DNA from: an uncultured Cellvibrio sp.
GTDB taxonomy: Bacteria > Pseudomonadota > Gammaproteobacteria > Pseudomonadales > Cellvibrionaceae
Assembly: GCA_965650675.1 (NCBI GenBank)
Contig: CBFGPN010000003.1
Coordinates: 4 to 64,003 of the forward strand
Direction of reading: 5' to 3'
DNA length: 64,000 bases
Both the position numbers and the translations under genes were made by a program. Each line of letters opens with the position of its first letter. The first letter of the stretch is position 1. Shown here piece by piece: positions 1 to 64,000 of the stretch. The notes beneath the pieces are model-generated. The model made no database searches. It saw only the letters and a program-made list of their open reading frames with translations, and was not told where the DNA came from.

Positions 1-268
1 TAGCAGCACCTTCATTAATCACAGAGCCTGTGAACATAATCATCGGTAAAATGACAATCAAGATACAAACAAGCAGCGTAATAAATGCACTTAAATTGAT
101 GCGTCCTTTAAAGGCTTTTTGCAAACGTTGTTGTAAAGGATAGAAAATAACTGAAATTGCACAGGCCCAGAAAATGGTACCGAAGAAAGGTTTTAGAATC
201 AGAATAAAACCCAGGGAGACAAGAAATAAAAAAAATAAAAAAGTACTGGTTTCCAGTTTTTGCTGCAT
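1..268 (-). CDS. AI-2E family transporter (5' part; runs off the window start)
   Basis: Not in the ORF track. Manual translation from ATG at 268 gives MQQKLETSTFLFFLFLVSLGFILILKPFFGTIFWACAISVIFYPLQQRL..., the hydrophobic 'PF..i.wA..laxifyPl' N-terminus typical of AI-2E/PerM proteins. Confidence 0.8.
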   Translation of the reverse strand, partial: MQQKLETSTFLFFLFLVSLGFILILKPFFGTIFWACAISVIFYPLQQRLQKAFKGRINLSAFITLLVCILIVILPMIMFTGSVINEGAA

Positions 269-347
269 GGCGTAGTCCCCCCATCACGGGAATCAGAAAT
301 CAGGAGTGAAATCAGGGGTTGAAATATACGTGACTGTTGTTCTGCTG

Positions 348-1781
348 TCACGAAGGCAAACAAAAACGCACTTCCAATCCCTGTGGATTTACAGGCAGGA
401 AATCAAGTTGCCCCTGATGTATCTCGATAATACGCGCCACGATTGAAAGGCCGAGGCCGCTACCGGTTTGGTCGGCTGATTTTTGATCAGGTGATTGCCT
501 GAAAAAACGTTTTCCCAGTGATCCCAGTTTTTCTTTGGTAATACCGGGGCCATGATCAATAACACTGATTTGAATGTGTGTATTCAATTTAACGACTTTA
601 AGAAAAATACGAGCACCTTTGGGGCTGTATCGACAGGCATTATCGATAAGATTACGCAATAGTACAGACATTAATAACGGATGTGCGTAAATCCTGGTGT
701 GTTTAATCTCTTCGTCAAATTCTATTTGATGGTTTAACAACGCAAATTCATATGTATGGGTTTGTATAAATCCAGGCTCATCCTGAATCGATTGAATTAA
801 TACATCGAATAAATTGATATGGGATTTTTCACCTATGGCTTTGGGGTCTAGCTTTGCCAGTGTCAGCAATTGTTGCACCAGTCTATTGCTGCGGTTAATC
901 CCCGCCAATATTTTTTCCAGTTGTATTTGGCTTTGTTCAAGGGTTTTACTTTGCAATCCGAGTTGGGTGTTGAGTTTTAATGCAGAAAGTGGCGTGCGTA
1001 ATTCATGTGCGACATCGCCTAAAAACCGGCGTTCTATATCCACCGCATTGGCAACCCGGCTCATTAATTGATTAATAGCGGTTACGACTGGCGCTAATTC
1101 TTCCGGAGTTGAGTTTTCAATATGAATGGATTCCAGTTTGTCCAGATGTCTATCTTCCAGTTGTTTTGAAATTTGATGTAAAGGTTTTAATCCGCGACGA
1201 ATCACCCAAATTAAACACGCGCTCATCAATATGGCAGCAAAAAATAATCCACTGAGAGAACTCAGCAGGGTTTTTTTAACCAGTTCTTCACGAATGTCCT
1301 CACGCTCTGCCAATACAATCCATAAATTATTTTGTGGCATATATTGGGTAAAGATATGCCAATTGTGTTGTTGATAATGGGTAACGAAATAACCGCTTTC
1401 TAACGGTGATAACAGGTACAAAGGCGCAGTGGGCGTTTTTACCAATAAATTTCCTTCTTCATCCCAGAGTTGCACCGCTAATTTATTTTCATAACCATGG
1501 CCTGTGGAATGACGATCATCGTCATCAATATTGGTAAAATTATTCAGTGCTGTGAGTAAAGTGGAATTTAGTTTGTCGTAATCTATCTCATCAATAGGTC
1601 GATTTAAAAAGCTTTGCAAGATACGACTGGTTTGAGCCATCTGTGCATCATAAAGTTCATCTACTTCCTGAACTGTCACTTGTTGTGTAATCCATACAGT
1701 TAACAAGATGCTAAAACCCAGAAGGCTGAACAAGCTGACAAGAAAAAATCGCTTTAAAGACGATAGCAGCCACTGTTTCAT
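348..1781 (-). CDS. Sensor histidine kinase, QseC/PmrB(BasS)-like
   Basis: Two TM segments, periplasmic 'EVDELYDAQM' segment, HAMP, H-box DVAHELRTPL, N-box LLRNLIDNACRYS, G-boxes DHGPGI and GSGLGLSIV. Confidence 0.9.
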   Translation of the reverse strand: MKQWLLSSLKRFFLVSLFSLLGFSILLTVWITQQVTVQEVDELYDAQMAQTSRILQSFLNRPIDEIDYDKLNSTLLTALNNFTNIDDDDRHSTGHGYENKLAVQLWDEEGNLLVKTPTAPLYLLSPLESGYFVTHYQQHNWHIFTQYMPQNNLWIVLAEREDIREELVKKTLLSSLSGLFFAAILMSACLIWVIRRGLKPLHQISKQLEDRHLDKLESIHIENSTPEELAPVVTAINQLMSRVANAVDIERRFLGDVAHELRTPLSALKLNTQLGLQSKTLEQSQIQLEKILAGINRSNRLVQQLLTLAKLDPKAIGEKSHINLFDVLIQSIQDEPGFIQTHTYEFALLNHQIEFDEEIKHTRIYAHPLLMSVLLRNLIDNACRYSPKGARIFLKVVKLNTHIQISVIDHGPGITKEKLGSLGKRFFRQSPDQKSADQTGSGLGLSIVARIIEIHQGQLDFLPVNPQGLEVRFCLPS

Positions 1782-2458
1782 TATGGATTCTGTGTGTTGG
1801 ATTGTTTATCGACAACATAGCCAAATCCGCGCAGGGTGCGAATAAAATCTGGCGCAATTTTTTTTCGCAAATGATGTATATGCACTTCGAGCGCATTACT
1901 TTCTACATCGTCACACCAGGTATATAGACTTTGCTCCAGTTGTTCCCGACTTAAAACCCGACCGGGTGTCTCTAACAATTTCATCAGGATCATAAATTCA
2001 CGACGGGAGAGGTTAACACTTTTATCCTTGTAAAAAATTTCCTGGGTTTCAGGATTAATACGTAAATCGCCATGAATCAGTTGATTGTCTGCGCGGCCAG
2101 TGGCACGGCGTGAAATTGCTCTCAATCTGGCGAGTAATTCATCCAGTTCAAATGGTTTTAATAAATAATCATCAGCACCGGCATCAAGGCCTGAAATTTT
2201 ATCCAATAATGTATCGCGTGCAGTGAGTATTAATGTAGGAATAGTATTTTTTTCACGACGGATTTTTTTCAGAAAGCTAATGCCATCCATACCAGGCAAA
2301 CCGACATCCAATATCATTAAGTCAAAATTTTCATGTTTAATGGCGCGATAGGCCGATTCACTGTCTTTAGTCCAGTCAACGGCATAATGGTGCAGTGTCA
2401 TGGCTTCTTGCAGCGCTTCACCGAGCATTAAATCGTCTTCAACCAATAATAATCTCAT
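1781..2458 (-). CDS. OmpR-family response regulator, QseB/PmrA(BasR)-like
   Basis: MRLLLVEDD receiver start, phospho-Asp in ILDVGLP, LTARD, KPF, winged-helix end IRTLRGFGY. Start set to ATG 2458, which overlaps the apbE stop as ATGA. Confidence 0.92.
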   Translation of the reverse strand: MRLLLVEDDLMLGEALQEAMTLHHYAVDWTKDSESAYRAIKHENFDLMILDVGLPGMDGISFLKKIRREKNTIPTLILTARDTLLDKISGLDAGADDYLLKPFELDELLARLRAISRRATGRADNQLIHGDLRINPETQEIFYKDKSVNLSRREFMILMKLLETPGRVLSREQLEQSLYTWCDDVESNALEVHIHHLRKKIAPDFIRTLRGFGYVVDKQSNTQNP

Positions 2459-3381
2459 CGTAAACACCAGTGGATAGCTTGTTGGTTCTGCAAAAAATGT
2501 TCAGCCTTCTCACCTTGTAACAGTGCCAGTGTTGACAAGGTACCCGCCTGAACACAAGTGGAACCCGCCACAGTGACAGATTTGGGGGCATTCTCTATAG
2601 GGTAGCCTGTTTTCGGGTTAAGAATATGGCCATAACGTTTTCCATTGCGCAATAAAAAACGTTTGGCGTCACCGCTGGTTGCCAGTGCCCCTGCAGATAT
2701 TTCCAAAATTTTATTGGGTTCATATTGTTTATTTCGACTTTCTGTTTTTTTATCTGGAGCTTCTATACCGACTTGCCAGGGTTTTTGATTTTTTTGTGCA
2801 CCACTGACGGCCAAATCCCCGCCAAAATTAATTAATATCGGTAGATCGGTTTGTTCCATAACCAGATGCAAGGCTTTATCTACAGCATATTCTTTACCGA
2901 TTCCCCCCAAATCAATTTCCATGCCCGTCATTAGTGTTAAAAACGGTTTTTGCCAATGGACTTTGTCCCATCCAACCAAAGGTAAAATCGCATCTATATC
3001 CGGTTGCGCAGGAATTTTATCCGAGCCATCAAAAACCCATACGCGGCGCAACACGCCTGATGTAATGTCGAAAAGTCCATCGCTTAATTGATAACAGAGT
3101 TGTGCGTAATCAATTAATGCGCAGGTTTCATCGTCCAGCTCAATTGTTTTTCCGTTTGCGCTATTAATGGCGTGAATAGTATTGTCGCTGCGATATCGAC
3201 TGAATTTTTCTTCAATGCGTTTGGTTTCTGTTTGCGCTATTTGTGCCAATGAATAAGCCAGGCTGGGGTCATCGGTTTCTATTAAAATTTCACACAGGCT
3301 GGCCATGGCACGAAATTGACCGAGGAAGTGTTGGCCTTTTGGAATTAAGGTTAATTCATTTTGTAAGCTGGATTTTTTCAT
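2455..3381 (-). CDS. apbE: FAD:protein FMN transferase (ApbE family)
   Basis: Motifs FSRYRSDN, GLFDITSG, IDLGGIGKEYAVD, INFGGD, ALATSGD, YGHILNPKTGYP. Confidence 0.92.
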   Translation of the reverse strand: MKKSSLQNELTLIPKGQHFLGQFRAMASLCEILIETDDPSLAYSLAQIAQTETKRIEEKFSRYRSDNTIHAINSANGKTIELDDETCALIDYAQLCYQLSDGLFDITSGVLRRVWVFDGSDKIPAQPDIDAILPLVGWDKVHWQKPFLTLMTGMEIDLGGIGKEYAVDKALHLVMEQTDLPILINFGGDLAVSGAQKNQKPWQVGIEAPDKKTESRNKQYEPNKILEISAGALATSGDAKRFLLRNGKRYGHILNPKTGYPIENAPKSVTVAGSTCVQAGTLSTLALLQGEKAEHFLQNQQAIHWCLR

Positions 3382-3458
3382 GAATATATATTATTGCAAT
3401 CCGTCGATATGATGTCATTTGCAAAATATATCCTATTCGGGAATTGCTTGCCTTAAAT

Positions 3459-3481
3459 AAAAAAGCCCGCACAAAGCGGGC
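3459..3481 (-). terminator. Probable intrinsic terminator after the DUF3570 gene
   Basis: The minus strand reads GCCCGC-TTTGT-GCGGGC followed by a T-run. Confidence 0.65.
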
Positions 3482-3494
3482 AAAAAAGGCCTAA

Positions 3495-4832
3495 CTAAAA
3501 TTCGAACGAATAGCCAACAGAAATGGTCATGGCTTCCATATCAGGCGCCAAATCCAGACCTGCTAATTCGGGTAGATCTGAACGATTCACCTCATAAGAC
3601 TGGGTATATTGCTCAACACGAATATTGAATTCACTGGTTCGGCTGAATTCAATTCCATACTTGAGGCCAAATGTTATTCCACTTAATTCTGCCAGACGTG
3701 GATCAGCTGATGCATAATCAAGATTAATACTGCTACCTGTTACCTGTTGCGATTGCAAAAGATACAAATTGTAAAAATCTGCAGCTGTTTGTTGGTACCA
3801 ACGCACATGAGGTTCAAAATACATATTACCGGCAAATTGATAGCGATAGCGTAAATCCAGCGTATGAGAATCTATTCCCCAATCATCGGTGTAATAACGG
3901 TACGAGAAATCAATCACATCTTCTGTCAAATGGATTTTATTTGCCCAATACAAACTGTGTCTGGTGCGCGAATCAGGTCTGCTTTCATAGGCATACCAAT
4001 TATCGATATCTGCTGATGGGTGATTGACAATATTGCCTTGATCATCAAGCACCGAGAGTATTTTGTAGGGATCAGTGTGGTAACCACTTGAAGAGCCATA
4101 AGAATAATTTAATTGTGTTACCCAGTGGCGATTCATCACTTGTGTTACACCCAGCAAAACATCCAGCACATTTTTGCTTTCATCGGATCGTGTTTGTTTT
4201 AAATCTTCGTTTTCTTCACCGTAGACCATCGCGGTTAATTCAACCGGTGTACCACCAACGGGATTAATTTGATCGGCTTCATATCCCACACCGAAAGACA
4301 AAGTGGTGTTTTTGTTATTGAAGTCGCGTGCAATCGCTGCATTCAAAGCCACAGAGGTAAAGTCATACTCTTTTGAAAAATTTCCGCCAACCGAAATTTT
4401 ATTGCGTTCTCCCCAAGGCTGTTCCCAGCCAAGATTGAGTGCTGCGCGTGTATCTTTAAAACTGTCATCAAGCGGCGTTTCACCGGCATCAGCGGTGTAA
4501 GAATTTTCACCTGAAGGGCCTGTAAATGTTTGCGGGTTATTGGATGCTACGGCACCATTGGGTGATGCACCGGTTAAAGAGTCCAGTGTCATTTTCATTG
4601 AAAAAATGCGTTCATCACCCAAATCTTTTTTCAATGCGACGATTGGTTCAATCGCTGTCACACGGCTATCCGATTCGGAATAAACCAGCAGCGATGAATC
4701 CACTTGCCAGGGAGATTCTTTTGCATGGCTGGTGGCAGACACTAAATTCACACTGGCGGCAGCGAGTAATAATGCAATATTGCCCGCAGACGTTTTGTGA
4801 TTACTTTTGGTTGGTGGGGTGATTAGTTGCAT
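3495..4832 (-). CDS. DUF3570 family outer-membrane beta-barrel protein, candidate ApbE substrate
   Basis: Signal peptide, DSLTGASPNG motif, alternating beta-strand pattern, C-terminal beta-signal ISVGYSFEF, and position between DUF4266 and apbE. Confidence 0.85.
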   Translation of the reverse strand: MQLITPPTKSNHKTSAGNIALLLAAASVNLVSATSHAKESPWQVDSSLLVYSESDSRVTAIEPIVALKKDLGDERIFSMKMTLDSLTGASPNGAVASNNPQTFTGPSGENSYTADAGETPLDDSFKDTRAALNLGWEQPWGERNKISVGGNFSKEYDFTSVALNAAIARDFNNKNTTLSFGVGYEADQINPVGGTPVELTAMVYGEENEDLKQTRSDESKNVLDVLLGVTQVMNRHWVTQLNYSYGSSSGYHTDPYKILSVLDDQGNIVNHPSADIDNWYAYESRPDSRTRHSLYWANKIHLTEDVIDFSYRYYTDDWGIDSHTLDLRYRYQFAGNMYFEPHVRWYQQTAADFYNLYLLQSQQVTGSSINLDYASADPRLAELSGITFGLKYGIEFSRTSEFNIRVEQYTQSYEVNRSDLPELAGLDLAPDMEAMTISVGYSFEF

Positions 4833-5053
4833 CCGCAGCCACCTCCGCCAAAACCTCTACCACCGGTAGACGCTTCTTTACTGAAATAAGTGTGATCATC
4901 AGAAGCTGACTCTAATGGGTAAGCATTAAGTTGCATGGATTTTTTTGCGAGTAAATCTCGTTCCCAGGGTTTGACACCTAAATTTGAACAGCCTGATAAC
5001 AGGCTGACGCCGATTATCAGGCTAATCATTAAAATCATTCTTCGATCAAGCAT
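4823..5053 (-). CDS. DUF4266 family small lipoprotein
   Basis: Lipobox LSGC, VKPWER motif, HTYFSKEASTGG, and C-terminal GGGGCGCN. Confidence 0.88.
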   Translation of the reverse strand: MLDRRMILMISLIIGVSLLSGCSNLGVKPWERDLLAKKSMQLNAYPLESASDDHTYFSKEASTGGRGFGGGGCGCN

Positions 5054-5075
5054 AAATTACCCCGAAGGTTGAAAA

Positions 5076-5522
5076 TTATTGTTGGTTAATAAGTTGTTGG
5101 ATTTCTGATTCGTAAATCGATTTTTTCTTCTCATGAAAGCCCAGATGTTTAAATACAATTTTCCCCTGCCGATCCAGAATAAAAGAACTTGGCATAGCAG
5201 CTACTTGATACTCGGTTGCCAAATCACCTTTAGCATCAAAAATAATTTTAAATTGAGGGGATGTTTCTTTGATAAATTGATCGGCCAAGGTTTTTTCCTG
5301 ATCAACGTTGACTCCAATTACTACCAAATCTTTTCCGTATTTTTGATGAATTTCATTCATCCATGGAAAAGATTTTCGACAAGGAATACACCATGAGGCC
5401 CAGAAATCCACGTAGACCACTTTGCCTTTGTATTGTTCAATGTTTAATTCGTTGCTAGCCAATACTAAATGCGAGTAAGTTGCAACAATGATCATGCAAC
5501 AGAATTTGAGAATGCTTTTCAT
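5076..5522 (-). CDS. TlpA-family thiol-disulfide oxidoreductase
   Basis: Signal peptide, KGKVVYVDFWASWCIPC, and cis-Pro motif AMPSSFILDRQG. Confidence 0.92.
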   Translation of the reverse strand: MKSILKFCCMIIVATYSHLVLASNELNIEQYKGKVVYVDFWASWCIPCRKSFPWMNEIHQKYGKDLVVIGVNVDQEKTLADQFIKETSPQFKIIFDAKGDLATEYQVAAMPSSFILDRQGKIVFKHLGFHEKKKSIYESEIQQLINQQ

Positions 5523-5566
5523 AAAACCTCTGCTCAGTTTATTTATTACTACTAAAGCAAACCTAA

Positions 5567-5583
5567 CTTAAGAATAGCTTAAG
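5567..5583. promoter_or_regulatory. PmrA/BasR-type direct-repeat box 1
   Basis: CTTAAG-AATAG-CTTAAG matches YTTAAK-N5-YTTAAK and lies in the divergent tlpA/PAP2 intergenic region. Confidence 0.7.
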
Positions 5584-5618
5584 GCTCTTCATAAAAATCA
5601 ACATCTGATAAAAATTCA

Positions 5619-5635
5619 CTTAAGTTTCCCTTAAT
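5619..5635. promoter_or_regulatory. PmrA/BasR-type direct-repeat box 2
   Basis: CTTAAG-TTTCC-CTTAAT, the same consensus, 52 bp from box 1. Confidence 0.7.
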
Positions 5636-5715
5636 AAAGGGATTTTAACGTTAGTTCATGAATTTCATATCTTGTTGGCTTTAATTTTTTATCCGAATTG
5701 TCAGGTTTGTTGATT

Positions 5716-6465
5716 ATGGAAATATCAGGGCTGAGTTACCAATCCAAAGTTTCTCCGATGGTTAAGCCTGGCTATCAATATGTTGGAGCCGTCAGGGTAT
5801 GGATATTGGCTGCATTGTTTTTTTCCTTTGTAAATGAATATTTCAGCTTTGATCGAAAACTTGCAGATCTGATTTATCTGACTGGCAGCCATTCCTGGGC
5901 GCTGCAAAAAAATTATTGGTTACAACAAGTTATTCACAATGGCGGGAGAAATGTTTCCATTTTTATGGAAGTACTTGTCTTATCCCTCTACCTCGGTAGC
6001 TTCGCTTTCAACTATTTTCGACATTTTCGAAAGATTTTTTTATATCTGTTTTTATCTGTGCTTATCAGTACAAGTCTGGTCGGCATTTTTAAACACTACT
6101 TGCGCTTGTCTTGTCCTTGGGAATTTTCAATTTACGGTGGGCAATTGGAGTATCTCAGTCGTATTTCCCAACTATGGGTGGCCAACGGTGCAGGATGTTT
6201 TCCGGCTGGACATTCCAGTGCAGGTTATTCCTGGATTTGTCTGTTTTTTGTTGGAAGTTATTTAAAAAGTAATTGGCGTTGGTATGGTCTGTTTATTCCT
6301 TTATTTGCAGGACTGGTATTTGGTTTTGCCCAGCAATTACGTGGCGCACATTTTCTTTCTGATGATATTTGGACATTAACTATTTGCGGGATAACGGCTG
6401 TTTTACTTTATCGGAAAATGTTGATTGTTGATGCCAAAATTAACCCATTCATAACAGGGCGTTGA
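5716..6465 (+). CDS. PAP2-family membrane phosphatase
   Basis: Motifs RLSCPW, CFPAGHSSAG and QQLRGAHFLSD, with multiple TM helices. Start set to ATG 5716 (ORF track 5698). Confidence 0.85.
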   Translation: MEISGLSYQSKVSPMVKPGYQYVGAVRVWILAALFFSFVNEYFSFDRKLADLIYLTGSHSWALQKNYWLQQVIHNGGRNVSIFMEVLVLSLYLGSFAFNYFRHFRKIFLYLFLSVLISTSLVGIFKHYLRLSCPWEFSIYGGQLEYLSRISQLWVANGAGCFPAGHSSAGYSWICLFFVGSYLKSNWRWYGLFIPLFAGLVFGFAQQLRGAHFLSDDIWTLTICGITAVLLYRKMLIVDAKINPFITGR

Positions 6466-6466
6466 T

Positions 6467-8125
6467 ATGTTATTGGTTTCCAAATTGACGCAACTATCTG
6501 TACCTGACTTCAAATTTGAAATGTCATCTGTAAGATTGTCTGCACTCTGTTCGTTGTTAACCGTTATTTTCTACAATAAAGCATTTTTTACTGCCGCTAT
6601 TGGTTTGGTTGAACATTGGAATTTTGAGAATTCGTTTTTAATTATTGGATTGACTGTTTTTCTGTTTACCCTGAATTTTATTTTATTTTTGTTATTGGTT
6701 ATCCCATGGGCATTTCGGGTGATATTTATCGGGATCTTTATCTGTGCAGCTATAGCTCAATATTTTATGTTGTCTTATGGAATTTTGATTCATCAGACTA
6801 TGGTACAAAACCTGATGGAAACCGATACGGCTGAAATATCCGGTTTATTGTCTGTCAACTTATTAATTGAATTTATTCTACTGGGTGTCATTCCATCATT
6901 ATTCATTTTGCGAACGTCAATTGTTTATAAAAGTATTGGTTCGGAAATCTGGCTTAGGGTTCGTTACATCACCCTTGGCGTATTGATTATATTCAGCATA
7001 TTGTTAATGAATACTGCCGGTTTTTCTTCTTTTTTTCGTGAGCATAAAAATGTTCGCCAAATGGCAAATCCACTCAACTTTATATACGCAAGCATCGGTT
7101 ATTTTTCAAAGAATAGCGCACCAGTTATCATTCAGCCTTTAGGCAAGGACGCTCATTTATCACCACTGGGTAATAGTTTGCGCAAACCTTTGTTGGTTGT
7201 GTTGGTGGTGGGTGAGACTGCCAGAGCAGACCATTTTTCAATCAACGGATATTCGCGACCCACTACACCTTTGATGGCTAACGAAAATATTATTAATTTT
7301 TCATCGGTTGTTTCGTGTGGTACTGAAACTGCTGTATCAGTACCTTGTATGATGTCCTTGCTCACAAGAAAAGGTTATTCAAATGAAAAGGCCAAACACC
7401 AGGAATCTGTTTTGGATATATTGAGCCATGCCGGAATTGGTGTTTTTTGGCGTGATAATAATTCCAGCTGTAAAGGTGCATGCGACCGTCTGGCTTATGA
7501 GAATATCCAAAAATGGAAATTACCGGAATTGTGTAACGACCGTGAGTGTTTTGATAAGGCATTATTATTTGAGTTGGATAAAAAATTAATGACGATGCAA
7601 TCTTCATCCGGGCATAAGTTAATTGTATTGCATCAAAAGGGTAGTCATGGACCGGATTATTATCACCGTTATCCCGAACAAGAGGAATTTTTTAAGCCGG
7701 TATGTAAAACCAACGAGTTACAAGATTGCTCCAGTGAAGAAATTATTAATGCTTTTGATAATACTATTCGCTATACCGATCAGTTTTTGGCGGCGACTAT
7801 TGATTGGTTAAAACTCAGGAGTCCGGATTACGATACCGCAATGATTTATCTTTCTGATCATGGTGAATCTTTAGGTGAGAATCACCTTTATTTACATGGT
7901 ATGCCTTATTTGATAGCACCGGATGTGCAGAAAAAAATCCCTTTTTTATTTTGGTTATCACCTGGATTTGAGCGTGATAACAATATCAATCGACAATGTT
8001 TACTTGATATGTCATCAAGAGAATTTTCCCAGGACAATTTGTCCCATACGTTAATGGGATTTATGAATGTATTGAGTCAAATTTATAATAGCCAATTGGA
8101 TATATTGGCGACTTGTCGTCATTGA
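6467..8125 (+). CDS. eptA: Phosphoethanolamine-lipid A transferase (EptA/PmrC family)
   Basis: N-terminal membrane domain, VVGETARAD, catalytic Thr region SCGTETAVSVPCM, GSHGPDYY, YDTAMIYLSDHGESLGE, YLHG. Confidence 0.92.
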   Translation: MLLVSKLTQLSVPDFKFEMSSVRLSALCSLLTVIFYNKAFFTAAIGLVEHWNFENSFLIIGLTVFLFTLNFILFLLLVIPWAFRVIFIGIFICAAIAQYFMLSYGILIHQTMVQNLMETDTAEISGLLSVNLLIEFILLGVIPSLFILRTSIVYKSIGSEIWLRVRYITLGVLIIFSILLMNTAGFSSFFREHKNVRQMANPLNFIYASIGYFSKNSAPVIIQPLGKDAHLSPLGNSLRKPLLVVLVVGETARADHFSINGYSRPTTPLMANENIINFSSVVSCGTETAVSVPCMMSLLTRKGYSNEKAKHQESVLDILSHAGIGVFWRDNNSSCKGACDRLAYENIQKWKLPELCNDRECFDKALLFELDKKLMTMQSSSGHKLIVLHQKGSHGPDYYHRYPEQEEFFKPVCKTNELQDCSSEEIINAFDNTIRYTDQFLAATIDWLKLRSPDYDTAMIYLSDHGESLGENHLYLHGMPYLIAPDVQKKIPFLFWLSPGFERDNNINRQCLLDMSSREFSQDNLSHTLMGFMNVLSQIYNSQLDILATCRH

Positions 8126-8130
8126 TTGTA

Positions 8131-8154
8131 GCCCTTGGGTAGTTACCCAAGGGC
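8131..8154. terminator. 11-bp hairpin between convergent genes
   Basis: GCCCTTGGGTA-gt-TACCCAAGGGC. There is no strong U-tail. Confidence 0.45.
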
Positions 8155-8161
8155 ACAGATT

Positions 8162-8512
8162 TTATTCATCCCGTGTATTGACTGAATCAACGACACCGTT
8201 TTTAAAAGTTATACCAAGAATACGTTTGGCAACAACTTTTTCCGAGTTAATCGAGAATAGAAAAATAAATCTTTTATCCGATTTCATTTTGCGCTCGTTA
8301 ACGTATTCATATATCTCTGTGCCATCTTGATTTGACTGGATTTTATCCGGCATTCCCAGGTTAGCAATAATCCATTGTTTGTCAGTTTTGCCTGTTTCGA
8401 TTTGTACCATCTTCTGTTTGTCGATATTATTGCTTTCGTTTTGATAAGTATTTTGCGTATACACACAAGCAGTCATAACGATACAAGCGAGAATCACAAT
8501 TAGTTTTTTCAT
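8162..8512 (-). CDS. Lipoprotein, SmpA/OmlA(BamE)-like domain
   Basis: Lipobox MTAC and the pattern 'IETGKTDKQWIIANLGMPD...YEY...ITFKNGVV'. Confidence 0.6.
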   Translation of the reverse strand: MKKLIVILACIVMTACVYTQNTYQNESNNIDKQKMVQIETGKTDKQWIIANLGMPDKIQSNQDGTEIYEYVNERKMKSDKRFIFLFSINSEKVVAKRILGITFKNGVVDSVNTRDE

Positions 8513-8687
8513 AGGTCTACCTCAAAGGTTAATAAAAGCAGCTCGAACGGAAAAAGCGGTTGCACAGTAGTTAAGACGATAAGCTTCTTGAGTTGGATTC
8601 AAGTAAAACTAATATTAGTTATGGATAACTGATTCCTGGCTGAATGACGCAAATCAACTGGAGAGCAACTATCAGGCTGAACCATTT

Positions 8688-9122
8688 ATGAATGTAAAAA
8701 TAAAATCAACAAACTGGGAACAAGACCAGCAAGCTTTGTACATAATCCGTCGAATAGTGTTTATCGAAGAACAGCATGTGGATGTTGCTGACGAGTGGGA
8801 TGATAAAGATGAAACTGCTATTCACTTTTTGGTTGAAACCACCCGGCAACAGGCTGTCGCTTGCGCACGCTTATTAATAGAAGGGGATCTTTACCATATA
8901 GGCCGTGTTGCCGTGCTCAAAGAATATCGCAATCAAAAAATTGGTCGGCAGTTAATGCAATTCATTTTAGATTGGTGCCACCAACAAAACCCCGAAAACA
9001 AAATTTATCTACACGCACAAACCAGCCGTGTAGAGTTTTATGAATATTTGGGTTTTGTTACAAAGGGTGAAGTGTTTTTGGATGCAGGGATTGATCACAT
9101 AGAAATGTGGTACAAACCTTGA
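8688..9122 (+). CDS. GNAT N-acetyltransferase (ElaA/YjcF-like)
   Basis: Motifs RRIVFIEEQ, IGRVAVLKEYRNQKIG, LHAQ, FYEYLGF, FLDAGIDHIEM. Confidence 0.9.
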   Translation: MNVKIKSTNWEQDQQALYIIRRIVFIEEQHVDVADEWDDKDETAIHFLVETTRQQAVACARLLIEGDLYHIGRVAVLKEYRNQKIGRQLMQFILDWCHQQNPENKIYLHAQTSRVEFYEYLGFVTKGEVFLDAGIDHIEMWYKP

Positions 9123-9123
9123 T

Positions 9124-9145
9124 GTAGGGCGGGTCAAGACCCGCC
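9124..9145 (+). repeat. GTAG-tagged REP (GGCGGGTC-type)
   Basis: GTAG-GGCGGGTC-AA-GACCCGCC, starting 2 nt after the GNAT stop. A related copy is at 10470. Confidence 0.75.
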
Positions 9146-9188
9146 ATTGCAATCATGAAAATTGATCCAAACCAATCAATTCATAACT

Positions 9189-9830
9189 TCAAATTGCGCG
9201 CCTATCAAAAATTTCCTGAATAATTTTTTTGTGAAAAAACCCAAGTGGTGACATCAGTGCCCGTTGGACAACTGACATATCCGGATTTTTGGAGTGACAG
9301 GCAGTAAATACATCTACTACAGAAGGGTGGTCAGCTGAAACTTTGATTAGCTTTGCTTCTTGCCCCGCCATTATTTCGCCAGGTTTTATCACGCGCGCAT
9401 AAGCGCCTGTGCGACCTGCTTGAATAAAATCTTTAATAAAACCCGCATCACCCATTCGCGCCGCTAATTTAAAACAGGGTGTGCGCGGTGCAGAAATTTC
9501 GATAATGACTTCGCCAATTTCTATTCGGTCGCCAATGTGCAAAGGTCTATCACCGAAGTTTGACAGAGTGAGATTTTCACCAAAAAGTCCGGGTGATAAC
9601 GTTCTACCCAATCGTTCCATCCACCAGTCATAGTCTTCCTGGCTGTAAAGATAAAGCGCCTGATCAAGCCCACCATGCACTTTGGTATCCACAATCGCAT
9701 CACCGACAATCCCCAATTCATTCACTAGAACCTTACCGACAACAGGCCGCTTGATAATGCCGGTTTGCACTAAACCGTTTGGCGTATCCAGGGTTTCTTC
9801 CTGAGCGATATTAATAGAGAGTAATTTCAT
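9189..9830 (-). CDS. MOSC domain protein (YiiM-like)
   Basis: Motifs TGIIKRPV, HGGLDQALY, FGENLT, GDRIEIG, PRTPCFKL, GRTGAYARV. Start set to ATG 9830 (MKLLSIN). Confidence 0.88.
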   Translation of the reverse strand: MKLLSINIAQEETLDTPNGLVQTGIIKRPVVGKVLVNELGIVGDAIVDTKVHGGLDQALYLYSQEDYDWWMERLGRTLSPGLFGENLTLSNFGDRPLHIGDRIEIGEVIIEISAPRTPCFKLAARMGDAGFIKDFIQAGRTGAYARVIKPGEIMAGQEAKLIKVSADHPSVVDVFTACHSKNPDMSVVQRALMSPLGFFHKKIIQEIFDRRAI

Positions 9831-9907
9831 GGCGACCTTGATGATGGTAACGAAACATTCAAGCCTTGATATCAGCTTGAAACAACATCCGCAATAAGTT
9901 ATTTGGC

Positions 9908-10020
9908 GTAGGTTGGGGTGAAAACCCCAACATGACCATCTTTGAAATAAAACCAAAAATTAAAAAATGAATGAATTCTGTATTCGAATACGAAACGCTG
10001 GGGTTTGCACCCCAGCCTAC
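9908..10020. repeat. Inverted REP doublet (REPIN-like), GTAG-GTTGGGGTG(A/C)AAACCCCAAC type
   Basis: REP on + at 9908-9931 and an inverted REP at 9997-10020. The spacer contains the palindrome GTATTCGAATAC. Confidence 0.8.
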
Positions 10021-10021
10021 A

Positions 10022-10441
10022 TTATTGCAGCGTACAAACTTCTGTTCCGTAATTGCCGCCTTTGAATTCTTTTTCGTAATAATATTTTTTGAATGTCCAT
10101 TTGCCGTCTTTATTTTTGGTGAATCGTGCTATGCCGGTGCCGTAGTCTTTGGGTTCGGGATTGGTCAGCGCAAAATTAATTCCCATTACATCATTTTCTG
10201 ATGCCGCTTGCCCAAGGTAGATTCCGTATTCCGGTACATCGAGCTTGAATTCATAAGCACCGTAAATTCCCGTGCTTTGTTCGGGCACCAATGTGAGTGT
10301 GACAAAACCCGTATAAGGCCCTTCGTGACTGTCTTCACCCGTGCAGTTGTAAACACCGGAGTAGTCTGCGCCTGTGTAGGGTTCTTTGGCGAAGCATAAG
10401 TTGGTGATTAGTAGGAGAAATATGAAAGCGATTTTTTGCAT
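10022..10441 (-). CDS. Hypothetical secreted beta-rich protein
   Basis: Start set to ATG 10441 (MQKIAFIFLLLITNLCFA signal peptide). The mature part is Gly/Tyr-rich with two Cys. Confidence 0.7.
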   Translation of the reverse strand: MQKIAFIFLLLITNLCFAKEPYTGADYSGVYNCTGEDSHEGPYTGFVTLTLVPEQSTGIYGAYEFKLDVPEYGIYLGQAASENDVMGINFALTNPEPKDYGTGIARFTKNKDGKWTFKKYYYEKEFKGGNYGTEVCTLQ

Positions 10442-10469
10442 GATTTTTCTCTCTTGATTCGTGGTGAGT

Positions 10470-10491
10470 GTAGGGCGGGTCGAGACCTGCG
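10470..10491 (+). repeat. GTAG-tagged REP (degenerate GGCGGGTC-type)
   Basis: GTAGGGCGGGTCGAGACCTGCG, similar to 9124-9145. Confidence 0.65.
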
Positions 10492-10548
10492 TTTGTGGTT
10501 TTTGAAATTTATCCATTCTAAAAATACGACCGTATATTGTTAGCCTCT

Positions 10549-11463
10549 TTAGAGTTTACCTTCCTTGAATTCTTTTTCTAATAATTTAATGTCTTTTAGT
10601 TTTTTGTGTGGGAGATCAATTGCATACACCTTTTCTTCATCTTTGAATTTTACTTGAAACTTAATATTTATATCTGTTCTATCAAAGGGCATATCTATTG
10701 CTGCATAAATTGCTTCGAATAACACGAATGGCCAATTCGATATGGAATAACAATACGCCCCTACTATGCCATGCGGTTCATACTCTTGATGTACGCCCCA
10801 ATAATTTAGCTTTGAATTTCGAATCTCGGCAACCCATGCTGCTTGTCCATGGTCAGGCATGCCAGCCAGATATGGTGATGATGAACTATGATATTGTTCA
10901 AGATCGTGAGTAAACCTATTTCTTTTTTCATATAGATATTTGTATCGTAATTTTTCAATTGTACTTTTGTCTGTAATTTCTACTCCAGGTGTAGACACAT
11001 TTGGTGGAGTTTTGCCGAAGTCTGGTTTTGTACAAATATTTATGCTGGATAATAAATTTATTCTGAACTTTTCAGGAATTAAGTCTATACCTTTATAAAA
11101 AGCTTTTTTAACACCATAAATATTTTGATGGTATTCAGATAGTATTCTTGCAGATTCGACAATATCTGAGTTTGGAGGTATTTTTTGCAGAGCCGCCTGT
11201 ACTTCATCTTTATTGAGTTTCTGCTTGCTACTCAGCCAGTTTTTGAAAGTTAAGAATTCTTCTGGTTGGCCTAGTTTATCAAAGCATGTTAGCAATAAAT
11301 AAACTGATAATGATTCTCTGGTATGTCTTGGATGTTTCCACCATTCGTCTTCGTCATCATCAGGATAACTCTCATGTCCTCCAAGCTTATCTGAGTCTTC
11401 TAAAATATCCTGTGCGAGCTTTAACCTAAAAAGCACTTCTTTTTTGATAGAATCTTCAATCAT
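10549..11463 (-). CDS. Hypothetical low-GC protein with HEPN-like RxxxxH motif
   Basis: Helical protein with N-terminal 'RESLSVYLLLTCFD' and 'LYEKRNRFTH'. It is visibly more AT-rich than metH. Start uncertain (11484, 11472 or 11463). Confidence 0.55.
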   Translation of the reverse strand: MIEDSIKKEVLFRLKLAQDILEDSDKLGGHESYPDDDEDEWWKHPRHTRESLSVYLLLTCFDKLGQPEEFLTFKNWLSSKQKLNKDEVQAALQKIPPNSDIVESARILSEYHQNIYGVKKAFYKGIDLIPEKFRINLLSSINICTKPDFGKTPPNVSTPGVEITDKSTIEKLRYKYLYEKRNRFTHDLEQYHSSSSPYLAGMPDHGQAAWVAEIRNSKLNYWGVHQEYEPHGIVGAYCYSISNWPFVLFEAIYAAIDMPFDRTDINIKFQVKFKDEEKVYAIDLPHKKLKDIKLLEKEFKEGKL

Positions 11464-11496
11464 TATTCGCATCCATTTAACCAATAGCGCAATTCG

Positions 11497-11599
11497 GGCG
11501 TAGGTTGGGGTGCAAACCCCAACATGACCATCTTTAAATCAAAACCAAAAAAATAATACGTGCGACCGACGAAAAAATCGATTTCTATTCGAATACGAA
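11497..11599 (+). repeat. Direct repeat of the left half of the 9905-9994 element
   Basis: 11497-11551 matches 9905-9959 with about 4 mismatches. TATTCGAATACGAA at 11586-11599 matches 9981-9994. The right-hand REP is missing. Confidence 0.8.
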
Positions 11600-11669
11600 G
11601 CTACGAATATCGGTAATCATTACATCAAATTGAAAGATGTGCGATTGGCGGGATTGGATTGATCCCGCG

Positions 11670-14600
11670 TTAGGCGCCAGGTTCGTACGCTAACACTGGA
11701 CTTAACCATCTTTCAACTTCTTGCACGCTTATGCCTTTGCGTTTTGCCAAACTTTCTACCTGATCCTTTTCGATTTTATCGGTGTTGAAATAAACGGATT
11801 CGGGGTGGGCGAAATACCAGCCGGAGACTGCGGCGGTAGGCAGCATGGCGAAGTGTTCGGTTAGGGTGATGCCGGTATTTTTTTCGGCGTCTAATAACTG
11901 GAACAATTGGGTTTTTTCGGTGTGATCCGGGCAGGCGGGGTAGCCGGGGGCGGGGCGTATGCCTTTGTATTGTTCTTTGATTAAATCTTCGTTCGATAAA
12001 TTTTCGTCGCGGTCATAGCCCCAGAATTCTTTTCTGACGCGTTGATGCAAATGTTCGGCGAAAGCTTCGGCCAGGCGATCGGCCAAGGCTTTCACCATAA
12101 TGCTGTTGTAATCGTCGCCTTTGTTTTGATATCCCTTTGCCAATTCTTCTGCGCCGATTCCCGCGGTAACCGCGAAGCCGCCGATATAATCTTGTTTGCC
12201 GGTTTCTTTGGGTGCAACAAAATCCGCGAGTGAATAATGGGGTTTGGTTTCGTTGCCTTGTTTTAAATGTTGTTGGCGAATGTGATGCAAAGTTGAAATT
12301 TGTTTTCCGTCTGCGTTGTAAACCGCAATATCATCATGATCCACTGTGTTAGCGGGCCAGAAACCAATTACGCCGTTAGCACGAATTAATTTTTCATCGA
12401 TTAATTTGCGCAGCATGGTTTGCGCGTCGTCCCACAAATTTCTTGCGGCTTCGCCGACGATTTCATCTTGCAGAATTTTTGGATATTTTCCGGCGAGATC
12501 CCAGCTGATAAAGAAAGGCGTCCAGTCGATAAAATCCACCAGCTTATTCAAATCATAATCTTCAAATACTTTTATGCCGGTGAAAGCGGGTTTGGGTGGT
12601 GTGTAATTATCCCAATCCAATTTTAAACCTTTGGCAATAGCTTCCGGGTAACTGCGCACCGTGCCGCGTGGTTTGCGGTTGGCATTGCGCTCGCGTACTT
12701 CAACATATTCCTGTTGCAAATCCGCAATAAATTTCGGGCGCAATTCATCGGATAACAAGGTGCTGGCAACACCCACAGCGCGTGAGGCATCAGGTACATA
12801 CACGACTTGATTGAGTTTAAATACGGGATCAATTTTTACCGCTGTGTGCGCTTTGGATGTAGTGGCGCCACCAATCATCAAAGGTTTGTTGATGCCGCGC
12901 CTTTCCATTTCGCGACCGACAAATACCATTTCATCCAATGAGGGTGTAATCAAACCGGAAAGACCGATGATGTCGCAGTTTTGTTCTATGGCGGTGTCGA
13001 GGATTTTATCGCAAGGTACCATCACGCCGAGATCGATCACTTCAAAATTATTGCATTGCAATACCACGCCCACAATATTTTTACCAATATCGTGTACGTC
13101 GCCTTTTACTGTCGCCATTAAAATTTTGCCATTGGGTTTTGAGGCTTCGGTTTTTTCGGCTTCGATGTAAGGTTGTAAATAGGCGACTGATTGTTTCATT
13201 ACGCGCGCGGATTTCACCACTTGCGGCAAAAACATTTTGCCTGCACCGAATAAATCACCTACCACATTCATGCCATCCATTAATGGGCCTTCGATTACAT
13301 CCAGTGGGCGAGGGTAAAATTGTCGAGCTTCTTCAGTATCAGCTTCAATAAAAGTCGATACACCTTTTACCAAAGCGTATTCAATACGTTTGGCGATGGG
13401 CAATGAGCGCCATTCCAAATCTTCTTTCTTTTCGCCACTGCTGCCATCGCCGCGATATTTTTCGGCAATCTCCAATAGCGCTTCAGTGCTGCCTGAATGA
13501 CGATTTAAAATTACGTCTTCGACTTTTTCTTTTAATTCGGCGGGAAGATCGTCATAGACCGCGAGTTGGCCCGCGTTGACAATCCCCATATTCATACCGG
13601 CTTTAATCGCATGATACAAAAATACCGAGTGAATGGCTTCGCGAACCGGGTTATTACCACGGAAGGAGAATGACACGTTGGACACACCACCGCTTACACC
13701 CGCGTGTGGCAAGTTGTTGCGAATCCAGCGCGTGGCTTCGATAAAATCAACCGCGTAATTATTGTGATCATCAATACCAGTAGCCACCGCAAAAATATTC
13801 GGGTCGAAAATAATATCTTCCGGCGGGAAATGTAATTTATCCACCAAAGTGCGATAGGATCTTTCACAAATTTCTTGTTTGCGTGCCATGGTATCGGCCT
13901 GGCCTTTTTCATCAAACGCCATCACCACCACAGCGGCGCCGTAACGCATACACAATTTGGCTTTGTGTAAAAATTCTTCTTCGCCTTCTTTCAAACTAAT
14001 GGAGTTAACAATGGGTTTTCCTTGAATGCATTTTAATCCGGCTTCAATCACGTCCCACTTGGATGAGTCCACCATAATCGGCACGCGGGCAATTTCTGGC
14101 TCACCTGCAATTAAATTTAAAAAACGCACCATGGCTTTTTCGGCATCCAGCATGCCTTCGTCCATGTTAATGTCGATCACCTGTGCGCCGTTTTCGACTT
14201 GTTCCAGAGCGACTTCCAATGCGGTGGTGTAATCTTCTTCAACAATTAATTTTTTAAATTTGGCTGAGCCAGTTACGTTACAACGTTCGCCGACGTTAAC
14301 GAATAAAGAATCTTTGGTGATATTAAAAGGCTCGAGTCCCGACAAGCGACATGCTGGTTCTATGTCAGGAATTTTGCGCGGAGGATATTTCCCCATTACA
14401 TCCGCCAGCGCTTTGATGTGTGCAGGCGTAGTACCGCAACAGCCGCCGATAATATTTAAAAATCCGCTGGCTGCGAATTCTTCAACAATCGCCACCATTT
14501 CTTGCGCGGTTTGATCGTATTCACCAAATTCATTGGGCAAACCCGCGTTAGGGTGAGCGCTGACAAAACAGCTGGCAACACGCGACATTTCTTGCACGTA

Positions 14601-15383
14601 TTGACGCAATTCTTTTGCGCCCAACGCACAGTTCAAACCCATACTGAGTGGGCGCGCGTGAGCGAGTGAATTATAAAAAGCTTCAGTGGTTTGACCGGAA
14701 AGTGTACGGCCGGATGCATCGGTAATAGTGCCGGAAATCATAATCGGCAATTCGAAACCGACTTGATCAAAATATTTTTGCACCGCAAATACAGCAGCTT
14801 TGGCGTTGAGCGTATCGAAAATGGTTTCGATCAAAATAATATCGGCACCGCCTTTGACTAATGCATCAGTCGCTTCAACATAATTTTCGACCAGTTGATC
14901 AAAAGTCACATTGCGTTTGGCGGGATCATTCACATCCGGCGAAATCGAACAGGTGCGACTGGTTGGCCCAAGTACACCGGCAACAAAACGGGGTTTGTTT
15001 GGATTATTCGCGGTGAATTCATCGCACAAGTCGCGTGCAAGTTTTGCGGCGGCGAAATTTAATTCGGGCACCAGATCTTCCATGTCGTAATCGGCCATGG
15101 AAATGCGAGTGGAGTTAAAGGTGTTGGTTTCGAGAATATCGGCACCGGCTTCAAGATAAGCGCGTTGGATTTCGCGAATCACTTGCGGCTTGGTGATACA
15201 AAGCAAATCGTTATTGCCGGCGATATCCATGTGGTAATCCGCAAAACGCTCACCGCGATAATCCGCTTCCTTTAATTTATAACTTTGGATCATGGTACCC
15301 ATGCCGCCATCCAAAATCAGAATGTATTGTTGGATAGCCTGATGAAGCGCGGAAATACGGGTTTGCAGTGCAGCTGGAATCAT
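11670..15383 (-). CDS. metH: Cobalamin-dependent methionine synthase
   Basis: Motifs [37 protein letters not shown]12-binding [21 protein letters not shown]. Confidence 0.98.
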
Positions 15384-15411
15384 GGGGAACCTTTAATCTG
15401 AAGCATGAAAG

Positions 15412-15435
15412 CTATATCAAAAAATCTTGATATAG
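15412..15435. promoter_or_regulatory. Palindromic operator upstream of metH (SahR-like)
   Basis: CTATATCAA-AAAATC-TTGATATAG, about 30 bp upstream of the metH start. Confidence 0.6.
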
Positions 15436-15491
15436 AAAAATGCGCAAATTCTAACAGACCTTGTTGGGATGAGCGACTAAGATCAAGTAAA

Positions 15492-15535
15492 CCCCATCCT
15501 AACCTCCCCAAGGAGTAGTTGTGAGGGTGAAATTA
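15492..15535. repeat. Collapsed remnant of the C/G-rich palindromic repeat family
   Basis: CCCCATCCTAACCTCCCC...GAGGGTGAAATTA. Its ends resemble 36500 and 63645-63661. Confidence 0.45.
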
Positions 15536-15548
15536 TGAGGCTCAAATC

Positions 15549-17816
15549 ATGAAATACATTCAGATTATTAGCATCTCAATAGCCATTGCAGTTTCAGCCT
15601 GTGGTGGGGGTGGATCGAGCGGTTCCAAATCATCAATGTCTCAATCCAGTCGTGTTTCGTCGCTATCAACTTCTGTCAGTGTCTCTTCAAGTTCGCAATC
15701 GGTCAGTTCGTCGAGTTCAACATCAATTGTTGTGGGTTTGGATTCCCGTCCTTCCAATACCACATGCCTTGCCCCTGAACCGGTTGCAACAGGTACCACA
15801 CAAATTCAATGGCAATTGGCATTTACACAATTACCGGCAATTTCAAATCCTTCGAATTTATTTCAATTACCCGGCGATGATAGCCATTGGTATGTAATGC
15901 GACAGGCGGGATATATTTTGCGTTTTGATAACAATGCAAATGCCAATCAATTAACGCAAGTTTTAAATATAGACCCAGGTGTCGATTCATCTCAGGATGA
16001 GATGGGCTTGTTGGGTTTTGCAATTCATCCGAATTTTTCGTCTAACCGTTTTGTATTTTTGTTTTACACAGGCCGCGATGCCAATAACGCAATTGAAACC
16101 CGCATTGCACGATTCACGGTAAACACTGAAGGTTTTTTTGACGCAAATTCAGAAGTAGTTTTATTACGATTCACTCGTCCTTATGGCAACCACGTTGGTG
16201 GGCAAATGGCGTTTGATAATCAAGGCTATTTGTTGATTTCATCCGGTGATGGAGGATCTGGTGGCGATCCACATGAAAACGGACAAAATCAAACGAATTT
16301 GTTGGGGAAAATTTTGCGTATTGATGTGGATCGAACTGAAAATGGTTTGGCTTATGCGATACCTGTGGATAATCCTTTTGTTGGGCAAAATAATATTGCA
16401 GAAGAAATTTGGGCCTATGGTTTGCGCAATCCATGGCGATTCAGTGTTGATTCGGTCACCGGTGATTTATGGGCAGGTGATGTGGGGCAGGGTGCGTGGG
16501 AAGAAATTAATCTAGTCACTCGCGGTGGCAATTATGGTTGGGGAGATATGGAAGGTGATAGTTGTTATTCGGGTCGCCCGGGTTGTTCAACTGCGAATAA
16601 AATAAAACCACTGTATTCGATAAGCCATAACACGGGTGCATGTTCTGTTATTGGTGGTTATGTTTATCGTGGTACTGCATTTCCTGCTGCTTACGGTCGC
16701 TATTTTTATACGGATTATTGTGAAACAACTGTACGTTCTTTGATACGTCAAGCCAACGGCAATTTAACTCACACTGCCTACAATCAAGCAGTTGCTGATT
16801 TGGTTTCGTTTGCAGAAGACAATCATCGTGAACTTTATGCGATTGGTCGTGGCAGTGCAGGGCAGCAAATTGTGCGCATGAATGTTACCAATACCGGATT
16901 GATTGCGGGTTCAATGCCGACACAATTATCAGCAACCGGTTGTGTGCAATCCTCGAATCCAAAAAATCCGGCCAGTGGCATGATTGCTTACGATGTTAAA
17001 TCGGCGCTTTGGTCTGATGGTGCGGATAAATTGCGATTTTTATCTTTGCCAAATGATACACAAATTGATGTCAATTCAATTGGCGATTTTAATTTTCCTG
17101 TGGGCAGTGTGTTGATGAAACATTTCATCCAGAATAATCAATATATTGAAACACGATTATTTGCACATACTGCCTTGGGTTGGCAGGGTTTTAGTTATGA
17201 ATGGAATGATCAACAAACGGATGCAACACTCTTGTCTTCTGCAAAAGATAAAATGGTAGGTGGTGTGAATTGGCATTATCCCAGTGCAGGTGAGTGCCTT
17301 GAGTGTCATACAGCAGTTGCCGGTTTTTCATTAGGACTTGAAACGGCACAACTTAACCATGAATTTTTGTATACGCAAACCAATCGCACAGCCAATCAAT
17401 TGGCTACGCTGCAATATTTGGGATTATTTAAAAATAATTTGACCGACCAACAATTAAATCGGCATTTTTATTCATTAACCGATAGTGCGAGTCTGGAACA
17501 AAAAGCCAGAAGTTATTTGCATGCAAATTGTAGCCATTGCCATCAACCCAATGACACTTCACCTGTCGATATTGATTTGCGATTCAATTCTTCGTTGAAT
17601 CAAATGGGTGTATGTAATCAACCACCACAAGCGGGTGATTTGGGCGTCCCGAATCCACTACTCATTGCACCAGGTGAACCTTTGCGTTCAGTATTGCTGG
17701 AGCGCATGAAAGTCAATGACGCGAATAAAATGCCTAAAATTGGCAGGAGTGAAATGGATCAAGCGGCGGTAGATGTGATCAGTGAATGGATTGGGGGATT
17801 GGTGGGTTGTAATTAA
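15549..17816 (+). CDS. Lipoprotein: PQQ-dependent glucose/sorbosone dehydrogenase propeller fused to a diheme c-type cytochrome domain
   Basis: Lipobox VSAC, Ser-rich linker, GSDH motifs EMGLLGFAIHPNF, NHVGGQMAF, GDGGSGGDP, EIWAYGLRNPWRFS, and heme motifs CLECH and CSHCH. Confidence 0.85.
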   Translation: MKYIQIISISIAIAVSACGGGGSSGSKSSMSQSSRVSSLSTSVSVSSSSQSVSSSSSTSIVVGLDSRPSNTTCLAPEPVATGTTQIQWQLAFTQLPAISNPSNLFQLPGDDSHWYVMRQAGYILRFDNNANANQLTQVLNIDPGVDSSQDEMGLLGFAIHPNFSSNRFVFLFYTGRDANNAIETRIARFTVNTEGFFDANSEVVLLRFTRPYGNHVGGQMAFDNQGYLLISSGDGGSGGDPHENGQNQTNLLGKILRIDVDRTENGLAYAIPVDNPFVGQNNIAEEIWAYGLRNPWRFSVDSVTGDLWAGDVGQGAWEEINLVTRGGNYGWGDMEGDSCYSGRPGCSTANKIKPLYSISHNTGACSVIGGYVYRGTAFPAAYGRYFYTDYCETTVRSLIRQANGNLTHTAYNQAVADLVSFAEDNHRELYAIGRGSAGQQIVRMNVTNTGLIAGSMPTQLSATGCVQSSNPKNPASGMIAYDVKSALWSDGADKLRFLSLPNDTQIDVNSIGDFNFPVGSVLMKHFIQNNQYIETRLFAHTALGWQGFSYEWNDQQTDATLLSSAKDKMVGGVNWHYPSAGECLECHTAVAGFSLGLETAQLNHEFLYTQTNRTANQLATLQYLGLFKNNLTDQQLNRHFYSLTDSASLEQKARSYLHANCSHCHQPNDTSPVDIDLRFNSSLNQMGVCNQPPQAGDLGVPNPLLIAPGEPLRSVLLERMKVNDANKMPKIGRSEMDQAAVDVISEWIGGLVGCN

Positions 17817-18493
17817 TTTTTTACGCCCTTAATTAACAACCAAAGTGGAAAAATCAACTCACCAATAAATGTAAATTGGGTCGCCGTAATTGTGCGGTCG
17901 GGCATAAATAAAAATGTTAGAAAATCCACCAGATAGCCGATGCCGGCAATAATAAGCAGAGCTCCTAATAAGGTTGGAATTTGTTTTGATTTGATAATTA
18001 AATAGGCAAGAGGAAACAGCCACAATCCCCAGAAGATGTGAACAATCACCAAGCCATGTTCATGAAGCGACAGCATGAAGATACTGGCATTTTTCAATAA
18101 CAGGGGATCTATCTGGTTGGAAAATTTATTCGCCAGTAACAATACGCCCAACAAATTCAGCTCGTTGATAAAGGCGATGGGAACGCTAATTAATACGAAT
18201 ATGACCATGAGCCTTGCGACATTTTTGTTGACCTGAACAAATAATTTGTACAAGGTAAGCACCAAAAAAATGTAAATGGTTTGTTGGATCAACCAGCTAA
18301 CAATACCGGTTCGTATCATCAAATCATTTGAAAAAATGTTTTGCATGGTTAATTGCGGGTTGCCATGTATGAAAGTGCTAAACCAAACATACATACTAAA
18401 AACGGCGAAGGGCAGCATTAACAAATATAAACTGCCTGCAAGCCGGGCATTACTTCGATTGTCTGAATATTCGGATACAGTCGAATTACTCAT
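17813..18493 (-). CDS. DUF4386-like membrane protein
   Basis: Motifs 'ARLAGSLYL' and 'HIFWGLWLFPLAYLIIKS...IPTLLG...GIGY...IGELIFPLWLLIKG'. Start set to ATG 18493, overlapping the HTH stop. Confidence 0.75.
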   Translation of the reverse strand: MSNSTVSEYSDNRSNARLAGSLYLLMLPFAVFSMYVWFSTFIHGNPQLTMQNIFSNDLMIRTGIVSWLIQQTIYIFLVLTLYKLFVQVNKNVARLMVIFVLISVPIAFINELNLLGVLLLANKFSNQIDPLLLKNASIFMLSLHEHGLVIVHIFWGLWLFPLAYLIIKSKQIPTLLGALLIIAGIGYLVDFLTFLFMPDRTITATQFTFIGELIFPLWLLIKGVKN

Positions 18494-18695
18494 ACGAAAA
18501 AACCTCGTCAATAGAGCGATTAAAAACCCGTGAGATTTGAAAAGCCAATTCAAGAGAGGGGGAGTATTTACCCATTTCTATCGCAATAATTGTTTGACGA
18601 GTGACGCCGACTTTTTCGGCGAGTTGTTGTTGGGTCATTTCACCCTGATGAAATCGCAGAGTACGAATATTATTTTTGAGTGTAGGTTTTGACAT
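18486..18695 (-). CDS. XRE/Cro-C1 helix-turn-helix regulator
   Basis: MTQQQLAEKVGVTRQTIIAIEMGKYSPSLELAFQISRVF. Confidence 0.92.
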   Translation of the reverse strand: MSKPTLKNNIRTLRFHQGEMTQQQLAEKVGVTRQTIIAIEMGKYSPSLELAFQISRVFNRSIDEVFSYE

Positions 18696-18696
18696 G

Positions 18697-19131
18697 TTAA
18701 AAACCGCGGCGGTACTGAATGATTTTGACTATGCCGCTGAATATTTCGCCAAGCGCCAGGCTAAAAATAATGATCTGGAACACGATTGTTGCAGGGTAAC
18801 CTTTCCATAGCAGAAGCATGGAGGTGATGAACCCCAATGTAAAAACGAGATAGGAAACCTGTAGTCCATTGAGTTCAATCATTTTATCCCGCTCATCCAC
18901 TATGGATGCTTCGCAGGATGGATTGCGAATCGCAGAGATTATTTTCAATAAACCCTGCAAGCCAAAATTGGTGGCCGCCGACGCGATCAATAGAAAAAAG
19001 ATGCTTTTACCCACCAAACGAGCATCCGTTTGGTAGTCCTCCCAAGAGGCATGAAGTATCAGGCAATAAGCCCCCAACACAATCACCGTACTGATCAGCG
19101 CTATATAGACGTTCTTCTCTGCATTACCCAT
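18697..19131 (-). CDS. Hypothetical four-TM membrane protein with DERD motif
   Basis: Four hydrophobic segments and 'VDERDKMIE'. Start set to ATG 19131, which has GAGG upstream. Confidence 0.7.
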   Translation of the reverse strand: MGNAEKNVYIALISTVIVLGAYCLILHASWEDYQTDARLVGKSIFFLLIASAATNFGLQGLLKIISAIRNPSCEASIVDERDKMIELNGLQVSYLVFTLGFITSMLLLWKGYPATIVFQIIIFSLALGEIFSGIVKIIQYRRGF

Positions 19132-19165
19132 TGATGGCCTCGAAAGGTCAATTAAACTTAACAAA

Positions 19166-19206
19166 ATGTAAAATTATTAATACATAATGTCAAATATATT
19201 TTACAT
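19166..19206. promoter_or_regulatory. Two tandem 20-bp ATGT-N12-ACAT operators
   Basis: ATGTAAAATTATTAATACAT (19166-19185) and ATGTCAAATATATTTTACAT (19187-19206), upstream of the XRE operon. Confidence 0.6.
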
Positions 19207-19437
19207 TATGTGGGTTGGTCAGATGTGCGTTGTTTGCTCAATCGTATAAACACGAGGCTCAGCGACAAATGCAGGGATGGTAAGTGGGAGTGCGGTGAAT
19301 AAAATATCGATTTGATGGGGTTTTCTCGTTTAATGGTCAAAAAATAATCCTGATGGCAGGGCTCACAATAAAAATACGTAAAATGCTATGACAGCGATTG
19401 TAAAATCCTGATGCCTTAAAACCCAAGTGGCAGTAGA

Positions 19438-19462
19438 ATACCCGAGTAATTTAATCAGGTAT
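19438..19462 (+). promoter_or_regulatory. IscR type-1 site upstream of nfuA
   Basis: ATACCCGAGTAATTTAATCAGGTAT against the consensus ATASYYGACTRWWWYAGTCRRSTAT: 2 mismatches. Confidence 0.75.
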
Positions 19463-19482
19463 AAGCGGTTAAGGTTGTTGTT

Positions 19483-20073
19483 ATGACGGTTAATGTAGAT
19501 ATCACCGAGTCAGCCCAGGACTATTTAAAGTCGTTGCTGGACAAACAAAAAGACAATGAAAACATTGGGATTCGTATGTTTGTGGCGAATCCGGGAACTG
19601 CCCAGGCTGAAACCTGCATAGCTTATTGTCGTCCCGGTGAACAAAAAGAAGGTGATGTGATTGTTCCTCTTAAAGGTTTTAATGCTTATTTTGAGGAGCG
19701 CAGTATTCCCTTTTTGGAAGATGCCAAGGTTGACTACTCACCTGATCGTATGGGCGGCCAACTGACGATCAAGGCACCCAATTCCAAAATGCCCAGGGTT
19801 ACTGATGACAGTCCATTGGAAGATCGCATCAATTATGTGTTGTATAACGATGTGAACCCAAGTCTTGCATCACACGGGGGCAATGTCAGTTTGGTTGAAG
19901 TGACACCGGATATGATTGCTGTTTTAAAGTTCGGTGGTGGTTGTCAGGGGTGCGGGTCGGTTGCGATTACATTAAAGCAAGGAATTGAAGTGCAATTAAT
20001 GGATAAGCTGCCTGAATTAAAAGGTATTCGTGATGTTACGGATCATACTGATCGCACTAACGCCTATATGTAA
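19483..20073 (+). CDS. nfuA: Fe-S biogenesis protein NfuA
   Basis: Degenerate A-type N-domain (AETCIAYC) and NifU C-domain FGGGCQGCG. Confidence 0.95.
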
Positions 20074-20086
20074 ATTGTTTTGTAAT

Positions 20087-20116
20087 AAAAAAGCCCGATT
20101 TTTGATCGGGCTTTTT
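20087..20116. terminator. Bidirectional intrinsic terminator (nfuA/suhB)
   Basis: AAAAAAGCCCGAT-loop-ATCGGGCTTTTT. Confidence 0.8.
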
Positions 20117-20145
20117 GTTTTTTAGTGAATCTGTGAGCACTTTTA

Positions 20146-20949
20146 CTATTTCAAATGCCCCAGATTTTTTTGCACGACCTGCAAAGTGGATTTAAATACT
20201 TTGGGTGATCCGGCAACTATGTGGCCTGTTGCTAAATAATCTGTCCCGCCGTTGAAATCACTGACTAATCCACCTGCCTCAGTGACTAGCAATACACCTG
20301 CTGCTATATCCCATAAATTCAAATTCATTTCCCAGAAAGAATCAAAACGTCCTGCTGCAACATAGGCCAGATCCAGCGCTGCCGAACCGCATCGGCGAAT
20401 ACCGGAAGTTTGGCCTGCAATTTCTTCAACACATGCGAGATAAGGTTTGATGTTATCCAATGCCAGGCCACTGAAAGGAAAGCCTGTGCCGATCAATGCG
20501 CCTTCGAAACTTTTCCGGTTGGAAACCCTGATACGACGTCCATTTAATGCTGCGCCACGGCCGCGGCTTGCAGTAAATTCTTCGCGTTTAATCGGGTCGA
20601 GAACAACAGCGTGTTCCAGCTGGCCTTTATAAATGCAGCCGATGGAAATTGAAAAATGAGGGAGGCCGTGAACAAAATTGGTAGTGCCATCGAGTGGATC
20701 AATTACCCACTCGTAATCGGAATTTTTCCCCTGAATAAAACCGGATTCTTCGCCGCGAAAACTGTGGTCAGGATAGGCTTTGCGCAAGTGATAAATAATT
20801 TCCTTTTCTGATGCGCGATCAACCTCGGTTACAAAATCGTTTCGACTTTTGGTTTCAATTGTTACCAGATCAACACGTTCAAATGCCCGTTCAATCAATT
20901 CAGCCGCTTTGCGTGCAGCACGCAGGGCAATAGTCAACATGGGTTCCAT
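20146..20949 (-). CDS. suhB: Inositol monophosphatase family protein SuhB
   Basis: Motifs WVIDPLDGTTNFVHG, RRCGSAALDLAYVAAGRFD, WDIAAG. Confidence 0.95.
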   Translation of the reverse strand: MEPMLTIALRAARKAAELIERAFERVDLVTIETKSRNDFVTEVDRASEKEIIYHLRKAYPDHSFRGEESGFIQGKNSDYEWVIDPLDGTTNFVHGLPHFSISIGCIYKGQLEHAVVLDPIKREEFTASRGRGAALNGRRIRVSNRKSFEGALIGTGFPFSGLALDNIKPYLACVEEIAGQTSGIRRCGSAALDLAYVAAGRFDSFWEMNLNLWDIAAGVLLVTEAGGLVSDFNGGTDYLATGHIVAGSPKVFKSTLQVVQKNLGHLK

Positions 20950-21127
20950 AAAGCACCATCAAAAAAGGCCAGGGGAAAGGGATTGTAAAAGAGCGGGGGT
21001 CGCAGGTATCACAAGTACCTCACACCAAGGTGGCGCATTCTACAGAGGGAAAGCTGGTATGGCTAGCCAGTTGCCAATCGAATATAGGATGGTTAGAGTT
21101 GCACGCTTTTCACAACAGGAGAGTTTT

Positions 21128-21925
21128 ATGTCAGGCAGGAGGAAGTTTTTTTTAATTTTGGTTTGTGCATTGGGCATATCAGGATGTGAGACCCAGGAGA
21201 GTGTGATGAACCTGGATTTACGTGATAACCATGCCAATGGTGGTCAGGTTCAGCTAAATCTTGAGCGCTCGCCAACACAGGTTATACAGGTCGAAATTGA
21301 TCACACCAAGACTCGGGATGAATTTTTTCTGCGCGGCGAATTTAATGCATCCGGTGATGGTGAAGAGCGATTACTGGATCTTAATCAAAAAGATTTTGAG
21401 CAATATGCATTGGTTGGCCCTGGCGAGGTGATGTCCACGCACAACATCCAGCGAATCAATGCCCGCATGATTTTCAAAATAGATGACTCAGGTCGATTTC
21501 AATTCTCTCTGGCGCCACAAATTAATTTTTTGCATTTGAACAGTCATTATTCAGTTGCTGATCAATCGTTAAATTTTAATATGGATAAAGCCGGTTTGGG
21601 ATTTCATGTCAATATGAAATTTCCTTTGTATAAACAGTTGAGTTTGAATATTTCAGAAAATCGTATTTTTTACACAGGTAGCTCTGATGATTCTGTGTTT
21701 GCAATTTATTTTCGTATAGAGCCAGCAGACAATTGGTACCTTGATATAGGCCGTTATCGTAATTATCTGGATTTGGGAAAAGACATGAATATTTCTTACG
21801 AACAGAAAGTTCCGACAGTTAAGGATTGCTACGAAAATTGTACCTATGCTTATGATGGCAAACATGATTCCAATTTTACTCTTGCCGCTGAAGGGTTCCG
21901 GTTGGGACTGGGTTGGAATTTTTGA
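21128..21925 (+). CDS. Hypothetical lipoprotein with an outer-membrane beta-barrel-type C-terminus
   Basis: Start set to ATG 21128 (RBS AGGAG). Lipobox ISGC and C-terminal GFRLGLGWNF. Confidence 0.7.
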   Translation: MSGRRKFFLILVCALGISGCETQESVMNLDLRDNHANGGQVQLNLERSPTQVIQVEIDHTKTRDEFFLRGEFNASGDGEERLLDLNQKDFEQYALVGPGEVMSTHNIQRINARMIFKIDDSGRFQFSLAPQINFLHLNSHYSVADQSLNFNMDKAGLGFHVNMKFPLYKQLSLNISENRIFYTGSSDDSVFAIYFRIEPADNWYLDIGRYRNYLDLGKDMNISYEQKVPTVKDCYENCTYAYDGKHDSNFTLAAEGFRLGLGWNF

Positions 21926-22139
21926 TTTTGTGTCATGTTTGATTGAAGTATGGATTGCATGCGGGAAAAATTGATTCTGGTTCTCCTGAATAAACAATTT
22001 ATTACAAAAGAGTGGCGCTGCAAAAGTCTATTGGTGATGACTTATTTTTCTCAGGGTTTAGCATATGCGGACATTCTGAAGTATTTGAATGTAAATCAAG
22101 CCGTAGTTAAATTCTCGTAATGACAACAGGAAAATAATC

Positions 22140-22886
22140 ATGAATAACCGATCATTATCAGTTAATTGGAGGCTCATCCAGAGTCTCAAATTATGTGCGT
22201 TAATATGTGTCATCTTTTCTTTTGGTTTGCACGCGCAAACCATCATCACACCCGCTTCAGGCGTCACTTATATTGTTAAACCTGACTACCGTAAATGTGC
22301 TTTTCCTATGTGCGGTGGATGGTTTTTAACACCAGTCAATCAATACTCCATCACATTGCAAACAGAAGATGAGGCTTATGCATCTGCAGCTCTGTTACCT
22401 AACAGCATTTATGTCGCTTACATCAATTACAAGCGCATGGGATTAACGGCAAAACAAATCGAAGAATTGCAAGCAGCGATACGTGCTGAGCAGGCACTGT
22501 TGAAGGGGGTTGTTGATGTCAGGAGTAAAACCCTGGTAGCAACCAACGCGTGGGTAGGCGCCAACAAAAATACCGCAGTAGGCCCTTATTTGAATGTCAC
22601 CAGCACAGGAATAGTCTGCATTACGACTCCCTGTCCTTATTTCAAAGCCAATGTGATCAATACCAGCTACTCAACAGAGTTTCATGATCTTTCATTTGAA
22701 AAATCCGGCCTTGATGACAATCAAATATTACAAGCCTGGACTGCTATATCGACGGGTGGACTGGTGCTCACAGGAACCCGATATGAATCAACCGGATTCG
22801 ATGAAACCGGAGCTCCGCCACGCACCGGTATTGGCATAGCAGCAACAAAAGTATTTTTTGCATTTCCTCCTGCGACCAAAAGATAG
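22140..22886 (+). CDS. Hypothetical secreted protein with two CX4C loops (possibly DUF6748)
   Basis: Signal peptide ending LHA, motifs RKCAFPMCGG and VCITTPCP, and an apparent internal duplication. Confidence 0.6.
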   Translation: MNNRSLSVNWRLIQSLKLCALICVIFSFGLHAQTIITPASGVTYIVKPDYRKCAFPMCGGWFLTPVNQYSITLQTEDEAYASAALLPNSIYVAYINYKRMGLTAKQIEELQAAIRAEQALLKGVVDVRSKTLVATNAWVGANKNTAVGPYLNVTSTGIVCITTPCPYFKANVINTSYSTEFHDLSFEKSGLDDNQILQAWTAISTGGLVLTGTRYESTGFDETGAPPRTGIGIAATKVFFAFPPATKR

Positions 22887-22899
22887 GTCAAGTCAATCT

Positions 22900-22928
22900 A
22901 AAAATTCCCGGCATGTCCGGGAATTTTT
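22900..22928 (+). terminator. Intrinsic terminator
   Basis: AAAAATTCCCGG-CATGT-CCGGGAATTTTT. Confidence 0.75.
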
Positions 22929-22984
22929 TATCCGGTTTTTTGTTACACTGCGCGCCCTTTTGACTTTAAGCCGCAATATTTGCC

Positions 22985-23815
22985 ATGAGCACAAATCCTT
23001 TTCGCAATATTCGTATCGTTCTGGTGAACACATCCCATCCTGGCAATATTGGTGGCACTGCGCGCGCCATGAAAAATATGGGATTGGAGCGACTCTATCT
23101 GGTAGAGCCGCAGGATTTCCCTTCTGATCAAGCTGTGTGGCGTGCGGCTGGCGCAACCGATGTTCTGGACAATGCAGTGGTCGTGCAATCTTTGGATGAA
23201 GCCATAGCGGGATGCAGTTTGGTAGTCGGCACCAGTGCTCGGGAGCGACGAATCCCATGGCCTTTACTGGATCCGCGCCAGTGTGGTGAAAGTGTCTGGA
23301 ACGAAGCACATCAACACGAAGTTGCAATTGTGTTTGGTCGTGAAGATCGAGGGTTGACCAATGAAGAGCTGCATAAATGCAATTATCACGTACATATCCC
23401 ATCCAACCCTGAATACAGTTCTTTAAATCTCGCCACAGCTGTTCAGGTGATTACCTATGAAATTCGCATGGCTTATTTAATGGCAACGGAAAACAACACT
23501 TTACCCCGGCATCAATGGGATTTTCCTCCGGCAGATGCCCAGGCACTGGAAACTTTTTATACCCATATTGAAGACACTCTTGCTCAATTGGATTTTCTGG
23601 ATAAAGACAACCCCAAACAAACCATGACACGTTTACGTCGCCTGTTTAACCGTGTGCGCATGGATCAAATGGAATTGAACATCTTCCGTGGAGTGTTGAC
23701 TGCGATGCAAAACTACATTTTTTACACTGGGAAAGTGGTGACGCGATTCGGCATCAAAGGCGATATGGATAGTTTGAGGGAAGCGGCGAAAAGCTCACCT
23801 CGAAGTGAGGACTAG
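22985..23815 (+). CDS. trmJ: tRNA (C32/U32)-2'-O-methyltransferase TrmJ
   Basis: SPOUT motifs LVNTSHPGNIGGTARAMKNMG, VFGREDRGLTNEEL, YSSLNLATAVQ. Confidence 0.93.
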   Translation: MSTNPFRNIRIVLVNTSHPGNIGGTARAMKNMGLERLYLVEPQDFPSDQAVWRAAGATDVLDNAVVVQSLDEAIAGCSLVVGTSARERRIPWPLLDPRQCGESVWNEAHQHEVAIVFGREDRGLTNEELHKCNYHVHIPSNPEYSSLNLATAVQVITYEIRMAYLMATENNTLPRHQWDFPPADAQALETFYTHIEDTLAQLDFLDKDNPKQTMTRLRRLFNRVRMDQMELNIFRGVLTAMQNYIFYTGKVVTRFGIKGDMDSLREAAKSSPRSED

Positions 23816-23817
23816 CT

Positions 23818-23911
23818 CCTCCCTTTGGCAAAGGGAGGTTGGGAGGGATTTAAGATAGTCAGTTTTTATGAAGATCTTAAATCCCCCCTGGCCCCCTTTT
23901 TCAAAGTGGGG
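23818..23911. repeat. C/G-rich palindromic repeat pair (inner-type units, tail to tail)
   Basis: CCTCCCTTTGGCAAAGGGAGGTTGGGAGGGATTTAAG...CTTAAATCCCCCCTGGCCCCCTTTTTCAAAGTGGGG. It closely matches 30501-30594. Confidence 0.85.
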
Positions 23912-23953
23912 AACTAAACGGCCCAGTGAAATTTGGGGGTTACGCCAATCAGA

Positions 23954-23978
23954 ATACTTGAGTAAAATAGTCAACTTC
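23954..23978 (+). promoter_or_regulatory. IscR type-1 site upstream of iscR
   Basis: ATACTTGAGTAAAATAGTCAACTTC: 3 mismatches to the consensus. Confidence 0.75.
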
Positions 23979-24010
23979 TACCAGTCGGCTTGATTTCACA
24001 GGAATTCAAC

Positions 24011-24487
24011 ATGCGTCTTACTACCAAAGGTCGTTATGCGGTTACTGCAATGCTGGATTTGGCATTACATGCTGAGCGTGGTCCGGTGAGTTTGGCCGAT
24101 ATCTCCGAACGACAAGGGATTTCACTTTCCTATCTGGAACAACTCTTTGCCCGTTTGCGCCGGTTCAATCTGGTGAAAAGTGTGCGTGGCCCTGGTGGTG
24201 GTTATCAATTGATGCAGGAAACCAATCAAATTTCAGTGGCTCAAGTTGTTGATGCAGTGGATGAATCATTGGATGCAACACGCTGTGAAGGCAAAGGTGA
24301 TTGTCATCATGGAGAGGTCTGCCTCACTCATCATTTATGGGAAGATTTGAGCAAACAAATACATGTATTTCTGAGCGGGATTTCCCTTGCCGATTTGGTT
24401 GGCCGTTGCGATATCCAGGCGGTAAGTCAACGACAGGATCAACGGTTGCAGTCCACGGATCGTATTGCATTAAGTGAAATTTTTTAA
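24011..24487 (+). CDS. iscR: Fe-S cluster assembly transcription factor IscR
   Basis: [18 protein letters not shown] start and cluster ligands [16 protein letters not shown]. Start set to ATG 24011. Confidence 0.96.
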
Positions 24488-24504
24488 TGTTTGGGATTGA
24501 TTAA

Positions 24505-25704
24505 TTGCGTAAACCTGTTTATCTCGATTATGCCGCTACCACACCTGTAGCACCTGAAGTAGCGGCACAAATGCAGGCATGTTTGACCCTGGAAGGTTGT
24601 TTTGCCAACCCCGCATCACGTTCGCATATTTATGGCTGGCAAGCAGAAGAGAAAGTGGAAGAAGCGCGTTTGCAGGTTGCCAGTTTAATTAACGCTGATT
24701 CGCGTGAGATTGTGTGGACCAGTGGTGCAACCGAAGCCAACAATCTGGCTCTAAAAGGAATTGCTGAGACTTATCGCCAACAACATCCGGTCGGTGGGCA
24801 CATTCTGGTGTCATCGATAGAGCACAAAGCAGTTTTGGACGTGGTCAGTTGGTTGGAAACACAGCATTTTTCAGTGACGCGAATTGCGCCTGATAAAGAA
24901 GGAATTATTGAACCCCAAATGCTGGAAACCCATTTGCGTGCAGATACTTTTTTGGTCAGCATCATGCATGTGAATAATGAATTGGGTTCGATTAACGATG
25001 TTGCTGCAATCAGTGAAATTACACGGGCGCGCAACATTATTTTGCATTGTGATGCGGCACAAAGTGCAGGAAAAATTACTGTAGATGTAAAACAATTGGG
25101 TGTCGATTTGTTGTCACTCTCAGCTCATAAATTTTATGGCCCCAAAGGAATTGGTGCTTTGTATGTGCGTCGTGCAGGCGAGATTAAAGTCGCCTCACAA
25201 ATTCATGGTGGTGGACACGAACGCAATATGCGCTCCGGCACTCTGGCAACACATCAGTGCGTTGGTATGGGCGCCGCTGCAGAATTGGCGCAACAACTGT
25301 TAACGGAAGACAGCAAACGAATTGCAGAATTGCGCAATCAATTATGGCAGGGGCTTGCTGATCTACCGCATATTCGTCGCAACGGCGTGACCAAAGATGC
25401 AATCAAACGTTCGGTCGGCGGGATTTTAAATATCGCTTTTGCAGATGATGAAACACAAGGTTGTGATGGTGAAACTTTATTGTTGTCTTTGCGCAATTTA
25501 GCTGTATCCAGCGGCTCGGCCTGCAATTCTGCCAGCATGTCGCCGAGTTATGTTTTAAAAGCCATTGGTTTGAGTGATGCGCAAGCCCAGGCTTCTTTAC
25601 GTTTTAGTCTGGGGCGTTACACCACCGCAGAAGAAATTGATTTTGCAATTAACGAAATACGAACAGTCGTTAATCAATTGCAAAAAAATACGGTAAATAC
25701 CTGA
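24505..25704 (+). CDS. iscS: Group I cysteine desulfurase (IscS/NifS-like)
   Basis: Motifs YLDYAATTP, PLP lysine SAHKFYGPKG, catalytic SSGSAC. TTG start. Confidence 0.88.
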   Translation: MRKPVYLDYAATTPVAPEVAAQMQACLTLEGCFANPASRSHIYGWQAEEKVEEARLQVASLINADSREIVWTSGATEANNLALKGIAETYRQQHPVGGHILVSSIEHKAVLDVVSWLETQHFSVTRIAPDKEGIIEPQMLETHLRADTFLVSIMHVNNELGSINDVAAISEITRARNIILHCDAAQSAGKITVDVKQLGVDLLSLSAHKFYGPKGIGALYVRRAGEIKVASQIHGGGHERNMRSGTLATHQCVGMGAAAELAQQLLTEDSKRIAELRNQLWQGLADLPHIRRNGVTKDAIKRSVGGILNIAFADDETQGCDGETLLLSLRNLAVSSGSACNSASMSPSYVLKAIGLSDAQAQASLRFSLGRYTTAEEIDFAINEIRTVVNQLQKNTVNT

Positions 25705-25713
25705 AGGTAAAAA

Positions 25714-27150
25714 ATGTCAGAACAAGTTGAACATTTAATCAAGAAAGATTATGCCGCCGGTTTCTATACCGAAATCGACGCTGAAACTTTGCCGCCTGGA
25801 TTAAATGAAGATGTCATTCGTTTTATTTCTGCCAAAAAAAATGAACCCGAATGGTTATTGGATTGGCGGTTAAAAGCTTTTCGTTCCTGGCAGGACATGA
25901 CAGAACCTGAATGGGCGCAAGTCAAATATGACGATATCGATTTTCAGGCGGTGTCTTATTATTCCGCACCAAAATCCATGGACGACAAACCGAAAAGTTT
26001 GGATGAAGTCGATCCGGAATTATTACGCACTTATGAAAAACTTGGCATTCCATTGCATGAGCAAGCTGCGCTTGCCGGTGTTGCGATGGATGTGGTGTTT
26101 GATTCTGTTTCAGTAGTGACCACTTTTCGTGAAAAATTAATGGAAGTGGGCGTGATTTTTTGTTCGATCAGCGAAGCAGTTCAGAAATATCCGGAATTAG
26201 TAAAAAAATATATGGGTTCTGTGGTTCCACAAAAGGATAACTATTACGCTGCATTAAATTCTGCTGTTTTTTCAGATGGATCATTTGTTTATATTCCAAA
26301 AGGTGTACGTTGCCCAATGGAGTTATCAACCTACTTTCGTATTAATGAACGCAATACCGGGCAATTCGAGCGCACATTAATTGTCGCGGACGAGGGTTCG
26401 CATGTCAGCTATCTTGAGGGTTGCACGGCACCACAACGCGATGAAAATCAATTGCATGCGGCAGTAGTGGAGTTGGTAGCATTGGATCGTGCGGAGATAA
26501 AATATTCCACTGTACAAAACTGGTATCCCGGCGATGAAAATGGCAAAGGTGGCATTTACAATTTTGTGACCAAACGTGGTGTTTGTTTTACCGATTCGAA
26601 AATTTCCTGGACGCAAGTCGAAACCGGTTCTGCCGTCACCTGGAAATACCCCAGCTGTATATTGCGTGGTGATAACAGTGTCGGTGAATTTTATTCGGTA
26701 GCACTCACTAATCATTATCAGCAAGCCGATACAGGAACCAAAATGATTCACTTGGGTAAAAATACCAGGTCAACCATTATTTCCAAAGGTATATCGGCGG
26801 GAAAAAGCTCCAATGCTTATCGCGGTTTGGTACGTATTAATCCTGGCGCAGAAGGTGCGCGTAATTACACGCAGTGCGATTCTCTGCTGATTGGCGATCA
26901 ATGCGGTGCACATACATTTCCCTATATAGAAAGCAAAAATCCATCGGCTGTGATTGAACACGAAGCCACCACATCCAAAGTGAGTGACGATCAATTATTT
27001 TTGTGTCAACAGCGCGGACTGGATGCAGAAAAAGCGGTATCCATGATAGTGAATGGTTTTTGTCGTGAAGTATTCAAAGAGTTACCCATGGAATTTGCAG
27101 TGGAAGCTGGCAAGTTATTAGAAGTGAGCCTTGAAGGTTCTGTTGGTTAA
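25714..27150 (+). CDS. sufB: Fe-S cluster assembly protein SufB
   Basis: Motifs [30 protein letters not shown]. Confidence 0.97.
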
Positions 27151-27168
27151 TCAGTTCGAGCAAAATTT

Positions 27169-27915
27169 ATGTTAAGCATTACCAATTTACATGCAAAAGT
27201 TGAAGACAAAGATATTTTGAAAGGATTAAACCTGAAGGTTAATCCGGGCGAGATACATGCCATCATGGGGCCCAATGGTTCGGGTAAAAGTACCTTGGGT
27301 TATGTGTTGTCGGGTCGTGATGGTTATGAAGTTACTCAGGGCAGCGTTGAGTTTGCAGGAAAAAATTTACTGGATCTCGAAATTGAAGAGCGTGCGCATG
27401 AGGGATTATTTTTAGCATTTCAATATCCTGTTGAAATTCCAGGTGTAAGTAACATGGAGTTTTTGAAAGCTTCAGTTGATGCCAAACGCAAGTATATGGG
27501 TTTGCCGGAATTATCTGCTATTGAATTTATGAAGCTTGCACGTGAATCCAGTAAGCGGGTTAATTTGGATGCCGCTTTTTTAAAGCGCGGTGTTAACGAA
27601 GGTTTTTCTGGCGGCGAAAAGAAGCGTAATGAAATTATGCAAATGATGTTGTTGGAACCCAGACTTTGTATTCTCGATGAAACTGATTCGGGTTTGGATA
27701 TTGATGCACTGCAAGTGGTTGCCAAAGGTGTGAATGAAATGCGTTCACCGGATCGCAGTTTTATTGTGGTGACTCACTACCAACGTTTGCTGGATTTTAT
27801 TGTGCCTGATTTTGTGCATGTATTATCAGGCGGTCGAATTGTCAAAACCGGCGGTAAAGAATTAGCCTTGGAACTGGAAGAAAAAGGTTACGCCTGGTTG
27901 GATGAGGCGGTTTGA
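27169..27915 (+). CDS. sufC: Fe-S cluster assembly ATPase SufC
   Basis: Walker A GPNGSGKS, signature FSGGEKKR, LDETDSGLD. Confidence 0.97.
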   Translation: MLSITNLHAKVEDKDILKGLNLKVNPGEIHAIMGPNGSGKSTLGYVLSGRDGYEVTQGSVEFAGKNLLDLEIEERAHEGLFLAFQYPVEIPGVSNMEFLKASVDAKRKYMGLPELSAIEFMKLARESSKRVNLDAAFLKRGVNEGFSGGEKKRNEIMQMMLLEPRLCILDETDSGLDIDALQVVAKGVNEMRSPDRSFIVVTHYQRLLDFIVPDFVHVLSGGRIVKTGGKELALELEEKGYAWLDEAV

Positions 27916-27918
27916 TTC

Positions 27919-29214
27919 ATGAGTCAATTTCAACAACATGCCTTACAACTGGCCAACCAAAAAATCGGTTTGAATTGGCTTAATGATTTTCGCGAACATG
28001 CGGTGACTCAATGGCAAAACACTCTCTGGCCGACGAAAAAAACCGAAGCCTGGATGTATACACCACTAACAGAATTGCAAAAAAATATCGATTTCGTTTG
28101 GGCAAAAAACCATGCCTCATTTCAGTCTATCAGTGACCTTATTCCAGTTGACGCAATTCGTTTGGTGTTTGTGAATGGAATATTGGATGAGCAATCATCC
28201 AGTGAGTTAACTGCTGAAATAGTGCGTTTTTCACAAGCCTCTGCTGAACAACAAAAAATTATCAAGCAACATTTGGGCAGTGTGATCGAAGGCGATAAGC
28301 ATTTATTTTCCGGGCTTAATAATGCATGGTTGGATGAAGGCATTTTAATTCACCTTAAAGCCGGGCAGGAATTATCAAGGCCCGTTTATCTGGTACAGGT
28401 TTCACAGGGTAGAGTGTCTTATGCCATCAATCATCGTTTGTTGGTTGTGCTTGAGAAAAATAGTCGTGCAGAAATTATTGAGCATTTTATTTCAACGACT
28501 GAAAATCAATCGCATTTCGTTAATGCAGTGACTGAAATAATTTTGCATGATAATGCCTGTTTGCATCATTACAATCTGCATATGGAAAATGAACAGCAAC
28601 AGCATATAGGTGCTGTGCATGTGAATTTGGGTCGCAATGCAAAATTACGTGCATTTACTTTGGCGCTGGGCAGTCAGTTGATGCGTGTTGATTATCAATG
28701 CCACCATCGCGGGCAGGGCGCTGAATTGGATTTGCAAGGTATCTATTTGCCGCGCAACCAACAACTGGTGGATTATCATACCAATGTTCAACACTGGGTG
28801 CCGCATTGCACCAGTAATGAAATTTTTCGCGGCATTATCAGCGATCAGGCGAAAGCAGTATTTAATGGGCGAATTCACATTCATCCACAAGCACAGAAAA
28901 CTCTGGCGGAGTTGAGCAACAAAAATTTGCTGACATCCAACAAAGCAGAAATTAATACCAAGCCTGAATTGGAAATTTATGCTGATGACGTCAGGTGTGC
29001 TCATGGTGCAACGGTCAGTCAATTAAATGCAAATGCACTTTATTATTTGCAAAGCCGCGGTGTTTCGCGTGCAGATGCACAAGTTATGATGAGCTTCGGT
29101 TTTATTAATGAATTACTGCAAGCAGTTGAACTCGATGCTGTTCGCCATTATTTGTCACCCAAACTTGCCCAATTGTTTGGTCGTCAACAATTATTGGATG
29201 AGGTTGAAACCTGA
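27919..29214 (+). CDS. sufD: Fe-S cluster assembly protein SufD
   Basis: Motifs KPELEIYADDVRCAHGAT and YYLQSRG. Confidence 0.95.
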   Translation: MSQFQQHALQLANQKIGLNWLNDFREHAVTQWQNTLWPTKKTEAWMYTPLTELQKNIDFVWAKNHASFQSISDLIPVDAIRLVFVNGILDEQSSSELTAEIVRFSQASAEQQKIIKQHLGSVIEGDKHLFSGLNNAWLDEGILIHLKAGQELSRPVYLVQVSQGRVSYAINHRLLVVLEKNSRAEIIEHFISTTENQSHFVNAVTEIILHDNACLHHYNLHMENEQQQHIGAVHVNLGRNAKLRAFTLALGSQLMRVDYQCHHRGQGAELDLQGIYLPRNQQLVDYHTNVQHWVPHCTSNEIFRGIISDQAKAVFNGRIHIHPQAQKTLAELSNKNLLTSNKAEINTKPELEIYADDVRCAHGATVSQLNANALYYLQSRGVSRADAQVMMSFGFINELLQAVELDAVRHYLSPKLAQLFGRQQLLDEVET

Positions 29215-30455
29215 TGAATGTATTTAATTCGGGTAGACCCTTTGATGTTGAAAAAATTCGTGCTGATTTCCCAATTCTTCATCAGCAAGTAAACGGACAG
29301 CCTTTGGTATATCTGGATAACGCAGCTACAACGCAAAAACCCAATTGTGTGATTGATGCAATTGCTGATTATTATCGTCAGGACAACAGTAATGTGCATC
29401 GAGGTGCGCATACTTTAGCTGACAGGGCAACAGTCAAATTTGAAGCGGCGCGTGACAAGGTTGCAAAATTTATTAATGCAAATTCGTCCCCATGTATTAT
29501 CTGGACGCGCGGTACTACAGAAAGTATTAATCTGGTTGCAGCATGTTGGGGTAGTCAAAATTTACAAGCAGGTGACTGTGTGCTGGTATCGGCAATGGAA
29601 CATCACTCGAATATTGTGCCTTGGCAACTGATCGCTGAAAAAACGGGGGCGGTTGTCCAACCTATTCCTGTTGATGCTACAGGCACTATTGATATGTCAG
29701 CATTTGCTTCAATGTTAAATACAAAAGTGAAAATGGTTGCTGTAGGGCATGTATCCAATGCGATGGGCACAATTAATCCTGTCGAAAAAATTATTGCGCA
29801 GTCACATGCTGTTGGTGCAAAAGTATTAATTGATGGCGCACAAGCGGTGAGTCATTTTACTGTTGATGTGCAAAAACTCGAGTGTGATTTTTATGTGTTT
29901 TCTGCGCATAAATTATTTGGTCCTACCGGCTTGGGTGTACTCTACGGAAAAAAAGAATTGCTGGAATCCATGCCTCCTTATCAGGGCGGGGGTGAAATGA
30001 TTGAATCAGTCAGTTTTGCCAACACTACATTTAACCAATTACCTTATAAGTTTGAAGCGGGTACACCGGATATCGCCGGTGCAATTGGTTTGGGTGCAGC
30101 GATTGATTATTTGAATCAGCTGGATCGCGAGACGGCCTCTGCACATGAAATGGCGCTCTTGCGTTATGCAGAAGAAAAAGCGCGAGCAACTTCCGGCGTA
30201 AAATTAATTGGTACAAGTGCAAACAAAACATCTGTGATGAGTTTTTTGGTTGAAGGCGCACATCCTGCTGATGTAGGTGTCTTATTGGATAAGCAGGGAA
30301 TTGCTGTGCGTACCGGCAACCATTGCGCGCAACCGATTATGGATCAATTCGGAATTCCGGGCACTGTGCGTGCGAGTTTTAGTTTTTATAACACCTTTGA
30401 TGAAGTTGATCGTTTATTTGTTGCGATTGAAAAGGTGAAAATGTTTTTGTTGTGA
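29214..30455 (+). CDS. sufS: Group II cysteine desulfurase SufS
   Basis: Motifs VYLDNAATTQKP, HSNIVPWQ, FSAHKLFGPTG, RTGNHCAQP. Confidence 0.95.
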   Translation: MNVFNSGRPFDVEKIRADFPILHQQVNGQPLVYLDNAATTQKPNCVIDAIADYYRQDNSNVHRGAHTLADRATVKFEAARDKVAKFINANSSPCIIWTRGTTESINLVAACWGSQNLQAGDCVLVSAMEHHSNIVPWQLIAEKTGAVVQPIPVDATGTIDMSAFASMLNTKVKMVAVGHVSNAMGTINPVEKIIAQSHAVGAKVLIDGAQAVSHFTVDVQKLECDFYVFSAHKLFGPTGLGVLYGKKELLESMPPYQGGGEMIESVSFANTTFNQLPYKFEAGTPDIAGAIGLGAAIDYLNQLDRETASAHEMALLRYAEEKARATSGVKLIGTSANKTSVMSFLVEGAHPADVGVLLDKQGIAVRTGNHCAQPIMDQFGIPGTVRASFSFYNTFDEVDRLFVAIEKVKMFLL

Positions 30456-30459
30456 GTGA

Positions 30460-30634
30460 CCCTCACCCTAACCCTCTCCCGGAGGGAGAGGGGATTGGCA
30501 CCTCCCTTTGAAAAAGGGAGGCGGGGAGGGCTTTAAGATGGTCGCAATTTTTAAGATTTTAAATCCCCCCTAACCCCCCTTTTTCAAAGTGGGGCACAGT
30601 TCCCTCTCCCTTTGGGAGAGGGCCAGGGTGAGGG
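30460..30634. repeat. Four-unit alternating-orientation palindromic mosaic (BIME-like)
   Basis: An outer inverted pair CCCTCACCCTAACCCTCTCCC-GGA-GGGAGAGGG / CCCTCTCCC-TTT-GGGAGAGGGCCAGGGTGAGGG encloses the element also seen at 23818. Confidence 0.88.
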
Positions 30635-30653
30635 CAATTAACCGGAGGTCATC

Positions 30654-31013
30654 ATGTCAGTAGAAACCTTTAATCCCAACCAACAAACTGTTTCAGTAAC
30701 AGCGGCGGCGGCTGCACATTTCAAACGTGAAATTGAAAAAAAAGATGCAAAAGCAGTGCGTTTGAGCGTGAAGCAAAGTGGTTGTACCGGTTGGATGTAT
30801 GTTGTCGATTTGGTTGAGTCAGCGAATCCGGATGATTTGCATATTGAAATGGAATCAGGAGCAGAATTATTGGTTGATCCAAAAAGTTTATCGATTGTGG
30901 GCGGTACGGAAATTGATTACGTCATGGAGGGTGTGAATCGTCAGTTGAAATTTATGAACCCACGCGTAAAAGATTATTGCGGTTGTGGTGAAAGTTTTAG
31001 TGTAGAGAATTAA
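30654..31013 (+). CDS. sufA: A-type Fe-S carrier (SufA/IscA)
   Basis: Motifs KQSGCTG and CGCGESF. Confidence 0.9.
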   Translation: MSVETFNPNQQTVSVTAAAAAHFKREIEKKDAKAVRLSVKQSGCTGWMYVVDLVESANPDDLHIEMESGAELLVDPKSLSIVGGTEIDYVMEGVNRQLKFMNPRVKDYCGCGESFSVEN

Positions 31014-31015
31014 TT

Positions 31016-31552
31016 ATGTCTGAAAGACGAATGGTGGTGGCATTGGAAGATTGTCCGGCGCGACGTGTGCCGGATGGAACACCGTTGACCATCCCCAAAG
31101 ATACTTTTGTCACCATTACCCAATCGCTTGGAGGAAATTACACCCTGACGTATCACGGGCAAATGGTTCGTGTTGACGGTACTGATGCTGACAAGTTGGG
31201 GCTCGAATCTGAAACATTGGAATTCCCGGCGCCGGTTGACGACAACATCGCAGAGGATCAGGTTTGGTACGCGCTGGGTACAGTTTATGATCCCGAAATT
31301 CCGGTCGATTTGGTGAATCTGGGGTTGATCTACTCAGTGAAAATTAATCAGGAATCCAAACAGGTTGATATCCAAATGACCCTGACAGCACCGGCTTGCG
31401 GTATGGGTCCGGTGTTGGTGGGTGATGTTGAATACAGGGTTCGTAAGGTGCCTAACGTGAAGTCAGTGAAAGTTGAGTTGGTGTTTGATCCACCCTGGGC
31501 CCGTCACATGATGAGTGAAGAGGCGCAATTGGCAACGGGGATGTTTTACTGA
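31016..31552 (+). CDS. sufT: Fe-S cluster assembly protein SufT (long form)
   Basis: Motifs ITQSLGG, VYDPEIPVDLVNLGLIY, TLTAPACGMG, VFDPPW. Confidence 0.9.
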   Translation: MSERRMVVALEDCPARRVPDGTPLTIPKDTFVTITQSLGGNYTLTYHGQMVRVDGTDADKLGLESETLEFPAPVDDNIAEDQVWYALGTVYDPEIPVDLVNLGLIYSVKINQESKQVDIQMTLTAPACGMGPVLVGDVEYRVRKVPNVKSVKVELVFDPPWARHMMSEEAQLATGMFY

Positions 31553-31971
31553 TGACCCAATTTGGCGTAGATGTTACAGCTGACGAAATAGTAGAAGCTC
31601 TGGGATTTTTCGATTCCTGGGAAGAAAGATACAAGTACATTATCGACTTGGGCAAAGAGCTGCCGCCCATGGCTGAAGAGTTACACACTGAAGACAGGCT
31701 GGTTCGTGGTTGCCAAAGCCAGGTTTGGTTGGTAGAGGAATATCGCGATGGCAGGCTTTATTTTCAGGCGGATAGTGATGCTTTTATTGTCAAAGGATTA
31801 CTGGCTGTGGTGCTCGCTGCATTTAATGGTAAAACGCCTTCGGAAATACAATCTGTGGATATTGCGGACTATTTCATTCGATTGGATCTACTTCAACATC
31901 TAAGTTCCACCCGGGGGAATGGCCTTAAATCCATGGTGAAACGAATTCAAGATATAGCTGCAAGCCTTTAA
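31552..31971 (+). CDS. sufE: Sulfur acceptor SufE
   Basis: Motifs WEERYKYIIDLG, VRGCQSQVW, DSDAFIVKGL. Confidence 0.93.
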   Translation: MTQFGVDVTADEIVEALGFFDSWEERYKYIIDLGKELPPMAEELHTEDRLVRGCQSQVWLVEEYRDGRLYFQADSDAFIVKGLLAVVLAAFNGKTPSEIQSVDIADYFIRLDLLQHLSSTRGNGLKSMVKRIQDIAASL

Positions 31972-32104
31972 TTTTCTGTCAGTTTTTCGATTTCAGACCA
32001 TACAAAATCGGGTAAACCTGCGTATAATCCGCGGGTTTTGAATTTTATGGACGGGAACCAACAAACCCTGTCCTTGTCGATTGAAAGTGGTGTGGAGACC
32101 CCCG

Positions 32105-32530
32105 ATGGCTGTTGAACAAACCCTATCTATTATTAAACCGGATGCAGTGCGTGATAACCATATTGGTGAAATTGTTGATCGTTTTGAAAAAGCAGGATTA
32201 AAAATTGTTGCCCAGTGCATGATGCATTTGAGCAAAGCAGAAGCAGAAGGATTTTATGCAGAGCACAAAGGTAAGGGATTTTTTGATGGTCTGGTTGAAT
32301 TTATGACATCTGGCCCTGTGGTGGTTCAGGTTTTGTCAGGTGAAAATGCAATTGCATTGAATCGTGAGATTATGGGAGCGACGGATCCGTCAAAAGCAGC
32401 CCCGGGAACCCTGAGGGCATTGTTCGGTACAAAGATTAGTTCCAATGCTGTTCACGGTTCGGATTCACCAGTTTCTGCTGCACGTGAAATTGCGTATTTC
32501 TTTGCCAGTCACCAAGTGATTGTTCGTTAA
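32105..32530 (+). CDS. ndk: Nucleoside diphosphate kinase
   Basis: Motifs [24 protein letters not shown]. Start set to ATG 32105. Confidence 0.97.
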
Positions 32531-32549
32531 TTATTTTCAGGTTATTAAT

Positions 32550-33743
32550 ATGAGTCAAACGGCTGCCAATATTCAATCTGTTGCGATGAGTGATTCATTG
32601 TCTCCAGTTGCAGCCAATCCTGAAAAAATCAATTTGATGGGTTTGCCTGAAGCCAAACTCGTTGCGTTTTTTGAATCCATTGGTGAGAAAAAGTTTCGTG
32701 CAATTCAGGTGATGAAATGGATTCACCAATTGGGTGCCGACAACTTTGATGATATGACCAATGTCAGCAAAGATTTACGATCCAAATTAAAAAATATTGC
32801 TGAAATTCGTTTGCCGGAAGTGGTGCAACAATTTGACTCTGCAGATGGGACACGTAAATTTTTAATTCGTGTCAGTGGCGGCAATGTGATTGAAACGGTT
32901 TATATTCCCGATGGTGATCGCGGAACCCTGTGCGTCTCATCGCAAGTCGGTTGTTCGTTGGATTGCAGTTTTTGTGCAACCGGCAAACAGGGATTCAATC
33001 GCGATTTAACTGCTGCAGAAATTATCGGGCAGGTTTGGATTGCAGCCAAATCATTTGGCCAGCTCAGTGGCACCGGGCCGCGTATGGTCACCAATGTGGT
33101 GATGATGGGCATGGGTGAACCTCTGTTGAATTTTGACAATGTTGTCGATGCAATGAATCTGATGATGCACGACAATGCCTATGGCATTTCCAAGCGTCGT
33201 GTAACTTTGAGTACATCCGGTGTTGTGCCGCAATTGGATCGTCTGAGTCAATATACTGATGCTTGTCTGGCGATTTCATTACACGCTCCCAATGATGAGT
33301 TGCGTAATGAATTAGTACCAATTAACCGCAAATATCCGATTGCTATGTTACTGGATTCTGCCAAGCGTTATATTGAAGCCATGCCGGATACCCATCGTAA
33401 AATTACGATTGAATATACCTTGATTGATCAAGTGAATGATCGCCCGCATCACGCAAAGGAATTGGCAGAACTGTTGCGTAATATTCCGGTAAAAATAAAT
33501 CTGATTCCATTTAATCCGTTTAATCTTTCCAACTATAAACGTGTCAGCAATAACGCATTGCGCAAATTTCAGGAAATATTAATGGAAGAGGGCTACATCA
33601 CCACTGTTAGAACTACTCGCGGTGATGATATAGATGCTGCCTGCGGACAATTGGCAGGGCAGGTAAATGATATCACTCGTCGCAGTGAACGTTATCGAGC
33701 GCAGTTCGATGACGTGCAATCAATAAAAATAATTGGTCAGTGA
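32550..33743 (+). CDS. rlmN: 23S rRNA A2503 / tRNA A37 C2-methyltransferase RlmN
   Basis: Motifs [30 protein letters not shown]. Start set to ATG 32550. Confidence 0.96.
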
Positions 33744-33763
33744 TCGCAATCATCGGAGTTTTT

Positions 33764-34540
33764 ATGAATCAAATTCAGTTGCTTCGTTTTGCTTTGATTT
33801 TATTTTGCGGGTTGTTGTTAACTGCTTGTGTGACAGAAAGGCTCGATGGAAAGCGAAGAATTGTTGATAAAGAAGAGGCTCTTAAACAGCATATTCAATT
33901 GGTAGAAGGATATGTCTCGTTAAAAAACCGTGAGTCGGCACGTCACCATATTCGAAAAGCCATGGAAATCAATAAAGATTCTCCACAAGTGCTGGGTGCT
34001 TTGGCATTGGTGTACCAGTTGGAGGGTGAAAATAAATTAGCAGAAGAAACTTACAAAAAAGCGATCAAGAAAAATAAAAATTTATCATCCATAGAAAATA
34101 ATTATGGCTATTTTTTATATGGATTGAAGCGTTATGAAGATGCTTTGGTGCAATTTGAAGCAGCAGCAGCAAATCTGGATTTTGATGATCGCGCTGCGGC
34201 TTTGGTTAATGTAGGACGTTCTTCTTTATTGTTAGGTAATAAATCCCGCGCTAAAGCAGCTTTTGAACATGCAGCTATATTGAAGCCCGGGTTTCCCGAT
34301 CCTTTTATTGAGCTGGCCGGTATTTACTTTTCAGAGCAGGATTATCCAAAAGCAAAAGAATCTTTGGATAAATTTATGAATTTGGGGCAGCAGACGCCGC
34401 GCGCGCTGTTAATGGCGATCCGGCTTGAGCGGATGTTTGGTAACAAGGATAGAGAAGCCAGTTACGTACTGGTTTTGAAAAATCGATATCCTTATTCAAA
34501 AGAATATTTGGAGTATCGGCAAACACTCATGAACCAATAA
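33764..34540 (+). CDS. pilW: Type IV pilus TPR lipoprotein PilW/PilF
   Basis: Lipobox LTAC, TPR repeats (NNYGYFL), and position between rlmN and rodZ. Start set to ATG 33764. Confidence 0.85.
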   Translation: MNQIQLLRFALILFCGLLLTACVTERLDGKRRIVDKEEALKQHIQLVEGYVSLKNRESARHHIRKAMEINKDSPQVLGALALVYQLEGENKLAEETYKKAIKKNKNLSSIENNYGYFLYGLKRYEDALVQFEAAAANLDFDDRAAALVNVGRSSLLLGNKSRAKAAFEHAAILKPGFPDPFIELAGIYFSEQDYPKAKESLDKFMNLGQQTPRALLMAIRLERMFGNKDREASYVLVLKNRYPYSKEYLEYRQTLMNQ

Positions 34541-34551
34541 GGGGAATTGAA

Positions 34552-35373
34552 ATGACAAGCGATTTCGACCCTGCTGCACCGGAAGTTAACCATTCCTCCC
34601 CGGGAAAAATTTTGCGTGATGCAAGAGAAAAACTGGGTCTTACCGAGGAACAGGTTGCCAGTGAGTTGTATATGACCTTGACCAAGGTGAAGGCAATAGA
34701 GTCAGATCAGTTTAATCGTTTGCATTCAGATACTTTTATTCGTGGATATTTACGCACTTATGCCCAATTGGTTAAGGTTGACCTTAATGAGTTAATGTCA
34801 ATTTATGACAATCAGGCAAAAATTCTTGGATTGAAAGAAGTTTTTGTGCCGCCGAAACAAGAAGCATCTGCGAAAAAATTTTGGCAATCAGTCGCCGTAT
34901 TAATAGGTGTACTGTTATTAATGTGGTTGGTTTCTATTTGGTTTTTGGATAATCGAAAACAGGATAATTATTCCAATATAGGTGTTGCCCTGTCTGAAAA
35001 AATAGATGCTGAACAGAGCATTGCTATTGATCAAACTGTTCAAAATTTTGATTCGACAGCGGTATCTTCAGAGGGCGCTATTGTTGATCCCAACCCGAAT
35101 GGGATCCATCAAAATTCTGCGCAGGATCGCTTGGAGTTTTATTTTCGGGATGAGTGTTGGGTTGAAGTGAGTGATGCCAATGGAGATGTGCTGGCAACGG
35201 AACTCCAAACAAAAGACAGTCAACTGAGTTTGACGGGTAAACGGCCGTTTGATGTGAAGTTAGGAAACTCACCTGCGGTAAGTTTGAAACTGAATGGTGA
35301 AGAAATCCGACTGGTACCAACATTGGGTACCAATGTATTGGCGTTGAAAGTAGGTTCCAGGTTAGGAAATTAA
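34552..35373 (+). CDS. rodZ: Cytoskeleton protein RodZ
   Basis: N-terminal HTH ([10 protein letters not shown]...[10 protein letters not shown]), single TM, C-terminal [10 protein letters not shown] domain. Confidence 0.88.
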
Positions 35374-35374
35374 T

Positions 35375-36499
35375 ATGCATTGTGAGTCTCCGATTAAGCG
35401 TCGCAAATCCCGCCAGATAATGGTAGGTAATGTTCCCGTGGGTGGGGATGCGCCGATTTCTGTGCAGAGCATGACCAATACAGAAACGACAGATGTTGCT
35501 GCGACTGTTGAACAGATTCGTCGTATTCAATTGGCGGGTGCAGACATAGTGCGTGTGTCAGTTCCGACTATGGAAGCAGCTGAAGCTTTCGGCGAAATTC
35601 GTAAACAAGTGACAATACCTTTGGTTGCGGATATTCATTTTGATTATCGTATCGCGTTACGTGTGGCGGATTTGGGTGTGGATTGTTTGCGTATTAATCC
35701 CGGCAATATTGGTCGTGAAAAACGCATTCAAGCTGTTGTTGATAAAGCACGCGATTTGAATATTCCAATACGTATTGGTGTTAATGCAGGCTCGCTTGAA
35801 AAAGATTTGCAGAAAAAATACGGTGAACCAACACCGGATGCGCTGGTCGAATCGGCCTTGCGTCATGTTGAAATTCTGGATTCATTAAATTTTTACAATT
35901 TTAAAGTCAGTGTAAAAGCCTCTGATATTTTTATGGCGGTTGCGGCGTATCGAAAACTGGCAAGGCTAATTGAACAGCCTTTGCATTTGGGAATTACTGA
36001 AGCAGGTGGTTTGCGTTCGGGTACAGTGAAGTCCTCAATTGGTTTGGGACAATTATTGATGGATGGAATTGGCGATACCATTCGGGTGTCGCTGGCGGCT
36101 GATCCAGTTGAAGAAATTAAAGTCGGTTGGGATATGCTGCGCAGTTTGCGTTTGCGCAGCAAAGGCGTGAATTTTATTGCGTGCCCCAGTTGTTCACGTC
36201 AAAACTTTGATGTGATAAAAACCATGAATGAATTGGAAACCCGTGTTGAAGATATTACAACACCGATTGATGTTGCAGTGATTGGTTGCATAGTCAATGG
36301 CCCAGGCGAAGCCAAAGAAGCTGATTTGGGTTTGACTGGTGGTACACCAAACAATTTGATTTATATCGATGGCGAACCCAACCAGAAATTGAGCAATGAA
36401 AATCTGGTCGATAATCTCGAACGTTTAATTCGTGAAAGAGCAGCGAAAAAACAAATTGAATTGGATGCGGCGGAAAAAAATATTATTGCGAGAGCCTGA
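35375..36499 (+). CDS. ispG: HMBPP synthase IspG
   Basis: Motifs [41 protein letters not shown]. Confidence 0.97.
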
Positions 36500-36534
36500 C
36501 CCCACCCTAACCCTCCCCTTGCCAGGGGAGGGGG
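36500..36534 (+). repeat. Single unit of the C/G-rich palindromic repeat
   Basis: CCCCACCCTAACCCTCCCC-TTGCCA-GGGGAGGG, directly after the ispG stop. Confidence 0.75.
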
Positions 36535-36570
36535 TAAGGCTCAAGCCTGAAAAAATTGTAAGGTTTTAAA

Positions 36571-37842
36571 TTGAAAAAAATTCAAGCAATACGAGGAATG
36601 AATGATTTGTTACCAGCGCAATCTCCGATTTGGCAGCTGGTGGAATCAACATTGATCGATATTTTACAGCGTTATAGTTATCAGGAAATTCGTTTTCCAA
36701 TCGTTGAATCAACAGACTTATTCAAACGCTCTATCGGTGAGGTAACTGATATCGTTGAAAAAGAAATGTACACATTTGAAGATCGAAATGGTGACAGTTT
36801 GACTTTGCGACCAGAAGGTACTGCTTCTTGTGTGCGTGCTTGTGAAGAACATGGATTGCTTTATAACCAGACGCAACGTTTGTGGTACATGGGTCCCATG
36901 TTTCGTCACGAGCGTCCGCAAAAAGGCCGCTATCGACAGTTTCATCAGTTAGGTGTTGAAACCTTTGGTATGCAGGGGCCGGATATTGATGCGGAAGTTT
37001 TATTGTTGAGTGCAAGAATTTTACGTGAGTTAGGTGTCTTACCTGCAGTAACTTTACAGATTAATTCATTGGCAAATGCAGAATCACGCGCAAATTACAA
37101 AGCGGCACTGGTGGAATATTTAACACAAGTGCAATCAGAATTGGATGAAGACAGTCAGCGTCGGTTGACCACTAATCCGTTGCGTATTTTGGATTCCAAA
37201 GATCAAAAAACCCAGGCTTTGTTAAATACCGCTCCGGTATTGTTGGATTATCTGGATGAAGAATCAGCACAACATTTTTCCGGATTAAAAAAATTATTGG
37301 ATGCTGCCGGCATTCAGTATCAGGTGAATCCGCGTTTGGTTCGTGGTTTGGATTACTACGGAAAAACAGCATTTGAATGGGTTACCGATAAACTGGGAGC
37401 CCAAGCCACTGTTTGCGCAGGTGGTCGTTACGATAATCTGGTTGAGCAGTTGGGTGGAAAACCAACGCCTGCCGTTGGTTTTGGAATTGGATTGGAACGG
37501 TTGGTTTTACTGGTTCAGGAAATGCAGGAATTGCCTGCGGAACTAAGTCAACAAACAGATGTATATTTGGTGGCGGTTGGAGACGTTACCGAACAAGCCA
37601 TACAATTGGTTGAGCAATTACGTGACGAATTACCTTATGTACGTTTTATGTTGAATTGTGGTGGTGGTAATTTTAAAAACCAATTGAAAAAAGCTGATAA
37701 AAGCGGTGCTGAAATAGCTTTGATTCTGGGTGAAGATGAAGCCAAATCAGGTCAGCTGGTCATAAAACATTTGCGTGAAGATATTCCGCAACAAACTTTA
37801 TTAATTGCAGATGCTGTGCGTTATTTGCAATCCTTTGAATAA
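36571..37842 (+). CDS. hisS: Histidine--tRNA ligase
   Basis: Motifs [40 protein letters not shown] start. Confidence 0.97.
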
Positions 37843-37868
37843 TCATTAAGCCTTAACAGGAGTCTATT

Positions 37869-38561
37869 GTGAGTGTACATTTAACTGAAGAAGAACAACT
37901 TGAAGTACTGAAGCGCTGGTGGAATGATCACGGTAAAAAAGTGGTTGGAGTTTTGGTGATTGGTATTGCTGGATATTTGGGATGGGGTGCGTGGCAAGAT
38001 CAGCAACGCATCAAAGCGGAAAAAGCGTCAGCAACTTATGAGCAACTGATTAAAATTATCAATCCGGAACCGGGTAAAACCATGACAGATTCTGATCGTA
38101 CTTTAGCTAAACAATTAGCTTCAGAACTTAAATCAGGGCGCAAGGATTTATACGCAAAAACAGCTGCATTGTTTCTGGCAAAAGTTGCAGTGGAAGAAAA
38201 TAAATTGGATGAAGCTGCTGCAGAGTTGCAATGGGTTTTAACAACAAAACCGGATATTACTACCGAGCAAATCACTCGCTTGCGATTGGCAAAGGTACTT
38301 ACAGCCAAACAATCCTATGATGATGCTTTAGCTCAAATTGCTTTGGAGCCTGCGTCAGCACTGGTGAGTGAATATTCCGAGGCTCGTGGCGATATTTATA
38401 AATTGAAAGGTGATCTGGATAAAGCACGCGAGTCATACTCTGCTGCATTGACGGCAACCAATCCGCAACAACAAGAGCGTTTTATGTTGTTACAAATGAA
38501 AGTGGATGACCTCAAATTATTACAACCCTCTGTTGAAGTGAGTGCGGAGAAAGCACAATGA
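37869..38561 (+). CDS. yfgM: Ancillary SecYEG subunit / TPR protein YfgM
   Basis: 'TEEEQLEVLKRWW', single TM, TPRs, 'EARGDI', and position between hisS and bamB. Confidence 0.88.
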   Translation: MSVHLTEEEQLEVLKRWWNDHGKKVVGVLVIGIAGYLGWGAWQDQQRIKAEKASATYEQLIKIINPEPGKTMTDSDRTLAKQLASELKSGRKDLYAKTAALFLAKVAVEENKLDEAAAELQWVLTTKPDITTEQITRLRLAKVLTAKQSYDDALAQIALEPASALVSEYSEARGDIYKLKGDLDKARESYSAALTATNPQQQERFMLLQMKVDDLKLLQPSVEVSAEKAQ

Positions 38562-39793
38562 AATTTGTCTCCAGTCGGAGCTTGACCCTTTGCATATTGC
38601 TGGTGTTGATTGGATTGTCAGGTTGTTCTTTTTTTAAAAAGAAAACCGGAAATGAGCCCATGGATCTGAAAGGTTTTGAAGAAACAGCCGATATAGATAA
38701 GGAATGGTCACGAGGTATTGGTGAAGGTCAAAGTAAAGGTTTTAGTTATTTGGTTCCGGCAATCGATGGCGAAAAAATTTATGCTATAGATTACCGCGGA
38801 AAACTGGTTGCTATGAACAGTAAAACCGGTAAAAAACTGTGGTCCAAGAAAGCCGTACGTCCAAAATTAAGTTGGTGGGGTTGGATCAAGAGCAGTCTTA
38901 ATCTGGAAGATGTTGATCCCGATTGGCAAGTTAGTGCAGGTTTGGCTGTTGAAAACGGGCTGATTTTAATTGGAACTTATGCAGGTGAAGTAGTCGCTTT
39001 CCATAGTGATGACGGTACAGAGTTATGGCGTCATCAACTTCCGGGAGAGGTTTTGGCGGCCCCTCATACCAACGGCAATATAGTGGCAGTTCAAACGCTT
39101 AATGGAAAACTGTTTGCTCTCGATGCCAAAACTGGTAACCGACGTTGGTTTTATGATAATCCACCACCGGTTTTAACTTTACGCGGGACAGCTGCTCCGG
39201 TAGTGACAGACACCACGGTTTATGTTGGTTTTTCAAACGGGCGTTTAATGGCATTTAACGCAGATGATGGTGCCATATTATGGGATCAACGTGTTGCAAT
39301 GCCCAAAGGTCGATCTGAATTGGAGCGTATGATTGATATACATGGTTCGCCATTAATCAATGGCGGCATTTTGTATGTGGGAACTTATCAGGGAAAAATT
39401 ACTGCCATATCCAGAGGAACCGGTTCCAGTATTTGGACTAAAGATGGTTCTACCTCTGAAAATATGGCGGTGCAGGGCGATAAGCTTTTTGTCGCACATT
39501 CAGATGGAAAATTGGTTTGTTATAACGCATCAAGCGGAGAAATAATTTGGATGAATGAAAAACTTTTGCGTCGAAATCTCAACTCCCCGCAAGTTGTCGG
39601 TGATTACGTTGCAGTGGTGGATTTCAAGGGGTACCTGCATTTCTTAAATCAATCCGATGGCGAGTTTGCTGCCAGAACCCGTGTGGGGCGCAAAGGTGCC
39701 AGAGCACCAATGTTGACTGATGGCGAGCGTCTTTATGTATTTAACAATAAGGGCAAATTAATAGCCTTTACCATAGAAGCAGAGAAGCCGTGA
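38558..39793 (+). CDS. bamB: Outer membrane protein assembly factor BamB
   Basis: Lipobox LSGC, PQQ-like propeller repeats, LTLRGTAAP, SELERMID. Confidence 0.92.
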   Translation: MKFVSSRSLTLCILLVLIGLSGCSFFKKKTGNEPMDLKGFEETADIDKEWSRGIGEGQSKGFSYLVPAIDGEKIYAIDYRGKLVAMNSKTGKKLWSKKAVRPKLSWWGWIKSSLNLEDVDPDWQVSAGLAVENGLILIGTYAGEVVAFHSDDGTELWRHQLPGEVLAAPHTNGNIVAVQTLNGKLFALDAKTGNRRWFYDNPPPVLTLRGTAAPVVTDTTVYVGFSNGRLMAFNADDGAILWDQRVAMPKGRSELERMIDIHGSPLINGGILYVGTYQGKITAISRGTGSSIWTKDGSTSENMAVQGDKLFVAHSDGKLVCYNASSGEIIWMNEKLLRRNLNSPQVVGDYVAVVDFKGYLHFLNQSDGEFAARTRVGRKGARAPMLTDGERLYVFNNKGKLIAFTIEAEKP

Positions 39794-39798
39794 TAATT

Positions 39799-39835
39799 AT
39801 TGTTCATTCCTGAAATTTTTTCAGGAATGAACAAT
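39799..39835. other. Perfect 17-bp inverted repeat between convergent genes
   Basis: ATTGTTCATTCCTGAAA-TTT-TTTCAGGAATGAACAAT. Confidence 0.75.
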
Positions 39836-39865
39836 CTCGTTTTTATTGTGTAATTAACAGATTGT

Positions 39866-40735
39866 TTATTGAAGGACAAAAGCACGCGATATCATCAAGT
39901 AACCTTCCGGGTCGTACAATCTTAGATCTTTTCCTGTATACGGAAAATAATCGTTGTGGAACCAGTAAATTTTAGCCAATTCTGCAAAATATTCCCTTTC
40001 GTTTTTTAATGCATAAGCTCTTGCCATATTTTTGCCGTAACTATTTCTGACGTTGGTATATAAATTTTTCTTAAGTGCATTTTGATATGCATCCATGTTC
40101 ATTTTGTAAATACGATTGTAATGTAGATAATAGTAGGCATGGCTAAGTTCATGAATAGCAAACATGAGTGCGAGTTCATCCGGGTATGTCAAATATTCGT
40201 AAGCGGATCGAATAACAATACTATGATCAAACTTTGGCGACGTGGAATTGTTTTTTGGAAAATACCATTGCCCACCATGTCGTCCGCCTGTACGGGATTC
40301 ATTACCTGTAAACAAAAAATAATTGACTTGATCGAATTGAACGCAAATGCTTTGCGTAAAAATTTTACAAGCTTTGTCTATGTTGGATGAGAGTTTGGTG
40401 GCAGCTTTGGATAATGTTTTTGGTGCGGTATCCAGTAATTTTTTTTCAGCTATGATTGGAATGGAGTATCCCTCTATTGGCAGATATTCACGAAATGCAT
40501 AGTTGTAGAATTCCTCGCTGACAACAGATCCAAATTGTGAATGAATGTTGTGATTTTTCACTTCTATTTTTTCGACATCATCCTGATTGTTGCTATTTTC
40601 ATAGCCACTGCATTTTCTTTTATTGTCAGTAAAAATGGGTTGGCCATTACTATTCAAACATCTGAAGACTTCAGCGTACGCATAATCAAATCTCAAGAAA
40701 AGAATAAAAACTAAAATGAAAGAGGTTTTCATCAA
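39866..40735 (-). CDS. Secreted DUF4124-like / zincin metallopeptidase fusion
   Basis: Signal peptide, AEVFRCLNSNGQPIFTD (DUF4124-like), HELSH zinc motif, YALKNEREYFAE. Confidence 0.7.
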   Translation of the reverse strand: MMKTSFILVFILFLRFDYAYAEVFRCLNSNGQPIFTDNKRKCSGYENSNNQDDVEKIEVKNHNIHSQFGSVVSEEFYNYAFREYLPIEGYSIPIIAEKKLLDTAPKTLSKAATKLSSNIDKACKIFTQSICVQFDQVNYFLFTGNESRTGGRHGGQWYFPKNNSTSPKFDHSIVIRSAYEYLTYPDELALMFAIHELSHAYYYLHYNRIYKMNMDAYQNALKKNLYTNVRNSYGKNMARAYALKNEREYFAELAKIYWFHNDYFPYTGKDLRLYDPEGYLMISRAFVLQ

Positions 40736-40889
40736 TATCCCTGTGGTCGGTGAAAAGGTATGAAACTATTGGCTTTTCATTCTAGCTTCTATATTCTGGT
40801 CAAGGATAGATATTCCCCACGCTTGGCCCGGTATTTTGCCGGTTTTGTTCTTTAATAGAGGTCACACCAAACCCATTGGTGAAGAAATT

Positions 40890-42287
40890 ATGATTCCAGT
40901 TATTGCCTTGGTTGGCCGTCCCAATGTTGGTAAATCCACTCTGTTTAATCGCCTGACTCGCTCCCGTGATGCGTTGGTTGCTGATTACCCTGGCCTTACA
41001 CGTGATAGAAAATATGGCGAAGGTTGTATCGATAATCGCCGTTTTATTGTGATAGACACTGGCGGTATCAGTGGCGAAGAAGAAGGTATTGATAGTGTTA
41101 TGGCCGGGCAATCACTTCTTGCTATTCAGGAAGCGGACATAGTGCTGTTTATTTTGGATAGTCGTGAAGGCGTGAATCAGGCGGATTACATCATCGCACA
41201 GCATCTTCGTGTGAATAACAAAAAGACTTTTCTGGTGGCCAATAAAATAGATGGAATGGATCCTGACATGGCCTTGGCACCTTTTTATGAATTGGGCATG
41301 GGCGATGTCTTTCCAACCACGGCAACTCATGGTCGCGGTGTGAAGTCCATGATGGAAGAAGTATTGGCTGATGTTCCCGAGTTGCCGGAAGATTTTCAGT
41401 CAGAAGATGCAACCGGTATCAAGATTGCGGTGGTTGGAAGACCTAATGTTGGCAAATCAACATTGGTCAATCGCCTGTTGGGAGAAGACAGGGTTGTGGT
41501 ATTTGATGAGCCTGGAACCACTCGCGATTCTATTTACATCAATTACACCCGATTTGATAAACCTTACACCATCATTGATACAGCCGGTGTCAGGCGTCGA
41601 AAGAATATTGACCTTGTTGTTGAGAAGTTTTCAATTGTAAAAACCATGCAAGCCATCAGTGATGCCAATGTGGTCATTCTGGTTATGGATGCCAGCGAAG
41701 GTGTGGTTGAACAGGATTTGCATTTGATGGGCACCACCATAGAAGCCGGGCGGGCATTGGTAATTGCGTTGAATAAGTGGGATGGTCTTGATGATGGTCA
41801 CAAGCAATACGTAAAAAATGAAATTGAGCGCCGTTTGAAATTTGTTGATTTTGCCAACATCCATTTTATTTCAGCATTACATGGCACTGGTGTTGGTAAT
41901 CTTTATAAATCAATTGAACAGGCTTTCAGGGCTGCTACAGACAAGTTTGGAACTCACTACCTGACACGAATATTGCAGGATGCTACACGCGAGCATCAGC
42001 CACCAATGATTCAAGGGCGTCGCATAAAATTGCGCTATGCCCACTCGGGAGGGCATAATCCGCCCATCATTGTGATCCACGGTAACCAAACTCAGGATAT
42101 TCCCGGGCATTATGTTAAGTATCTGGAGAAAACATTCCGTCGAGTTTTGGATTTGCATGGAACACCGATACGGATTGAGTTCCGTACCAATGAGAATCCT
42201 TATGCGGAACGTAAAAAGAAAATGACGCAGCGTGAATTTATTCAACTGCGACGTAAGCAAGAGCGTAATGCCAAGAAGCAACCCTAA
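40890..42287 (+). CDS. der: Ribosome biogenesis GTPase Der (EngA)
   Basis: Two [11 protein letters not shown]1 boxes, DTGG/DTAG, NKID/NKWD. Start set to ATG 40890. Confidence 0.97.
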
Positions 42288-42310
42288 CGTTTTTGACAGT
42301 AATTGATCAA

Positions 42311-43489
42311 ATGAACCTATCCGGTAAGAAGATTTTGATTTTGGATGATGACCGAGACTTTGGGTTACGGTTGTCCATGGATCTGTCGGGATTGGGTTTT
42401 CATCCATTAACAGCTCATAATGCCGGGGATGTTCCGGATTTATTGAGGCAATTACCTGATCTGATTCTGATTGATATTCATTTTTCCAATTCATCCGCTA
42501 TTTCAATACTTCAACAAGCACAACAAGAATTGAACCCCCCGGTAATTTTTCTTGCCGACACTCTGGAGACATCGGAGTTATTGGTGGCATTACGTATGGG
42601 AGCAAAAGATTATCTTGAGAAGACCAATTTGGATGTGCAGGGGTTGGCTTCATCTATTGAAAAAGCGCTCTCTGTACCGGATTCCGGTTACCGCGAACAA
42701 CTGGAAAAAGCTAATCGCGAATTGCGTGAACATCTGCGTGTGCTGGAGCGTGATCAAACAGCGGGTCGCCGTGTTCAACGTAGATTAATGCCCAAAGGTC
42801 TCAAAACACCGGAGGGTTACAGGATTGAACACGCCATTATTCCATCACTGTTTTTAAGTGGTGATTTTATTGATTACGCGCAAATCAAACAGCGTTATCT
42901 TGCATTTTATTTGGCGGATGTATCGGGCCACGGCGCTTCGTCTGCATTCGTTACCATTTGGTTGAAGCATGTCGTTAGCCGCATGGTGCGCGAGGAAGGT
43001 TTGTTTAGTGACTATCATTCCTTTGAGATGGGGTGTGCGCAAATGTTGCAGCAGATTAATCGCGAATTGATCGAAACACGCGTTGGGCATCACTTAACTC
43101 TTTTTGTCGGTGTTATCGATACGCAGACACGACAAATGCGATACGTTGTTGCCGGCCATTTGCCCTTGCCTGTATTAATCGAGCAGGGTGCTGCTGTGTA
43201 TCTTGAGGGCCAGGGAAAGCCTGTAGGAATATTCAAGGATGCCAGATGGCAAATTTATCATCGCCAATTACCGGAAAATTTTGCATTAATTTGTTTTTCA
43301 GATGGCGTTCTGGAATTGTGTAATAAAAAAGATTTGGCGGAAAAAGAAGCCGATTTGCTTAAAAAATTATCCTTATCGACTGGCAGTCTGGAATCAGTCT
43401 GCAATACTTTATCTATCAATCAGGTACAAGATAACCCTGATGATATTGCAATTTTGTCTATTTCCCGATTGCCAGAATTGCCCGGTTAA
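42311..43489 (+). CDS. Receiver + PP2C/SpoIIE phosphatase (Pseudomonas RssB-like)
   Basis: REC domain, coiled coil, SGDFIDY, DVSGHGASSA, FSDGVLE, DDIAI. Start set to ATG 42311. Confidence 0.88.
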   Translation: MNLSGKKILILDDDRDFGLRLSMDLSGLGFHPLTAHNAGDVPDLLRQLPDLILIDIHFSNSSAISILQQAQQELNPPVIFLADTLETSELLVALRMGAKDYLEKTNLDVQGLASSIEKALSVPDSGYREQLEKANRELREHLRVLERDQTAGRRVQRRLMPKGLKTPEGYRIEHAIIPSLFLSGDFIDYAQIKQRYLAFYLADVSGHGASSAFVTIWLKHVVSRMVREEGLFSDYHSFEMGCAQMLQQINRELIETRVGHHLTLFVGVIDTQTRQMRYVVAGHLPLPVLIEQGAAVYLEGQGKPVGIFKDARWQIYHRQLPENFALICFSDGVLELCNKKDLAEKEADLLKKLSLSTGSLESVCNTLSINQVQDNPDDIAILSISRLPELPG

Positions 43490-43503
43490 AATTGAGGAAG
43501 TTA

Positions 43504-43986
43504 ATGAATCCTGGTCAGATATTAGTTGCCGATCATCAAGGGGTTTATGTTATTAAACTGATGGGTGATGTGCGCCTTACATTTTGTATATCGTTCGATC
43601 AATTTATTGACACAATGCTGGCAGATCCTGCGTTGATTTCGATTTTGTTTGATTTATCCGATGCCGAAGCTGTTGACAGCACCACGCTTGGGCTTATGGC
43701 AAAAATTTCTCTACTGGGACAGGAAAAGCGAAACATCACACCTGTGATTCTGGCAACCAATTCCAGTATCAATCGCATCCTGCATAGTATGGGGTTTGCC
43801 GATATATTCAGTATTGTTGATCATTTGGATGTTGATTTATCAGCCAGTAGATCCCTTTGTTGTAATGATCAAAACGAAGTATTGATAAAAGAACGTGTGA
43901 TAGAAGCACACAAAATTTTAATGAGTTTGAATCAGCAAAATACTGAGACGTTTAAAAATCTGGTACACATGTTGGAAGATAATTAA
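43504..43986 (+). CDS. STAS-domain anti-sigma antagonist (RssC-like)
   Basis: Motifs IKLMGDVRLT, phosphoacceptor DSTTLGLM, EAHKILM. Start set to ATG 43504. Confidence 0.88.
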   Translation: MNPGQILVADHQGVYVIKLMGDVRLTFCISFDQFIDTMLADPALISILFDLSDAEAVDSTTLGLMAKISLLGQEKRNITPVILATNSSINRILHSMGFADIFSIVDHLDVDLSASRSLCCNDQNEVLIKERVIEAHKILMSLNQQNTETFKNLVHMLEDN

Positions 43987-44002
43987 GTTATTTCAGTTTT
44001 AT

Positions 44003-44030
44003 AAAAAACCCGGATTTCTCCGGGGGTTTT
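44003..44030. terminator. Bidirectional intrinsic terminator (STAS/tal)
   Basis: AAAAAACCCGGA-TTTC-TCCGGGGGTTTT. Confidence 0.75.
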
Positions 44031-44042
44031 ATTGTCCAAAAA

Positions 44043-44996
44043 TCAATTCATTGATTTCAATAATTTTTCCAGTGCCTGTTGATCTTTCACAAAGCCACGA
44101 ATACCTTCAGCCAATTTGTCATTAGCCATTTGATCCATGTTCATAGCGAAGCGGAAGCTGGCTTCGGTGTCTTTTAATTTAGTAATGGCTTCGCCTTTGT
44201 TATCGGGTGACAGAACGCGTTTCAATTCACCCTGGCTTTGATCCAGTTCTTGCAAAAGTTGTGGACTGATAGTTAAGCGATCGCAACCCGCAAGTGCTTC
44301 GATTTCACCAATATTACGGAAACTGGCGCCCATCACCACTGTTTTATAGCCATGTTGTTTGTAATAGTTGTAAATATGACGAACGGATTGCACGCCGGGA
44401 TCTTCTTCAGCGGTATATTCTTTTTTGTCAGTATTGGCTTTGTACCAGTCCAGAATTCGGTCCACGAATGGAGAAATGAGGAACACACCTGCATCGGCAC
44501 AGGCAGCCGCTTGATTGAATCCGAACAACAGCGTCAGGTTACAGTTAATACCTTCTTTTTCCAGTATTTCCGCAGCGCGAATACCTTCCCATGTAGAGGC
44601 GAGTTTGATGAGAACACGGGACTTATCGACACCACCTTTGGCATAAAGATCAATCAGGTGGTGTGCCTTGGCAATACTGGCCTTGGTATCAAACGACAAG
44701 CGTGCGTCAACTTCGGTGGAGATTTTTCCGGGGATAATTTTCAGAATTTCCATGCCAATGCCAACAGCCAGATGATCACCGGCGGCGCTCAATTGTTCAG
44801 CACTATTGCTAAAATGTTTGCTGGCCGCGATAGAGGCAGTAAGAAGATCCTTGTATTGCGGCATTTGTGCCGCCTTATAAACCAGTGACGGATTGGTAGT
44901 GGCATCAAGTGGTTTATATAAACGCATGGCTTCTATATCGCCGGTATCGGCGACAACATCGGTGTACTGCTTAAGTTGTTCAAGTTTGCTGGCCAC
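44043..44996 (-). CDS. tal: Transaldolase
   Basis: Motifs [43 protein letters not shown] start. Confidence 0.97.
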
Positions 44997-45353
44997 AGTG
45001 ATTTTCCTGTAAAAATTAACGAAAAGGTTGATTGCCGTAATAATTATGGTCTTTTTGACTTTTATATTAAAGTCTTGTCTCGAATATTGTATCCAGAAAA
45101 ATGCCTAAACAAAACCTGAAATTCAGTGACAATAGCGCTAACTTCTTGATAGATAAGGGGCATTCTGCTAATCTTCGGCCCCTGCTGATTTGTCCGACTT
45201 TGATTTTATAGAGAAAGATTTTCTGCAGCGGTAGTGGCAAACAACCCCCAGCCTGAGGATGCCATCTACTTATCATTAACTGACCCGCATGACTGGCCGC
45301 GCGGTATGCACAAGCCTGATGTCCGGCTTTGTGTTTTCAATGAAGGTAATACC

Positions 45354-47039
45354 ATGAGTATGAATGAAAGTTTTGCAGAACTGTTTGAAGAAAGTTTGAA
45401 AACAGTGGATATGGTACCGGGTACCATAGTAACTGGCGTAGTGATTGATATCGATAAAGATTGGGTCACTGTACATGCCGGTTTGAAATCAGAAGGTGTA
45501 ATTCCTGCTGAACAATTCCGTAATGAGTTGGGTCAAATTACCCTGCAAATTGGCGACGAAGTTCAAGTTGCCCTCGAAAGTGTTGAAGATGGTTTCGGCG
45601 AAACCAAACTCTCCCGCGAAAAAGCCAAGCGCGCTGAAGCCTGGAAAATTCTGGAAGCTGCCCATACCGCTGAAGAAGTTATCAAAGGTGTTATCAATGG
45701 TAAGGTCAAGGGTGGTTTCACTGTTGATGTTGCCAGCATTCGTGCATTCCTTCCCGGTTCATTGGTAGATGTTCGCCCTGTGCGCGAAACCACTCATCTC
45801 GAAGGCAAAGAGCTCGAATTCAAAGTCATTAAGTTGGATCAAAAACGTAACAACGTAGTGGTTTCCCGTCGTGCAGTTCTGGAGCAATCCAACTCTGCCG
45901 AGCGCGATGAATTACTGGCTAACCTGCAAGAAGGTCAAGCAGTTAAAGGTGTTGTTAAAAATCTTACCGACTACGGTGCATTCGTTGACCTGGGCGGCGT
46001 AGATGGTTTGTTGCACATCACTGATATGGCGTGGAAACGCATCAAGCATCCAGGTGAAATCGTAGAAGTCGGTCAAGAGATCGACGTTAAAGTATTGAAG
46101 TTTGATCGTGATCGTAACCGCGTTTCTCTGGGCTTGAAGCAATTGGGCGAAGATCCATGGGTAGCTATCACCAAGCGTTACCCGGAAGGCGCTCGTGCGA
46201 AAGCTAAAGTGACCAACCTGACTGACTATGGCTGTTTCGCTGAGTTGGAAGAAGGCGTTGAAGGTTTGATCCACGTTTCAGAAATGGATTGGACCAACAA
46301 AAATATTCATCCATCCAAAGTGGTTCAATTGGGTGATGAAATTGAAGTTATGGTATTGGATATCGACGAAGAGCGTCGTCGTATCTCTCTTGGCTTGAAA
46401 CAATGTCAAGAAAACCCATGGGATGCATTTGCTCGTACTTGCGCCAAAGGCGACAAGATCACTGGCAAAATCAAATCAATCACTGATTTCGGTATCTTCA
46501 TTGGTTTGGATGGCGGCATTGATGGTCTGGTTCACTTGTCAGATATCAGCTGGCATGAAGCAGGCGAAGAAGCCGTTCGCAAATACAAGAAAGGCGACGA
46601 GTTGGAAACTGTTGTGTTGGCAATAGATCCAGAGCGTGAGCGTATTTCCTTGGGTATCAAACAACTCGAAACTGATCCATTCTCTGAATATGTTTCAGTC
46701 AATGACAAAGGTGCAGTTGTTAAAGGTACTGTAAAAGAAGTTGAAGCCAAAGCGGCTGTAATCACTTTGGCTCCGGACGTTGAAGCAACTCTCAAGGCAT
46801 CAGAATTGAGCCGTGAGAAAGTGGAAGACGCTCGTAACATCTTGAAAGTTGGCGATGAAGTTGAAGCGAAAATTATTGCCGTTGATCGCAAAAATCGTAG
46901 CATCAATTTATCTGTCAAGTCGAAAGACGTTGAAGATGAAAAAGCTGCAGTCAAAGAACATTCAACCAAAACAGCCGAAGCAGCAGCTCCGACTACTTTG
47001 GGCGATTTGATTAAAGCGCAAATGCAAAGCAAAGAGTAA
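45354..47039 (+). CDS. rpsA: 30S ribosomal protein S1
   Basis: [10 protein letters not shown] start and six S1 repeats (AFLPGS, LLHITD, LIHVSE, LVHLSD). Start set to ATG 45354; 45360 is also possible. Confidence 0.98.
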
Positions 47040-47046
47040 TCTTTGA

Positions 47047-47078
47047 AAAACGGGGAATCCGCAAAGATTCCCCGTTTT
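47047..47078 (+). terminator. Intrinsic terminator after rpsA
   Basis: AAAACGGGGAATC-loop-GATTCCCCGTTTT. Confidence 0.8.
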
Positions 47079-47129
47079 GTTTTGGCAGTTTCCAATCGTT
47101 TGTTCAAGCAATAAAAAAGAGGAACCACC

Positions 47130-47420
47130 ATGACCAAATCAGAGTTAATCGAATATATCACTGAAAAGCAAAATCAATTGCCCATTAAAGATGTCGAGGC
47201 ATCAGTGAAACTGTTATTGGATTATATGTCTGATATGTTGGCAAAAGGTGAGCGAATTGAAATTCGTGGTTTTGGCAGTTTCTCTCTGCACTATCGCGCA
47301 CCGCGCGTCGGTAGAAATCCTAAAACAGGAGAGTCAGTAACTCTTGAAGGTAAGTATGTTCCACACTTCAAGCCTGGAAAAGAAATGCGCGATCGTGTTA
47401 ATGAAAGTATTAATCGCTAA
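47130..47420 (+). CDS. ihfB: Integration host factor beta subunit
   Basis: [44 protein letters not shown]. Confidence 0.97.
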
Positions 47421-48415
47421 TTGCCTTCATGAATGACCCTGGTGTTTTTAATTGCATCATAAGCTTCAATAAGAACCTCTATCCCTGCATCAGCTCTTGG
47501 TGCCTTTTCACTTAAGATCCGTCGAAAAATACGTGCACCGGGTTGTCCTTGAAACAGGCCCAATACATGCCGCGTCATGTGGCTTAATTTAATTCCTTTT
47601 GCTAGATTATCTGCGCAATATTCAATAAATAGTTCAAAAACTTCTGCGCGTGAAATGACTGGTTTTGTATCGGCAAATAATTGCTGATCGACTTCAGCCA
47701 GCATATAAGGGTTGGAATAAGCCTCTCGCCCAACCATAACGCCATCCACATTATTCAACAAAGTTTTCGATTGATGCAGATTAGTAATGCCGCCATTGAT
47801 AATAATATTGAGATGTGGAAATTCATTTTTTAATTGAATTACTTTGTTGTAATCCAGTGGTGGGATCTCACGATTTTCTTTAGGGCTTAGCCCTTTTAGC
47901 CAAGCCTTACGTGCATGCACAATAAACGTTTTGCAACCGGTTGCGGAAATAGTTGAAACAAAAGTTGCCATGTCCTCATAGTCATCCTGATAATCGATGC
48001 CAATACGATGTTTGACTGTCACTGGAATTGAAACGGCATTTCGCATAGCAGCAATACATTCTGCGACCAATTCCGGTTCCGCCATCAAACAGGCACCAAT
48101 CATATTATTCTGCACCCGATCACTGGGGCAGCCACAATTCAGATTCACTTCGTCATAGCCCCAATCTTCGGCCATTCGTGCACACAAAGCCAAATCCTTG
48201 GGATTGCTTCCGCCAAGTTGTAATGCCAACGGGTTTTCACAAGTATTGAAATCGAGAAAACGCTTTTGATCACCATGAATTAAAGCACCGGTAGTGACCA
48301 TTTCACTATAAAGAACTGATTTTTGTGTAAGCAGTCGCCAGAAATACCGGCAATGGGTATCACTCCAATCCATCATGGGAGCCAGGCAAAAACGGTGGGT
48401 CATAGAATGAGTCAT
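47417..48415 (-). CDS. dusA: tRNA-dihydrouridine(20/20a) synthase DusA
   Basis: Motifs [48 protein letters not shown]. Confidence 0.95.
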
Positions 48416-48518
48416 AATATTCGTGACGGAAAAATTCAGGCTGCTATGATAACTAAAAATCCCCAGGCAAGCTCGGGCTATACGGGATCGAGTAGATTTT
48501 ATATTTAGGTAACCGGTT

Positions 48519-49001
48519 ATGAAGCTTTCTCACATAGATCAACAAGGCAAAGCATCCATGGTAGATGTGAGTGCAAAAGATTTTACCTTGCGTGAAGCCA
48601 AAGCTTTTGGTCGTGTCAAAATGAGTATGCCAACGTTGCACCAAATTGAACAGAATCAATTAAAAAAAGGCGATGTATTATCAGTAGCGAGAATAGCGGG
48701 TATTCAGGCTGCAAAAAAATGCGCAGATTTAATTCCACTTTGTCATCCACTTGCGTTGAGTAAAGTTGCAGTTGATTTTGAGTTAAATTTACAAGCAGGA
48801 TCAGTTGATGTATTTGCTTATTGCAAATTAACCGGACAAACCGGTGTGGAAATGGAAGCCTTGACTGCGGTGAGTGTTGCAGCTTTAACAATATATGACA
48901 TGTGTAAAGCCATAGATAAAGATATGGTAATTACTTCAATTCAGCTGGTTGAAAAAACAGGTGGGCAAGGTGGTGATGTTAATCGGGAAATTTCATCATG
49001 A
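48519..49001 (+). CDS. moaC: Cyclic pyranopterin monophosphate synthase MoaC
   Basis: Motifs [32 protein letters not shown]. Confidence 0.96.
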
Positions 49002-49246
49002 TTAAAATTCTTTTTTTTGCAAGGTTGCGAGAGGTGTTGGGTAGGAGTCAAATTGAAATGCCCTTTGACGAGTCGCTATCTTTGGCTGAGTTACGTTTCG
49101 CAATTATTAAACAGTATCCTGCATGGGAGACGGAGTTGATGAAAAAAAATTTACTGGTTGCAATCAACAAACAACATGCGCATTTTGAGAATTTGGTAAA
49201 CCCGGGTGATGAAGTCGCGTTTTTTCCTCCTGTTACAGGAGGCTGA
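48998..49246 (+). CDS. moaD: Molybdopterin synthase sulfur carrier MoaD
   Basis: ILFFARLRE start and C-terminal [12 protein letters not shown]. Confidence 0.95.
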
Positions 49247-49247
49247 A

Positions 49248-49712
49248 ATGAAACTCAGTGTGTCAGTTCAGGAGGAAGACTTCAATTTGCAAACGGAATA
49301 TCAACAATTGCTTGAGCAGGATGAGCTCTCCGGTGCGATAGTCACATTTGTCGGGCGAGTGAGGGATGTTGCAGCGGATAAGAAAATATTGGGTTTGCAG
49401 ATTGAGCATTACCCGGGGATGACAGAGTCAGCTTTGGAATCTATTCTTCAGCAAGCAGCCGTTCGTTTCAATATTAATCTGGCCAGAATAGTGCATCGAA
49501 TTGGCAAGATAAATTCTTATGAGCAGATAGTATTTGTTGGTGTGACAAGCGTACATAGGGAGGATGCTTTCAGCGCTACCGAGTTTATTATGGACTACTT
49601 GAAAACCCATGCGCCTTTTTGGAAAAAAGAAATTACCGAGTCAGGTGCTGTTTGGGTTGAAAGTCAAAAAAAAGATCAAAAACGATATGAACGTTGGAAC
49701 CCGGGTCATTGA
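49248..49712 (+). CDS. moaE: Molybdopterin synthase catalytic subunit MoaE
   Basis: Motifs GAIVTFVGRVR, EHYPGMT, HRIG, MDYLKTHAPFWKKE. Start set to ATG 49248. Confidence 0.95.
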   Translation: MKLSVSVQEEDFNLQTEYQQLLEQDELSGAIVTFVGRVRDVAADKKILGLQIEHYPGMTESALESILQQAAVRFNINLARIVHRIGKINSYEQIVFVGVTSVHREDAFSATEFIMDYLKTHAPFWKKEITESGAVWVESQKKDQKRYERWNPGH

Positions 49713-49772
49713 TAAAATCGGCTGATCTATTGTGTTTTATTTTTCGAATTATTAACTGAATTGGCAAATGAA

Positions 49773-50798
49773 ATGGTTAAAGCAACTATAGATGACGTGG
49801 CAGAATTGGCTGGAGTATCAATAAAGACCGTTTCCCGCGTAGTTAATAATGAGCCTAATGTGCGAACCGGTACTCGTGAAAAGGTAGAAGCAGCGATTGC
49901 GACGTTAAATTATCGTCCCAATCTTTCTGCGCGTAGCCTTGCTGGAAATAAATCATTTGTATTGGCTCTGGTGTATGGCAGTCCCAGTGATCATTATGTG
50001 TTGGAATTGCAGGAAGGTATTTTGGAAGTATGTCGTCCGCAAAGTTATGAGCTGGTTGTGCACCCTGCCATATATAGAGACAAAAACTTAGTGAAAGATA
50101 TTACCGATTTTATTTTGGAAAAACGCATTGATGGAGTAATGCTGACTCCTCCTATATCAGATCATATGGGAGTGATCAGCAGTCTGCGAAAATTAAATAT
50201 TCCGGTGGTGAGAGTTGCACCTACAGAAAATAAATCATTCACACCTTACGTGGAAACCAATGATCAGGAGTCGTCTTACGATATGACCTGTCAACTCATT
50301 GCATTGGGTCATACCAGAATTGGTTTTATTGCAGGACATCCCGATCATCACGCAATTTCCTTGCGGTTGGAGGGATATAAAGCGGCGCTAATTGAAAATC
50401 AAATTGCCATTGATAAAACTTTAATTGAACAGGGTGATAATAGTTTTGAATCGGGTGAGGCAGCTGCCAAACGTTTGTTATTGCTCGAGCAAAGGCCATC
50501 GGCAATTTTTGCAGCAACTGATAATATGGCGGCTGGAGTTATTATGGTCGCCCATCAGTTGGGTTTAAAAATTCCACAACAAATTTCTGTGTGTGGTTTT
50601 GATGACACGCCAGTTGCCCATCAACTTTGGCCAGCATTGACCACTATTCGTCAACCGATTCGCCATATGGCAAAGAAAGCAACGGATCTTTTGTTAAAGC
50701 AGATTAAAGGTAAAGATGTGCAATTGCCCGCAAGCATTCTAAGTTCGATTATTGTGGTGCGTGAGTCTACGGGTAAATACACATCTAAAACAAAATAA
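49773..50798 (+). CDS. LacI-family transcriptional regulator
   Basis: TIDDVAELAGVSIKTVSRVVN HTH, GFDD, LTTIRQP. Start set to ATG 49773. Confidence 0.93.
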   Translation: MVKATIDDVAELAGVSIKTVSRVVNNEPNVRTGTREKVEAAIATLNYRPNLSARSLAGNKSFVLALVYGSPSDHYVLELQEGILEVCRPQSYELVVHPAIYRDKNLVKDITDFILEKRIDGVMLTPPISDHMGVISSLRKLNIPVVRVAPTENKSFTPYVETNDQESSYDMTCQLIALGHTRIGFIAGHPDHHAISLRLEGYKAALIENQIAIDKTLIEQGDNSFESGEAAAKRLLLLEQRPSAIFAATDNMAAGVIMVAHQLGLKIPQQISVCGFDDTPVAHQLWPALTTIRQPIRHMAKKATDLLLKQIKGKDVQLPASILSSIIVVRESTGKYTSKTK

Positions 50799-50868
50799 AA
50801 AAATATTTGGTTGTAACATTTTTTGGTGTCAGGCGTCTCAATGTGTATTACCGCCAATCGAGGTGCAT

Positions 50869-51861
50869 ATGTTAATTAAAAAGACCCCTGCGTTGACAGA
50901 AAACGATATAACACCTGAAGCAATTTATATGGCTCGCCGTGAGTTTTTCAAAGGTGTAGCCGTCGGTGGATTGGCATTATCCAGTTCGCTATCAGCTTCG
51001 CCATCGCAGATTGCAAGTGTAGACTTACCTGCCCCTGAATGGTTAAAACAAAAAATCAATTCTGCAAAATCCGATAACCAACAAAATAAGGAAATACTGA
51101 CACCTTACGAGCATGTTACAGGCCACAATAATTTTTATGAGTTTGGTTATGAGAAAACTGATCCTGCTGAAAACTCACATAAATTCAAGCCTTTTCCCTG
51201 GTCGGTGAATATTTCGGGCGAAGTCAATAAACCGGGAAATTACACACTGGAAGATATTCTTTCAAAGATGCAATTGGAAGAAAGAATTTATCGTTTGCGT
51301 TGTGTAGAGGCCTGGTCAATGGTAATTCCCTGGATTGGTTTTTCACTGGCTGAATTAATCAAAATGGTTGAGCCAAAATCTTCTGCCAGGTATTTATCTT
51401 TTGTTAGCGTGGAGCGCCCTGATGAAATGCCAGGGCAAGCAAGTAAATTCAGTACAATTGATTGGCCTTATCGTGAAGGGTTGCGTTTGGATGAAGCCAT
51501 GAATCCATTAAGTTTGATGGCGGTTGGTTTGTATGGAAAAGTGTTGCCGAATCAAAATGGTGCGCCTTTGCGTTTGGTGGTGCCCTGGAAATATGGATTT
51601 AAAAGTATTAAATCCATAGTCAAAATAGAATTCACTGAAAAACAACCGAAAACCACATGGAATATTCTGGCACCCGATGAATACGGTTTTTATGCGAATG
51701 TAAATCCACAGGTTGATCATCCTCGTTGGAGTCAAGCCAAAGAAAGACGTCTACCCAGTGGTTTGTTGAAGCCTAATATTGTTGAAACAACTATGTTTAA
51801 TGGTTACGCAGAAGAAGTGTCACATCTTTATAAAAACATGGATTTGAAAAAATTTTATTAA
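50869..51861 (+). CDS. msrP: Protein-methionine-sulfoxide reductase catalytic subunit MsrP (YedY)
   Basis: Tat motif ARREFFK, NNFYEFG, RLRCVEAWSM, NGAPLRLVVPWKYGFKS, HPRWSQ. Start set to ATG 50869. Confidence 0.95.
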   Translation: MLIKKTPALTENDITPEAIYMARREFFKGVAVGGLALSSSLSASPSQIASVDLPAPEWLKQKINSAKSDNQQNKEILTPYEHVTGHNNFYEFGYEKTDPAENSHKFKPFPWSVNISGEVNKPGNYTLEDILSKMQLEERIYRLRCVEAWSMVIPWIGFSLAELIKMVEPKSSARYLSFVSVERPDEMPGQASKFSTIDWPYREGLRLDEAMNPLSLMAVGLYGKVLPNQNGAPLRLVVPWKYGFKSIKSIVKIEFTEKQPKTTWNILAPDEYGFYANVNPQVDHPRWSQAKERRLPSGLLKPNIVETTMFNGYAEEVSHLYKNMDLKKFY

Positions 51862-51907
51862 ATGTTCTAACCCAATTCTCTGCCTTGCCAAAATGTAAAG
51901 TATCAAT

Positions 51908-52498
51908 ATGCCAATCATTCTTCGAAGAATATTAATTTTTATATTGTCTCTAATTCCTCTCGGGTTTATCGCCTATAAAATATTAACCAATGATTTGGGC
52001 GCAGATCCTGCAAAAACGATTGTGTTATTTACTGGTAATTGGGCATTTTATTTTTTATTAATTACTCTGGCGGTAACGCCGCTTAAACGTATGGTTAAGT
52101 TTGCATATTTTCATTTTCGTTGGTTGCAGGTACATCGACGCATGTTGGGTTTATTCACTTTATTTTATGCCTTGTTGCATCTCACATCTTTTTTATGGTT
52201 TGTATTGGGGTGGGAATTTTCGCGGTTTGATGATGAGTTAGTAAAACGGCCTTATATATTGGTCAGTTTGCCTGCGGTGGTTTTACTGATTATGTTGGGA
52301 GTAACTTCAACACAAGCTATGATGAAAAAACTGGGAAAGAATTGGTTGTTATTACATAAAAGCATCTACTTGATTGCGATATTGGCCTGGTTGCACGTCC
52401 TTATGCAAGTGCGATCCAGTTATGTTGATGCTGTTGTATTTGGTTGCCTGGTATTATTTTTGTTGGTGGTTCGTTTGCGGTTTTTCCAGAAAACGTAA
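51908..52498 (+). CDS. msrQ: Heme membrane subunit MsrQ (YedZ)
   Basis: Motifs LGADP, TLAVTP, RRMLGL, LHLTSF, KRPYI, WLLLHKSIY. Confidence 0.93.
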   Translation: MPIILRRILIFILSLIPLGFIAYKILTNDLGADPAKTIVLFTGNWAFYFLLITLAVTPLKRMVKFAYFHFRWLQVHRRMLGLFTLFYALLHLTSFLWFVLGWEFSRFDDELVKRPYILVSLPAVVLLIMLGVTSTQAMMKKLGKNWLLLHKSIYLIAILAWLHVLMQVRSSYVDAVVFGCLVLFLLVVRLRFFQKT

Positions 52499-53218
52499 TT
52501 CCTTTACCCACATCACAGTTGCACCTGCTACGCCAATCGGGGTAACAATAATATTCAATACAGGAATCATGCTGCCCAGTAAAATGATTCCACCATAAGA
52601 ATAACTGGTGAGTGGTATTTGGTTTAACCTGTTTCGCAGTTCCTGAAAACTGAGTTGATGGTTATCTGCAGGGTAATCAGAGTACTGTGCCGCCATACAC
52701 CAACAGCTCCATATGCCGCCCAGAATAACCACTAAAAAATTTAATCCCGGAATAAAAAAACAACCGACTATCAGAATCAATATCAATATCCCTCGTGTTA
52801 CAAAATAAAATAACTTGACCAGTTCACGTTGAAAAGTGCGAGGAATCAATTGTCCCCAGGGTTCTTCCGGCAATGAGTTTCCGGTAATGTGAGTTTCAAT
52901 TTTTTCAGCGAGTAATCCATAAAAAGGCGCTGCAATAATATTGGTGATGATATTGAAGCTGTATCCATATGCCATCAGGAATAAAAACACTGCTAATGGC
53001 CAAATTAACCAGATCAGCCAATCCAGCCAAAATGGAAGTGCTTCCAAAACGTAGTCAATAAAGTCTTTGAATTTGTAGTAAAAAGCAAAAGTGAGTGCGA
53101 TGAATATCAACAGGTTGACGCAAAGGGGAATAAAAATAAAACGACGGAATCCAGGATTGAAAATAATTTTCGAACCTTCAACAAAATACTGTAAAGCTTG
53201 TTCCGGTGAACCTTTCAT
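52454..53218 (-). CDS. cysZ: Sulfate transporter CysZ (EI24 family)
   Basis: Motifs RRFIFIPLCVN, IAAPFYGLLAE, QYSDYPADN, IPVLNI..P..VAGAT. Confidence 0.88.
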   Translation of the reverse strand: MKGSPEQALQYFVEGSKIIFNPGFRRFIFIPLCVNLLIFIALTFAFYYKFKDFIDYVLEALPFWLDWLIWLIWPLAVFLFLMAYGYSFNIITNIIAAPFYGLLAEKIETHITGNSLPEEPWGQLIPRTFQRELVKLFYFVTRGILILILIVGCFFIPGLNFLVVILGGIWSCWCMAAQYSDYPADNHQLSFQELRNRLNQIPLTSYSYGGIILLGSMIPVLNIIVTPIGVAGATVMWVKELRFLEKPQTNHQQK

Positions 53219-53230
53219 GTGGATGACTCC

Positions 53231-53827
53231 TTATTTTGGATTTAATAATGTCAGTTGTTGCAGCATTTTATCGAGAAGAACAAAAGATAAGCCTGCCAAT
53301 GCACCTAAAAGATGCGCATCAATTGCGACAGGGACAGGTAAGAAACTGTGCAGCAGATTAAGATCATTCGTAAAGAGTTGTTCATCAATAATTTTTATGA
53401 CTACACCAATAAACACTACAATTCTTTTCCAGACGGGATGTTCTTTTGCATAAAAACATCCGGCTATTAATAGTCCATGTATAGTGCCCGAGAATCCTGC
53501 GTATTGCATTTCAGGGCTGATAATGAAGATGCCCGTACCGACGATTAAACAGCAGAATAACAGCAGTAATAAAAATTTTTTCACAGGAAAAAAATAAAAA
53601 AGAATCAGAGATGTTAATAAAAAACCAATCAGGTTCATTAAGCTGTGCATCCATCCAAAATGGACAAAGTTACAGCTTAGCCATCGCCAATATTCCCGAT
53701 TTTCCAATATCCCTGAATGGGTCGTCAGTTGTTGAAACTGTTGCGGGCCAAGAAAAGACAGCAGTAATATCAATATCGATACTAAACTTGCAGTCAGAAC
53801 CATGTTTGAATAACGGTAATTTGTCAT
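53231..53827 (-). CDS. Rhombosortase (rhomboid-family protease)
   Basis: EYWRWLS, HFGWMHSLMN, catalytic YAGFSGTIHG, DAHLLG. Confidence 0.78.
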   Translation of the reverse strand: MTNYRYSNMVLTASLVSILILLLSFLGPQQFQQLTTHSGILENREYWRWLSCNFVHFGWMHSLMNLIGFLLTSLILFYFFPVKKFLLLLLFCCLIVGTGIFIISPEMQYAGFSGTIHGLLIAGCFYAKEHPVWKRIVVFIGVVIKIIDEQLFTNDLNLLHSFLPVPVAIDAHLLGALAGLSFVLLDKMLQQLTLLNPK

Positions 53828-53951
53828 AAATTTGTAAGTGTTTCAGATCGACTTCTGAATTTAGCATTGAAGTGCTGTTTGTTCTACAGTCAGTTTGATT
53901 ATAATCGGCTCAATTCGATCAAGTCATTCAGTGTGGGATCACATAGTAACT

Positions 53952-54827
53952 ATGAGTATTCTTTCAATTTCAAATCACTTGCTGACAAGTGTATTGGATG
54001 CTCTTCCTGATGGTGTTCTTATTGTCACAGATCAGCGCAAAATGTTGTACACCAATATCAGATTTCGTGAATTGTGGGGCATTCCATTGGATGTGAATTT
54101 GCAGGAAGAAGGCCCTGCAATCATGCGTTATGCCCTGGAAAAAGTGATTGATCCCACAGGGTTTGTTGAATTAATCGAAAAGTTACATCTGACCAATAAA
54201 AAAGTAGAAGATGAAATTTTACTCAAAGATGGCAGGGTTTTTCGTCGTCGTACTACGGCGTTTGATGATGCTGATCATGGGCAAATACGTTTGTGGATTT
54301 TTACGGATATCACGGATGCCAAGTACAGTCATATTGATTCCATGACCGGGCTATGGAATCGCAACACCTTTGAATTGCATTTCGCATCACTGACGGATCA
54401 GGCATCTCCTGATGCATTGGTGGGCGTTGCATTGATGGATATAGATCATTTCAAATTATTCAATGATACCTATGGCCATGCTGCTGGCGACGATGTATTG
54501 CGGTCCATAGGTGATGTGCTTAATGATTTGCTACAGCGCTCCAGTGATGTTGGATTCAGGGTTGGTGGTGAAGAGTTTTTTATAAAAATTGTCGGACGCA
54601 ACCCCGAAGATATGCTGGCTATGATTGAGAATATTCGACAATCAATAGAGTCATTGGCAATTCCTCACGCAGCCAACCAACCATTTAACAGAGTCACAGT
54701 TTCTTGTGGTTTTGGTATTACTTCATCGCCGATCAGTTCTGATTTTATGTACCGTAAAATTGATAATGCCCTTTATTTATCAAAGTATCAGGGCAGAAAT
54801 CGCACCAACTTTGTGGAGTTGGATTAA
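53952..54827 (+). CDS. PAS-GGDEF diguanylate cyclase
   Basis: PAS domain, DSMTGLWNR, DIDHFKLFNDTYGH, I-site RSSD, GGEEF. Start set to ATG 53952. Confidence 0.9.
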   Translation: MSILSISNHLLTSVLDALPDGVLIVTDQRKMLYTNIRFRELWGIPLDVNLQEEGPAIMRYALEKVIDPTGFVELIEKLHLTNKKVEDEILLKDGRVFRRRTTAFDDADHGQIRLWIFTDITDAKYSHIDSMTGLWNRNTFELHFASLTDQASPDALVGVALMDIDHFKLFNDTYGHAAGDDVLRSIGDVLNDLLQRSSDVGFRVGGEEFFIKIVGRNPEDMLAMIENIRQSIESLAIPHAANQPFNRVTVSCGFGITSSPISSDFMYRKIDNALYLSKYQGRNRTNFVELD

Positions 54828-54869
54828 TGATAACTGCAGACACATGTGTGTCTGCAATCCATCAATTAT

Positions 54870-55166
54870 TTATTTTGCACCAACTGCTTCTAATGCAAGT
54901 GCATATTCCTCGCCATTGCGATGGGTCTTGATCACTTGCAATAAAGTTTTACCTTCAGGACCCACTGCGTTTATGTCTCTGCCTTCGGTGATAAACATTT
55001 GCAAAAAAGTAGCAAAATTTTCACCGCGCATTCCGCGATAAGCTTTTTCCAGCAGGTGATAATCTCCGTTAACTCCTGCTGGTGGCGTGTAATCAAAAAA
55101 TACTTTGATTTTATCCTCAGTAAAAATTTCACCGAGAACTTTTTCTTTGTCTTTGCGTAGGCTCAT
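54870..55166 (-). CDS. PA4642-family protein
   Basis: MSLRKDKEKVLGE, DYHLLEKAYRGMR, GRDINA. Confidence 0.8.
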   Translation of the reverse strand: MSLRKDKEKVLGEIFTEDKIKVFFDYTPPAGVNGDYHLLEKAYRGMRGENFATFLQMFITEGRDINAVGPEGKTLLQVIKTHRNGEEYALALEAVGAK

Positions 55167-55209
55167 TTTTAAATCTCACTTCAATTTAGTTTTTTAGGCA
55201 AACAATTTT

Positions 55210-55328
55210 CCCTCACCCCAGCCCTCTCCCAGAGGGAGAGGGGGAATAATTTTACTCCGTAATTAAGAAGGTCTTTTTACGTTGGGAGTAAAATCCCCTC
55301 TCCCTTTGGGAGAGGGTTAGGGTGAGGG
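55210..55328. repeat. Inverted pair of C/G-rich palindromic units
   Basis: CCCTCACCCCAGCCCTCTCCC-AGA-GGGAGAGGG ... CCCTCTCCC-TTT-GGGAGAGGGTTAGGGTGAGGG, 2 nt after the gatB stop. Confidence 0.88.
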
Positions 55329-55330
55329 CT

Positions 55331-56776
55331 TTACCCATTCAATTTCTTCAATAACAATTCATTCAATGTCTGCGGATTCGCTTGTCCCTGGCTGGCTTTC
55401 ATCACCTGACCAACAAAGAACCCCAGCATTTTTGGACGTTTGCTTTCGTCTGCACTGCGATAGTTTTCCACTTGTTGTGGATTTTTCGCTATGACCTCAT
55501 CAATCATTTTTTCCAGTGCGCCTGTGTCAGAAACCGGTTTGAGTCCTTTGGCTTCGATGATGGTGATGGCGTCGCCTTCGCCGTTGCACATGGCTTCAAA
55601 TACTTGCTTCGCCAATTTGCTGGTAGTGGTTCCGTCTTTCAAACATTTAATCAAGCCTGCAAGCAAATCAGGCGTAATGGGCGATTGAATAATGGTTTGT
55701 TCAGTTTTATTTAAATAGGCAGCAAGATCACCCAGCACCCAGTTAGCGGATAATTTGGCGTCTTGTGAAATCTGTGCAGTTTTTTCAAAAAATGCTGCAA
55801 TATTTTTATCAGCCGATAACTGACCCGCATCGTATTCACTTAAACCGTATTGCTCAACAAAACGAACACGTTTGGCTTCGGGCAATTCCGGCATTTGTTT
55901 GCGAACGGATTCGATATAGTCGTCATCCAGAATTACTGGTAGCAGATCAGGGCAGGGGAAGTAGCGATAATCGTTGCTGTCTTCTTTGCTGCGCATGCTG
56001 CGGGCTTTTTTGGTGTCGCCGTTGTACAAGCGAGTTTCCTGAATAATTTTTCTACCGCTTTCAATTTCTTCAATCTGGCGTTCCACTTCCAACTCTATGG
56101 CTTCTTCCATAAATTTAAACGAGTTAAGGTTTTTGGTTTCGGTGCGGGTGCCGAGTTTTTCTTGACCTTTTGGTCTTACCGAAATATTCACGTCAAAACG
56201 CATTGAGCCTTGCGACATTTCACCATCGCAAATTTCCAGTGAAGTGACAATTGAGTGCAATTTTTTGGCGAAAGCAACCGCTTCTTCGGCGCTGCGCATA
56301 TCGGGTTCGGTGACTACTTCGATTAAGGGTGTGCCTGCGCGGTTTAAATCAATTCCGCTCATGCCGGCAAAATCTTCGTGCAAGGATTTACCCGCATCTT
56401 CTTCCAGATGTGCGTGGTGAATGCGAACACGTTTGGTACGACCGCCTTCGAGTTCGAGATCCACATAGCCTGCACCGACAATCGGCTCGGCTAATTGTGT
56501 GGTTTGATAACCTTTGGGTAAATCAGGATAAAAATAATTCTTACGTTCAAAGACTGAGCGCTTGCCGATTTCTGCATTCACTGCCAAACCAAACATGGTG
56601 GCAAAGCGAAAAGCTTCGGCATTAGGTGTTGGTAAAGTGCCGGGTAATGCCAAATCAATTGCGCAAGCTTGAGTGTTAGGCTCAGCACCAAATGCAGTGC
56701 TGGCGCCGGAGAAAATTTTGGTTTTGGTCGCGAGTTGTACGTGTACTTCCAACCCGATTACAGTTTCCCATTGCAT
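55331..56776 (-). CDS. gatB: Asp/Glu-tRNA amidotransferase subunit B
   Basis: Motifs [52 protein letters not shown]. Confidence 0.98.
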
Positions 56777-56801
56777 AAATTTTTTCTCATTTCATATTAA
56801 C

Positions 56802-56877
56802 TGTAGGTTGGAAGAGCGAAGCGACTTCCGACATTTTCGAAAATCTGTCGGAAGTCGCTTCGCTCTTCCAACCTACA
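56802..56877. repeat. Perfect inverted GTAG-REP doublet within gatA-gatB
   Basis: TGTAGGTTGGAAGAGCGAAGCGACTTCCGACA, a 12-nt spacer, then its exact reverse complement. Confidence 0.9.
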
Positions 56878-56885
56878 CATTGTGT

Positions 56886-58340
56886 TTATTCAATATTCGG
56901 TGCTGTTTGTTTGTGAAATTCGGTTGCGTTCTGGAATTGATGCGCAACATTTAACAATTGCGACTCCGCAAAGAAATTTCCGATTAATTGCAAACCAACC
57001 GGCTTGTTATCCACCAATCCACAAGGAATTGAAAGCCCTGGTAAACCCGCAAGGTTAGTAGCGATGGTGTAAATATCTTCCAAATACATAGCAACCGGAT
57101 CTTTGGTTTTGGATCCAAATTGAAATGCAGGTGATGGCGATGTTGGGCCTAGAATCACATCAACCGTTTTGAAAGCTTCAACAAAGTCCTGCTTGATCAA
57201 GCGGCGAACTTTTTGTGCTTTGCTGTAATAGGCATCGTAATAACCGGCAGATAAAGCGTAAGTTCCCACTAAAATACGACGCTTCACTTCTGCACCAAAA
57301 CCTTCGCTGCGTGAACGCATATAGAGATCATTTAAATCTTTCGGGTTGTCACAGCGATGACCGTAACGAACACCATCAAAACGCGACAAGTTGGCAGAAC
57401 ATTCTGCCGGTGCAATCACGTAATAAGCGGGAACAGAAAGATGTGTGTGCGGCAAGCTGACGCTGTGAATAGTGGCGCCGAGTTTTTCGTACACTTTGAT
57501 TGCATCTTCAATTAGCGCAGCCGTTTTTGGATTTAATCCTTCACCGAAATATTCTTTCGGTACACCAATACGCAAACCATTTAACGGTTTGTTTAAATCA
57601 GCGGTGTAATCCGGCACATCGCGTTCAACACAGGTTGAATCTTTTGCATCGTAGCTCGCCATGTCGTTTAATAAAATCGCGGCGTCTTCTGCTGTGCGCG
57701 ATAAAATTCCTGCTTGATCCAAACTGGAAGCAAAGGCAATCATGCCCCAACGCGATACGCGACCGTAAGTGGGTTTAATTCCGGTTAATCCGCACAGGGC
57801 AGCGGGTTGACGAATCGAACCACCGGTGTCAGAAGCAGTTGCTGCCGGTGCTAAATGTGCAGCGACTGCTGCTGCTGAACCACCGGAAGATCCACCAGGA
57901 ACACAATCAGTTGCCCATGGGTTTTTCACGGGGCCATACCAACTTGTTTCGTTAGATGAACCCATGGCAAATTCATCCATATTGGTTTTACCCAGCATCA
58001 CCACACCGGAATCCAAATAATTTTCTACGATAGTGGCGTTGTAAGGCGCGATAAATTTATCGAGCATTTTGGATGCGCAAGATGTACGCACACCGGTGGT
58101 ACAAAAAATATCTTTATGCGCAATCGGCACACCGCAGAGTGCAGGCGCAGTACCAGTGGCCAAACGTTTATCTGCCGCTGCTGCTTGTTGCAATGCAATC
58201 TCGTTGGTCACTGTGATGTAAGAGTTGTAGGTTTTATCAAGACGCGCGATGCGATCCAGATAATGTTGTGTGACTTCGACGCTGGAAAAATCTTTCTTAC
58301 GTAGACCTTTTATCAGCTCGGCAATGGTGAATTGATGCAT
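56886..58340 (-). CDS. gatA: Asp/Glu-tRNA amidotransferase subunit A
   Basis: Amidase signature [38 protein letters not shown]. Confidence 0.98.
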
Positions 58341-58381
58341 TCAATATTTCCTGAAAATTTTTGATAAATTTTAAATTTATT

Positions 58382-58487
58382 CCCTCACCCTAACCCTCTC
58401 CCGGAGGGAGAGGGAATTGATTGAACTACGTACTAAATAAAGTAGGGAGTTCGTCCCCTCTCCCCTTGGGAGAGGGCTAGGTGAGGG
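58382..58487. repeat. Inverted pair of C/G-rich palindromic units between gatC and gatA
   Basis: CCCTCACCCTAACCCTCTCCC-GGA-GGGAGAGGG ... CCCTCTCCC-CTT-GGGAGAGGGCTAGGTGAGGG. Confidence 0.88.
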
Positions 58488-58496
58488 CAATACAAA

Positions 58497-58784
58497 TTAC
58501 TCAATCACCTTCGGCACCAAATACAAACCATCCTGAGTTGCTGGTGCTATAGATTGAAATGCTTCGCGTTGATTGGTTTCGCTAATCACGTCGGGGCGCA
58601 ATTTTTGTACAGCATCGAGAGGATGTGCCATGGGTAAAACGCCATCGGTATTAATCGCTTGAAGCTGATCGACCAAGGCTAAAACATCAGAAATACTTTT
58701 GGCTGCTTCCTGAGCCGCGGCATCATTTATTTCAATGCGGGCTAACTTTGCCAGTTTAGCGATGTCAGAAGATTCAATTGCCAT
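58497..58784 (-). CDS. gatC: Asp/Glu-tRNA amidotransferase subunit C
   Basis: Motifs IAKLAKLARIE, PMAHP, LRPD, GLYLVPKVIE. Confidence 0.96.
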   Translation of the reverse strand: MAIESSDIAKLAKLARIEINDAAAQEAAKSISDVLALVDQLQAINTDGVLPMAHPLDAVQKLRPDVISETNQREAFQSIAPATQDGLYLVPKVIE

Positions 58785-58971
58785 TCGCGGTGCTCCGAAC
58801 AGAGGGAGAAGTTAAAAAGAGATAAGTTAAAAAAGGCGCACAAGGTATCACACTTGCGCCTTGCTCTGAATCCCCGTGATTGTTAGAGTGCAGGCAATAA
58901 AAAATCGCGCAGCTAATTTGGGCTTTTTCACATATACTGCGCGGCTTATTTTTAATGTTGATCCAACCTAA

Positions 58972-60027
<1,056 letters not shown>

Positions 60028-60047
60028 TTTCAAAAGAGGGCCTTGCT

Positions 60048-60917
60048 ATCAAACCGCTCTTTAGTCGTGGATCCTCTGTTACCAGCCGTGCATTTATCCT
60101 GATTGTGATCATGGTAGGGTTGGTTGTAGTGAGTTTATACACAGACAAACTGGACATAGTGAGAGAGAAACTGAGCCCTCTGATCACTCCCTTCTACAAA
60201 GTGACCGATATCCCCAGGCGTGTTGGTCACTGGGTCGATAATGCGACCGACTCTCCGGAAGATCTGCAATCCCAAAATGAGGCACTGAACGCTCAGGTGC
60301 TGATTCTGCAACGAAAATCCCAGCAGATGGCAGCTTTGGCTGCGGAAAACGTACGTTTACGACAACTATTGAATGCCAGTAATTTACTGCAGGAAACGGT
60401 GGTGATTGCTGAATTGATTGGCGTTTCGCCTAACCCTTTGAGTCATCAAGTCATTATTAATCGAGGAACTCAAGACGGGGTTTTTAAAGGTCAGCCGGTT
60501 CTGGATGCCTTCGGTCTAATGGGGCAAATTACCGAGGTCAGTTCTGCATCCAGTACGGTTCTGCTGATTTCTGATGCAACCCATGCTATCCCGGTACAGG
60601 TCAATCGCAATGACGTGCGAGCCATAGCGGAAGGTACGGGTGATATGAATCGATTGAGTTTGCGTCATGTCCCCGCTAATACCGATATTCGTGTGGGTGA
60701 TCTATTGGTCAGTTCCGGATTGGGCAAGCGATTTCCGGTAGGTTATCCGGTTGCTCAGGTTGAACAGGTTGTTCGTGATCCCGCGAAAGCGTTTTTAACG
60801 GTTACCGCAAAACCCATGGCAAGACTGGATCGCAGCCGACATCTGTTGTTGGTGTTTGAATCTGCAAGAGATGTAATCGATCAGGAAGAGCCCGTTACCC
60901 GATCAGTGACACCTTGA
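60048..60917 (+). CDS. mreC: Rod shape-determining protein MreC (probable AUC start at 60048; ORF track starts at GTG 60105)
   Basis: In-frame ATC AAA CCG CTC TTT AGT CGT GGA encodes (M)KPLFSRG. Also ENVRLRQLL, IINRG, GLMGQI, LVSSGLGKRFPVGYPVA. Confidence 0.9.
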   Translation: MKPLFSRGSSVTSRAFILIVIMVGLVVVSLYTDKLDIVREKLSPLITPFYKVTDIPRRVGHWVDNATDSPEDLQSQNEALNAQVLILQRKSQQMAALAAENVRLRQLLNASNLLQETVVIAELIGVSPNPLSHQVIINRGTQDGVFKGQPVLDAFGLMGQITEVSSASSTVLLISDATHAIPVQVNRNDVRAIAEGTGDMNRLSLRHVPANTDIRVGDLLVSSGLGKRFPVGYPVAQVEQVVRDPAKAFLTVTAKPMARLDRSRHLLLVFESARDVIDQEEPVTRSVTP

Positions 60918-60928
60918 GTGGAGGTTAA

Positions 60929-61423
60929 ATGCACGCCTCCGCACTGAATTTATATATTTTGATGTTTACCAGTTTTCTGATGGCGCTGTTGTTGTCGGTT
61001 TACCCCTTGCCTATGGAGTGGCGTTGGTGGAGACCGGAATTTGTTTTGATGGTGTCCATTTATTGGGTCGTTATTCTGCCATTCAATATCAGTCTTACAT
61101 CACTTTGTGCTTTGGGTCTGTTTCAGGATTTACTGGAAGGCACTCCCTTTGGCCAGCACAGTCTGGGCATTATTCTGGTGTCTTATTTTTGTTTATTTTC
61201 CTATCAACGTTTACGTAACTTCAATTTAATCAAACAAATGCTTGCTATGTTTGTGATGATTTCTATTGCCCAACTTACTGATAACTGGGTGCAAGGAATG
61301 GCCGGGCGTCCTTTGGCTGGAGTCAGTTTCATTTATTCTGCAATTGCCAGTGCATTATGCTGGCCATTGGTGAGATTTTTGTTGGTGTTTTCGGGTCAAA
61401 AATTACGCGTTTTTCAACAATAA
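60929..61423 (+). CDS. mreD: Rod shape-determining protein MreD
   Basis: Motifs RPEFVLMVSIYW and GLFQDLLEGTPFGQH. Confidence 0.93.
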   Translation: MHASALNLYILMFTSFLMALLLSVYPLPMEWRWWRPEFVLMVSIYWVVILPFNISLTSLCALGLFQDLLEGTPFGQHSLGIILVSYFCLFSYQRLRNFNLIKQMLAMFVMISIAQLTDNWVQGMAGRPLAGVSFIYSAIASALCWPLVRFLLVFSGQKLRVFQQ

Positions 61424-61440
61424 ATTGATGGGAACAGGAG

Positions 61441-62049
61441 ATGACAATCAATATTTATCTGGCATCTGCGTCTCCGCGTCGTCGTGAGTTATTACAACAA
61501 ATAGGTGTTCAACATCAGCTGGTTCGTACAGATGTTGAAGAAAAGAGGAAGCCGGACGAACCTGCTATTCATTATGTTCAGCGTCTGGCTTTGGAAAAGG
61601 CAAAATCAGGTTTGGCCAGGATTCAGCAGGAAGGGCGTAATCTGGCACCGGTTTTGGGTGCAGACACCCTGGGTGTTCTTGATGGTGAAATTCTCGAAAA
61701 ACCTGTAGATGAAGCCAATGCAGCGGAAATGTTACGCCACTTGTCTGGTCGGACTCATCAAGTGATCACGGCTGTTGCACTGGTATCACCTGAAAAATGC
61801 CTGACAGATTATTCAGTCACCCAGGTGACTTTTCGTCAGTTAACAGAAACAGAAATAAAAGCCTATTGGAAGACGGGTGAACCTGGCGATAAAGCGGGTG
61901 GTTACGCAATACAGGGATTAGGTGCAGTATTTGTTCAATCGATTCAAGGTAGTTACTCCAATGTTGTGGGTTTACCGATAGAAGTGTGTTGCAAACTATT
62001 TGCCGAATTTGATATCCCGGTGTGGCAATCAACAAATACTCAAAGTTAA
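61441..62049 (+). CDS. maf: Maf-family nucleoside triphosphate pyrophosphatase (YhdE-like)
   Basis: Motifs YLASASPRRRELL, GADT, LSGRTH, DKAGGYAIQG, NVVGLP. Confidence 0.95.
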   Translation: MTINIYLASASPRRRELLQQIGVQHQLVRTDVEEKRKPDEPAIHYVQRLALEKAKSGLARIQQEGRNLAPVLGADTLGVLDGEILEKPVDEANAAEMLRHLSGRTHQVITAVALVSPEKCLTDYSVTQVTFRQLTETEIKAYWKTGEPGDKAGGYAIQGLGAVFVQSIQGSYSNVVGLPIEVCCKLFAEFDIPVWQSTNTQS

Positions 62050-62087
62050 CAAATGCTCGGAATAAAAATTGGAATCAAGAGTTAAAT

Positions 62088-63557
62088 ATGAGTGAAGAAA
62101 TTCTGGTTAATGTTTCTCCGGTTGAAACCCGCGTAGCGCTGGTTGAAAACGGTGTGGTTCAGGAATTTTATCTGGAACGCAGTTATGGCAAAGGTTATGT
62201 CGGCAATATTTATCGTGGAAAAGTTGTTCGTGTGTTACCGGGAATGCAAGCTGCATTTGTTGAAATCGGCCTTGAACGAACAGGTTTTATTCACGCCAGC
62301 GACATGATGCCTGAATTGCCGGAAGGGGAAGAATATCAGGGTGAATTACCGGATATCCGCACTCTGGTTCGCGAAGGCGAAACCTTGCTGGTACAAGTTG
62401 CCAAAGATCCTATAGGTACCAAAGGTGCACGACTCACCACACACATTACCCTGTCATCGCGTTATCTGGTTTATATGCCTGGCTCGCAACATATCGGTGT
62501 GTCAATTCGTATTGAAGACGAAGTCGAGCGCGAACGATTGCGTATGGCAGTTGAACAACAAGTCAATGCACAACAAATTCCCGGTGGATTTATTGTGCGC
62601 ACAGTTGCTGAAGGTGCCGATACCGATGCGATTGTTTCCGACATTCCATTTTTAACAAAACTTTGGAGTGATTTATCAGCAAAATTACCGCAATTGGGTG
62701 TGCCTGCAGAACTTCATCGGGATATGCCTCTCTATTTACGTGCCTTGCGTGATTTGGCGCGTGCACCTTTATACAAGGTCAGAGTCGATTCACGATTAAC
62801 CTGGCAACAGATGCAGGATTTTGCGGCAAGTTACACACCTGAATTAATGAATTTGATCGAACTCTACACGGGTGATCGTCCATTGCTGGAAATGTACGGT
62901 GTTGAAGAAGAAATTCGTCGTGCACTGGAACCTCGTGTGACCTTGAAATCAAATGGATATTTGATTATCGAACAAACGGAAGCCATGACTACTGTTGACG
63001 TGAATACTGGTGCGTTTGTTGGACATCGCAATTTGGAAGAAACTATTTTTAAAACCAATCTTGAAGCGGCCACAGCGATTGCAAGGCAACTGCGTTTACG
63101 CAATTTGGGCGGCATTATTATTTTGGATTTTATTGATATGAAAGATCCCGAACACCAACGCCAGGTGTTGCGGACCTTGGAAAAAGCCTTGGAAAAAGAT
63201 CACGCCAAAACAAGAATTACCGGTGTGTCTGAATTGGGTTTGGTTGAAATGGCTCGCAAGCGTACACGAGAGTCACTCGGACAGCTGTTATGTGAGCCCT
63301 GTCCAACTTGTCAGGGAAAGGGTCGCGTGAAATCGGCAGAGACTGTGTGTTATGAAATTTTTCGTGAAGTGCTGCGTATGGCTCGTGCTTACGACAATCA
63401 AAAATTTTTGGTATTGGCTTCTGCGTTGGTGGTTGATCGATTACTGGATGAACAAGCCGCTTACGTTGCCGATCTGGAAGCATTTATTCAGCGCACAATT
63501 GAATTTCGTGTGGAATCGGTGTTCACACAAGAACAGTACGATATTGTGTTGATTTAG
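62088..63557 (+). CDS. rng: Ribonuclease G
   Basis: Motifs GNIYRGKV.RVLPGMQAAFV, KGARLTT, TEAMTTVDVNTG, GGIIILDFIDM. Start set to ATG 62088. Confidence 0.96.
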   Translation: MSEEILVNVSPVETRVALVENGVVQEFYLERSYGKGYVGNIYRGKVVRVLPGMQAAFVEIGLERTGFIHASDMMPELPEGEEYQGELPDIRTLVREGETLLVQVAKDPIGTKGARLTTHITLSSRYLVYMPGSQHIGVSIRIEDEVERERLRMAVEQQVNAQQIPGGFIVRTVAEGADTDAIVSDIPFLTKLWSDLSAKLPQLGVPAELHRDMPLYLRALRDLARAPLYKVRVDSRLTWQQMQDFAASYTPELMNLIELYTGDRPLLEMYGVEEEIRRALEPRVTLKSNGYLIIEQTEAMTTVDVNTGAFVGHRNLEETIFKTNLEAATAIARQLRLRNLGGIIILDFIDMKDPEHQRQVLRTLEKALEKDHAKTRITGVSELGLVEMARKRTRESLGQLLCEPCPTCQGKGRVKSAETVCYEIFREVLRMARAYDNQKFLVLASALVVDRLLDEQAAYVADLEAFIQRTIEFRVESVFTQEQYDIVLI

Positions 63558-63571
63558 GGTTGAACTATACA

Positions 63572-63655
63572 AAGATTTTAAATCCCCCCTAACCCCCCTT
63601 TTTCAAAGTGGGGACAGTCCCTCCCCCTTGCCAAGGGGGAGGCTAGGAGGGGGTG
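63572..63655. repeat. Two-unit C/G-rich palindromic mosaic after rng
   Basis: AAGATTTTAAATCCCCCCTAACCCCCCTTTTTCAAAGTGGGG (as at 30553-30594), followed by the inverted unit CCCTCCCCC-TTGCCAA-GGGGGAGGCTAGGAGGGGGTG. Confidence 0.85.
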
Positions 63656-63678
63656 AAATTATTTTAAGAAGTAATTGA

Positions 63679-64000
63679 ATGACGCGTTTATTACGTAGAT
63701 TGGTTAAGTGGTTTTATTTGCTGATTGCCATAATGCTGATCCTGTTAGCAATTTTGGTGCAGTCAGGGCGGAGCTTTTCTTATTTGCTGGCTGATTATCA
63801 GGATTCAATTGCCAGTTATTTATCTTCGCGGCTCGATGCAAAAGTGACTATCCAAAAAATCAATGCTGATTGGAAAGGGCTTAAACCCGGCGTGCAATTA
63901 TTGGGTGTTAATTTGCAAAGTATTTCCGGTGAGCCTATTGCCGATGTTAGTCGCGCTATGTTGCGATTGGATATATTGCGTTCACTTAAAAATGCACGTT
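63679..64000 (+). CDS. yhdP: YhdP (AsmA-like) protein, 5' part; runs off the window end
   Basis: Not in the ORF track. Manual translation gives MTRLLRRLVKWFYLLIAIMLILLAILVQSGR...INADWKGLKP, and it follows rng as in conserved synteny. Confidence 0.85.
   Translation, partial: MTRLLRRLVKWFYLLIAIMLILLAILVQSGRSFSYLLADYQDSIASYLSSRLDAKVTIQKINADWKGLKPGVQLLGVNLQSISGEPIADVSRAMLRLDILRSLKNAR

Follow-up and report, generated by a model that had tools for sequence, protein, structure and literature searches.

We analysed a 64-kb stretch of DNA (the window) in which eight genes diverge from a promoter region holding two CTTAAG-N5-CTTAAK boxes. The positions of the genes, their overlaps and both boxes were re-confirmed, and Pfam calls together with a junction check agreed with the gene identities proposed in the initial annotation. 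Six genes occupy the minus strand. A TlpA/ResA-like periplasmic thioredoxin (5076..5522; Pfam Redoxin, AhpC-TSA and Thioredoxin) is followed by a small DUF4266 lipoprotein (4823..5053; Pfam E 1e-22), a DUF3570 protein (3495..4832; E 2e-137), an ApbE-family FAD:protein FMN transferase (2455..3381; E 7e-69), an OmpR/PhoB-type response regulator (RR) of the PmrA/QseB group (1781..2458; Response_reg and Trans_reg_C) and a QseC/PmrB-like sensor histidine kinase (HK; 348..1781; HisKA, HATPase_c and 2CSK_N). On the plus strand, a PAP2-superfamily membrane phosphatase (5698..6465; Pfam PAP2, E 7e-11), with a TTG start and an alternative ATG at 5716, precedes an EptA-family phosphoethanolamine–lipid A transferase (6467..8125; EptA_B_N and Sulfatase). 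EptA scored 626.5 bits with the NCBIfam lipid A phosphoethanolamine transferase model NF028537 (cut-off 500), and tblastn found a single eptA in the source genome, which is 93% complete.

The co-oriented genes had been described as overlapping or abutting. This was correct for DUF4266/DUF3570 (10 nt), for RR/HK (one base in common, TAATG) and for apbE/RR (ATGA), the last provided that RR starts at ATG 2458; this is the likely start, used by the RR orthologues, and the longest ORF begins at GTG 2467. It was not correct for DUF3570 and apbE, which are separated by 113 nt. Within this gap, 3' of the DUF3570 stop codon, the minus strand contains an intrinsic-terminator-like hairpin with a T-run (3481-3455; GCCCGC-TTTGT-GCGGGC, then TTTTTTATTT), and the same gap carries a hairpin and T-run in L004, L005 and L011, the latter two having stems of another sequence. 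A sigma-70-like match on the same strand (3418-3390; ATGACA-17-AATAAT, 10/12 matches, with an upstream TG), which is weak evidence for a promoter, has its -10 element ending 8 nt before the apbE ATG. The hairpin sets DUF3570 apart from apbE-RR-HK, and the six genes probably make up two transcription units.

A flavinylation module whose ApbE lacks an export signal

The tlpA-DUF4266-DUF3570-apbE core is an already known flavinylation cluster. Meheust, Huang, Rivera-Lugo, Banfield and Light (eLife 2021; PMC8238504) described 'DsbD systems', 227 clusters with DsbD and 316 without, comprising the same four gene families, with a [S/T]GA[S/T] site in DUF3570 and a terminal CxC in DUF4266; in Chlorobium, ApbE-dependent flavinylation of DUF3570 was shown by experiment (PMC8238504). 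The identification of an ApbE/DUF3570 module, and of DUF3570 as an ApbE substrate alongside thioredoxin-like proteins and DsbD, therefore stands on Pfam and on that paper. The window's translations fit the module. TlpA has a signal peptide and a CxxC motif (WCIPC), and matches the ResA, DsbE and TlpA-like NCBIfam models, each below its cut-off. DUF4266 has the lipobox LLSGC and a C-terminal GCGCN. DUF3570 has a signal peptide, a C-terminal YSFEF and a TGAS motif at residues 87-90 that was invariant among 56 homologues, plus a second, variant site, TGPSG, at 104-108. Its AlphaFold model (pLDDT 85.7, pTM 0.81) is nearly all beta-strand, and all 50 of the 50 Foldseek matches listed were outer-membrane barrels (TM 0.4-0.47), including FadL, BcsC, AlgE, OmpG and TonB-dependent receptors. 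DUF3570 is accordingly predicted to be an outer-membrane beta-barrel and ApbE substrate, and would carry covalently bound FMN on the loop that follows strand 3.

The cluster ApbE translation showed no signal peptide or other export signal. Its Pfam match spans residues 28-301, and the approximately 25 residues before the first conserved strand are hydrophilic, as in about 60 orthologues. As an internal control, two ApbE paralogues outside DUF3570 clusters in the same genome do have export signals. A simple periplasmic flavinylation, as originally drawn, therefore fails. ApbE would most likely act on DUF3570 in the cytoplasm, while the barrel precursor is still unfolded and awaits export by Sec.

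Paired boxes and the two-component system

The proximal box, CTTAAGAATAGCTTAAG (5567-5583; CTTAAG-N5-CTTAAG, unstranded), lies ahead of tlpA, 44 bp from its start codon; the distal box, CTTAAGTTTCCCTTAAT (5619-5635, plus strand; CTTAAG-N5-CTTAAT), reads towards PAP2-eptA and lies 63 bp ahead of the TTG start of PAP2. The proximal box is set in a conserved block; G061 and L011 share its sequence exactly, and the L005 box departs from it at a single base. The whole tlpA-DUF4266-DUF3570-apbE-RR-HK set recurs in Cellvibrionaceae, Moraxellaceae (including Acinetobacter and Agitococcus), Colwellia, Alcanivoracaceae and Oceanospirillaceae, with RR identities of 45-93%, and a box upstream of tlpA was present in nearly all loci with the RR-HK pair. 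At least two boxes were found in 24 of 25 loci having both a divergent gene and an adjacent RR-HK pair, exactly one in 4/4 loci with the pair but no divergent gene, and none in 18 of the 26 loci lacking an adjacent pair. With no prior pattern, CTTAAG was the top enriched hexamer (26/29 upstream regions vs 31/1921 background windows, 54-fold), although the related loci do not count as independent, many of them being from Moraxellaceae. The sensor-less second DUF3570 cluster of the same genome had no boxes. We found no paper describing the conservation of an RR-HK pair and boxes with the flavinylation cluster across Gammaproteobacteria; the text of PMC8238504 does not discuss regulators, and two-component or histidine kinase terms occur there only in one reference title. 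This co-occurrence across families supports the proposal that the boxes are RR operators, and they are very likely those of the cluster RR.

The geometry was also conserved. Across 27 loci, the distal box lies at a median of 56 bp (SD 13) from the start of the divergent gene and 127 bp (SD 52) from that of tlpA, and the window's 63 bp is inside the range. In L005, a close relative with no divergent gene, the proximal block was almost unchanged and the distal box was absent. The comparison favours one box per divergent arm; therefore, eptA is plausibly co-induced with the module. Neither box had a canonical sigma-70 promoter downstream of it. This is expected for activator-dependent promoters, but it does not help the proposed switch.

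The sensor pair had been called PmrAB/QseBC-like, which holds for family likeness but not for orthology. RR is related to PmrA: its best solved relatives are chains named BasR (8jo2 and 4s04, E about 1e-55), and its recognition helix, SNALEVHIHHLRKK, retains the Asn, two His and Arg that contact DNA in Klebsiella pneumoniae PmrA, with Thr187 replaced by Ser (PMC3973317), so that 4/5 DNA-specific contact residues are kept. The boxes likewise resemble PmrA boxes in being hexamer direct repeats with a 5-bp spacer (CTTAAT-N5-CCTAAG at K. pneumoniae pbgP; PMC3973317), and in both systems the targets include a lipid A phosphoethanolamine transferase. However, RR scored below both the PmrA (250 bits, cut-off 330) and QseB equivalog cut-offs, and a tree placed it in a clade of DUF3570-linked regulators that excludes Escherichia coli BasR and QseB; RR is thus no orthologue of PmrA or QseB. 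HK has two transmembrane segments and a periplasmic 2CSK_N domain without cysteines. It is an equivalog of neither QseC (230 bits, cut-off 475) nor PmrB (195 bits, cut-off 314), and 29 cluster-linked kinases share the periplasmic residues E..EL.DA, H.YE.K and AER.D.R.E. The organization differs as well. In E. coli, eptA-basR-basS is a single co-oriented unit; in the window, eptA is divergent from the sensor pair with four genes between, and the target conserved across genomes is the flavin/thiol module with dsbD rather than LPS genes. In G058, a genome without DUF3570, a regulator divergent from PAP2-eptA, with a box in between, also fell in the DUF3570-linked clade; its branching there is poorly settled.

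Occupants of the divergent position

DsbD is an inner-membrane electron donor, and a full-length DsbD gene is the usual occupant of the divergent position (about 26 loci). In the window and in L011 the position holds PAP2-eptA. In G061 it holds eptA and a PAP2 remnant, with both boxes retained at the 52-bp spacing, and in L009 and L010 a stand-alone DsbD_N (dsbD-alpha) gene followed by eptA. Of 80 loci surveyed, 3 had the eptA linkage, to which the window and its closest relative are added. The combination of eptA with the redox genes is thus lineage-specific, limited to a small Cellvibrio lineage, and does not hold as a general regulon, the general partner being dsbD. At large scale, eptA and DUF3570 are unlinked in most related genomes, because the linkage is confined to this lineage. 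In the window and four Cellvibrio relatives, eptA thus sits where dsbD usually lies, and it is probably co-induced with the module. The cluster had also been remarked on for its lack of DsbD. None is present at the locus, but this is not new, given the 316 reported clusters without it, and the source genome encodes a single DsbD elsewhere, on contig C72.

The initial annotation knew of no such combined regulon. PMC8238504 discusses no regulators, operators or eptA, and the window differs from the clusters described there in its PmrA-family sensor pair and boxes, PAP2-eptA in the dsbD position, the second motif TGPS and an ApbE without signal peptide. A precedent exists, however, in Neisseria meningitidis, where dsbD is under positive control of MisR/MisS, a system that is also needed for decorating LOS with phosphoethanolamine; a review concluded that endotoxin and protein oxidation/isomerisation pathways are co-regulated in Neisseria (PMC3526765). 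MisR/MisS thus places dsbD and LPS phosphoethanolamine decoration under one two-component system. MisR is another member of the regulator family, there is no DUF3570/ApbE module or shared divergent promoter, and the phosphoethanolamine effect is on the inner core and not via transcription of transferases. The PAP2-eptA pair, which recurs in the window, L011, G058, G062 and G063, resembles mcr-1/pap2 pairs as a two-gene unit of a PAP2 membrane phosphatase and an EptA-family transferase. Unlike those, PAP2 precedes eptA in the window and scores far below the cut-offs of the 'PAP2 near MCR-1' and lipid A phosphatase models (66.7 bits with the latter, cut-off 275). The pair itself sits on the chromosome of an environmental Cellvibrio-like metagenome-assembled genome and does not constitute a mobile resistance element.

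Proposed switch and alternative explanations

We consider it reasonably probable that the cluster's own RR controls both boxes and thereby places the flavin/thiol module and the divergent PAP2-eptA under one switch. The assignment of eptA to this RR is complicated by paralogues. Contig C172 of the same genome encodes a PmrA-like regulator 47% identical to RR, and recognition helices are almost the same in the paralogues, BasR and QseB. G030, of the same genus, has a TTTAAG-N5-CTTAAG box 44 bp upstream of eptA without a type-1 DUF3570 cluster or the cluster RR, and its best RR is the C172 orthologue; the L011 genome keeps both boxes without a cluster RR, none of its regulators being more than 51% identical. 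Therefore, another PmrA-like paralogue can serve such boxes. G062 and G063 also have a second PAP2-eptA about 4 kb from a different PmrA-like pair (RR 51% identical). That the C172 paralogue, or a regulator in the unassembled 7% of the genome, mainly controls eptA through the same kind of box, with the adjacency to DUF3570 being positional and no sign of a common regulon, is nevertheless rather unlikely: the distal box is kept only alongside a divergent gene and at a fixed distance, in loci where the cluster RR is the only nearby regulator, the C172 locus itself has no box, the 51%-type RR was not found in the source genome, and the G058 regulator sits in the DUF3570-linked clade, its branching unsettled. 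The two assignments are not exclusive, because cross-talk is possible. Co-induction of eptA by the cluster RR is plausible from the box geometry, and a PmrA-like paralogue could act on eptA as well.

The low GC content of PAP2-eptA (0.373 vs a genome mean of 0.426; 2nd percentile of 2.4-kb windows) would fit a horizontally acquired cassette in the former dsbD position, in which eptA uses its own promoter and the distal box survives as a decaying remnant of the promoter of dsbD. EptA is also patchy in the family (9/60 other genomes), and between the window and L011 the identities are 55% for EptA and 43% for PAP2 vs 80% for DUF3570 and 69% for TlpA. Such an origin appears quite improbable, as the distal box is intact in 5/5 eptA-linked loci despite EptA identities of only 52-56%; in G061 it is kept at the same 52-bp offset, with the half-sites preserved and the spacer altered, and it is gone from L005. 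The window's EptA groups with those of four other Cellvibrio-lineage genomes (100/100 support), and for the eptA-linked loci the eptA tree broadly agrees with the RR tree, which fits long residence. In L009 and L010, the gene between the box and eptA is an intact DsbD_N gene that encodes a signal peptide.

Chance matches of an AT-rich motif in an intergenic region of 28% GC are hardly credible, given three strand hits in the window vs 0.43 expected, exact matches at only 12 positions in the 4.16-Mb genome, among which, in the matches listed, only these two adjoin on one contig, 52 bp apart, and the enrichment of the motif, which recurs upstream of tlpA in dozens of loci; these span several families and include GC-rich ones.

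In its gammaproteobacterial form, the known ApbE/DUF3570/DUF4266/thioredoxin module thus has a PmrA/QseB-family two-component system of its own. Under the proposed switch, phosphorylated RR would bind the CTTAAG-N5-CTTAAK direct repeats in a divergent promoter, where each start codon has a box some 40-60 bp ahead of it. The proximal box would drive tlpA-DUF4266-DUF3570, whose products would be a CxxC thioredoxin of the periplasm, a lipoprotein with a CxC motif and an FMN-carrying outer-membrane barrel, with reducing power presumably coming from the single DsbD encoded elsewhere. Behind the hairpin, apbE-RR-HK would probably have basal expression, and read-through would give feedback. The distal box would drive whichever gene faces the opposite way, mostly dsbD and here PAP2-eptA. 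The capture of eptA by a regulated flavin-barrel cluster is the new part; through it, one envelope signal, at a guess a metal cation such as Fe3+, may switch on the thiol/flavin module together with the modification of lipid A by phosphoethanolamine.

Gene content and the known flavinylation module

Pfam searches assigned all eight genes at one end of the window as the initial annotation had mapped them. The minus strand carries a histidine kinase (HK) with a 2CSK_N sensor domain (348-1781), an OmpR-type response regulator (RR; 1781-2467, with ATG 2458 as the likely start), ApbE (2455-3381; E 7e-69), DUF3570 (PF12094; 3495-4832; E 2e-137), DUF4266 (PF14086; 4823-5053; E 1e-22) and a TlpA/ResA-like thioredoxin matching the Redoxin and Thioredoxin families (5076-5522). 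On the plus strand are a PAP2 protein (5698-6465) and an EptA-family transferase with an EptA_B_N membrane domain and a sulfatase-fold domain (6467-8125). The overlaps described for the cluster were borne out (10 nt between DUF4266 and DUF3570, ATGA between apbE and RR, and the single base of TAATG between RR and HK); the claim that all six co-oriented genes overlap or abut was not, as DUF3570 and apbE are 113 nt apart. Overall, the observations in that annotation were confirmed and its interpretation was supported in part. EptA exceeded the cut-off of the NCBIfam lipid A phosphoethanolamine transferase model NF028537 (626.5 bits against 500) but not that of the E. coli EptA equivalog (568.5 against 660). 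PAP2 did not reach the cut-off of the NCBIfam PAP2 lipid A phosphatase (LpxE/LpxF-like) model (66.7 bits against 275), and its sequence places it at the level of the PAP2 superfamily only. Just downstream of eptA lies a 116-aa ORF (8162-8512, minus strand) of low GC content (0.345) with no Pfam match.

The core TlpA-DUF4266-DUF3570-ApbE module is already known. Meheust et al. (2021; PMC8238504) reported clusters of ApbE, DUF3570, a thioredoxin-like protein and DUF4266, 227 with DsbD and 316 without, demonstrated ApbE-dependent flavinylation of one DUF3570, that of Chlorobium luteolum, at two [S/T]GA[S/T] sites, and suggested that DsbD feeds a hybrid thiol/flavin relay. The path from TlpA through DUF4266 to FMN put forward in the initial annotation equals this published model. 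The window shares with those clusters ApbE, a DUF3570 with [S/T]GA[S/T], a DUF4266 with C-terminal CxC and a secreted thioredoxin-like protein. It differs in that the published thioredoxin-like proteins belong to PF13899, whereas the window TlpA scores best with PF08534 and PF00578, and in that DsbD, found inside 227 of the 543 published clusters, is missing from the window cluster. DsbD is indeed absent from the window, as first noted; the only one in its genome sits on another contig (C72). That paper (PMC8238504) says nothing of regulators or eptA, other literature mentioning DUF3570 or DUF4266 yielded no treatment of regulation or eptA, and we found no paper describing a sensor pair and operators of a DUF3570 cluster.

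In translation, TlpA has a signal peptide and the motif WCIPC, and DUF4266 combines a lipobox with a C-terminal CxC (within the final GCGCN). DUF3570 likewise has a signal peptide, carries TGAS at positions 87-90 and ends in YSFEF. The TGAS was invariant among 56 homologues; the second site reads TGPSG, with Pro replacing Ala, leaving a single canonical [S/T]GA[S/T] site. An AlphaFold model of DUF3570 (56 homologues; pLDDT 85.7, pTM 0.81) was almost all beta-strand, and all 50 Foldseek matches listed were outer-membrane barrels, none of them close (TM 0.4-0.47). Having a signal peptide, a confident closed barrel and a C-terminal aromatic residue, DUF3570 is predicted to be an outer-membrane beta-barrel. 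In the model, TGAS lies at the end of strand 3 and the start of a long loop (residues 89-125), in which TGPSG is also found; if the N-terminus is periplasmic, this loop would face the outer or lumen side.

We surveyed 80 loci, taking one genome per species, and scanned the region upstream of the first gene for PmrA-type boxes. The order TlpA-DUF4266-DUF3570-ApbE-RR-HK recurred in Cellvibrionaceae, Moraxellaceae (Agitococcus, Fluviicoccus, Acinetobacter), Colwellia, Alcanivoracaceae, Oceanospirillaceae and others; betaproteobacterial loci had the order DUF4266-DUF3570-ApbE-TlpA, usually with no adjacent sensor pair. DUF3570 was present in 45 of 60 other sampled Cellvibrionaceae genomes and eptA in nine of the 60. 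The window's own genome, a MAG that is 93% complete in 318 contigs, has Cellvibrio and Cellvibrionaceae MAGs as its nearest named relatives. It encodes one DsbD, one eptA and three DUF3570 paralogues. The second paralogue belongs to a complete TlpA-DUF4266-DUF3570-ApbE cluster on contig C183 (L087, 1616-4423) that has neither a sensor pair nor a box; this cluster adjoins a Ser/Thr kinase fused to an FGE-sulfatase domain. The third, on contig C23 (L003/L088), is distant and has its own TlpA-like gene.

A probable operator for each arm of the divergent region

The two YTTAAK-N5-YTTAAK boxes expected between tlpA and PAP2 are present: a proximal box on the tlpA side (CTTAAGAATAGCTTAAG, 5567-5583) and a distal box on the PAP2-eptA side (CTTAAGTTTCCCTTAAT, 5619-5635). 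The pattern gave three strand hits in the 64-kb window, against 0.43 expected, and 12 positions in the 4.16-Mb assembly, among which, as listed, these two boxes, 52 bp apart, are the sole side-by-side pair on one contig. No canonical sigma-70 promoter was found downstream of either box in 5523-5697; AT-rich -10-like hexamers in this interval were not taken as promoters. A third good box in the genome (TTTAAGATTCGCTTAAG; contig C46, 14368-14384; about 869-885 in locus L084) lies 66 bp upstream of a gene for a 677-aa membrane sulfatase-fold protein weakly resembling OpgB/LtaS-type phosphoglycerol transferases; the regulon may include it as another envelope-modifying protein.

Boxes accompanied the sensor pair across the survey. 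Nearly every locus with an adjacent pair had them, and 18 of the 26 loci with no adjacent pair had none. In a pattern-free count, CTTAAG ranked first, occurring in 26 of 29 dereplicated upstream regions compared with 31 of 1921 background windows; it occurred in 7 of 26 upstream regions of loci with no sensor pair. The number of boxes also followed the number of arms: at least two in 24 of 25 loci with both a sensor pair and a divergent gene (the 25th has two by a wider scan), and exactly one in all four loci with a sensor pair and no divergent gene. The distance from the distal box to the start of the divergent gene was narrowly distributed (median 56 bp, range 39-101 bp, SD 13), that to the tlpA start less so (range 93-279 bp, SD 52). 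Judged by this spacing, the distal box tracks the start of the divergent gene, and the 63 bp found in the window is typical. Locus L005, from a Cellvibrio MAG in which the cluster-linked RR shares 85% identity with that of the window, has no divergent gene and no distal box, and retains the proximal block almost base for base; it is a natural control for the assignment of the distal box to the divergent arm.

eptA in the dsbD position and its probable regulator

Most orthologous loci have dsbD divergent from tlpA, and in about 26 loci the divergent position holds a full-length DsbD with DsbD_N, DsbD_TM and thioredoxin domains. Agitococcus lubricus DSM 5822, Acinetobacter modestus CCM 8639 and Colwellia polaris are cultured bacteria with a locus of this dsbD type. 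Behind the distal box in other loci are cytochrome b561 (L012, 2152-2700, minus strand) and FeoB (L040, 7021-9108, minus strand, and L042). A HEPN-domain protein was observed in this position in L082 (1379-2128, minus strand). The gene eptA is divergent from tlpA in five genomes: those of the window, L011, L009, L010 and G061. The survey thus qualified the initial view of eptA and the cluster as a combined unit: the linkage is real and recurrent within one small lineage, and is absent from most relatives, where dsbD is the usual partner. The new element is the occupation by eptA of the dsbD arm of a conserved divergent promoter in a Cellvibrio lineage.

The divergent arm is PAP2-eptA in the window and L011. 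In L009 (3929-4495, minus strand) and L010 (about 8628-9053, minus strand), a gene for the DsbD N-terminal (alpha) domain alone lies between the boxes and eptA; both genes are intact, have their own signal peptide and are 46% identical to each other, and their products may be functional periplasmic thiol carriers co-transcribed with eptA. In G061, the closest relative, one small contig carries tlpA, an eptA of 90% identity and the two boxes, again 52 bp apart, and PAP2 survives there as a remnant of its last 44 residues (L126, G061:C318, 553-881); with boxes and eptA intact, PAP2 is therefore dispensable for the arrangement. We looked for dsbD remnants in the window and L011 and found none. 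The five linked eptA genes and an unlinked eptA of G030 formed one clade with 100/100 support. The branching order within it is broadly that of the regulator tree, as would fit a long residence followed by losses. Other partners occur in the same regulator clade (dsbD in L013, cytochrome b561 in L012, no divergent gene in L005 and L008), and each of these genomes still has eptA somewhere.

The window RR has much in common with PmrA. Its recognition helix, SNALEVHIHHLRKK, retains the Asn, the two His and the Arg that, with Thr187, are DNA-contact residues of Klebsiella pneumoniae PmrA, and has Ser in place of Thr187; the PmrA box likewise consists of two hexamers with a 5-bp spacer (PMC3973317). 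The RR thus resembles PmrAB/BasRS in its contact residues, save Thr187, and in its YTTAAK-N5-YTTAAK operator type. Comparison of box occurrence and position across loci suggests that it would bind the boxes and activate eptA. The pair differs, however, in failing the NCBIfam equivalog cut-offs (RR: PmrA 250 bits against 330, QseB 211 against 345; HK: PmrB 195 against 314, QseC 230 against 475) and in its RR not grouping with BasR: a tree of 62 sequences placed BasR and QseB of E. coli outside a 39-row clade containing the DUF3570-linked regulators. The cut-offs and the tree rule out the RR as an orthologue of PmrA or QseB.

Control of eptA by the adjacent cluster RR is the most likely arrangement. 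Its serious rival is that a paralogous PmrA-like regulator acts on eptA, or that the two cross-talk. In G030, of the same genus, eptA has a similar box 44 bp upstream and the genome has neither the cluster nor a cluster-type regulator; the genome of L011 likewise retains both boxes and has no cluster regulator. L141 (G062:C3) and L142 (G063:C7) each have a second PAP2-eptA, at a distance of about 4 kb from a different PmrA-like RR-HK pair with an RR 51% identical to that of the window; the genome of L011 therefore has two eptA copies. The recognition helices are nearly alike among all these regulators. Against this stand two arrangements on account of which we favour the adjacent RR. In G058, which has no DUF3570, an HK-RR pair diverges from PAP2-eptA across an intervening box, and the RR of this pair falls in the DUF3570-linked clade of the 62-sequence tree, albeit on a long branch of unclear placement; in the window's genome, neither the 51%-type regulator nor a second eptA was found. 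One further PmrA-like regulator (47% identical) is encoded there, on contig C172, where the single box match was at chance level and inside a gene. Around this paralogous pair (L086, 1377-6883) are genes for a haem-oxygenase-like product, a TPR protein, a cupredoxin and an FTR1 iron permease, a neighbourhood that suggests an iron-related sensor.

Transcription units, ApbE and a working model

The 113-nt gap between DUF3570 and apbE contains a GC-rich hairpin and T-run directly 3' of the DUF3570 stop codon and, after these, a promoter-like site. The three closest loci that span this gap, L004, L005 and L011, also have a hairpin and T-run in it, with different stem sequences in L005 and L011. 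Because this terminator-like structure is kept across the four closest loci, the genes probably form two transcription units, tlpA-DUF4266-DUF3570 and then apbE-RR-HK; it argues against a single six-gene operon.

The window ApbE lacks an export signal: ahead of its first conserved strand are about 25 hydrophilic residues. A hydrophobic stretch was likewise missing from the N-termini of about 60 orthologues and a signal peptide from the ApbE of the second DUF3570 cluster (C183). As controls, two ApbE paralogues of the same genome outside DUF3570 clusters (C75, C232) have one a lipoprotein signal and the other a Sec signal. On these N-terminal sequences we reject a periplasmic ApbE, and in this the window departs from the clusters of Meheust et al. 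(2021), of which an extracytosolic ApbE, with signal peptide or lipidation, is a feature. The signal-less ApbEs imply that the exported barrel is flavinylated in the cytoplasm, or that there is an unknown export route. ApbE probably acts on the unfolded DUF3570 precursor in the cytoplasm, consistent with an earlier result in which an insoluble DUF3570 lacking its signal was flavinylated in E. coli (PMC8238504).

In the mechanism we propose, an envelope signal would activate HK, and RR would then occupy both boxes of the divergent region, one per promoter. The tlpA arm would supply the thioredoxin, the lipoprotein with CxC and the barrel that bears flavin, and the opposite arm PAP2 and EptA in the window and DsbD elsewhere; apbE-RR-HK would be held at a basal level behind the terminator. 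A metal cue is weakly suggested by the PmrB-like ancestry of the sensor, by FeoB in the divergent position of two loci and by the 25 VIT1-linked clusters of the earlier survey (PMC8238504). Joint control of dsbD and phosphoethanolamine decoration of LPS has a precedent in Neisseria MisRS (PMC3526765). A joint reading would have the conserved PmrA-family sensor and its CTTAAG operators govern a relay from DsbD through TlpA and DUF4266 to the barrel flavin, with FMN attached before Sec export by the signal-less cytoplasmic ApbE; the switch would have taken over eptA in the Cellvibrio lineage, and charge remodelling of lipid A would share with outer-membrane redox chemistry a single trigger, which might be Fe3+ or some other cation. 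Taken in full, we consider this reading rather unlikely.

The host is an uncultured environmental Cellvibrio-like bacterium, and the finding has no bearing on clinical resistance. The signal-less ApbE poses the question of whether an outer-membrane protein can receive its flavin before export. Since eptA repeatedly fills the dsbD position behind the same operator, and in two genomes shares one arm with a DsbD-alpha gene, the arrangement suggests that the module and PmrA-type remodelling of lipid A answer to one kind of outer-membrane insult, for example from cations, metals or cationic peptides. Widespread as it is, with hundreds of clusters in the 2021 survey (PMC8238504), the DUF3570 module has no known function; a dedicated sensor and a recognisable operator offer a route to its inducing signal and its regulon, and to switching the module on at will.
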